This document shows positions 1-64,000 of a stretch of DNA of 64,000 bases, in pieces; position 1 is the stretch's first letter; each line of letters begins with the position of its first letter. The notes below the pieces were generated by a model. The model had not been told where the DNA came from. It ran no database searches and saw nothing but the letters and a program-made list of their open reading frames with translations. The position numbers and the translations under genes were made by a program. The DNA comes from Salpingoeca rosetta. Taxonomy: Eukaryota > Protista > Choanoflagellata. Location: NCBI GenBank assembly GCA_033442325.1, contig JAWQFM010000003.1, forward strand, positions 1,561,063 to 1,625,062, read 5' to 3'.

Positions 1-3000
1 GCCCTCACAGCACAGGTGGAGGACGCCACCCGCAAGCTGGAACAGGCCCAGCACCAGCACGAGGCGGAGCAGAGCGCACTGCAGGAGGAGCTCACCGCGG
101 CCAAGCAGGACGCGGCGCAGCGGGCGCAGGAGCACGCCGAGGCCGAGGCAGAGCTGCAGGCGCGCGTGCAGGCGCTGGAGAACCAAATGACGACGTCCGC
201 CCGCGAGGCAGCCGACCGCGCCCGGGCCACGCAGACGCAGCTGGAGCAGCAGGTGCAGGACCTGCGGGCCGCAAAGGACGCCGCCGAGGCAGAGGTAGAG
301 CGGCTCACGAACGCCCTGCAGGCGCAGCAGGCCGCAGCGCGCACGCGTGAGCAGGAGTTGCAAGGCAACGTGCAGGCTCTACGGGAGGACCTGGCCAACA
401 AGCAGCACGAGCTGGAGGAAGCGGCGACAGCGCGGCAGCGGCAGCAGCGCGACGCAGAGACGGCCGCGCGCGAGCTGGAGCTGCGGGTGCAGCAGCTGGG
501 CAAGCGCAACGCTGTGCTGCAGGACGAGGTGGACAAGCTGACGGCGATGGACCGAGCGGCAGTTACGCGGGCGAGCCCCTCTGTACGGCCCGACAGCGAC
601 GAGGCCCTGCAGCAGCTGCAGGTGCAGGTGCAGGACCTGCGCAAGCAGCTGGCAAGCACGCAGGCGAAGATGCGACAGCAGGACGAGGAGCACGAGATGC
701 GCGCCAAGGAGCTGCAGGCGCTGTTCGAGTCTGAGCGGATGGATTTCGACCTGCGGCTGCGCGACGAGCGCGCACGTACGCAGCTGGCGCAGAACGAAGC
801 AGCAACCCTGCAGGGCAACAAGGACACCGTCGTGGCTGACCTCCGCGCCAGGCTGGCTGCCAAGACGCGGCAGCTGGAGGAGGCGGCAGCGGCCCACGCG
901 CAGACCGTGGGAGAGGCGCGGCGGGAGCTGGCCACGCTGCAGAAGCAGCACGCCGCCCTGCAGCACGAGTACGAGCAGTCGCAGCACTCTGCGGCCGTGG
1001 TTGAGGACGTGGACCGGGCCCGCGCCTCGCAGGAGGTGCAGGAGTTGCAGCAGCAAGTGCGAGCGCTGCGCGCAAAGGTGGCCGCTGCGGAGACCACGGC
1101 CAAGCAGCACGACGCCGACGTTGCGCGCCTGCGCCAGGAGTACGAGGCAAAGCTGCGGGAGCAGCTGTCCCTGGTGGAGTCCAAGCACGTTGCTGCGGCG
1201 GAGCAGGCGTATGCGCGCGTGCGGCAGCTTGAGGACGACGTGACTGCCGCGCAGGAGGCGCGCCGCAAGGCCGCAGAGCAGTTTGCGCAGCAGCTGGAGG
1301 CCAAGGACGCGCACATGCAAGACACCGTCGAGGCGTTGGAGGCGAACGTCAGCGCGCAGCGGGCACGGGCAGACAAGCTTGAGGCCGAGATGGACAGGCT
1401 GCGGCGTGATGCGGCGGCTGCGGCGGCCCGCCTTGCAGACGCGCGCCAGGGGCACGAGGAGCAAGTGGCGCTGCTGCGCGCGGAGTACGAGACGAAGCTG
1501 GCGCAGGCCGCAGACACCCTGGCCACCGCGGAGCGCGAGAAGGGCGCGTCACCGCAGGAGGTGGGTGCGCTGCGGCAGCAGCTGCTGGCCAAGCTCGAGG
1601 AGCAGCAGGCGCTGTTTGAGGCGGAGCGCAGCTCTCTGCGGGAGCACGTGCGCGAGCTGGCGGAGGAGCGAGACGCCCTGCAGCAGCAGCTGGCAGACAC
1701 GACGGCGAACCTGCAAGGGGAGGTTGACCGGCTGGGCTTTGAGCACCGCAGCCAGGCACAACGCACGCTGGCTGCAGAGGCGGAGCGCGATGGTGTGGCT
1801 GCCCAGGCAGAGCGGTACAAGGCGCAGCTGGCCGAGCAGGAGACTGCAATGCAGGCGCTGGAGCTGGAGCGCGATCGCATGCGGGAGCAGCTGCGCACGG
1901 CCAGCCAGCACCTGTCGGACGACGAGCGCGTGCAGTACGAGCAAGAGCTGCAGCTGCTGCGCGCCAAGGTGAACGAGCAGGAGATGCTGCTGTCCTCAGC
2001 CACGTCCGAGGCAGACCGTCTGTCCGCAGACACGCTCACGCGCCTGCGGGAGAAGGATGCGCTGTTCCAGGGCGAGCGGCGCGACGCAGAGGTGCGCCTG
2101 AAGCGCCTGCGCACCGAGCTCGCAGACGCACAGGCGGCGATGCAGCGGCTGACGGCGAGCAAGCAAGCGGCGGACCGAGAACTGGAGGCCCTCCGCATGC
2201 AGCTGAGCCAGGCCGCGGCTGCTCGCCAGGATGCGGCGCGTGCGTTTGAGTCTCGCATTGCGCACCTGGACACGCAGCTCGCACACGTGCGGGATGAGAA
2301 GGCTGAGCTGGCACAGGCTGTGGCACAGCTCAGGGCCGGCGACCCAGACGCGATGGCATCGCTGCAGGTGCAGCACGCCAAGCAGACGGACGAACTGTCC
2401 GATCGCGTGCAGACGCTGAGCGCCAAGGCGCGGGCGCTTGAGACGGAGCGGGTGGCGCTCGCCTCCGAGCTGGAGTCGCAGCGGCAGCATGCTGCGGCGC
2501 AGAAGGCCACGCTTGAGCAGCAGCTACAAGGCACGATGGAGGAGCTGACACACCTGCGGGACCAGATGACCGCCATGGACGAGGAGCGTGCTGCGGCGAT
2601 GGGCGCCGTCAAGGGCGAGCACGAGCACGCTGTCGTGCAGATGCAGGGCGCACTCAAGGACAAGGAGGCAGAGGTGTCGTCGCTGCTGCAGCAATTGCGG
2701 GCGAAGGAGTCTGAGCTGGAGGCGGCGCAGGCAGAGGGCGCGGCGGCAGCAAGCCGCGCAGACGCAAAGGTGCGCAGTCTCCAAGATGAGCTGGCCCGTG
2801 AGCAGAGCGAGCGTGCACTGCGGGACCTGGACGTCAAGGCGGCGCGCGATGACTTGGAGCGGCAGAAGCAGCAGCACGACGCAACGGTGGCTGACCTGCG
2901 AGAGCAAGTGACCACAAAGGAGGCTGAGCTTGCGGCGCTGCGTGCGGCCCACCGCGGCGACCAGGACACCTTGCTCAAGGCCACCGAGGAGCGCGTGCAG

Positions 3001-6000
3001 CGGCTGCAAACCGAGCTGGCAGCTGCGCGCGAAGGCAGGGACGCACTCGTGCGCGACTTCCAGGAGAAGGTGGCGCAGAACAGGCAGCGGCTGACCGAAC
3101 TCCTGCAGGAGAAGGACGCGCAGCTGCGCACGCTGCAGGACCGCATGCACGAGCTGTCTCTGGTCAACAGCAAACTCGTCTCGGACAAGGCGCGCCTGCT
3201 GGATGACTTGACAGCCAAGCCCGCGGCCGTTTCGCGTAGCGGCACAGGCAGCCGTACCTGGACCCCCGTCAAGGCAGCGCCGCCGCCAACAGCAGAGAAA
3301 CAGCAACGACAAGGACAAGGGCAAGAAGGTGAGGCTGAGACCCAAGGTGAAGAAGCAAGAGCAGGCGATTCCGTCCGCTCGTCTTCATCCATGTCATCCC
3401 CTGAGACGGAACGCGACGGGCACACGGCGCTGGGAGAAGACGATAGCGAGGCACAGGAGGTTGCCGGTGCGTTTGTGGCCGTGTATGCCAGCGGCCGCAG
3501 CAGTGGCGGCGCCGATGCGTCATCGCGTGCGCAACAGCTGCAGTGGGAGGTGCAGCGGCAGCGGGCCACTGTGACGCGGCTCGAGGCCGAGAACAGGCGG
3601 CTGGATGCGCTGCTGCGCGAGAGCGAGGTGCTGGGCCAGCAGAGCATGCGCTCCGACGCATCGCAGCGGCACAGCCTGGAGGCGACGGTGTCACGCCTCA
3701 AGGACGAGCTTGCACGCGTCGTTGACGACAAGGCCGCGAGCGCAGCTCGGTTTGAGCAGCACGCGCGCGAGCAGCAGGAGCGCATTGCCACCATGGCGGA
3801 CGCGCAGGCGAAGACGCGCAAGAAACTGCACGACGTGAAGCTGGAGCTGGCTGCAGCACAGGAGAGACTGCGCCAACAGCAGCAACAGCTGCTGCAAGCA
3901 GAAGGGGATGGGACCAAGGCTGAGAAGGAGCACGGGCAGGAGTTGCAGGGCGACGACGCACACGAGGTTGCGCAACTGCAGGCCACGGTGCTGCACTTGG
4001 AGGGCGAACTGACGGCACGAGACGGCCGCATCGACGCGCTCAGCGCACAGGTGAGTGCGGCGCAGCTGCTGCTGGAGGAAACCAAGTCCGATGCAAGCGC
4101 ACGCACGGCTGAGCTGACGGCGCGTGCCGAGCAAGCGGAGCGGGCGGCGGCATCTGCGCAGGAGTCGTGGCGGTCGCAGGCGGCGGCGTACCAGGAGAAG
4201 CTGGGCGACAAGCAGGCTGAGGTGGAGACGAAGGAAGCCACCATCCGCCGCCTCAATTCGGAGATTGAGCGCTTGCTTGGGCGCGTGGCGGCCCTCAAGG
4301 AAAACGCCGACGTGCTTGCGGCAGATCGCCTGCAGGGGACGCCCGCACGAGGCGCAGCGTCATCCCCAGCAGCCCCTTCCGCTGCCACTGCCACGGCTGA
4401 CCTCGACAAACTGCATGAGATGCGGCGGCAGCGCGATGCTGCGAGCAGACGGGCGGACGCGCTGGAGAAGGAGCTGACGGCGGTGTCGCGGCAGCTGGCG
4501 CAGGCGAGGGCAAGGGCTGCAGCAGATGGCATTGGCGCGAGCAACGCGCACGGTGCTGTGGAGGCGCATATGCAGAAGCTGGGGGAAGAGCTGGGCAGGG
4601 TGCGGGAGGAGCGCGACGCAGCAGCAAACGCGTTTGAGGCCAAGCTGGACGCAGCAGCGCAAGCGACGGAGGCGAAGGAGCAAGAGGTGGCGGCGCTGCG
4701 GGCGCAGGTGGAGCGGTTGAACGCAGAGGTGTCACGGATGGCGGCGGCCATGGCTGAGGGCGATGCGGACAAGGCGGCAGCGCAGGAGCTGGAGCGACTG
4801 GCAACGGCACTTGCTGCAGCAGAGGGCGCGCTGGCGCAGGCCGAGACAGAGAACGAAGCCTTGGCTGCACGCCTGCGCAACGTGGAGCCAAAGGCAAACG
4901 AGGCCGTGCGGGTGCAGGGCGACCTGCAACGCGCACTGAGCGAGCGCCTGGAGGCGGCGCAGGCGTTCAAGGCGAGCGTGCACGACCTGGAGAAGCGGCT
5001 GGACCGCGCGCTCGGGGAGAACAAGCAGCTACTTGCTGAGCTGGGCCGCCGTGCGCCTTCTGAGCAGCAGCAACCGGAGGAGGAGGAGGGCACGTCGAGC
5101 GCGAAGCTGAAGCGCCCGCAGCGCATGAGCTTTGGGCAGGAGGGCATGATGCGATCGCCGTCCGCCGCCAGCAGCACGGGCGCAGACTTCCGCCTCGGCA
5201 GCAGCGTGCCGTCGGAGAGGAACGCGTATGATGGCGCCGAGATGGCCAAGGCAGACGCACTGCTGCATGGCGCCGCGGCGGCAGAGGACGCCATGTCCGC
5301 AGCGAGCCGAGCCTTGTCGGAGACGGGCAGTGCCACGGGCGACAGCGCGGGCCACACCCTGGTCCTGCTCCGCACGGAGAACGCCAAGCTGCGGGGCCGC
5401 GTGGCCGAGCTTGAAGCGGAGCTCGCAGTCCGCCGCGCTGGCGGTGCCGCCTCAACGGACGCCGGCATCAATGGCACGGCGCCAGCAGCAGCGGCAGCAA
5501 GGGGAGGGCACCAGCCGTACTCGCGGGTGCGCCAGCTGCAGCTTGAGTTGCAACGTGTGCTGCGTGAGCGCGCGGACGTGGTTGAGGACTTTGAGCAGCG
5601 GCTGCGGGCGATGGAGCTGCGGGCCCAGGATGCGGCCGCTGCGCGGGAAAAGCTTGCGCGTCAGCTGATTACGCTGTCGCAGAGTGACCGCCGGCCAAGC
5701 GCATCCAACGCGAGCAAGCCGCACTCGCCCCCACACAACAACACGAACATGCGCGCGGAGCTGTCGTCGTTGCAGCGGGAGAACATTGCCTTGCATCAGG
5801 AGGTGCAACGGCTGCGCACGCTCGCACACGGCCGCGCAGCCCAGCCGCACACGCCGCACACGCCACAGACGCCGAGCACGGGGTCATTTGCGTATCGGGA
5901 TGGCGGCGTGAGCAAATCGGGTGCCATGCAGCGCATTGGTCAGCTCGAGCAGGAGCTGGACCGCATGCAGAAGGAGCGGCAGATGCGGCAACAGGGCGCC

Positions 6001-6261
6001 TTCACGTCGCACGGCCACCAGCAGCAGCAGCCGCCGCAGCAGCGCCGGGGTGGCAGTATCGGTGCCGGCTATGCATATGGCGGAATGGTGGCGTCGTCTG
6101 TGAGCTCTGTCACAAGCACCGGTGGCCGGGCAGCCAAGTCACGCGCCACAGCATGGGTGCGTATGCGTGTTGGGGGAGGGGGGAGTTGTTTGTTTGTAGC
6201 TTTGTTTGTTTGTTTGTAGCTTTGTTTGTTTGTAGCTTTGTTTGTTTGTAGCTTTGTTTGT

Positions 6262-6292
<31 letters not shown>

Positions 6293-6294
6293 CG

Positions 6295-6346
<52 letters not shown>

Positions 6347-6575
6347 TACCTCTGCCTGTACCTTGTTTGTTTGCATCTCTGTGCTCCAGTACCTCTCCTT
6401 GTCTGTGTTTCTGTTCACGTCGCAGCGTCGTTGTCTTGATTTGCATGCCCTTTCCATGCACTGGATACACATGCTCACCTGTCCATTCCCATTCACGTGT
6501 ACGCCGCCGTTTCTGTAGGTTGCTGCTGAGCGGAGTGGCAGCTCCCGCACCTGGGCAGTACGCCCTGGTGCATAA
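1..6575 (+). CDS. Very large coiled-coil protein, 5'-partial. Exon <1-6156, intron 6157-6518, terminal exon 6519-6575
   Basis: Frame 1 is open from base 1 for >2050 codons of A/E/Q/L/R-rich heptad sequence with strong GC3 bias. Donor TGG|gtgcgt at 6157 precedes TTTG/GT microsatellites; acceptor ttctgtag|GTT at 6518 gives an in-phase tail VAAERSGSSRTWAVRPGA*. No globular domain recognised. Confidence 0.85.
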
Positions 6576-7125
6576 CTCAGAATCACCACATCCACCGTTG
6601 CTGCTGCTCTCTGTAGTGTTGCACTGTCTGTGTTGACGAATGGTTTGTTGCTGGCGCTTGGTTGCTGGCTTTCTTGGGTTCTTGCCTGATGGTTGAGCTG
6701 TATACAGTGATACGATGACAGTTGCTGCTTGTCCCTGCCTTCCTTCCTTGATTGGTTTGTTTTGTTTTGTTTTGAATTCACCACGTGGTCGGAGCATCTC
6801 ACTCGATGCGCTTGCTGATGCTTTTCAATGTTGTACATTGCCACTGTGACGAAAGTGTCGCCCTTTCCATCATTTTTGTTTATGTTATCTGCTCATACAC
6901 GCTGATGAATCAGGTCTACACCGTATGAGCAGGATTGCAGGGGAAGAAGAGGGGATGGAGATGGCACCAGACAATGGCAGCGAGGCAGGGGTTTGGTTAA
7001 TGGACACGAGCTCATTGGTATGGGGACATGACATGAAAGAAAGCACACAAAAAAGGTGGCGCCAACAGAGTCGCAGTGAATGAAAGAGGGACGAGGAGAC
7101 AGGAAGAGAAACTGCAAGAGAGCAC

Positions 7126-7233
<108 letters not shown>

Positions 7234-7247
7234 CCTGGTGTGATCTG

Positions 7248-7716
7248 CTAGTTGGTTTGCTTGAGGTCCTTTGTGTCAATCATTTGTTTGCCGCACATGG
7301 CGCAAATGCCTGCGATGAGAACAGGGAAGGGCAGAGGCGGTGTTGTGTGACGGCTTGATGTGAGCAAGACACGAGTCGTCAATATGGGTCTGAGACGGAA
7401 GCATGCGACATCAAGTTGCAAACCAACGAGGCCAGACTTCACACAGCCACCAGGAAGCACGAGCAAGCCAGACACGCAACGAACACGCACCAATCTTGTA
7501 TGCGCATCCTTGACAATAGTGGGCGTGCTTCTGGTGCACCTTGACCTTGCAAATCTTACACTTGTGAAACTGCTCATAAGGGTTGAATCTACACACAGGG
7601 CACGTGTTGACAATTTGCGAGTGGCAAGTTGGGCGGAGGTAAGTTGCGTGTAGATAAGGGGTTACATAACACGCGTGTGGTGTGTGTCTGTGTCTGTGTC
7701 TGTCTGTCTGTCTGTA

Positions 7717-7755
<39 letters not shown>

Positions 7756-7756
7756 A

Positions 7757-7817
<61 letters not shown>

Positions 7818-8404
7818 GCGTGGGTGTGTGGGTGTGTGGGTGTGCGTGTGTGGGTGTGCGTGAACAAAATGTCGTGGCACGGTACCTGTTCTTTTTCCCT
7901 TTGAGCAACTTGTTCGCACCGATCTTGCGCTTGTCGGATGCTGTGACAAAGGAGGGGAGTGCGATTGTGAGATGAAGGTCACGTCAATTGTGGTGCCAAC
8001 AGGGCAGTGGTGGCGCAGCAGAAACCCTTGTAGAAGATGCACACGCACATGTGCATTCGTATGCTGAGATGCGCACATGCATGCACACACGCACGTTCAC
8101 ACACAAACACACACACAAGGATACAACTGCGCGCTAGTTCGACTCACCGTTTGTGTTTCGTGCGCCGTCCTTCCACTTGTCTGGCGTCTCCAGCTTTGCC
8201 AGCTTCTTTTCACCTGCGAGATGAGCGCAACAAAGACACATGGACGGACAGGGATGTGGACATGAGAAAAACACGACTGATCATGCACGTAACGGCAACA
8301 CGGACTCACGCATGCGCATGCGTACATGCATCACATGCATACATGCGTACATACATCACATGCATACATCACACTCAAACTAACTTACATTTCGCGCACA
8401 CCAT
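7248..8404 (-). CDS. CRIPT: CRIPT-family cysteine-rich protein, 98 aa, 5 exons (8404-8389, 8213-8148, 7940-7886, 7588-7491, 7309-7248)
   Basis: Spliced product [98 protein letters not shown] matches CRIPT motifs (MVCxKCEKKL, PDxWKDGARN, [17 protein letters not shown]). All introns are GT-AG and in phase (297 nt total). Confidence 0.95.
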
Positions 8405-8494
8405 ATCTTGGGTGGTGGTTGATGTGGTTGATGTGGTGAGGATTGATGTGTGCGGTTGTGGTCGTTGGCGTTGCTTTTTTAGCTTGTTGTTGAA

Positions 8495-8521
8495 ACTGGA
8501 TTAAGTCGGAACTGAATTCAC
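8495..8521. promoter_or_regulatory. Candidate bidirectional core-promoter motif (ACTGAATTCAC at 8511-8521, degenerate ACTGGATTAAGT at 8495-8506)
   Basis: Lies midway in the 205-bp gap between the divergent CRIPT and ALT start codons; the same palindrome occurs at 15729 and 40494. Confidence 0.45.
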
Positions 8522-8609
8522 TTATATTGCGAAATGTGCTGAGTCATTGCACCCACATGCGACACAAACCCCACAACACCCCACAACCCACCAACCAAAC
8601 CCACCAACC

Positions 8610-13148
<4,539 letters not shown>

Positions 13149-13185
13149 AGCCGCGCCTGCTACTTCCAACCCACCAGCTTTCCTC

Positions 13186-13227
<42 letters not shown>

Positions 13228-13266
13228 GGTGCTCTTTCACCGCGTGCACACACACACACGCGCGCG

Positions 13267-13305
<39 letters not shown>

Positions 13306-13583
13306 GCACGCACACACACACACACACACACATATTCTCTGTATCAACACTCGAAGAGCGACAACAGCTACCCCGTCACAGAGGTCGGGGGTGCGCCACC
13401 ACCACAGACCTGCCGCCTTGTTTTGGGTCTCGAGCTCCTCGCGCGTCTCCATATATTTCTATATCGGAGAGCACACACGTGACGCGCACACGCGTGTGTG
13501 CATATGAGATTCACCACTCTGGAGGGTGTGGGTGTGGGAAGAGAAGAGAACAAGATGTGAAAAATCCGTGTGCGCACAAGTGT

Positions 13584-13586
<3 letters not shown>

Positions 13587-13673
<87 letters not shown>
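13587..13673. repeat. (CA)n microsatellite
   Basis: Pure run beginning 10 nt downstream of the Niban-like stop codon; (GU)n on its sense strand. Confidence 0.95.
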
Positions 13674-13676
<3 letters not shown>

Positions 13677-13682
13677 GTGCGC

Positions 13683-15389
13683 CTACTCGTTGGCCATTGC
13701 GGCCTCGACGGCCTCCGATGCGGCCGTCTCAATGATGTTGGCAATGACATCCTCCAGCACCCCGCTGACGGAAAAGTACTCCTGCAGTGGCTCCGGGATA
13801 AGCGAGTCGAGTGGCTCAACAGCGCCGCCGCACGCAGCGCCGAGAGGCTCGCCAACAAGCGCGCTGACCAGGCCGCCCACAAACTCGCCCACGGCCTCTG
13901 CCACGTCGATGCGCGCGTCGTGGTGGTACTTCTCCTTGATCTGCGTCAGCACCACCTCCTGCTTCTCCTGCACCTGCGAGTGCTCGCCGTTGGTGGCGTC
14001 CTCGAGCGACACCTCAAACGTGTACGCGGCGCGCTCGGTGTTCTCAAAGGTGGCCTCCCGCAGCGCCATGACAAAGTCGCCGAGCTGCAGGTTGTCCACA
14101 ACCTCCTTGACGTTGTCGACGACGCCAGAGACGCCCTCTGGGATGAGGCCAAACACCTCCTCCGCCGTCAGCAGGGCCTCCAGCGACGAAAACGCCTCAA
14201 TGGGCTGCACCATCTTGTCGTGGGAGCGCTTGATGTGGCGCATGGAGGGGTTTCCCCCCGTGGCGCGCTCCTCGCAGTAGGCGGCCGTCTCGGCCTCCAG
14301 CACGGGCTCGATCGAGGCAACGGGCTCCTTGGTGCGCGGGATGAGGAAGGCGGCCACCTTGGTGCACACGGGCACGATCACCTTCTCGCGCATCGGCGCC
14401 ACGACAGGCTCAATGGCGTCGTTGATCTTGTCCGTGAGCGTGCCGCGGGTGGACTCGGCCTGCTCGGCGACCTTGGAGAAGCCCGTCTCCACCAGCTGCT
14501 TGGCCTTGTCCAGGGCGGCCATGGTGGCCACCCAGCTGGCCTTGACCGTCGTCTCCACCAGCTTGTACACCGTCTCAAAGCCCTTGGCGAGCGCCTTGAC
14601 CTTGATGTTGGCCGGGCCGGGCACATTGGCAAAGGCGTCGTCGCCGACGCGTTTGCGCCATGTGTAGTTGGCGAGGATCTCGGTGAGGATGTCGACCTCG
14701 GAACCGTACGGCAGGGCCTCCCACAGGCGGTTCCTGAGGTTTTCCACGGCCTTGTCAAAGGCCTCCTTCTGCAGCTCGTCCTTGAGGGTGCCGGCCTCGA
14801 CGTTGCGCACACACGTGTGCAGGATGTCGGCCCACTCATCAAACTGGGCCTGGTCCTTGCACTTGATGAGCCAGCGGCGCTTGACGCGGTGGTAGCACTC
14901 GAGCGTGTAGGGCTCGTACTTGCTGTACTCGCCCGCGTTGCCGCCAAACAGCTTGGCCAGCTCCTGCTTCTCCTCCTGCTTGCGCTGGTTGGGGTTTGTG
15001 ACGACGGTGTAGCCGCTGAGGTTGATGGAGCCCTTGGGGGAGCCGCCGCTCTTGTACTTGTCCTCCGTCTCGTAGTAGTCGATGACGTGGTCGGGGCGCA
15101 CCACGAAGAAGCGCTCCTTCCAGTTCTTGCGCACCTGGCCGCGCTTCACCAGCTGGGCAGTGAACAGGGGCTCGTTGCTCTCCTCGGCCTCTGGGCGCAC
15201 AAGGAGCTGGCGCTCGTTCTCGCCCTCGCCCTCATCGTCGCCGCCGCCGCTGCCGCCGCTGTTCTGCAGCGCATCCTCGATCAGCGCAGACTTGTACAGT
15301 GACACAAACTCCTTTGTGAACGAGGCCAGGTTGGACGTCACATCCTTGCGGATCTGGTCCAACTTCTCTGCATTCAGGATATCCGTCAT
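13683..15389 (-). CDS. Niban/FAM129-like PH-domain protein, 568 aa, intronless CDS
   Basis: Single ORF with strong codon bias, ATG at 15389. PH domain (LVKRGQVRKNWKERFFVV...YYE...PKGSINLSGY...EWADIL) is preceded by FxxxFxxxY and QLLxR segments and followed by a long helical region (AFDKAV, GSEVDILTEIL), as I recall for Niban family proteins. Confidence 0.8.
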   Translation of the reverse strand: MTDILNAEKLDQIRKDVTSNLASFTKEFVSLYKSALIEDALQNSGGSGGGDDEGEGENERQLLVRPEAEESNEPLFTAQLVKRGQVRKNWKERFFVVRPDHVIDYYETEDKYKSGGSPKGSINLSGYTVVTNPNQRKQEEKQELAKLFGGNAGEYSKYEPYTLECYHRVKRRWLIKCKDQAQFDEWADILHTCVRNVEAGTLKDELQKEAFDKAVENLRNRLWEALPYGSEVDILTEILANYTWRKRVGDDAFANVPGPANIKVKALAKGFETVYKLVETTVKASWVATMAALDKAKQLVETGFSKVAEQAESTRGTLTDKINDAIEPVVAPMREKVIVPVCTKVAAFLIPRTKEPVASIEPVLEAETAAYCEERATGGNPSMRHIKRSHDKMVQPIEAFSSLEALLTAEEVFGLIPEGVSGVVDNVKEVVDNLQLGDFVMALREATFENTERAAYTFEVSLEDATNGEHSQVQEKQEVVLTQIKEKYHHDARIDVAEAVGEFVGGLVSALVGEPLGAACGGAVEPLDSLIPEPLQEYFSVSGVLEDVIANIIETAASEAVEAAMANE

Positions 15390-15405
15390 GGTGCCTGCTG
15401 CTGGC

Positions 15406-15437
<32 letters not shown>

Positions 15438-15728
15438 GCGGGTTGAGGAAGGAGAAGAGGGTGGTGGTGGTGGTGGATGGAATCGAGAGATGGAATCGAG
15501 AGACAAAGGAAGAGAAATGATGCGCTACAGGTTGGCTGGGCTGGCTGGGCTGGCTGGGCTGGCATGTGCACAACAACAGTAACAAAAGAGAGCGATGACG
15601 AAAAAAGGAAAACACGCTGAGTTGGCGTGCGAGTGCGCGATTGCAGCAACGCCCGAAAATCAGAACAAAATTTACACAATTTATCCACAGACAGGCTGTG
15701 GGCATTTTGTGGTGTTGTGATGTGGTGA

Positions 15729-15742
15729 GACTGAATTCAGTC
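15729..15742. promoter_or_regulatory. Perfect 14-bp palindrome GACTGAATTCAGTC in the Niban/B3GALT6 divergent promoter
   Basis: Self-complementary; ends 15 nt upstream of the GT31 ATG at 15757. Confidence 0.5.
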
Positions 15743-15756
15743 CGGTGTCAACCACG

Positions 15757-16975
15757 ATGCGTTTGAGCGGGAGCTTGGTGGCGGCGTGTGCGCTGACCGC
15801 GGTGGTGGTGGTGCTGTTCATGCTGCGCCTGCAGAGGCACGGCGGCGGCTGCTATGACGATGACGTCGGGGCTAGTGGTGGTGGTGCAAGGGTGGACAGT
15901 CGCAAGTATCGTCGCATCAACGCAGACGCTGTACGTCGCCACTTGAGAGATGGGAGATGGGGAAGATGGATCAGGTTCAGTGCGTGTGTCTGTGTGTCTG
16001 TGTGTGTCTGTGTGTGTCTGTGTGTCTGTGTGTCTGTGTGTCTGTGTGTGTCTGTGTGTCTGTGTGTCTGTGTGTGTCTGTGTACATGTGCGTGTGTGTG
16101 TGTGTGTGTGTGTGTGCATGTGTACATGTGTCTGCGTGTGTGTCTGCGTGTGTACATGTGTCTGCGTGTGTATGTGCTTGTGTGGGTGTGCATATCTTTT
16201 TCATGATACATGTTGCATATTGGAGCATCACAGATTTTGACACGGTATGCGTGCCTTGTTTTGTTTTTGTTTTGTTTTTTGTTTGTTCTTGCGTCGACCT
16301 TTCCTCAACAACAGGGACCCGTGCTGTTTGTCGCAGTGTTCTCTGCAAAGGAAAACAAGCTGCAACGCGACACCATTCGACAAACCTGGATGGCCAACCT
16401 TCCAGCGTGAGTTGTGCGTGTATGAAGTATGAGGGGATTTGCCTGGTCCTTGTTGCGCCGGAATGCTGCTTGCCCGTGTATGAGCAGTGCAGGCGCCGCC
16501 TGCTCTGCGTGACCATGCACATATGCGCTGTGGCTTTCGTTGCTTGCTGACTCACGCTCGTTTCCCAACGCTTGCTCGACGGCATAACAACGCGCACGCG
16601 GAAACACAACGCCAAGTGGGACCATGGTGCGGTTCTTCATCGGAAGCGGGCAAGTCACAGACGAAGACCTGAGGGCTCTGAGAGCCGAGAGCAACAAGAA
16701 CAAGGACATTGCATTCCTGCCACAAGTGGTCGAGTCCTACACTTCGCTCAGCGACAAGCTCATCGAGACACTCAAGTGGATCGACGACCTGTACCCAGAC
16801 ATTGAGTTTGTGACCAAGGTAGCGACTTGGACATGCCTTTCCGTGTGCATGCCCAGTACTTTCCTTCGTTGTCGCCTGCTTCCCACATGTCTCTGTGTCT
16901 GTCTGTCTGTGTCTGTCTGTCTGTGTTTGTCTGTGTGTGTGTGTCTGTCTGTCTGTCTGTGTTTGTCTGTGTGTG

Positions 16976-17017
<42 letters not shown>

Positions 17018-17915
17018 CCTGTGTGTGCAGACGGACGATGACTCCTTCGTGCGCGTGGATCGTATCCTCGAGGAGCTGCGCACCCTCGACTACTCTGACA
17101 CGTACGCGTTGCTCATTTGTGCTGTGTGGGTGGGCGGGTGCTCGCGTGCATCTGTCTCTATCCCTTGCACACGGTACACTGCACAACCACACACCTACAC
17201 ACTCAAACATGCTCACACTGCTGTGGCGAACGCTGCACTGTGATGGTGTTATGCCAACAGGAAAGGGTTGTACTGGGGGTACTTTGATGGCCGAGCACCT
17301 GTGCAGCGACACGGAAAGTGGGAAGAGCACGTACGTACGATCATCATGGCCATCACTTTCCAGCGACTGCTTATATCACGCGCGCCACTCGCTCCCACAT
17401 GCACACACGCGCGCCACACACACATACACTTCACGTGCCACGCACATGCCACTGTCACCACCACGGCCGTTGTTGCAGGACTGGTTCCTGTGCGATCGCT
17501 ACTTGCCGTATGCGCTTGGCGGCGGCTATGTCATCTCCTCCACCGTCGTCGACTTTATCGTCAACAACCATCACCTCCTCACCAAATACAAGAGCGAGGT
17601 GTGTGTGTGCGTCTGTGTGCGCGTCTGTATGTGCGTGTGTATGTGTGTGTGCCTCTGTGTGTGTGTCTGTGTGTGTCTGTGTGTCTGTGTGTCTGTGTGT
17701 CTGCGTGTCTGTGTGTCTGTGTGTCTGTGTGCCTGTGTCCATCTGTCTGCCTACAAATCCATCTGTCATTGCCTTTTGGTTGCTATCTATCTGCATGTCA
17801 CCACACTCACCATCCCATCCCACACCAGGACGTGTCCATGGGCGTGTGGACGTCGTCCCTCAACATTGTCAGGCAGCATGACCAGCGCTTTGACACAGAG
17901 TGGAAGGTGGGTTGA
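15757..17915 (+). CDS. B3GALT6: Beta-1,3-galactosyltransferase 6-like (GT31), type II membrane protein, multi-exon; 3' end uncertain
   Basis: N-terminal TM segment, then LFVAVFSA...RDTIRQTW, ESYTSLSDKL, FVTK|TDDDSFV (DxD), LYWGYFDGRA, DWFLCDRYLPYALGGGYVIS, SEDVSMGVW, HDQRFDTEW, all typical of B3GALT6. Read-through stop at 17915; a further short exon to about 18097 or 18193 is possible. Confidence 0.85.
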
Positions 17916-17936
17916 CAAAGGTGTTGCACCGCCTTT

Positions 17937-18054
<118 letters not shown>

Positions 18055-18196
18055 GATGGGACACAACCTTGAGCATGGGAACGCTGAAGTGAAATGATGA
18101 TGTGTGGGTGGGTGCACAAAAGCAGGAGGTTGCCATCTTGAAACACGAAGACAGAGCTCATGGGTTGGTGTGGACCCGCGACGTGCACAGATGAGG

Positions 18197-18819
18197 TTAC
18201 TCCACAACAATGGGACCAAGGTTGTCGCCAGTGCGCTTGTTGTGCTCGTGGTGGGAGCCATCGCACAGAGGGAACTGCAACCACGCATGCCAAACAAAGG
18301 CAGCAGAGTGAGTTCGAGCACCAGCCACACACAAAACGATGGTCGAAAGACAAGGAGAAGGGGATGACACACTGCACACGCACGCACAACCACGCACGCA
18401 CACACACAACCACAACCACAACCACACGCACACACGCACACATACGAACACAACCACAACAACACGCACACATACGAACATAACCACAACCACACACGCA
18501 TTTACACGAATACAAACACTTGTGCTCGGTACCCCACCTTCTTGCTTTGCCAGCAGCGGCAGAAAGCAGTCTTCTTCTGCAGTTTGCGCACTTCTTTTGC
18601 TTCATGGCCTGCTGTATTGAGTGCAGAGCTGGATGGTGCGCCAACAAAGAACTGGATACTGATCAAGAGAATCATGCTAAAGATGAGGGAGAACAAAGGA
18701 GCAATCTGCAGCCACTCCTCCTGCGTCAACTCCAAGTAGCCATCCAGCGTCGCAGGGATGGGCAGCGACGCAAGGTACTGCGGCAGTTGCTGCTTGATGT
18801 ACACTTGGAACACTTCCAT
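18197..18819 (-). CDS. CISD2: CDGSH iron-sulfur domain (NEET) protein, CISD2/Miner1-like, 119 aa, 2 exons (18819-18538, 18274-18197)
   Basis: [13 protein letters not shown]-terminal segment (CISD2-like), a TM helix, and CRCWQSKK|FPLCDGSH...GDNLGP giving the 3Cys-1His [2Fe-2S] motif across a phase-0 intron. Confidence 0.9.
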
Positions 18820-18972
18820 CGTCAAAGGTTGGTCCGGCAGTTGGTTCAGTTGGTGGATTGAGCGGCGCGGACAGAGGTGCAAGAAGAAGAAGGACACACA
18901 CGACGATGAAGAGAAGAAAAGAGCCAAACACGTCACACACGCACAATACGGAAAAGTAGTCGATGATATTCA

Positions 18973-20199
18973 CTAATTGTCGTCGGTCACTTTCCTGCAA
19001 GTGGTTTGTGGGGGTGTGGGTGTGAGCGAGCGAGCGTTGTGTCAAACCCATGTGCGCCATTGGCTGGCAGTCGCTGGTCCAATGACCAACCCACAGTCAC
19101 CCACACAGCCATTCCAACAGTCACCCACACAGCCATTCCAACAGGCAATCACAAAACTCACTGGACAAAGGCGGCTGCTCGCCTGCGCACTTCCTCCTGG
19201 CGCGCCTTGCGCCGCGCTTCCCGCTCCTCTTTGCTCAGCCGCGAACGAGGGGACGCCACGGCGCTGTCACCGGCACCAGGCGTCGCTGGCACAGAGGACA
19301 TGGGCGAAGAAGGTGGTGGCGACGAAGACGTAACACCAGCAGATAACGAGGCCTTGTCGCCACCTTCAACATGCTGGGGTACATCTGGTGCACTCGCCGA
19401 CGTCACAGTGCCGCCGTTCACATGGGCAGAGCTGTCATCATGCTGCTGCTCCTCATGTTCCTTTGCCTCCTGCTGCGTCTCCTTTTGCTTCTTCTCCTCT
19501 TGCTGCGGCTTCAGATCCTCCTTCTTCTCCTCCTCTTCCTCTTCTTCTGGCTGAGCCTGTGAGGCATCATCCTGGGGAAGCGGGGGCGGTGCTTGCGCTG
19601 GCAAAGGCGGCACAGGTACTGCAGAGTGGTCTTCCTCGTCTGCTTGCTCCTCCGCTGTCTCCTCCGCTGTCTCCTCCGCCTGTTGCTCAGCTGGGTCTTC
19701 AGCAGCGTCATCAGGCAACACGGGCGGTTCATCTGCGGGGAGCGGCGGCGGTGCGTGATCTGGAAGCGGTGGTGTTGGCTCCTCAGCAGGCGTCTCATCA
19801 GTTGCCTCCTCTAGCTGCTGCTCCTCTTCCTCCCGTGGCTGATGCTGCTGCTGCTGCTGCTCATCTTGTTCCTCCTCCTCCTCTCCCTCCTTGTGCTCCT
19901 GCTCATTGTCGTTGCTCTCCGGCAGTGCAGGTGGCGCCTCAGCTGGCAGCTCTGGCACCTCACTCTCTTCGCGATCGTCCTCAGCTTCGCTACCCTTCTC
20001 ATCTTCATCGGCAGCTTGAGGCAGTGGTGGCGGCGCCTCTGCAGGCAGAGGTGGTGCTGGCAACTCTTGCGCATCAGCCCCCTGGGTCGCTTGCTGTGTG
20101 CCATCAGCTTCGCCGTCGCTCTGCTCGTGGTCTCGTGCTTCGATGCCCACCTTGTCCTCACCCTGCGCCGCTGTTGCCTGTGCCTCCTTTTCTTCTTCC

Positions 20200-20231
<32 letters not shown>

Positions 20232-23200
20232 CTTCTCCTCCTCCTTCTCCACGCTCGGTGGCAGTGGTGGCGGTGCTTCGGCCGGTACAGGTGGCACAGG
20301 TGACGTCACGTCACTTGCAGGTGGTGCTTCCGCCGCTTGCGCTGCCACGTCATCAGCAGCAGACTGTGACTGCTGGGCAACTGTCTCCTCCTCTTCTTGC
20401 TGCTGGTGACCAACTGCCGCCTGCTCTTCCTCCTTCTCTTCCTCATTCTCTTCCTCATTCTCTTCCTCATTCTCTTCCTCATTCTCTTCCTCTTCCTCTT
20501 CTTCTGGCTGAGCCTGTGGGGCATCATCCTGGGGAAGCGGGGGCGGTGCTTGCGCTGGCAAAGGCGGCACAGGTACTGCAGAGTGGTCTTCCTCGTCTGT
20601 TCTCTCCTCCACTGTCTCCTCCGCCTGTTGCTCAGCTGGGTCTTCAGCAGCGTCATCAGGCAACACGGGCGGTTCATCTGCGGGGAGCGGCGGCGGTGCG
20701 TGATCTGGAAGCGGTGGTGTTGGCTCCTCAGCAGGCGTCTCATCAGTTGCCTCCTCTAGCTGCTGCTCCTCTTCCTCCCGTGGCTGATGCTGCTGCTGCT
20801 GCTGCTGCTCATCTTGTTCCTCCTCCTCCTCTCCCTCCTTGTGCTCCTGCTCATTGTCGTTGCTCTCCGGCAGTGCAGGCGGCGCCTCAGCTGGCAGCTC
20901 TGGCACGTCAGTCTCTTGTGCTTCTTCCGCGTCGGCTGGCTGCGAGTCACTTGTTTGCTCCTCCGCCACTTTCTCCTCTTCCTCCTCCTGTGGCAGCGGT
21001 GGTGGCGCCTCGGCAGGGACAGGCGGCGATGCAACAAGCTCCTCTTGCTGCCCTTGCTGCTCTTGCTTCTCCTCTTGCTCTTGCTGCTGCTCTTGCTCTT
21101 GCTGCTGCTGCTGCTGCTGCGCCTTTTCTTCCTGTGCCTCTTCCTCCTCTTCCTTCTCTTCCTCCTCTTCCTCCTCCTGTGGCAGTGGTGGCGGTGCCTC
21201 GGCAGGGATGGCCGGCGGTGCGGGGAGTTCCAAATCGCGCTCCTCTTCCTCATTTTGAACCTCCACAGTCTCTTCCTCGCGCATATGCGGCTGATCAGCA
21301 GTCTGCTCAGCACTGCCCACGGGCTCGTCTTCCTTGTCCTGCTCACTCTCGTCGTTGACTGGAGGCAGAGGTGGCGGCGCGTCCGATGGCAGCGTCAAGT
21401 CCAGCTGCCCTGTGCTGTCATCAGGTTGGCCCTGCTCAACATCTTGGCTGTCGCTCTCTGGCAGTGGCGGCGGTGCATCCGTGGGCAGGGACACGTCCCC
21501 GGCCTTGAGCGCCTCACTCACACCCCCACCCTCACCCTCACCGCTTGCCTCTGACGCGGCAACAGCAATTGCCGTCCGCGCAGCAGCGTCCTCCTCTCTC
21601 TTGCTTTCTGCTTCTCCCGTGCTCACGTCCTCTTCACTCTTGGGCGCGTCCTCTTTCGCTGCTGCTTCGTTCCCGTCTCCTTCGTCGGCATTGCCATCCT
21701 CAGCAAAGCCATACGCGGAAGCATCTTGCTCTGCCTCTTCCTCGTCTTCCTTTTCCTTGCTTTCCCCTTCTTCAACCGCTGCTGGCGATGATGATGTTGG
21801 TGGTGCTAAGGCTGCTTCTTGCGGGCCATCAGTCTTCTGATCCTTTGCTTTTGCTTCTGATGCCTGCTCTGGCTCTTCGCTGATTGCCTCTGCGTTATTG
21901 TCGTCGTCCTGGGAAAACACGTCCGTTGAACCCGAGAGCACAGCGCCACTGAGGGAGGCGGCATCCACGCCGCTGCGGCCACGTTTCGTGCGCAGCTGCA
22001 CCTCCTGATCAGAGATGGGGGACAGGGGGGAAGCGATGTAAGGGAGTGGGTGCAAAAGAAAGAATGAGAGAAAGACAAAGGGGGAGAAGGGCGGAGATAC
22101 ACACGAACACACACGCACACGCGTGTACACAGGTACGCACATAGATACACACATGCACATGCACGCACATAGATACACACGTACACACAGGTACGCACAT
22201 ACATACACACATGCACACATGCACATATGCACCTGAGCAGGGCTAGTTGCATTGCTTGCGGCTGTGGCTGCGGTGGCTGTTGAGCCGAGAGAGGAGCCCG
22301 ACATACTGCGGGCCTTCTCCCGACGAACGGCCTCACGCTGCGCTTCAAGCAGTGATTCGCGCGACACCAGCGAGTCCTGACTCCGGCAGAGACGTGGTCG
22401 CCATGGAGGAGGGAAAAGGTGGTGGCGTGTGAGCATGTGCACAACCACCCATGCAGACAGGCAAATGCAGACAGGCAACCCCCGCACATCCCAAGCAAGC
22501 AACACAGTTGTAAGACAACACCGCACAACCCAAGCCACCATACAACCCATAACCACGCACCACACTACCCAAGCCACCACTGGCGCTCTCTGTTCACCTC
22601 GTGCTGGCTCCATCTTCGCTCAAACTCGGCCTCGTCGCGCCTGAGCTGCTCCTCCTTGCCCTTCCTTGCGCGCGGGCGGGAGGCCGACGGCGCATACGAC
22701 CACGTCTCATGCCGCGTGCGCGACCGCACACGCCGCTGTACCGTAAACTCAAGCTCCTCTTGCTGGGCAAGGTCCTGTTGCGTTGGCGAGTGGTCATTTG
22801 TGATGTGAGCGACAAGTGTGGCGCGGCGCAGGCGAAAGCGGAGAAATGACTCACACCAAATATCAACACAGTGTGCAGTGAAGGGGAGGGGTGGCAGAAA
22901 CGGCAGCGGGCGAGCGCACCCACACATTCACCAAGTTCAAGCATGAACGCCAACACATGCACACAAGCACAAGCACACAAGCATGAACACACGCACGCAC
23001 GCACGCACGCAAGCAAGCATGTGCACGCACAGAGCACAGCAGGCGCCCGCTGGTGTACCTTGAGTGCTGCCACGGCGTCGGCGTGTGTTGAATTGGCAAA
23101 GGAGACGCCGTTTATGGACTGGATTACGTCTTTCACGAGCAGCCCTGCACGCTGCGCTGCGCTGTTGGGCGCAAGCTGCGGGATGATGGCACGAGAGCAA

Positions 23201-26200
23201 GGGCGAGTGAATGAGAACAAGGGACGTCAGCGACCTCAACGGCAAATGCACGGTCAACAAGGAAACCCAACATCCCCACAGACACACAAAGACGTCCCCA
23301 CAATCGCAGGCGCAAGCGCGCACAACACAACACAACACAACACAACACAACAAAACTCACTCGGCGGATGGTGATTGGCTTTGAGTTTCCGCTGGGGTCC
23401 ATGCCACCAGCAACACCAAACCCAAGTGGAGCACCCCTGTCTTTGGTGAGCAGAACTTGCATCTCCTGTACGGGCTTCTGCCGTGGTTGCACAGGCTGCA
23501 TGCTGAAGTCTACCGTCTTGGGGCGGCCACCCTCAGACACGGCACGCGCTGAGCGCAGGTTTCGCATGCGCACCTCGACCTTTGGCGACGGCGACGTGGC
23601 GGGTGCACCATTGACGGCCGACTCTTTCTCAGCGCCGACACCATCACTCTCCTTGCCCTGTTGTTGCTCCTGCTCCTGCTGTTGCTCTTCAGCTGGCGGC
23701 ACGTTGAGTTTGAGCTCGCTAGCGCGGCGCGACTGCTGCTGGTTCTCGAGATACTCGCGCATGGCGTCATCGTGGCGGACAACAAACGTGACTTCGTCGT
23801 CCAGCGTGTCAAGCAGCTTCAGCGCTTCCTGCTTGCTGCGCCCGTCCAACGACGCTGAAATGCAGGTAGTGTGGGGACGGCACAGGGCAAGTGGGCAGGC
23901 ATGCAAGCGGGCACATAAGCAAGCAGTTGGATGGAAAAAACGAACGTGTCACGAGAACATCTGGACATTGGGAGGAGGCGTTTGGCAAACCGGGGTGCTG
24001 ACACACCGCAGTGAACAATCAATCACTCGACCATGCCCACCCCTCAACCATCAATAACAAACACCACCACCACCACCACCACGGCTGCACCTCCGTTGAC
24101 GGAGAGGATGAGGTCGCCGCACTTGAGCTGTCCGTTTCGGCCAGCAATGGAGTTGCCGAGCACCTGCCCAATGAAGATGGAGAAGTGGCCCGTCACGGAG
24201 TCCTACAAAATGTCGCAGGCAGCAGGCGGCAGGGGAGGTGGTGGTTGTGTTGGTGGTGGTCAAGGGAGCGTGTGTGTAAAGGGATCAAAGCGCGGAACGT
24301 TGGTACACAGGTGAGGGCTTGTAAAAGCGAGATTGTGGAGAAAAGAGAGCAAACGTGGAGAGAACACACACACACACACACCACATCACACCACACACAC
24401 ACGCACACACACACACACGCACACACACACGCACACACACGCACACACACACGCACACACACACGCACACACACGCACACACACGCACACACACGCACAC
24501 ACACGCACACACACACGCACACACACGCACACACACGCACACACACACGCACACACACGCACACATACACACACCTTGCCGCCAGTGAGGCCGATGCCAA
24601 GACGCTGGCCTGGCTCCTTGCGAAGAACGACGGTGCGGGTGGCTGGGTCCTCAGCCTTGGTCACATACCCTGCCGGAAACCAGCCCGAGGCAAGCACAGT
24701 CTTGCCGTCATTGCCCAGGAGATCACCGAGCCACCACCCGCTCTGCTTGCGCGCGCGGACAAATACAAACCCGCGGCGCGGAAGCGAGAGCTGCTTCTCT
24801 CTGCGCGCCTCAAACGGATGCTTGATCACGTACAGGTCGTGCGAGTCAGACACAGACGCGCTGCGCTTGGGTTTGCCCGTGGGAGACGAGGGCGAGGACG
24901 CCACGCTGCCACCTTCCTTCTCTGGCTGCTGCGCTGCGCCCTTCGTCTCGGCTTTGCCCTTTCGGTGTGGGGGCGACTGCGTGTTCTGTGCAGAGGCAAG
25001 CGTCTCCTTCAGCACCTCGTCTGCGGGCTTGAGGTAGCTGCCGGGCAGCCAGCCGCTCGTGCCGTCTTGCAGCGTGGCCTGCCACCACCCGCTCTTGAGC
25101 TTGCTGGTCACCACAACAACGTCGCCTTTGTTCACCGACAGCTGCATGGGCTGTGTTGCCCTGAACGTGTGCTTGGCAATGTATTCCTCCGGCTCGGCCA
25201 CAACCTCCCGCTCCACGGTGACGGGCGAGCTTGTGCCGCGCTTCACAACAACAGAGTCCGTCTTGCGGATTGCCGCCCTGGCGGTGGCCGGAGAGCCGAT
25301 GGGCGTGAAGTTGGGCGTGGGCATATCGAGGAAGGACGCCTTTTCGCCACGCGAGCCAGGCGTCGGGGTGATGGACGGCGACATGCCAGACTGTGGCGTT
25401 GTTCGCTTGGGTGTTGACCCGGCACCAACGCTCGGCACGTACTGGCCGCTGCTTGCTGGGGACAGCGTCTGCGCTCGCCGTGACCTGTCGCCCACCGGGT
25501 TGATGCGGGCGTCATCGCGTGCAACGGCAGCTGTAGCGGCAGAGGACACGGTGGCCCGCTGTGCTGGCACAACGGCGTGGTCCTCGGCCGGGTCCATGAA
25601 CGCCTGTCGTGGCTGCTGTGTGGCAGGAGCAGAGTAGTCAGGGGGGGGGGGCAAAGAGAGAAGAGCAGAAAGCAAATGGAGGGAAAGAGAAGCAAGCATA
25701 AGCAACACGTGGAACGGACCACAGCATCACAAGAATTTGGCAGCGTGAGTATGCGACAACGCATTGAGGAACACAGTCCAGGCTACGATTGAGGTCGTGG
25801 TTGCAGTGGACAAGTGTGACACTGGACAGCCAGTGAAACGGAGAGAAGGGAGCAGAGGGTACAGGAAACACAGCAAAGACATGCTGCCAGGTGTGTACAC
25901 TTGTGGATAGCTGCACGCAAAATGTACAAACAACAGTAACAAGGTGCACTTGTGCTGATGTGATGACGCTGTGACATGAAGTGGCAGGACTGAAACGCAC
26001 ACCAGCGAACAGCAGCAGCACTACGACGGTGTACAGGGAAGCAAGAAGCAATCAGGAAGCAGGCATCGATACCGGGTGAGGGCGTGCGTGTGGTGTTCCA
26101 GATGTTGAAGAAGGAGGCGCCGTGATGTCCTTGATGCTTTGTCGGATTGCACGCCGCATGGTGTGTGAGCCATGGCGCTGGAATGCCTCCTTGATGAAGT

Positions 26201-26264
26201 AGCAGTCTTGGCACAGCGTTTTCGTGACGCCACGCGATTTCGCGCGGCACAGCGCGCACCTCAT
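18973..26264 (-). CDS. Multidomain scaffold: N-terminal CxxC-x10-CxxC, 2 SH3, 2 PDZ, then a roughly 950-aa acidic/proline-rich tail
   Basis: In-phase exons: 26264-26073; about 25616-24575 (SH3 YIAKHTF...GWWQA...[10 protein letters not shown]3-like YVIKHPF...GWWLG...[11 protein letters not shown] start RLGIGLTGG); 24203-24091; about 23854-23361 (PLGFGVAGG); about 23175-23059; about 22774-22598; about 22376-22233; 22005-about 19162. Stop is either 19158 (read-through) or 18973 via CA|gtgagt..cag|G KVTDDN*. Confidence 0.8.
19541..20907. repeat. About 410-bp near-identical direct repeat inside the scaffold CDS (copies about 19541-19958 and 20499-20907)
   Basis: Both copies encode [25 protein letters not shown]...[16 protein letters not shown]; they differ by a few substitutions, one Gln codon and a 12-nt indel. 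Confidence 0.92.
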
Positions 26265-26677
26265 CCTGCCGGTTGTCCAGAAAGGAAGGCAGGGGGGCAG
26301 GGAAAGCGGTGCTTGGCTTGGTTTGGCCAATGATAACCAACCACAGGCAACACTGGAATGGACGATAGAGGAAAGAGTGGGGGGTGCGACAACAAGGTGG
26401 TGTTGTTGGGATCTCTGCACAGCACAACAGCACAACAAGGGCAGAGGAGGTGTGGTTGTGGAGGATTGTATGAAAATATTAACCAATTATCTACACACAC
26501 CACCAACGACGAAGACGACGGCAACGCGAACCACGGAAGCAGAAGCAAACAGAAGCAAAGCAGAAGACGCGGAGCAGAAGGAAAGGAAGACGAAGGAGGA
26601 AGGAAGCCAAGAGTGGTTCAATTCAACAACGCCAAGAGTTGTGATTCGATTCAACAACGCCAACGCAACGACCAACA

Positions 26678-27957
26678 ATGAGGTCGATGCGCTTGTGCTT
26701 GTGGATGCCTAATACATGCACACAGCCACGCAGCGCACCCGTGCGCGTACATACAAAGGCGTAGTAACACGCAGTGTGAATCGCCCGCAAGCATGTGTTT
26801 CTCCGGTTCTGTTTCCTCAAATGTGCTCACGCCTGCGCCTGCGCTCGCACTCTTGCTCTCTCTTGCCTATTTGTCGTGGTTATCACAGTAAGCCTGGTGT
26901 CAAGTGGGATGAGGACAACATCCGCGAGACGTACCACCCAGCAGACAAGGACTATGGCCACATGAAGATTGACGAACCAAACACACCTTACGAGCCTCCC
27001 CTTGAAATGGATCACGAAGAAGATGACGACGATGACGTGCCCAGCCTGAACCTTGGTGCGTGATCAGAGGACATCCAAGCGAATTCAACTCAACACGCAC
27101 CAACTCGAACATGTACACAGCTTCACACTGCACACGCACTCACTCACTCATCACTCACACTACACACTCACTCACTCACTCACACTACACACACACACAC
27201 ACTCGCACTCACACACACACACACTCACTCACTCACTCACTCACTCACACTACACACGCACACACACTCACTCACTCACTCGCTCACTCACTTACTCACT
27301 CACTCACTCACTCACTCACTCACTCACACGCTCACTCACTCACTCACGCACTCACTCACTCACTTACTCACTCACTCGCCTTGTGCGCAACATGGTAGAG
27401 GGCGAGTCGCCAATCGTCTCCAACATTCCCGTCATCTCCGCCGAGGCACCCGAAGAGGAATTCGCAGTCGAAGAGACGACAGAGAGTACGTACGAGATCA
27501 CGCCCGCTTTTGTTGCACAAAGTGCTCGGCCCAGCACAGACCACACAACTCATACACAACCCCCCCCCCCCTAACCCTCACCCAAATCAATCGTTCGCCT
27601 GTTGCATGCGTTGACGCACGAACCTGATTCTTCCCCCCCCCCTCCCTTGACACACAAACCTGTTTCTCCTCCCCCTCACCGGCAAACTGGCTGCGCAACG
27701 CGCTGCTCTCCTCCTGTGTTGCTTGCGTGCTGCTGGCACCGGCAGAGAAACACGTCAACTTCATGAAGAAGCGGAAGGAGCACTACAATATGCGCGAGGC
27801 CATGTTGCGGGCGCGCCAGCTCATGGCAGAAGAGGGTGACGACGAAGAAGACGAAGAGGAAGACGAGGAGAAGAACGACGCAGATGAGCATGCGAAGACC
27901 AACGCTCAGCAGCAGCAACAACAGCAACAGCAAGCAACCCAGTCCGGCAGCCAGTAA
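26678..27957 (+). CDS. PPP1R2: Protein phosphatase 1 inhibitor-2 (IPP-2), about 156 aa, exons 26678-26682, 26889-27055, 27399-27485, 27746-27957
   Basis: [31 protein letters not shown] (includes the phospho-Thr of the PxTP motif) and [10 protein letters not shown] match IPP-2 signatures; spliced length 471 nt is in frame. The 5-nt first coding exon is inferred. Confidence 0.9.
27138..27376. repeat. (CACT)n/(CA)n compound microsatellite in IPP-2 intron 2
   Basis: Repeated cactcact units fill most of the intron. Confidence 0.9.
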
Positions 27958-28735
27958 AAGCAACAAAGGCTGCTCGCTGGCTTGCTCGATTGCTTGCTTG
28001 CTTGGCTGCTTGCTCGCTCGGCGGTTTCTTGGCTGCTTGCTTAGTCGCCCACATTGGTCACACTGCATGATGATGATCGTCTCACGCGCTTCCTGTCTGG
28101 GCTGGTTCACTTCTGTCCTGTGTTAACTATCCCACAATGATGCCCTCCGCTCCCTGCGAAGACACGTCTCAACTCCCGCTAAATGCTGCCAGGGCCGGGG
28201 GCGTTTATTGAAACCAAACACAACAACGTCCGCCAACGCATATAACGTATAAACGCACATCGATCAGCTCGCATATCGGTCCATCAGAAACCGCAAATCA
28301 TCCACTCCACAACACAACACACAAAAGAGGAAACAAGACACAACCCAGCATGGAGCGGTGAAACCCCAACGCACGCTGGGCACAACCTGAGGCACATACA
28401 AAAGCACGTCACGCTTGCTTGGTCGCATCGTACATTCCCTCTCTTTCACGCACTCGCTTTCACATTCTCACACGCACGCGTACACACGCACACGCACGGG
28501 CGCACACGTACACACGCACACGCACGCGCACACACACATTCAACCCCTGAGAGAAGCAGAACCAAACAACAAGAATACATATCGTTCAAACTTACAGCAT
28601 ATATATACTCAGTGTGCAGTGCAGCGAGCATTCACACAAACGGTCAGCACTGCTGGCATCACTGTGCCCAAACGAGAAAGGGCACTCCTGTTCATCAGGC
28701 TACGGAACAATCCACCCCTCCAATCCACTAAACCA

Positions 28736-33384
<4,649 letters not shown>

Positions 33385-33681
33385 GATGCTGGAGGGCTTC
33401 ACATCAATCAAGAAGCAGGAAACGAGAGTGACAAGAAAAGGAGAGGGGGGCGGGTGTGTAAATCCAAACACAACAACAGCAGCACAAGGAAAAAACTGCA
33501 CACACACACACACACACACACGCGCGCGCGCATTTACAATTTGCAGGGGTGCAATTGGCAAATCGACGAAATTCGCCAACAACAACAACCGCGACTCACT
33601 CCTTCCACACTGCTCTTTCACTTTCCTCTCTGCTTATCTTCTCTCACATCACACACACACACAACACCACTCTGCCTCAAG

Positions 33682-33855
33682 ATGGAGGAACATTATGCAA
33701 CGGTGCTTGCGCCCTTTTACACGTGGAGCTTGATTGGAGACGACTTTGGTGCTGCGGTGGACACAGAGGTGCAGCGGTTCAAAGACCTGTGCCCAGCCAT
33801 CCCGGACCTGGCCGGTGCGCGTTCAGTGTGTACCTGTGTGCTGTGTGTGTGTGTG

Positions 33856-33900
<45 letters not shown>

Positions 33901-34821
33901 GCGTGTGTGTGTGTGTGTGCAGTGTGTGTGTGTACAGTGTGTGTGTTTCTCTGCGTGCGTGTCTCTCTCTCTTTGCGTGCGTGCAGTGTGTGTATATGTA
34001 TGTCTCTCGCTGTTGTGCATGTGGGTGAACTACAGCGTGTCTGCTCCATTGACCTCCCGCACGTCTGCATCTCCATCTGCCTGCCAATCCAAGCTGTAAA
34101 TGTGCGTTAACGTCTTACACCTTGCACCTCACACCCCCACATCTTGATCACCGTACAACACACACACACACTTCTCCATCTCACTGCCCCAGGCGCCGAT
34201 GCGCTGGATCTCGGCTGCGGTAGTGGGCTGCATTCATTGGCGCTGGCCAAGCTTGGCATGCGCGTGCGTGGCGTCGACCTGTGCCAGCAGCTCCTCGACG
34301 AGATGGCGCAGCACGCCTCAGACTTGGGGCTGTCCGTGACTGCTGCTCGCGGCGACATCATGAACCCAGCCATCTGGACGGAGGGATCCGACGGCGCGAC
34401 ACAGCCCGCCGTCATCACGTGCATGGGTGATACGCTCTCCCACCTCGGCTCCATCCAAGAAGTGGAGGCCTTCCTGGCCTCTGCTTATCCACAGCTGCGC
34501 CAGGACGGCATGCTCCTCCTCTCCTACCGTGACCAAGAGGTGGAGCTGGTCGGTCCTGCGCGCGTCATCCCCGTGCGCAGCAGCCCAACCCGCATCCACA
34601 CGTGCTTCCTGGAGTTTGAGCCAGAGCACATCCACGTCAACGACATCTTCCACCAGTTTGATGCCGATTCGCAGGCGTGGACGCAGCACGTTGGTGGCTT
34701 CACCAAGCTGCGCATCACCACCAGCCTCGTCATCACGGCACTAGAGGCCGCGGGATTCGAGATCCAAGCACAAAACACGTACGGTGGCATGTCGTACGTC
34801 TGCGCCACCCCACTACACTAG
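33682..34821 (+). CDS. Class I SAM-dependent methyltransferase, bacterial-type, 253 aa, 2 exons (33682-33814, 34193-34821)
   Basis: Motif I ALDLGCGSG, post-I VRGVD, motif II VITCMGDTLSHL, motif III LRQDGMLLLSY; phase-1 intron G|gt..ag|GC; total 762 nt. Confidence 0.88.
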
Positions 34822-34894
34822 CGCATGTCTGCCTTTCTTCCCCTTGTTTTGCTTGCCTTCTCTGCTGCGTTTGCCCCCCGCCCTTGGTGTTTAC

Positions 34895-34895
<1 letters not shown>

Positions 34896-34981
<86 letters not shown>
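34896..34981. repeat. (GT)n microsatellite in the methyltransferase 3' region
   Basis: Pure GT run 75 nt after the stop codon. Confidence 0.95.
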
Positions 34982-34983
<2 letters not shown>

Positions 34984-35346
34984 TGTTGTTTCACCTCCCC
35001 TTGCTCGCCCCTCTACGATCTTCTCTTTCCCCTGACTGCTTCCCCTCCCCCTTCTTTCTTTCCTTTTCTCCCCCTGCGCATGGGGCGTTCGTTATGAGAC
35101 GAAGCTCGACCAGCCACACCGCCTTTTACTTGGCTTGCTCTTGCTCTGTTACATTTTAGACATGAGGACCATAAACGCATTCACGATCCCACACTCAACC
35201 GGACAGCGTGTACAAAGGGTACAGGATGATGACACACACGCACACGCATACACGTGGACGCGCACATGCAACAAACACACACACGCGCGCGCACGCACGC
35301 ACGCATACACGCATACACGCATACACACACACAACAAACAAGCGTA

Positions 35347-36461
35347 TCAGAGCCCTGCTAGCTGCTTGATGAGGGCGAGCGTGTGCGGGTGCAAGGGATG
35401 CACCACTTGCTCTTGCCACGTCAGCGCTTCGCACATGCCTGCATGTACCACCCTATTGTCCTCACGGCCACCACCACCACTGCTGCTCGTTACGTTTGCG
35501 TCGCTGGCAATGAGATGCAACGGGTGCGCCCTGCTGCTCCCATGCCGGACGCCAGAGAGTGACGGCTGCGGCACACCCCACGCCCACCAGTCGTCGTCAT
35601 CATCGCCATCACCGTCTCCGCCGCTGCCACCACGACCACCAGCACAGTCACCGCCAGAAGCATCGTCGCACGCACAGTCATCGGCAACGCAAGTGCTGTC
35701 GTGTTTTACTGCTCCTGCTCCTGCTCCTGCTGCTGTGTTGTGCATGTGTGTGCTGGTGCTGGCGCGGGGCAGGCGTTGCATGGCCGCGGTGATGGGAAAC
35801 ACGTGTCCTTCCGTCGTCAACACATATGCTGGGGTTCCTGGCAGTCGACATCAAGTTAGCAGGCCGTGAGTGTGTGGTGAGGGTGGGGAGCACAGCAGGT
35901 CCGTGGCAGTGAAAATTGGACGTCGAAGGAAGCGATAGACAGGCAACAGCCGCACAGCACCGAGAACGTGACACAACACAACATAACACAACACGACACA
36001 ACATAACACAATGCAATACAAAGGTGCGCATGTGTAGGCAAACCAACCTGAGGAGTGTAGAACGTTGCCGTCATCAAACAACAGGAACAAGTACCTGTGC
36101 GCAACGCACGAGAGCACACGCACACGCACAAGGTCAGCAGAACGCAAACGCGCACTGATGGGTGTGCTTGTACGCATCTGTGTGTCTGTATTTATCTGTG
36201 TGTGTGTGTGTGTGTCTGTCTGTCTGCCTGTCTGTCTGTATATGTCTGTGTGTGTGTGTGTGTGACTGCCTGCCTGCCTGCCGGCCTGCCTATGCGTGCA
36301 CATGTTGTGTCTGACTTGAGTGTTTCGCTGAGGAAGAAGCTCTCCATGCGGTCCTCGTGCGACATCACGCGCACGTCGTGAATCGTCGCATATCCGCACC
36401 GCACACGCGCGTATCGCTGTACAGAAATACATGCACACACACACACATACATCACACAAAG

Positions 36462-36503
<42 letters not shown>

Positions 36504-38988
36504 AATTGCAAATACATCGCTCGTGGACAATGGAGCAAAACACAAAATTCAGGCACATGTTCACAACGTGCACACACACACACACATGCACGCGAACTCA
36601 CACAAGCACGTAAGAAAACATTCGGTTCCAAGTATACACGCCCACACTGCAACAGTCCACGTGTGGGCGCATGCAACGTACTTCGATGTCTGCGAGCATA
36701 TCTGCGCCAACCCGCTGGTAGTAGGTGTTGCCGGTTGCACGGTAGAGCATGTACGTGGACTCCACCGCCTCTGGCCGCAGCGGATATGTGGTAACGTCTG
36801 GCTGGCGGGTGCGGAAGTTGTATCGCTCGGGCATGGCGTGGAAGCGGCGCCAGAGGGCGTGCAGGACCTCGTGGTCAACAACTGCACCGCGCACGTCGCC
36901 CCGCAGCACCTGCGGCCATGGTGATGATGGTGATGATGGTGGTGATGGTGGTGATGGTGGTGGTGGTGTCGTGATTAATGGGAGAGGGAGCGAGACGTAC
37001 AGGTGGGACAGACATGTTTGGCATGACAGACTACATTCACTGCAGGACGGAAGGACGATGGTAAATAGGAAACCACACACACACACACACCACAAACAAA
37101 CACACACACACATGCACTCAAGCACACCCATCCACACAATCGTGCTTTCACACACATTCACACACACATTCACACACACATTCACACACACATTCACACA
37201 CACATTCACACACACATTCACACACACCTTGAGTGCTGGGAGGAATGCCTGCAAGCTGTCGATCCACGGCGCAACAAGGCGACCGGAATACATGTCCACC
37301 TGTCCGTACAGCGGGAGATTGGGCAGGCGCGTGCGGTGCTGTGCTGCTCCAAACGCCGTCTCAAACAGCGACGCCAGCCCTTCGTCCTTGAACAGGATGG
37401 ACCCCTGTTGTATTTGCACGGTTGTCGTGTGCGTGTGACATGAGTTTGTTTTGTAGTTGTGTAAGTGTGTGTATGTGTGTGCATATGGAAGTCGACGTTG
37501 AAAAATGCGTGTAGATGCACACAACATGCAATACTCGACGTGTACACATGTGCACCGTGAGTCCAGCAACCCATGTGTGTGTGCGTGTGTCTGTCTGTCT
37601 GTCTGTGTCTGTGTGTGTGTCTGTCTGTGTGTGTGTGTGCGTGTGTGTGTGTGTGTATCTGTGTCTGTCTGTCTGTGTGTGTGTGTGTCTGTGTCTGTGC
37701 GTGTGCGTGTGCGACCTTGAGGAGGTATTCGAAGAAACTGTCAACGCCAGCACCAAATCCCGACATGGTGTTGATCCACCGGCCCGTGTGCACGTCGATT
37801 GTGTTTCCCAGCAGAAGGGTGCGCTCGCTGTTGAGAACAGAGGAGAAGACAGCAGTATGTAAATGTGGTGCGTGCATGTATGAGTGTGTGTGTGTGTGTG
37901 AGTGAGAGGGTATAGCCACAAACCAGCACCCCACAATCACACTCACACTCACACTCACACTCACACTCACACTCACACTCACACTCACACTCACACTCAC
38001 ACACACACACACACACACACTCACACTCACACTCACACTCACACTCACACTCACACTCACACTCACACTGGCTCGCACCTTCGATAGCTCCAGAGGGCGT
38101 GGAGGGCGCGGCGCGCGGCGCTCTCAAACGTGGGGTCGCCCGTCAGCCGGCTGAAGAATCCGGAAACAGACAGCCATGACACTCATATGAACCATCTCCA
38201 AAGTGCACACGTGCATGTGTACACAGATAACCTCAGATAACCTCCCCCCGACTCCTCTCACTCTCAAATATGCACACACTACTCCCCACCATACGGCAGC
38301 ATGCCTTTCGCTCACACCACCAACCAACCAACCAACCAGCCAACCCTGAAGACAAGCCCCTGCTCCACCGCTGTCACCTCACCTGAGCGCTCCGAATTCA
38401 AGTAGGAGGGAGCCTGCGGCGGCAGTGTTGGTGTCATTTCGCCAAAACGCCCCACGCGGAAGACCAGAGCGCAGGTTGACGCGGGGGAAGGGAAGGCCAG
38501 ACGCTGTCACGTCAAAGGCCGGCAGCAGGCGGGTGGCGAGGTCGCGGGCCATGTGCAGCAGCTCGCCATCGTACATGGGGTCGTGCAGCCCAAACGCAGG
38601 CGTTGTGGCCAGCATGTGCGCAGAGAGAAGCCCGCCAAGCATGCGGATGTTTGCTTCAAACACCTGCACGGTGGTGTCACGGTCAAAGGAGACGGTATCC
38701 ATGGCCAAACGCGCTGCCCGCCAAAACTCGCTGCTGTTGCCCATGACGGCAAGCGTGTCGAGCGTGTCGACCAGCGTCAGGCTGTAGTTCCCCAGCACGT
38801 CGTTGATGTTGATGTTGGTGCGGTCGGCGTCTGCTGAGCGCCCGCGGCAGTGGATCGGGTCCAGCTCATCATGCGGGAAGGCGTGTTGCATGTAGTTGTC
38901 GTACGCAAACGTGAACATGTGCCGCGCTCGCTCCCGGTATGCGGTGGCGTTGAAGGACGGCGACCAGGCATCATTGGACACCAAGCGG

Positions 38989-39045
<57 letters not shown>

Positions 39046-39443
39046 CGTCGTCTTCTCGTTCTTCCTCTTCGTCGCCTCCATTGTTGCGCTCCGCGTCCCT
39101 GTTGCTGCTGTTCCCTTTGCTTTCGCTGCTGTTGTTGTTCTGGCTCTTGTTGTTGCTCATGCTGCCGCTGCTCTTGCTGGCCATGTTGCTGTCGTAGCAC
39201 TGGTGACTGCGCGGGTTTGAGAGGCTCAGCTGGCAACACTGCCGGGTGACTGTCGGCTGCTGTGTGCGGTGCGGACATCGATGCCAGGTTGGCGTGGCGC
39301 TGAACTTGCGCTGTTGGGCCTGCCACATCTGCACGTGACGTGTCCATGTCGTTGTGAGGCGCAGACGCCGCCACGAGCAAGATGAGCGCACAAAGGGTCG
39401 CCAGCACGGCGCGCGGTCGCTGAGCCAGCCTGGTGCAAGCCAT
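35347..39443 (-). CDS. EDEM1: ER degradation-enhancing alpha-mannosidase-like protein (GH47), EDEM1-like, 8 exons
   Basis: Signal/anchor, then [140 protein letters not shown]; ends IKQLAGL* like EDEM1. Confidence 0.92.
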
Positions 39444-39888
39444 GGCGCAAGACCAGGTGCCGGAATCCCGCCTGGCCTGAACTGAATGAATACGAACGCT
39501 GAAGCTGAAACGAGGCTGCCGAGGCGCGGAGACGCCTGGTCGCAAATCGTCAATATCGCCGAGAGACGAAGAAAGAGAAAGAAAGCAACAGGAAAGAGGT
39601 GGTGGAAAGGGAGGAGGACAAGGAATGGGAGCAAGCGGTAGACGAAGAGGTAGACGAAGAACAAATAACAAACTCGAAGCACAGAGTTGATGGGAGAGCC
39701 GCTCAAAAGGGATTTGAGGGATGGAAGTCAAGACACACAAATGAAAATCAAGCGAGGCAGACAAGGGACTGGTATGTACAGATGGGATGGCTCAACTAAG
39801 AATTGAAACTGTGACAGGCTCGACGTATGAAGAGCTCAGACAGAGATGTGCACGGGGGTCATGCAAGAAATAACTCTTGCCCCTGTGT

Positions 39889-40374
39889 TCAGTTGTCCTC
39901 CAACAGAGATGCTTGCAGCGCATGCACCTACATGAGTGCCACCGATTGGAGGGAAACGAAAAAAAAAAAAACGAACAAGGCACGGACACAAGTGAAGAAA
40001 CAACCACAACGGGGGGGGGGGTGAGGACTGAGAGTTGCTTGCGATATGGTACCCAGTACATCACACGTGGCACAAAACCACAAGGAAACAACCAGGCACG
40101 GACTCAACACCACGCGCACAACACACACATTCACACAACACACACACATTCACACAACGCACACATTCACACACAAGCATACACACAAGCAGACACACAT
40201 TCACACCTGTTGGAGGAGGCCTGTGTTGGTGTGGGAGATGTCAATATTCAACACGTCACCCACGGTGATTGTGCCTGGGAGTAGGGCCAATGGGAACTTG
40301 ATTTCCACGTGGTCATCCGTCATCAACACAACAGTGACACCCTCATCCACCACACGCTGCACCACAACGCGCAT
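39889..40374 (-). CDS. 68-aa micro-protein resembling the Chs5 N-terminal (exomer dimerisation/ChAP-binding) module; 2 exons (40374-40207, 39927-39889)
   Basis: MRVVVQRVVDEGVTVVLMTDDHVEIKFPLALLPGTITVGDVLNIDISHTNTGLLQQ|VHALQASLLEDN*. Phase-0 intron CAG|gtgtga..tag|GTG with GT-rich content typical of this genome. Pattern LxTxDHxxIxFPxxLLP-x5-G and terminal (L/I)QAxxLE recall yeast Chs5 residues 1-77. Confidence 0.72.
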
Positions 40375-40474
40375 CTCCTCCAAACTAGCACACCACAGGC
40401 AGGAAGGAGAGGAACAAAGGTTGTGCGTGTTGCTTTGTTTGGTTGTGCGTGTGTCTGTGTCAGCGTTGGAGTGT

Positions 40475-40505
40475 GACTGAAATCAGTTACGACGACTGAA
40501 TTCAG
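40475..40505. promoter_or_regulatory. Two copies of the palindromic motif (GACTGAAATCAGT 40475-40487; GACTGAATTCAG 40494-40505) in a 150-bp bidirectional promoter
   Basis: Lies between the micro-gene ATG (40374, minus) and the DIS3 ATG (40525, plus). Confidence 0.5.
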
Positions 40506-40524
40506 GTTTGAGAGAAGAGGCAGC

Positions 40525-42129
40525 ATGCTGCGAGCCAAGAAGTTTGCTCGGAAGACAAAGTCCGGCCGCGTGCTCACGGTGAGCAGGGAACACTACCTCC
40601 GTGATGACATCGGCTGCTCCATCCAAGGTATGCTGCTGGTGGAGATACTGCAAGTGCAAGAACAGTGTGGAGAGGGGGAATGGGGAGACAAGGGAGAGAG
40701 AGAAGGTAAGGAGGCAGAGACACGCATCGCGTACATTTTTGCTACGTGTGTGTGTGTGATTGTGTGTGTGTGTGTATCGCTCTGATTGCGAATGTGCTTG
40801 AGGGTCTGTCTGAAGGAAATGCACACTGTGGTGTTCATCATCTCGGAACGTGCACGCACAACTCGCACGCACAATCCTCACGCACAACTCGCATGCGTGG
40901 AATCTGTGTTGAATCAGGATGTGCGACATGCACCGTCAACCCAGACACGTTGGAGCCAACATCAATCATCCTGCCAGACACAAACGTCATCCTGCACCAG
41001 CTGGATGTGCTGGAGCACCAGGCCATCAAGAACGTGATCATCTGCTCCACCGTTTTGGATGAGGTGTGATGACTGCCCACATGCATCAAGGTGTCAAAAG
41101 ACACCAGCTGCGGTGGCACTGCCGGCGCTTCACAACCTCATTTCTCTCGCTCACATCATCTGCCCACGAATGATGCTTGTTTGCCTGTGTGGCGCCTGTG
41201 TGCCTGTGTTCGTGCATGTGACCGTGTGACCGTGTGTCTGTGTGTCTGTGTGTCTGTGTGTGTCCGTGTCTGTGTGCCTGTGTTCGTGCATTTGTGTGTG
41301 TGTATGACTGTGTGTGAAGGTCAAGCACCGCAGCCTTGCAGCCTACAACCGCGTGCGTGCCATGCTCTCGGACAAGAAGCGCCACTTCTACGTGTACAGC
41401 AACGAACATTCAAAGTAGGGCGTACTTTCAATGCGTATTTCTACCGATACATGCCACTGCTTCGCTGTGTGTATGTATGTGTACCCTCAGCGTTTAACAC
41501 ACGACTAACATGTTCGCCACACACACTCGCATACTCACGCACACACACTCACTCACCCCATACGCAGGCACACGTATGTGGAGCAGAACAAGGGCGAGTC
41601 TCCCAACGACCGCAATGATCGCGCCATTCGCGTGTGCGTCAAGTGGTACAACGACCACATCAAACAGGTGATGCCCACTGCCAAGGACGCCAAGGTGATC
41701 CTCCTCACCAATGACGCCGCAAACCTGAAGCTGGCGACCGCTGACGGTGGCATCCCCGGTTACACAGGTCAGCGCATGCACTGGGCAATTTTGAGGTTGG
41801 AAGATGGATTTTGTGCAGCTGAATGGTGTCAGGAACACCAGCGTTGCTTTTGCATTCACTCACCACCACCACCACCACGGCTCACGCATTGCTCTTGCTC
41901 ACACGCAACATGTACAACTTCATCCAACTCGCTTGCACACACACACACACACATACACAAATGCTTGGGTGCCCAGTACATGAGTACGTGCGCCGATTCG
42001 TGGATGATCCTGCTGTCAAAGATCTGCTCGCATATCCAAGCGACACCTTCTCAAAGTACGATGCCTGTGCCTTGACAACAAGTGACGTGAGCGTATGCGT
42101 GTGTGTGTGTGTGTGTGTGTGTGCGTGTC

Positions 42130-42170
<41 letters not shown>

Positions 42171-45100
42171 CTGTGTCTGTGTCTGTGTGTGCGTGTCTGT
42201 GTCTGTGTCTGTGTGTGTGTGTGAGCTTGGAGCGAAGAATGCAAGTGAGTTTGTGGTTTGCTGCTTTGGTGCCTGCTCCTAAACCCACCCACGTGTGTGC
42301 GTGTACACGTACGTGTGTTTATAGGGTGATGGCGCGCGAGGACGAGCTGAGCGAGCCATTTGATGCGTACCTGAACGAGACGGCCATCCAGCAGGGCATC
42401 AAGGGCGGTGTCTACCTGCAGGGCGTCTTCCAAGCATCAAGGTTCGTCGTGGTGGTGGTGGTGGTGGCATGTGTCGATTCACATTGTATTGCAACTCTTG
42501 TTCATGTGCACGTGTACGTGCACAAACATTAACATGAACACGTGCTCGCATACACGCACACACACACGCACATTCCAACACAAATGCACACTCTCACCCG
42601 CTCGTTCGCACATACGCATTCACGTGGGGTCGCTGACATCGATTGCAGGGAGAATCCAAACGAGGGCTTTGTGCGCGTACGCGGGCGAGACGACGCTGTG
42701 CTTGTGATTGGGCGGGACATGAACAGGGCTGTGCAGGGCGATGTTGTGGCACTCTCCCTTCTTCCAAAGGCAGAGTGGAAGGCCCCGCTCGGTACGAACG
42801 ACATGTTGCTGCTCGTTCCACATGCATTTGCGATGTTGATGTTGGTGCACGCCGCGTGCCTCTACCATGAATCTAAACACCTATTGATCTACCCACCCCC
42901 TCACTTTGGTTTTGTCTGTCTGCACGCGCGTGGCGCTGTGGGTGTGTGGGTTTTGCTTCCTCCACTCCTCCACCCTTCCCCTCAAACACCACAACACCCA
43001 CAACGCAACTACACCTGCTATGACTACTGCGACTACAACCACCACTGCAACCAAACCAACACCACCATCACGTCAGATGTTGTGGAGAAGCGCGGTGCGA
43101 ATGTGCTAGTGACGAGCACGAAGCTTGAGGACGAAGACGACGACGCTGTTGTGTCTGAGCCCAAACCAACGGGAAAGATTGTTGGCATTGTGCGGCGCCG
43201 GTGGCGGCCGTACTGCGGTGTGCTTGTGGATGCAAGGCCAACAGACACGCACGTGCTCTTCTCTGCACAGGATGAGCGCATCCCTTATGTGCGCATCCAA
43301 TCGAGCCAGACTGCCGAGCTGATTGGACAGCAGATTGTTGTTGCCATCGACGCCTGGCCCTCAAAATCGCGCTACCCAGTGGTCCGCTGCCCATTCACAC
43401 TCACACTGTGCTTGTTCGTTTGATTGTTTTGTTTTGTTTTGTTTTGTGTGCGTGTGTGTGTGTGTGTGTGTGTGGGTGTGTGTGGGTGGGTGGGGGTGGG
43501 TGGGGGTGGGTGTGTGTGGGTGGGTGGGGGTGGGTGGGGGTGGGTGTGCCGCTGTTCGTTTGTTTGTGTGTGCAGAGAGATGTGTGTGTGCACTTTGGCT
43601 GTGAGAGCATGTCTATCGTTGTTGTGTCCATTCCAGTATGGCTCCTTCCACCCTTTGCTCATCATCATCTTCCCACACCACAATCATCATCGCCTCCGCC
43701 CCCCCCCCCCACTCCTATACCACCAGGGCCACTTCGTACGGCGGCTGGGGCCGATTGGCGACCGGGAAACGGAGACGGAGGTTGTTCTTCTCGAACACGA
43801 CGTCCCTTACGAGGCCTTTTCCCAGGCCGTGCTCGAGTCAGTCAAACACGCATGCACTTGCGTCATGTCGTCATTGTTGTTGCAGCATCACGCTGTGCTT
43901 GCGTATTAATCAGTTGGCCGCGTTTTGTTTGCCCCACAGTTATCACCACTCCTTCACTCCCTCATACCATGAGCTTGGTCAACAACCACCCTCATCTTCA
44001 TCATCCTCACATAACTGCCTGCACATGCTTGTATGCGTGTGTGTGTGTGCGTGTGTGTGTGTGTATGCGTGTGTGTGTATGTGTGCAGCTGCCTGCCCTC
44101 GGAGACGTGGACGTGTTCTGATGCCCCAGACTCGTTGGCGAAGCGCCGCGACCTGCGCCACCTCAACATCTGCTCCGTCGACCCGCCAGGTGATGTCGTA
44201 CTCGCAGCTTTTGCACGATCGTGGTGTTGGTCAACTGATGGTCTCCACCGTTCACATGCGTGTGTGGTGCGTATGTGTGTTCGCATGTGCGCATATGATT
44301 CGCGTTGCAGGATGTACGGACATTGACGATGCCCTCCACGCGCGCGAGCTCGACAACGGCAACTACGAGGTGCTGTGGCGTTTGCTGCCCCTGCTGTGCA
44401 TGTTTATGCATGTGTGTCTATGTCTGTCTATGTCTGTCTGTGCATGCGCACACACACGCATGGACCTTGCCCCTGTGTTGTCTGTCTTGTGGCTGCTCAC
44501 CCCTGCGTCCATATGCACACTTCCTCCGCGCCACACCAGATTGGGGTGCACATTGCAGATGTGACGTACTTTGTGCGCCCAGGCAGTGCGCTGGACAAGG
44601 AAGCCGCCAAACGCGGCACAACCGTGTACCTTGCAGACCGCAGGTCGGGTCGGTGGTGACACGTCCGGGGGGGGGCTGCAGTGCAGTGGAGGTGGCGGTT
44701 TGGCGAATGCATTTTTGCTCGGATGGGGGTGATGGTGACCACTGGTGCGAAGTTGTAGGCACTGGTGGCAACGCGCTTTGCTGACGTTTTGCGCCCTTGT
44801 GCTCCACCCTCGCTCCACATCCTTTGTGACGCTACTGCGTGCTTGTCTGTGTGTCTGTGTCTGTGTCTGTATCTGTGCCTGTGCCTGTGTGTCTATCTAT
44901 GTGTGTGTGTGTCCATATGTGTGCGTGTGTGTGTGTGTGCAGGATTGACATGGTTCCTGGGCTGCTCAGCTCGAACTTGTGCTCTCTTCGTGGCGGCGAG
45001 GAGCGGTTTGCCTTCTCCTGTGTTTGGGAGATCACCAAAGAGGTGTGGTGCACGCATGCAAATCAGGCGCCTGCAGTGATGGACAGAGAGAGGGGGGGTT

Positions 45101-45384
45101 GAGTGACATTGAGTGAGAGCGCGTGGGAGGTGGTTGTGGGAGGTGGTTGTGGAAGGTGGATGTGGAAGATGGATGTGGAAGTGTGTGACTGGTCGATCCT
45201 ATGTGATGTGACCTCACCGCTGCCACACCAACAACTGTTGTCCCCATTGCAGGCTGAGATTGTCTCGACCGAGTTTTTCAAGTCCATCATCAAGTCCAAG
45301 GTGTGCTTCCCTGTCATAGAGGCAGAGGGTCTCGTACATGTACACACACACACTCGGATAAGAAAGCAACGAGAATGCGGGCGT

Positions 45385-45453
<69 letters not shown>

Positions 45454-46467
45454 CGCACCCATTCACACTCCCACGCTCCACCATCCGCTGCTATTATTGT
45501 TATTGATCTTGTCTGCAGTCGGCAATGATGTATTCGGAAGCGCAGATGCGCATCGATGACAAGTCGGACAACTCCGAGCTCACACAGAGTGAGGCCACAT
45601 TACCTTGAAACACGTGCCTTCCTCCCCTCATGTTTTGCATGCGTGTGCATGCGTGTGCATGCGTGTGCGCGTGTGTGAGACCGTTCTTTCTTATGCTTGC
45701 TTGATGTGTGTTTGCATCTGACGATGAGGGCTGCTTGCTCCTGGATTCATGCTCGCTGTTGTTCACGTGCCCCGACGTTCGCTCCCCCCCCCCCCGCAAC
45801 CTCTCAACCGCGTGCAGGTCTGCGCGTTCTCAACTCTCTGGCGAAGAAACTGCGCCGTCGCCGCATCGAACGTGGCGCCCTCATGCTTGCATCGACAGAG
45901 GTCCATGCTTGCATTTGTGGACACACGCACCCACCCACCCACGCACGCACGCACACACACACGCGCGCATATGTTGCATGTACACCTTCGCGAGCACTGT
46001 ACACTCGCGTCTCGCGCAGAAGCACACACGCAAGCGCATATTCCCCATGGTACCCCTCTCTGACGTGTGCATGTGTGCGGTTGCAATGTGTCTCCTCCTC
46101 CTCTTCCTTCTCCTCTGCCACAGGTGCGCTTTAGTATGGACAACGAGACCAACGACCCCGTGGACATGAAGATCAAGGAGCAGTACGAGACAAACTCCAT
46201 GGTCGAGGTGCGCTGTTGCTGCTGGTGTTGCATGACTGCGATCCTGCCTGAGTGAATGTTCCTGTTGCTCTTGCTGACACTCGCGGCTATTAATGACTCG
46301 ACACGTGTGCGCGGTTGTACGTGTGTGCTCACTCGTGGGTGCAGGAGTTTATGCTGTTGGCCAATGTGTCGACCGCTGAGCACATTTTCCGCCACTTTCC
46401 GCAGTGCGCTGTTCTTCGTCGTCACCCGTCCCCGCCACCAGCAAACTTTGAACCCCTCCTCAAGGCG

Positions 46468-46527
<60 letters not shown>

Positions 46528-47066
46528 GCGTGTGTGTGTGCGTGTGTGTGTGTGTGTGTGTGGTGTGATGTAATGTAATGTGATGTGTGCTTTGCGTGAC
46601 TGAAACCTCTGTGCGTTGCGTGTGCAGGCGCATGTTGCTGGTGTTGAGCTGAGCACTGCGAGTTCAAAGGAGCTTGCTGTCTCCCTGGACCGCGCCGCCC
46701 CAGAGGGCAAGCCCTACCTCCGCACCCTCCTGCGCATGCTGGTACGTGTTTGAGGGGCATGTGCTTGCGCGCTTTGAATTGGACTTGGATGCATGTTGCT
46801 GCTGTATCTGCCGTTGCCTGTGCTGAGATTTTGCTCAAGCTGTCTCTTTGCTTTCCCTCGACCCCTTCGTTTGTGTGATGCGTGTTTGTTCGTTTGTGGT
46901 TTTGTTTTGTTTTGTTTTTTGGCCCCGCCCCTCGTTCCAGGCGACCCGCTGCATGATGCAAGCCGTGTATTTCAGCTCGGGCACTGTTCCCCAGACTGAA
47001 TTCAAGCATTACGGTCTTGCCTCCCCCATCTACACCCATTTCACATCTCCAATTCGAAGGTGGAAA

Positions 47067-47116
<50 letters not shown>

Positions 47117-47947
47117 GTTATTGTACACTGTGTCATGTGCAGTGCAGTGGCTTTGCGCGTGTTGACCCTCCTTCCCGAACTGCGTGCTTCTCGCCGTGTG
47201 CAGGTATGCTGATGTGCTCGTGCATCGTCTCCTCGCCGCGTCGATTGGAGCAGACATCACCTATCCAGACCTCCTTGACAAGGTGCCCCGGGCCTGCATG
47301 CAAACAATTTTACAAACGCACACACGCGCACATACACAACCACAGCCATTTGCGCATGCACGCCCATGCAGACGTGCAGTCACGTGGTTGCGCACAGCCG
47401 CCGTTGTAGTCATCCACACGCGCAGGCGACTCACACCCCTCTATCCCCCTCCCTTTATTCCTTTGGTAATTTGCAGGACAAGGTGTCGAGCGTGTGTGAT
47501 GGACTGAACATTCGCAACCGCATGGCGCAATACGCAGCGCGCGCGTCTACCGAGCTCCAGTGCTGCGTCTACTTCAAGGTCGGATGGGGAGACTTGAGGT
47601 TTGGTGGTGATGCGTGTCCGTGGGATGGGTGTGGTGTTGACGGGTTGCTGTTGTGCCGTTTCTTCTTTGTCACTTGCGACAGACTTACGCTCACGCCTGT
47701 ACCGACACACGCACGCGCACACACGCGCGCGTGCACGTGCTATTCGTTATGTGTAGGGGCGCCCCACGGCTGCGACTGGCTACGTGACGCGCGTGCGGAA
47801 GAATGCAGTGCAGGTCCTGGTGCCAACGTTTGGCGTGGAGGGCCCCGTGTACTTTGACCCCATCGATTCATCGAAGACGGCGCCAACGCTCAAATTTGAT
47901 GCAGAACAGCTCACGCTGGACGTCACGCCCGCAGATGGCGGCCAGGT

Positions 47948-47998
<51 letters not shown>

Positions 47999-48559
47999 TG
48001 TGTGTGTGTTTGTGTCTGTGTGTCTGTCTGTGTGTCTGTGTATGTCTGTGTGTCTGTGTGTGTGTGTGTCTGTGTGTGTGTGCACAAATCTGTGTGTGTG
48101 TACACAAGTGTGTGTGTGTTTGTGTCTGTGTCTGCCATTGTCTGCCTGTCCGCGTCTGTGGCACGTGTGACTGTCGCGTCCTCTCCGTGGCTTGGCTGAC
48201 CGGGGTGCTGTTGCTTGCAGGCCACGACCTTCAAAGTGTTTGATGAGGTGCAGGTGCTCATCCAGGTTGACGAATCAGACGCCCAGCGACGCAGGTCAGC
48301 ATTGCTTGCGAGCGCTTTTCTGTTTGCGGGCGGTTTTGCGCGTGCGTGGATGTGTGCGCTCAGGTGCTGTTGCGATTGCCTGCTGCCAGCCGCGCATCAC
48401 GTGCGAAACGCTCACGTGTGTGCATTTGCATGGTGTTGCAGGATTGTGCTGAAGTTGATGAACCCAGCTGTTGCCGGTGTGTCGGTGAGTGCGCCGAAAG
48501 ACGTCGACGTTGAGCCGGGTCTCGCCGACGAGGGCGCCATTGTCGAAGACATCACAGGT

Positions 48560-48593
<34 letters not shown>

Positions 48594-48895
48594 GTGGTGC
48601 GGGGCCCGGTGGCGACGCCATGCATACTGACGAGGATGGTGGTGACGAGGATGAGGATGATGGTGCTGTGGCGCAAGAGGACGCAAAGGATGTGGCGAGG
48701 AAGAGTGGCGGTGCGGGCAGCACGCCTGGGTCCGCAAGGAAAGGTGCTGACGCAAAGAAGAAGGGAAAGGCGGCAAAGGCCAAGAAACAGTCGACAACGC
48801 CGAAGAAGCAGGACAAGGCTGCAAAGCGCCGTGCGTCCAAGAAGAAGGGGAAGAACTCGACCAAGCGCAGCAAGCGGTCGTACTCGCAGGAGTAG
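40525..48895 (+). CDS. DIS3: Exosome catalytic subunit DIS3/RRP44 (CR3, PIN, CSD, RNB, S1), about 23 exons
   Basis: [65 protein letters not shown] (RNB catalytic Asp), [48 protein letters not shown]; K-rich C-terminal tail; stop 48895; AATAAA at 49024. Confidence 0.96.
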
Positions 48896-48904
48896 TTGGC
48901 CTGC

Positions 48905-48906
<2 letters not shown>

Positions 48907-48971
<65 letters not shown>
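48907..48971. repeat. (GT)n microsatellite 12 nt after the DIS3 stop codon
   Basis: Pure GT run. Confidence 0.95.
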
Positions 48972-48973
<2 letters not shown>

Positions 48974-49772
48974 TCGTTCGTTTTCACTGGAATACGGTCT
49001 TTTGACGCGTGCATTTGGTTCTCAATAAAGCAATGTGACCGCGTCATGGAAGTTCGGCACTTGTGGAGTTCGTGTCGTGTACGGTGATGTCAAGGTGGAT
49101 GTTGGCTGGTGTCATCGTGTATCGGAGGCGTCGCGTGATGAAGGCGAGGCAAGCCGAAGGAAGCAGAAAAAAAGATAAAAAAAGGAGTCTCCAGGATATG
49201 AAATGGCGTATCCTAGTACAGGCTGCATCGACTCGCGGTCGATCCTGGTGTTATACACGACCAAGCCCGTGAAGACTGCTTCCCGTCATTGCTTCAGGGC
49301 AAACGGCTTCCACTGACACGCACACAATACAGAATGCGAAGAAAAAGAACAAATAACAAAAGGGAATGATGTTGGTCTGTTTGGTTCTTTTCCAACAGTT
49401 GTGCGGTGTTGTTCCAGCATCGCCTCCCCCCTCCAATGCCCAACACATAGATGCACATAAGCCTCCTCAAATCGTTCCCCGCACGACCATAATCTGCTGG
49501 TCCACAGACACAAACCTTACAAACATGGTGTAAAAGCACCGAAAAGAGAAAAAGGCCACAAACAGCTGCGGACAGCGTCATGAAGTTGTACAACGTTGAC
49601 TACTGCTACAATGAGTCGAGCTAGAACTTTGAATTCCACAGACATAAGCGGTCACCACCACAACGCACGACAGCAGAGAAAACGACAACCGAATCATCAA
49701 CCACCATCAATCACCAACACCATCACCAGCAGCAGCAGCAGCAGCACTGTAATCATTGTCATTGTCATTGCT

Positions 49773-50147
49773 CTATTGTCTATTGGACTCGGCTTGACCG
49801 TCTTCGTCATCAAACAGCCACGAAAACCGCGCCAGCTGGACGCAGAAGCGCGTGCCATCCACGCACTGCGGATGCGTGCTGTTGTGCGCTGACAACAGCT
49901 GCCACTCCAACACAGCAAATGGTCGCGTTTGCTCGAAGTGAAACCGAAGTGGAGCTGCTCGCTCTTCAAAGACGGCACCGGACCGAATATCCACCTGCTC
50001 CCACCGCTGCTCTTTCTCGTCTCGCTTGCCAACAACACGCCTGCAAGATGGACACACAAAGTGGCTGGATCGTGAGCAGAATGCAAACAAACAACAACAA
50101 CAAACAAACAACAACAACAACAAACAACTTAAACAACAACAACAAAC

Positions 50148-50183
<36 letters not shown>

Positions 50184-50197
50184 ACAAACAAACAAAC

Positions 50198-50258
<61 letters not shown>

Positions 50259-53200
50259 AACTTAAACAGCAGCAGTCGCTCACCAAGCGGCCGGGTCCAT
50301 GGCCCGTTCGTCGCCCGCAGGGGCCAGCTCATATCCGCTAACGCGACGCGCACCGCCAGAAAACACAAATCGCAGCGATGGCCGCAATTCAAGACCACCG
50401 CCATCATCAGGGGAGATGGCTGCTGGCCAAGATGCCTTCCAATGCGTCGACAGGCTCTCATCGAGAACGTTCATGGCGCCCTCGCTGCCGCGGATGTCCA
50501 GCGTACAGCACGTGCACAACTGCCCAAACGACGTCGACTCGCACTCTGCACACACGAAACACACGTGAGCACGCGAATCGTCATCCCACAAGCACAGCCG
50601 CAACCGAAGCACTCGCACGAAGAAATACACGCGAGCGCGGGACATGGCGTGTGCGTGCGTGTGTGCGCGTGTGCGTGTGATACAACGTGTGCGTAATGCG
50701 GTGATCACCTGGTTCACTCGGTCGCGCTGGCGTGAGATCAGTCAGCCGCAGCGCCGTCAGCTGGAGGCAGTCAACCTACCGCAGCAACGTGCAAGCACAC
50801 ACAAGCACGAGTCGCACACGTGCACCCCCAAGCGAGTCAGAACATGCGCAAACGCAAATTGGTAGACAGACAGACACAGACAGACAGACACAGACAGACA
50901 GACACACACACAGACACACACACACATACACACAGACACACACACACACACGCATGCGAGCAAAACCAGCAGACACAAGCGCATGTCGCTAGAAGCATGC
51001 AGGTTGACACAGCACCAATCCCGCAGAAGCAACGCACCTTGTGTGGGTTCACGACTTGCTTAAACACAAACACAAACGAGCGACACACCGCCATCATGGC
51101 CACCCTGCAGGAACACCACAACAGGAGATACACGTGAGCAGACGTGACCAACTACACGAAGCGTACGTGTGCTGCACACAATGCACTTTGATTGTGCAGT
51201 CATGTCACACATCGTGATACACTGCCAAAATAACACAATGCAACGACGGCCCAGTTAAACTCCAACCCCCTTCCGCTCTTCTGGCTACGGGTCTTTGCAC
51301 CTGAAGGCTTTCGCTTGCACTCGATCAGTGAAGACAGCGCCGTCGTTGCTGTGAATGACTGTCTCGACATCGTGCTCTCCGACACACACAACTTGCCTGC
51401 ACGCGCACGCACAGACACACATGGGTGAGACCAAGTGCGAGTGACAGCGCAAGGCCAAGAGCAATTCATCTGCACCCAAAGCATACAGCAGCCACCACCC
51501 ACAGACAGACAGACACAAACATGCACACAGACACGCACACACCCACAGACACAGACACAGACACACACGCACACACATGCACACACACACACACATGCAC
51601 ATGCACACACCTACACACAGACATGCACCCACTCCCCCCCTCACACACACACATACACGCACATACGTACCACGTGACGGGGTCACGGTTTGGCATGTCG
51701 TTTCCGGAGACGAGTTCATATTCGCGCAGCTGTGCGTACTGGCGTGGATAGAGGGCGATGGTGACATTTGCTGAAGGCGGAGCCTCGCCTGTAGTCGAGG
51801 TACGACGGTGCGATGTGGAAGTGATGAGTAGTGTGGAACAGGAAATCACAACAACGCATGACATGTGTAAACATGCACACACACACGCACACGCGCACAC
51901 ACACACACACGCAAACACACGCCACGCACACACACACACACACACGCAAACACTCTCGCAAACGTCCACACACACACATACACACACACACACCGGTAAA
52001 GTCGTGGTAGCCAAGCCACTTGGTGTCTGTGCTGCCGTCAAAGAGATTTTCGAGCGGCTCCATGTACGGTGACGTCAGCGGCGTTGAAGGCTGTCCTTGG
52101 ATCCCGTATTTGGCGCTCAGGAGGACTGCAGTGGACGTTCGTTCCAGCGGCACAAACGGAATGACAGCCTCCTCTTGCCCAAAATCTATCAGGGGTTAAG
52201 CGGGTGGGAGGAGGAAAGGCGAGAGACACACGCAGACGTGAGAGAAGCAGTTGTGATGCGCTCCAATGCGAATCAGAGCACGTGGAGGGGCTTTGTCAAC
52301 TCGCTGTTCCGCAACCACACAAGAATACGATGATGCTCGTCAGTGCGCATTGCACACGGGGGTGACATGGGCGTGGGGAGGAAAGAGTGACATACCGACG
52401 TATTGAGGATTTGGGTTTTTCTTCCAGGAGCCCTGAAACCCGTGGGTCACAAGCTGGTCTGACCACTCAAACGACGATGGCGGCTGCGCACGCGAAGGTG
52501 TGTTTGTTGGCGTGTGTCATGCGTTGTGTGTTGTGTGTCATGTTGTGTGCGTGCTGCGCTGCTTGACGCGTGTGCATGATGCTGAAGCGGCACCGCAAGC
52601 TCATTCCACACCGTGGGCAGACACTCACATACATGCACACATACATGCACACATACATGCACACACACATACATGCACACACGCGTGCACGACGAACTCA
52701 CAAAGTATCCTGCGCTGCCGACGGCAAAGGAGCGCATGGGCATCAGCAGCACATCACCAACTGGAGGAGTACAAGAAGGTGGTGGGGAGGGTGCGTAGAT
52801 GCATGCACGTTGATGCAAGCGTGTGAGTGACGTGGAATTGGTGCACGGAAGGAACAGGTGCTGGCAATTGTGCACCCACGTGCAGACACAGGCACAGGCA
52901 CAGACACACAGGTACAGACACAGACACACAGGTACAGACACAGACACACAGGCACAGGCACAGACACACAGGTACAGACACAGACACACAGGCACAGGCA
53001 CAGACACACAGGTACAGACACAGACACAGATACAGGCGCAAATACACGTACTGAGCACGTAGTTGTCTCGCAGTCTGTCGTCCGTGAACATTCCTTGTCC
53101 AAAAGCAACACCGTAGTGGTCATGGAGGTGACTCGTTACCGCATCGCTCCACACGGCAGGGCCCGTCAGCTTCACGGCGCTGCGGGCGAGTGGCAGTCGC

Positions 53201-54812
53201 GGGCACAGGCGGGCGCAGTCGCACTGACGGCGTGAGCTCGAACGGACTTGCACTGGCCAGATCCCTCGCACAGGTAGACACACAGACACACAGACACACA
53301 GACAGACACACACACACACACACAGACACACACCACAACCTCATGGTTTCGATGTCCGTGTCTGAGAGAGACTTGAAGTTCTCGTTGATGATGCCGATGG
53401 TGCGAGCGAAGATCTCATGTCCAGGTGCAGCAGCCATTGTCCACTGGCACCTGGAATCGGGGGAAACACACACCACCACACACACCGGAGAGACAATGAG
53501 GGAAGCAGAGGAAGCGGGGGGGGGGGTGTTGACGTGGCAATTGGGACAGGTGGCGACTTGCGCAGCAATTTAAGACGCAGCACAGGCGTCGCGCTATGGA
53601 GGAGAGAAGAAACAGCACCGCGAGCAACAGCAGGGTCATGGTGACGGCCTTCAAACCACCATAACAAGGTGCATTGCAATGGTGTGACATACATTTGATA
53701 CTGCCGAGAAAACCACTGCTTCCAGTCTGGCCGTTGCGTGATGATCTCAAACCCCACAATGACAGCTGCGCTGTAATGAATGTTGTGCTTCCTGCCATTG
53801 TTTGCGCATCATGGCGGGCATATGAGTAGGCACGAATGTAAAGGGGTGTGAGCATGACCGTGTACGTGTGTGCATGTGCGTGTACGTGGGTGTATGTGCG
53901 TGGATGTGGGTGCATGTGCGTGGATGTGATTCCTCACCATTACAACCGAGAAAGGCAAAGTTAGAGAAGAAGAAGCAGCAACAGCAACAGCAGCGAAAGC
54001 AAAGGAAAAGGGTCAAGAAGAAGAAGAAGAAGAAGAAGAAGAAGAAGAAGAAGAAGAAGAAGAAGAAGAAGAAGAAGAAGAAGAAGAAGAAGAAGAAGAA
54101 GAAGAAGAAGAAGAAGAAGAAGAAGAAGAAGAAGAAGAAGAAGACCTTTCTCACCCCACTCTCAAGCCTCACGCCACACGTACAGCGGCCAGTCGTCCAG
54201 TGGCGTCTGCAATGTGACATCAATGTCCGCGTAGTAGCCGCCCACATCGTGCAAGATGACGTAGCGGAAGAGATCTGCGCGGTGGATGGGCTTCATGCGG
54301 TTCCACGTGTTCACGAGGTTGGGGTGGTTCTTCTCCATGTATGCTGCAATGTCATCGTCCGTGTAGAAGCGATACTCGTAGCCCTTGTTCAGCCGCTGCC
54401 ACGATTCCACGCTCGACTGCGCCAGGTATGGCAACTCCTCGGTCTTCCACGTCTGGTGGATGATGCGCGGAATTTCCACCGGGCAGTGTTGACAGGCTTG
54501 CCCAGCAACAACGCTGCTGTTCTGCGGCTCCCAGTGTAACCTTGGCACGTTGCGTGGCCTGTCGTCTTCACCCTGCTCCTCGCTCGACCCGGGAAGAAGC
54601 AGCAGCTGCTTCAAACCTTCCTCCAGCGTGTAAGCTCGTTGCTGGTGGTGGTGGTTGTGGTGACGGTCGTGCATGTGCTGCGGCACGCCATCTGCGCCAA
54701 CCACGGTGTCCGCGGTACCCTGATACCTGCCCACAAACCAAACACCGACCCCCAACACTGCCAGTGTATACACAGCGCTCACCCCCACCAGCAACCACCG
54801 TGACGTCTGCAT
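49773..54812 (-). CDS. Och1-like GT32 (DxD) glycosyltransferase, type II membrane, fused to two tandem F5/8C-discoidin (CBM32-like) domains; about 14 exons
   Basis: TM segment, [31 protein letters not shown]...[53 protein letters not shown]. In-phase exons then encode [13 protein letters not shown]...[17 protein letters not shown]...FTDR...LQL and a second copy [11 protein letters not shown]...[17 protein letters not shown]...WEQVDIR...FEER...VQL; stop 49773. Confidence 0.82.
50085..50260. repeat. (AAC)n/(AAAC)n microsatellite in the last intron of the GT32 gene
   Basis: Directly visible. Confidence 0.92.
54016..54142. repeat. (AAG)n trinucleotide tract, about 42 units, in GT32 intron 1
   Basis: Pure AAG run; (CUU)n on the transcribed strand. 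Confidence 0.95.
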
Positions 54813-54948
54813 GGTCAGCGTCCGTCTCACTCGCAACACACCACAACACAACAACAGCACAACGCTGCTCCTTGCTTCTCGTCCGCTCGCCCGTCCTCCA
54901 ACAACAGGCGGACAGCGAAAATTACAGGAAAGCATACGCTATTTCTCT

Positions 54949-55287
54949 ACAATCACACTGCACACTGCGCACAACCAATACATCGCACGTCATCACACTG
55001 CACGAACGCCAACCATCAGCATGAGCGAAGACAACAAGAGCAGCAAGCGGCGGGGCTTCCGCTTCTCCATCGACCGTGGTGGCACGTTCACGGACGTGTA
55101 TGCGGAGCTGCCCAATGGCGAGCGCACGGTCATGAAGCTGCTGTCAGTGGACAGCGGCTACGAGGACGCGCCCACTGAAGCCATTCGACGCATCCTGGAG
55201 AAGGTGCGTGTGCTTCTTGTGTGTGCTTGTGTGTGCAGTCTGATGACGTGCGATGTATTGGTTGTGCGCAGTGTGCAGTGTGATTGT
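54949..55287. repeat. 55-bp inverted repeat (54949-55003 / 55233-55287, 54 of 55 complementary) enclosing oxoprolinase exon 1
   Basis: Left arm acaatcacactgcacactgcgcacaaccaatacatcgcacgtcatcacactgcac is the reverse complement of the right arm except for one base. Confidence 0.93.
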
Positions 55288-56221
55288 GTGCATGTGCATG
55301 TGCTTGTGTGGGGTTTGTCTGGAGAGCTGACTTTGTTGTTGCTTGTTGTTGCTTGTTGTTGTTGCTTGGTTTACTGTGTGGATGATGATACCAGCACACT
55401 GGCAAGCCCCATCCCAAAGGGGAGCCCATTGATACGAGCAACATCGAGTCCATTCGCATGGCCACCACGGTTGCCACCAACGCCCTTCTCGAACGCAAAG
55501 GGGAGCCCATTGCACTGGTCATCACCAAGGTGCGCTCCATGCTTCGCGTGCACTGTGCATGTGTGCGTGCAAGTGCGTGTATATGTGTGCTGAGTGTGTG
55601 CTGAGTGTGCAACCATTCCGTGTGCATGTGCCGCTGCGAGCGAGCTTGCACTGCCATGCGTGTGTGCCACGCAACAAGCCTGCCGCTCATTGTCTCACCG
55701 CGCACGACACTTGTTACCAACAGGGCCTGCGCGACCTGCTGCACATTGGCAACCAGTCGCGCCCAAAGATCTTTGACCTGAAGATTGAAGTGCCAGAAGT
55801 GCTCTACTCGCAGGTGTGTTGCACCTTCCATCCTGAACACCCTCTACATGTGCGAACAATGTAACAATGTGCTGAGACCATCACGCACACCATCACAAGG
55901 CCACGTCTGCTGGTTGCACCAATCACTTTCTCTTTGTCTCACACTTTGTTCCCTGCACGAACCACACGCGCCCTCCCGTCCGCGTATTCCCTGCACACGT
56001 GCGTGTGCGTGGTGTTGCACAACACACAGGTTGTGGAAGTGTCGGGGCGCGTCATCCTGTGCGAAGACGGCGAAATCGAATCTGTCACTGGCGAGCACCT
56101 GAAGGTAACGTTTGTGTGGTCTCACTGCCATTGTAATGAAAGCCCATGCCTCATATTTGCCACAGTGCAAGGTCATGCGTGCACACTCTCACAATCCATG
56201 CAATAGCTTAACAACATACTT

Positions 56222-56260
<39 letters not shown>

Positions 56261-57212
56261 GCGCACACACCACACACTCACAAACACACACACTCACACT
56301 CACAACCCAAACATGCACACACAACACACACGACCCTGGCATACGTTTGCAGGAGGAGAGGCCCCTTGATCTTGATGAGGTCCGGCGTGACCTGCAGACC
56401 GTGTACGACGCCGGCATTCGCAGTCTTGCCGTTGTGCTCATGCACTCCTACCTCCACAGCACACACGAGCAGCAAGTGGGCAAGATTGCGCAAGAGATTG
56501 GCTTTGAGCACGTGTCGCTCTCCAGCGAGGTGATGCAGATGTCTCGCATTGTTCCTCGCGGCTACACGGCCTGTGCAGACGCCTACCTCACCCCATGCAT
56601 CAAGCGCTACATTGCGTCATTCTCTTCCGGCTTCAAGAACAACCTGGAGGGCGTGAGCGTGCTCTTTATGCAATCTGATGGCGGCCTCACGCCCATGGAG
56701 AGCTTTGTTGGCTCGCGCGCAATCGTGTCTGGCCCTGCCGGTGGCGTTGTTGGCTATGCCCTCACCGCATACGACACCGACAAGAAGCAGCCTGTCATTG
56801 GGTTCGACATGGGTGGCACATCCACAGATGTGCGTGTTTTGAGTGAACCTGTGCCTGTGGTCTTTGTTGTGCACGGGTTGTAAGTGTGCTGCTTGCACGC
56901 GCATTGTGAACTGTATCCTCTGTGCGGCTGGTGATGTGTGTGTATATGTTGTACGCCTTGTGCATTTGTTCGTTGCGCCATCATACTGTTGTGGCTCATC
57001 CGCCATCTTTCCTGTCGTGTACGCTCAGGTGTCGCGATATGGCGGCGTGTACGAGCACGTGTTTGAGACGGTGCTTGCAGGCATCATGATCCAGGCTCCG
57101 CAAATGGACATCCAAACCGTACGTGCACTCCACCATCTCACCCGTGTCATCGCTCACCATGATGTTGGGTTCCATGCGAGACCAACGCTCGATTTAACAT
57201 CCAACCCAACAC

Positions 57213-57295
<83 letters not shown>

Positions 57296-60200
57296 CCACC
57301 CCAGGTTGCCTCTGGGGGCGGGTCGCGGTGTTTCTTCCGCAGCGGGCGGTTTGTTGTCGGCCCGGAGAGCGTTGGGTCTGAGCCTGGTCCCGTTTGCTAC
57401 CGCAAGGGTGGCCACCTCGCCATCACGGACGCTAACCTCGGTAAGGGCATGGTGATTGCGCGTGGGGATGGACTGCGGGTTGAACTGCGTGGCGATGTGC
57501 TGAGTTGTGGTCTGAAGTATGCACTTGACAGGCTTCAGCCTTCCCATTTACGTTTGCGTTCACGCAACCATTCCCACTGTGTGCGTGTGCAGTGACTGGG
57601 CGGCTGATCCCGGACGACTTCCCCAAGATCTTTGGTCCAAACTACGATCAGCCACTCGATGTTGACGCCTCCCACAAGGTGCTGCTCCTTGTTACACGTA
57701 TGTGTGTGTGTGTGCGTGCGTGTGTGTGCATTCTGTGAGCGTGTGTGTTCGTGCGTGAGCGTGCATGTGCGTGCGTGAGCGTGCGTGTACGACGCGTGCG
57801 CTCGAGCGTTGCTGTGGTGGTGGGTTGTCGCATTGCTTCTCACACGTGCTATCATGGCACATCACATCCTACTCGCGCCTGCTTTTGGTTTGTATTCCGT
57901 TGGCAGGCATTTGAGGAGCTGACCGAGGAAGTGAATGCGTATCTGAAGGAAGCGCAAGGCAGCAGCTTCAAGCCACTCAGCAAATATGACGTACGCAAAC
58001 ACTCTATCTTGCGTGGTCGTGCATGTTTATGAATGTTTGTGCGTTTGCGGTTGCATCCCTGTTTGCATTCCTGCGCGCGTGTGTGGTTTGACCGAAACAT
58101 TCTTGTACTGGTGGTAGAACCATGCCATGCATTCTGCACAACACTTTGGACTGCAATGGTTGTGCATGTATTCACACATTTCCACTCACAATTACCCCCC
58201 CCCCCTCGCATCCATCACCACCACCGCCCCCAACCACCTTGTCTTGCATCAGGTTGCGCTTGGGTTTATTCGGGTGGCAAACGAGGCCATGTGCCGGCCC
58301 ATCCGCTCTCTCACGCAGTCGAAGGGCCACAACATCGCCAATCACGTGCTGGCGTGTTTTGGCGGCGCTGGTGGGCAGCACGCGTGTGCCATTGCCCGCT
58401 CGCTCGGCATGACCCGCATCCACGTCTCAAAGTACTCTGGCATCCTCTCAGGTACCGCACGTCAGGGTCTGTGTGTGTGTGCGTGTGTGTGTGTGTGTGC
58501 GTGTGTGTGCGTGTGTGCGTGTGTGTGCGTGTGCGTGTGTGTGTGCGACACGAGTCTTGCCCCCTCCTTTCACACACACACACACACACACACACTCTCT
58601 CTCTCTTTGTGCCCCTTCCAACACAGCGTATGGGCTTGCCGCTGCGGATGTGGTGAAGGAGGAGCAGCAGCCGAGTGCCGCCATTTTCAAACCGGAGAAC
58701 AACGCATCCCTGTGGAAGACACTAGGCGAGCTCACAGCCAAGGCCGTGGATGCCTTGAAGGAGCAAGGGTTTGCCGACGACAAGATTGTTGGTGCGTTCA
58801 GCTCACATGATAGCGGTCGCAGTGGTTCTTGTCCGGTGGCAGTGCGTGCATACGCGTGCGGATCCGTGTGCACGTGCGTGCAGGTGTAGGCAGCCACCTG
58901 CCATGTCGCAAGCGTGTGGTGTGCTTGTCTGCCATGTCGCAGGCGTGTGGTGTGCTTCTCACCTCCACATTACACGCCGCTGCTGTTTCCTTTCACACCA
59001 CCGCGTATTGCTGCCAGTCGAGCCGTTCCTGAACATGCGCTACCACAAGACCGACTTTGCCATGATGATCTGCCCCTCTGAGCTCGTGCGCGTGTCCCCG
59101 CGTGTGGTTGAGGGCGAGGAAGAGCAAATTGGCCTCTTCCGCGAAGCATTTGAGCAGCGGTACAAGCGGGAGTTCAGCTATATCATCCGCGATCGCGACA
59201 TCATTGTTGATGACGTGCGTGTTCGCGCCACGGGGGTGACCGTCTATCCAAACATTGGCGCAGCCCACGAGCGTGACGGCCCGCTCAAGGTATGTGTGCG
59301 TCTGGTGTGCGTGTGGACGTGGAAGTGTGTATTTGGTGAGCGTGTGTGCGTGCGTGCTTGCTTGTGTGTCTGTGTGCTTCTGCGTTTGGTTGTGCTTTGC
59401 CTCACACGGACCGTCTGCAATCGTTTTCCACAATGATCACCACTACAACCTCTTTGTTACACCGCAGCCCCATCGCCACAACCCGGTTGTGTTTGATGAC
59501 GCAAAGCCTGTCGACACCCCCGTGTACAACCTTACGGACCTCTGTCTGAGCGATGAGGTTTGTGTGTGCGTGAGTGTGCGTGTGTGTGTGTGCGTGTGCT
59601 TGTGCGTGTGCTTGTGCGTGTGCTTGTGCGTGTGCTTGTGCGTGTGCTTGTGCGTGTGCGTGAGTGCGTGTGTGTGTGCGTGAGTGCGTGTGTGTATGCG
59701 TGAGTGAGTGTGTGTGTGTGCTTGTGCGTGTGCGTGTGCTTGTGCGTGAGTGTGCTTGCTTGTGTGTGCGCTTGTTCATCTTTGCTGCTAGGTGTGTACA
59801 ATGGAAACCTTACAGCGTGCATGCATCATGATGCGTCATGCGTGATCACGCATCACTTGCCTTTCCTCACCCCAACACCACCACCATCCTCCCTCATGCA
59901 CCCCATATCTCCCAAAGGTCCACGGCCCTGCTGTGATCTGTGCAGATACCAGCACCATCCTTGTTGAGCCAGACTGCACCGCCAAACTCCTTCCAACCGC
60001 AGACCTCGAAATCATCATCGGCGAGGGAAAGCCAAAGTGCGCCAGCAGCCATGCTCACCGTTGGTGTTGATGGTGGTGGTATAGTTGGGTGTTGTTGTGT
60101 CTTGTTGTGTCTTGTTGGGTGCTGTTGGGTGCTGTTGGGTGTTGTTGGGTGTTGTTGTGGTAATCGTTCTGTAACTGTGACTGTGAGCGGCAGTGCGAAG

Positions 60201-60989
60201 AAGTAAGATGGCGTTGGCGGAATGCTTCCAGTCTGGCTTTGGACCCGCATGTTTGCCCCTTCGCTTCCCCGCCCCCATGTACGCACCATATCACACCGAC
60301 TGACGCCCACAGCACTTGCAATTTGCGTTTGTCCCCTGCCGTATTGCAGGGATATCACGACAGAGCTTGATGTTGTGCACTTGTCTGTGTTCCAGCATCG
60401 CTTCATGACAATTGCAGAGCAGATGGGCCGCGCACTCGAAAACACAGCCATCTCAACCAACATCAAGGTGGAAGCGAAAGGAAAGCGAGCGACACACACG
60501 CAGAGTGTTGCACCCAGTGCAGTGTTGTGCCCTGTTTTGCTTTGCGCTGTTCATGTAACAATCCCTTCACGATCACACCGCCATCGCTTGTTCCATTCCT
60601 CTTCTCACGCGTTGCCACACTACACCATGCACACAATACGCAATGCACGCGATACACGCGATCCTGCTGTGCTTGCAGGAGCGGCTTGACTTCTCGTGCG
60701 CCATCTTCAGCTCGGACGGGCGCCTAGTGGCGAATGCGCCGCACATTCCCGTGCACCTTGGCGCCATGTCTGAGGCCGTCAAGTACCAGATCAAGTCTGT
60801 CAGCAACCTCAGCCCCGGCGATGTGCTCGGTACGTGTGCAAGGGGTGTTGTTTGGTGGTGATGGTGGTGATGGTGGTGGTGATGGTTCTGTTTGTGGTTA
60901 TGGCTGGCGTCAGGATTGTGCGTGGTGTGCACAGTATTGCCACTGTAAGCCCTCATTATGTGCGTATTTCATACACACACACACATACA

Positions 60990-61069
<80 letters not shown>

Positions 61070-62714
61070 CACGCACACGCGTTGCCCCTGTCCTCCCTCC
61101 CTCCTGTCAACGCGTCCAGTGAGCAACCACCCAGCCGCTGGTGGGAGCCACCTGCCCGACATCACCGTGATCACGCCCGTGTTCCGTGACGGCCACGATG
61201 AGCCGCTCTTCTGGGTCGCCAGCCGCGGCCACCACGCCGACATTGGCGGCATCACGCCTGGATCAATGCCTCCGACATCAAACTTGCTCGTGCAAGAGGT
61301 TCGTGTGCGTGTGTGCGTGTGTCTGCATGTGTGTGTGTGTGTGTCTGTATGGGTGTGGGCGTGCGTGTAATACTGCATTGCATGATGAGGGCCTCTCGTG
61401 TCTCGAAAATGTGCACGCGTGCATGCCGGTCCCTCGGGTCGCCATGTTTCCACGCCCCCTCAACCATCTCCCCCCCCCCAACACGATCATGGCAACAGGG
61501 CGCGGCCATCAAGAGCTTCAAGCTGGTTGAGCACGGCGAGTTTCAGGAGCAGGGCATCACAGATCTCCTCATGGAGCCAGCAAGTCAGTGGCCGCAACCC
61601 TTTTGTTTTGCGTTTCGTGTATATGGGAGAGGCGGGCTGAATGTGCACGTGTGCGCTGGTGTGCCCATGTGTGGTGGATGTGCGTGTGTGCACATGCATG
61701 CGAGCATGTGTTTACATGTATTGCGTGTTCACTACCCGAGACTCATCCTCTGTTCCTTCCTACGACGGCTGCGGTTTGCGGCTGCAGAGTATCCTGGATC
61801 GAGCGGGACCCGAAACCTCATGGAGAACCTCGCAGATCTTCGCGCGCAGGTTTGTGTGCATGTGTGTGTGTGTGCATGTGTGTGTGTGCATGTGTGTGTG
61901 TGTGTGTGCATGTGTGTGTGCATGTGTGTGTGCGTGTGTGTGTGCGTGGATATGCGTATGTGCGTGCATGTCCGTGTGTGCATTGTGTGTCTGGGGTGTT
62001 ACCAGTTGTTCATCGTGCATGGGTCGTTGCATGTCTTGGTCATCCGTCTCGTGTGCGGAAAGCAACCTGTCTTTTCCACCCTTTCCCCCCCTCACGTGTG
62101 TGCGTGTGCTGTAGGTTGCTGCAAACGCCCGCGGGATTGTGCTGATGAACGAACTGCTCGACGAGCACGGTGTCGAAGTGGTCATGGCGTACATGAACCA
62201 CATCCAGGTCAGCAGACTGCCGCGCAACATTCCGTGCCTCTTTGTGAGGGGGAGAGAGAGAGAGAGAGAGGGCTTGGTGGGCCATCTTTCCTGCTCGCCT
62301 GTTATGTTGTGTGTGCGACGTTTATGGTGTTGATGTATTCGTGTTTGAGTTTGTTGATTGTGTCTGTCTGTCTCACTTGCGCTCATCTCCACCCATCTGC
62401 GCATGTACGTCCTTGTCTGTGTGCATGTGTGCGTGTGTTGTTTTGTGTTGTGTATGGCAGGAGAATGCGGAGCTGTCTGTGCGCAATCTGCTGAAGGAAG
62501 TTGCTGAGGAGACGCAGGAGCTGTTCGGCACAAACGAGCTGCACTGCACAGACTTCCTCGACGATGGCACGCCAATCTGCCTCAAGGTGACCACTAACTC
62601 GATGGTTCAGTCCCGGCAGCCGCTGCGTTTCAGGAGTGTGTGTGTGTGTGCGTGTGCGTACGTGCGTGTGTGTGTGTGGTTGTGACAGGAATGATGATGA
62701 TGATGATGATGATA

Positions 62715-62765
<51 letters not shown>

Positions 62766-64000
62766 GTTGTGCAGGCTGCCGCTTGTATTGTGTTTGTATG
62801 GTCTTCTGCCAGCTGCTATGTCCCATAAACACCACGTGCACACCAGTGTTGCTTAATGCCATGCTCTCTACCTCACCTACTCACTGGCCCTGTTGCATCC
62901 CTTCATCTCACGACAGGTCACGGTTGATGGCGAGAAAGGCGCTGCGCACTTTGACTTTGCCGGCACCGGGTGCCAGGTGTTTGGTAACCTGAACACGCCG
63001 CGCGCGGTTGTGTACTCGGGTATCATCTACTGCCTCCGCTGCATGGTTGGCCACGACATTCCACTCAACCAGGGCTGCCTCGCCCCAGTCACCGTCAACG
63101 TGAGTGCTCACAATGTCTGTGCCTGTTTGTTGTGTACATATATGCCTGTGGGTGTTTGTTTGTTTGTTTGTTTGTTTCAACTCTGCGCGTCACCTGCCAT
63201 CGATTCCTCTGTCCACTCACCACCACCACCACCACTGCGGCCGCCGCTGCTGTGGGTGGTCTAGATTCCGTTTGGGAGTGTGCTGTGGCCTGACGATGAG
63301 GCTGCGGTTGTGGGCGGGAACGTCCTCACTTCTCAGCGCATCTGTGACGTCGTCCTCAAGGCCTTCCGCGCTTGCGCCGACTCACAGGTGTGTTGCTGCT
63401 GTGCTGTTTGTTTGTTTGTTTGTTTGTTTGTTTGTTTGTTTGTTTGTTTGTTTGTTTGTTTGTTTGTTTGTTTGTTTGTGTTTGTTTGTGCGGTCTTGTG
63501 CTGTTTTGCTTGGTTGTTTGTTTGTTTGTTTGTTTGTTTGTTTGTTTGTTTGTTTGTTTGTTTGTTTGTTTGTTTGTGTTTGTTTGTGCGGTCTTGTGCT
63601 GTTTTGCTTGGTTGTGTGCTTGCCAAGCTGGTTGATGCCCGGTCTGGCACACCAAGCCCATCTTACCTTCCTTCTCTGCCCATTTTACCTTCCTTCTCTG
63701 GGTGGTGGTGGTGGTGGCAGGGCTGCATGAACAACCTGACGTTCGGCAACGACAAGCTCGGCTATTACGAGACAATTGGCGGCGGAAGCGGTGCCGGCAA
63801 GGACTGGGACGGCCGCAGCGGCGTGCACACGCACATGACCAACACGCGCATCACAGACCCGGAGGTGCTTGAGCGCCGCTACCCTGTTGTTGTGGAGCAG
63901 TTTCAGCTGCGCAAGGGGTCCGGCGGTGAAGGGAAACACCGCGGTGGTGACGGCCTTGTCCGCGAACTCAGGTTAGGGCCATGGTCAGCTAATAGGGTGC
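55021..64000 (+). CDS. OPLAH: 5-oxoprolinase (ATP-hydrolysing; fused hydantoinase A/B), multi-exon, 3'-partial
   Basis: [166 protein letters not shown]. Confidence 0.97.
62691..62765. repeat. (GAT)n microsatellite in an OPLAH intron
   Basis: About 25 units with one interruption. Confidence 0.92.
63406..63612. repeat. (TTTG)n tract, itself duplicated with a unique spacer, in an OPLAH intron
   Basis: Two TTTG arrays each followed by gtgcggtcttgtgctgttttgcttggttg. Confidence 0.88.

Follow-up and report, generated by a model that had tools for sequence, protein, structure and literature searches.

PTSG_11882, a spliced gene of Salpingoeca rosetta encoding a putative 68-residue member of the DUF3006/Chs5-N superfamily

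A two-exon gene head-to-head with DIS3

The window analysed here is a 64,000-nucleotide stretch of the Salpingoeca rosetta assembly GCA_033442325.1 (contig JAWQFM010000003.1). On its minus strand, head-to-head with DIS3, lies a small gene of two coding exons. The coding part of exon 1 (40207 to 40374, minus strand) was delimited from the sequence and its open reading frame and has an RNA-seq depth of 4–15. It consists of 56 codons, Met1 to Gln56, starting from the ATG at 40374, and its 3' end at 40207 reads CAG ahead of the donor GTGTGA. The product of this exon is a β-rich domain with DH-x-x-I-x-FP-x-x-LLP and GDVL motifs, and the Pfam CHS5_N and DUF3006 matches discussed below both fall in it. 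The intron (39928 to 40206, minus strand; 279 nt, GT..AG), which is placed by the RNA-seq junction and by zero depth inside it, is GT-rich and has a run of T ahead of its TAG acceptor. The coding part of exon 2 (39889 to 39927, minus strand) adds 12 codons, Val57 to Asn68, and a TGA. It encodes the end of a C-terminal amphipathic helix, and its assignment draws on the sequence, both structure models and the alignment to Chs5. The spliced product is a 68-aa peptide, identical to the one given in an earlier, sequence-only reading of the window. Retention of the intron would place a TGA one codon past the donor and leave a protein that lacks the helix. From RNA depth and sequence, an approximate 5' leader without upstream ATG covers 40375 to 40470 on the minus strand, and the RNA depth profile and the next annotated gene indicate a probable 3' untranslated region at 39600 to 39888, also minus strand, the end of which is inferred.

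The 40207/39927 junction that had been predicted from the letters was confirmed by 23 RNA-seq reads from three raw stranded runs (8, 12 and 3 reads), and it was also present in one transcript contig of a fourth run. Every junction read was oriented as minus-strand RNA would be, with GT..AG on that strand, and RNA depth inside the 279-nt intron was zero. PTSG_11882 is transcribed and efficiently spliced. Sequence, open reading frames and RNA-seq thus agree with the sequence-only reading on a two-exon minus-strand ORF that has canonical splice sites and stands head-to-head with DIS3. That reading had further supposed that the gene escapes gene finders, which proved mistaken: GenBank already lists the exact peptide, on GL832959.1, under the name hypothetical protein PTSG_11882 [Salpingoeca rosetta]. 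When the 55-Mb genome was scanned in six frames, no candidate for CHS5_N or for DUF3006 appeared apart from this locus, and PTSG_11882 is a single-copy gene. A small number of RNA reads in the reverse orientation map to 40172–40199, where they carry a G>T change at 40192 and continue into unrelated sequence, leaving loose ends at 40199. Their probable source is a further copy of the GT-rich repeat that occupies the intron.

On the plus strand, the start codon of DIS3 lies at 40525, 150 nt from the ATG of PTSG_11882. Minus-strand RNA depth fades over 40441–40495 and plus-strand depth, belonging to DIS3, begins at about 40496, so that both genes are transcribed from one divergent promoter region. 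The 5' ends of the two genes abut within about 50 nt (40440–40500 of the window). A de Bruijn transcript contig fuses the divergent PTSG_11882 and DIS3 into a single contig of 4 kb, a caution for transcript assemblies of the compact S. rosetta genome.

Downstream on the minus strand lies a GH47 (EDEM-like) gene, whose annotated start is about 542 nt below the PTSG_11882 stop. Its product (38379 to 39443, minus strand) resembles EDEM or α-mannosidase, has a signal-peptide-like start and carries a long poly-Q/R tract ahead of the catalytic domain; the annotated 730-aa product has no Pfam hit on record. Minus-strand coverage never falls to zero between exon 2 and the GH47 gene. Depth peaks at 39632–39739, dips by up to about 7-fold at 39416–39523 and rises again in the GH47 gene, a profile better explained by two transcripts and some read-through than by one transcript made up of leader and gene.

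Family affinities of PTSG_11882

On the Pfam CHS5_N profile (PF16892), PTSG_11882 scored 29.5 bits (E-value of 7 × 10−7, profile positions 9–47 of 48), and on the Pfam DUF3006 profile (PF11213) it scored 25.3 bits (E-value of 1.7 × 10−5, profile positions 2–46 of 67). Both matches extend over almost all of the β-rich part. Neither score reaches the curated Pfam cut-off, which is 39.8 bits for CHS5_N and 32.3 bits for DUF3006. For comparison, yeast Chs5 scores 90–92 bits on CHS5_N, and the true bacterial DUF3006 members tested score 30–96 bits on DUF3006. Judged by these profiles, PTSG_11882 is an outlier of both families. None of the 151 bacterial DUF3006 proteins tested matched its CHS5_N score, the best of them reaching 25.0 bits.

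A sequence search of the PDB gave yeast Chs5(1-77) as the best match (4WJW and 4IN3, E-values of 0.002–0.003), in an alignment that extends to residue 65 and so into the helix encoded by exon 2. With hhalign, PTSG_11882 matched the DUF3006 profile at 91% (E-value of 1 × 10−6) and yeast Chs5 at 68% (E-value of 5 × 10−5, residues 16–66), an uneven comparison because the Chs5 profile was built from two close sequences only. The likeness to Chs5(1-77), which had been proposed to run through the β-rich part and to be completed by exon 2, was therefore recovered across both parts by Pfam, PDB sequence matches and hhalign, and also by the fold match described below.

Closeness to Chs5 depends on the side from which it is measured. 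In pairwise phmmer searches from PTSG_11882, yeast Chs5 ranked third of 155 (21.6 bits versus a DUF3006 median of 10.2), behind two bacterial proteins. Searched from two yeast Chs5 N-termini, PTSG_11882 ranked only 38th and 76th of 152, the Chs5 side of these rankings being represented by Saccharomyces-type sequences. Many bacterial DUF3006 proteins scored above it from that side, at up to 28.5 bits versus 21.6. A metagenome scan with yeast Chs5 as the query returned Saccharomyces loci only. By language-model features in the ESM Atlas, DUF3006 clusters were nearest to PTSG_11882, with 97 of 100 hits and a score of 0.92. In terms of sequence scores, yeast Chs5 is no closer to PTSG_11882 than to bacterial DUF3006. 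What stands of the proposed CHS5_N-like identity is a profile match that exceeds chance (E-value of 7 × 10−7); it remains under the Pfam threshold, and the specific closeness to Chs5 did not hold.

The sequence-only reading had set DUF3006 against Chs5 as an alternative. This opposition dissolves, as the two form one superfamily: yeast Chs5-N aligned with the DUF3006 alignment in hhalign at 97% (E-value of 1 × 10−10) over 69 columns, including the helix. In addition, yeast Chs5(1-82) scored 26.6 bits on DUF3006 over profile positions 7–65 of 67. We gathered DUF3006 genes from 200 Bacillota genomes, 99 of which carried one. Weak CHS5_N matches were found in 93 of 151 DUF3006 proteins, made up of 11 of the 31 aligned members and 82 of the 120 further members. 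PTSG_11882, Chs5-N and DUF3006 (31 bacterial members aligned over their full length) are collinear. They have in common a first strand, an E-G/D-A turn, a second strand, F-x-x-P-x-x-L-L-P, G-D/S-V/I-L/I, a loop and a helix with a hydrophobic stripe, in that order. A solid by-product of these profile alignments is that the Chs5(1-77) core module of exomer is a full-length homologue of bacterial DUF3006. PTSG_11882 is best classed as a new, divergent eukaryotic member of the known DUF3006/Chs5-N superfamily.

The homology bears on the origin of Chs5, and it offers a first analogy for the structure and function of DUF3006, that of a dimerising, helix-docking adaptor. Our literature search found no paper mentioning DUF3006. 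Some DUF3006 proteins are misnamed in databases, as pyruvate kinase or as the tRNA A58 N-methylase Trm61, and a phage bin is the source of one such protein.

Searches for closer relatives of PTSG_11882 came back almost empty. A word-index search for homologues returned PTSG_11882 itself alone and, with yeast Chs5 added, only Saccharomyces Chs5 fragments. An exhaustive phmmer search of 1.8 billion representatives gave three repeat-protein artefacts and no true relative; with a 68-residue query about 36 bits are needed, a level that diverged orthologues would not reach. ORFs of only 68 codons are probably left out of many transcriptome proteomes. Scans of metagenomes and prokaryote genomes found no PTSG_11882 relative, more than 6000 bacterial DUF3006 proteins crowded the results of the mixed-alignment search, and the ESM Atlas with DUF3006 left out held no eukaryotic stand-alone cluster. 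In other ChAP-bearing eukaryotes no relative was found, by searches that are weak for 68 residues, and the eukaryotic genome scan covered S. rosetta alone. As no orthologue was found, there is no evidence of purifying selection. Neither the 1.8 billion representatives nor the prokaryote genome scan contained a bacterial protein matching PTSG_11882 at an E-value of 0.001. The lack of a near match among the representatives excludes a recent transfer; any transfer would be ancient.

Predicted fold, homodimer and bacterial gene neighbourhoods

A single-sequence AF2 model was poor (pLDDT of 61) and was replaced by an alignment-based model. Built on a mixed alignment, the latter had a pLDDT of 71 overall, with 76–84 over the first 40 residues and a low 53–59 in the helix. 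It consists of four short strands (residues 2–9, 14–19, 24–28 and 41–43), a loop and an amphipathic helix at residues 51–66. This helix, the last part of which is encoded by exon 2, is present in both AF2 models. The six best Foldseek matches in the PDB were all Chs5 chains of exomer structures (4q66 and 4in3), with TM-scores of 0.60–0.63 over 65–70 columns and E-values of 0.005–0.012, followed by HypC and OB-type barrels. In a structure search of the ESM Atlas, DUF3006 reached a TM-score of 0.74 and Chs5 0.65–0.67. With moderate confidence, PTSG_11882 is predicted to have the Chs5(1-77) fold, a β domain followed by a C-terminal helix. The hydrophobic helix positions V57, L60, L64 and L65 align with F, I, I and L of the Chs5 helix, and they align likewise with the DUF3006 helix.

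Modelled as a homodimer, PTSG_11882 scored 0.40 versus 0.00 for the best control, with at least 84% contact agreement between runs and a pLDDT of at least 71. The mark that the model thereby passes was reached by 21 of 30 solved homodimers and by none of 23 solved single chains, and the pass may reflect the model's memory of solved exomer structures. The modelled interface is symmetric and formed by residues 23–28 and 40–50, with residue 45 opposite residue 45.

Gene neighbourhoods offer a view of what DUF3006 proteins might do in bacteria. In 17 of 23 Bacillota loci, the gene directly upstream of DUF3006 encodes an MBL-fold hydrolase (Lactamase_B, ComEC-like), and many of these adjoining hydrolases have a lipoprotein-like N-terminus. 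This arrangement suggests that the two genes are a conserved unit and that DUF3006 acts on the MBL-fold enzyme as a partner or a restraint. The bacterial neighbourhood points to a partner-binding role for DUF3006 too, with a different partner. PTSG_11882 is flanked by DIS3 and the GH47 gene and not by an MBL-fold hydrolase, and a search of the S. rosetta genome with one bacterial query, which is weak evidence, found no ComEC-type MBL hydrolase.

A small dimerising adaptor and its possible partners

A 2018 survey found ChAP across eukaryotes and Chs5 in Fungi only, and left open the role and partner of ChAP outside Fungi. Published survey data list a ChAP of 957 aa for S. rosetta (PTSG_05874) and no Chs5; they also list ChAP for Monosiga brevicollis, Sphaeroforma arctica, Dictyostelium, Tetrahymena, Chlamydomonas and Guillardia, and none for animals, Capsaspora or Thecamonas. 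The literature is thus in accord with the premise of the sequence-only reading that Chs5 is fungal-specific and ChAP more widespread. Yeast ChAPs bind Chs5 through their TPRs.

Our six-frame, exon-by-exon scan of this assembly with Pfam ChAPs (PF09295) yielded no candidate at any E-value. As a control, the long RNB model used in this way recovered the exons of DIS3 one by one. We attribute the blank ChAPs scan to low sensitivity for a gene that has diverged and is interrupted by introns; the ChAP of S. rosetta must either have diverged strongly or be encoded in short exons. Pfam fn3_2 (PF16893) had zero matches in the genome, and also zero in control genomes. As the sequence-only reading had noted, the protein is without FN3 and BRCT parts: it ends at residue 68, and the genome scan gave no fn3_2 match elsewhere. 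A split Chs5, with a separate gene for the FN3-BRCT part, was rejected on the same lack of an fn3_2 match.

The explanation that we favour, and consider reasonably probable, is that PTSG_11882 is a genuine gene and that its product, a stand-alone DUF3006/Chs5-N member, acts as a small dimerising adaptor. Two copies would pair symmetrically through residues 23–28 and 40–50, as the N-termini of Chs5 do in exomer. The β domains would hold the two chains together and each C-terminal helix would dock on a partner, so that the dimer would bring two partner molecules together. Since docking in a ChAP TPR groove is the only eukaryotic precedent, and since a ChAP has been reported from S. rosetta, PTSG_05874 becomes the leading candidate partner within this explanation, although we give this assignment a fairly low probability. 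It makes PTSG_11882 a concrete candidate ChAP partner in a ChAP-bearing relative of animals. S. rosetta is amenable to genetic manipulation, so the candidate can be tested in that organism. Should the link to ChAP fail, an ordinary divergent small protein of known fold remains.

A more specific version makes PTSG_11882 an orthologue or ancestral form of the Chs5 N-terminal module, forming a (mini-Chs5)2(ChAP)2 core without FN3-BRCT in which the helices of the dimer would sit in the TPR groove of the candidate partner PTSG_05874. We regard it as doubtful. The CHS5_N score above that of every bacterial DUF3006 protein tested argues for it, but the CHS5_N threshold was failed. Yeast Chs5 stands third in pairwise score and PTSG_11882 scores on par with true yeast Chs5 on DUF3006, but the affinity is not reciprocated from the Chs5 side. 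The two proteins have in common the D-H and I-x-F-P-x-x-L-L-P core and the helix stripe F/V-x-x-I/L-Q-A-x-I/L-L; as the stripe and the LLP motif also occur in DUF3006, these do not discriminate. Chs5 chains as top fold matches, the passing homodimer model and a length that fits the fragment Chs5(1-77) used for crystals with Bch1 and Chs6 are all consistent with such a core, and so is a species that, according to the literature, has ChAP and lacks Chs5. Against this stand the blank ChAPs scan of the assembly and the lack of a detected homologue in other ChAP-bearing eukaryotes. With no Chs5-type FN3 in the genome, such a complex would also lack the Chs5 route to Arf1, and its membrane recruitment would have to differ.

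Taken one step further, S. rosetta may keep the ancestral, unfused core of exomer, a DUF3006-type dimer clamping two ChAPs by its C-terminal helices; we think this rather unlikely. If it were true, exomer-like sorting would predate Fungi, fungal Chs5 would have arisen by fusion of the core module to FN3-BRCT domains, and the widespread 'orphan' ChAP of protists would gain its first candidate partner. The mini-Chs5 reading is specific and cheap to test, and it would bear on how post-Golgi sorting evolved.

Less probable again is that a bacterial-type DUF3006 gene was taken up by horizontal transfer, gained an intron and diverged, with no relation to ChAP and with a bacterial-like role retained, in which the small protein would partner or inhibit another one. 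PTSG_11882 does have the stand-alone size and layout of DUF3006 (65–80 aa), its nearest language-model neighbours and best two pairwise matches are bacterial, and its GDVL and Q-R...E-G motifs are those of DUF3006 and not their Chs5 equivalents. DUF3006 is abundant in bacteria, where its gene is coupled to one for an MBL-fold hydrolase. However, at 25 bits PTSG_11882 scores far under any true DUF3006 member tested, it lacks the invariant D-R-F-E and D-x-E-E-T motifs, and the searches at an E-value of 0.001 gave no bacterial protein. DIS3 and GH47 as neighbours, and the blank search for a ComEC-type MBL hydrolase, also speak against a transferred unit. We consider it very improbable that PTSG_11882 is non-functional, as a leader or upstream ORF of transcripts into the GH47 gene or as a decaying relic with residual domain likeness: unbroken minus-strand coverage, one transcript contig that covers both genes and the lack of known orthologues would fit, but two independent significant profile matches, a full-length fold match that includes the exon-2 helix, a frame intact over a precisely spliced intron, the depth peak and dip ahead of the GH47 coding region and separate annotation in GenBank all argue for a gene.

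The two known systems nearest to PTSG_11882 are DUF3006 and Chs5-N. DUF3006 proteins are stand-alone bacterial and archaeal proteins of 65–80 residues and of unknown function. Like them, PTSG_11882 is stand-alone, at 68 residues, and has the same order of elements and the GDVL and E-G motifs. Unlike them, it lacks the nearly invariant D-R-F-E-G, E-G-D-V and D-x-E-E-T motifs. It has Q-R, a 2-residue insertion and E-G in place of the first, V-G-D-V in place of the second and no D-x-E-E-T. It also differs from DUF3006 in being eukaryotic, in having a spliceosomal intron and in having no adjoining MBL-fold gene.

In the fungal cargo adaptor exomer, Chs5-N (PDB 4IN3, 4WJW and 4Q66) forms the core for dimerisation and for the binding of ChAPs. 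PTSG_11882 differs from Chs5 in that it is without the Arf1-binding FN3-BRCT part, has GDVL where Chs5 has GSII, and carries a 2-residue insertion after the first strand. As in Chs5-N, a β-rich domain is followed by a helix, and the D-H, the I-x-F-P-x-x-L-L-P and the helix-stripe positions are present. PTSG_11882 is likewise predicted to form a symmetric homodimer, and, as in the setting of Chs5, it occurs in a species that has ChAP according to the literature.
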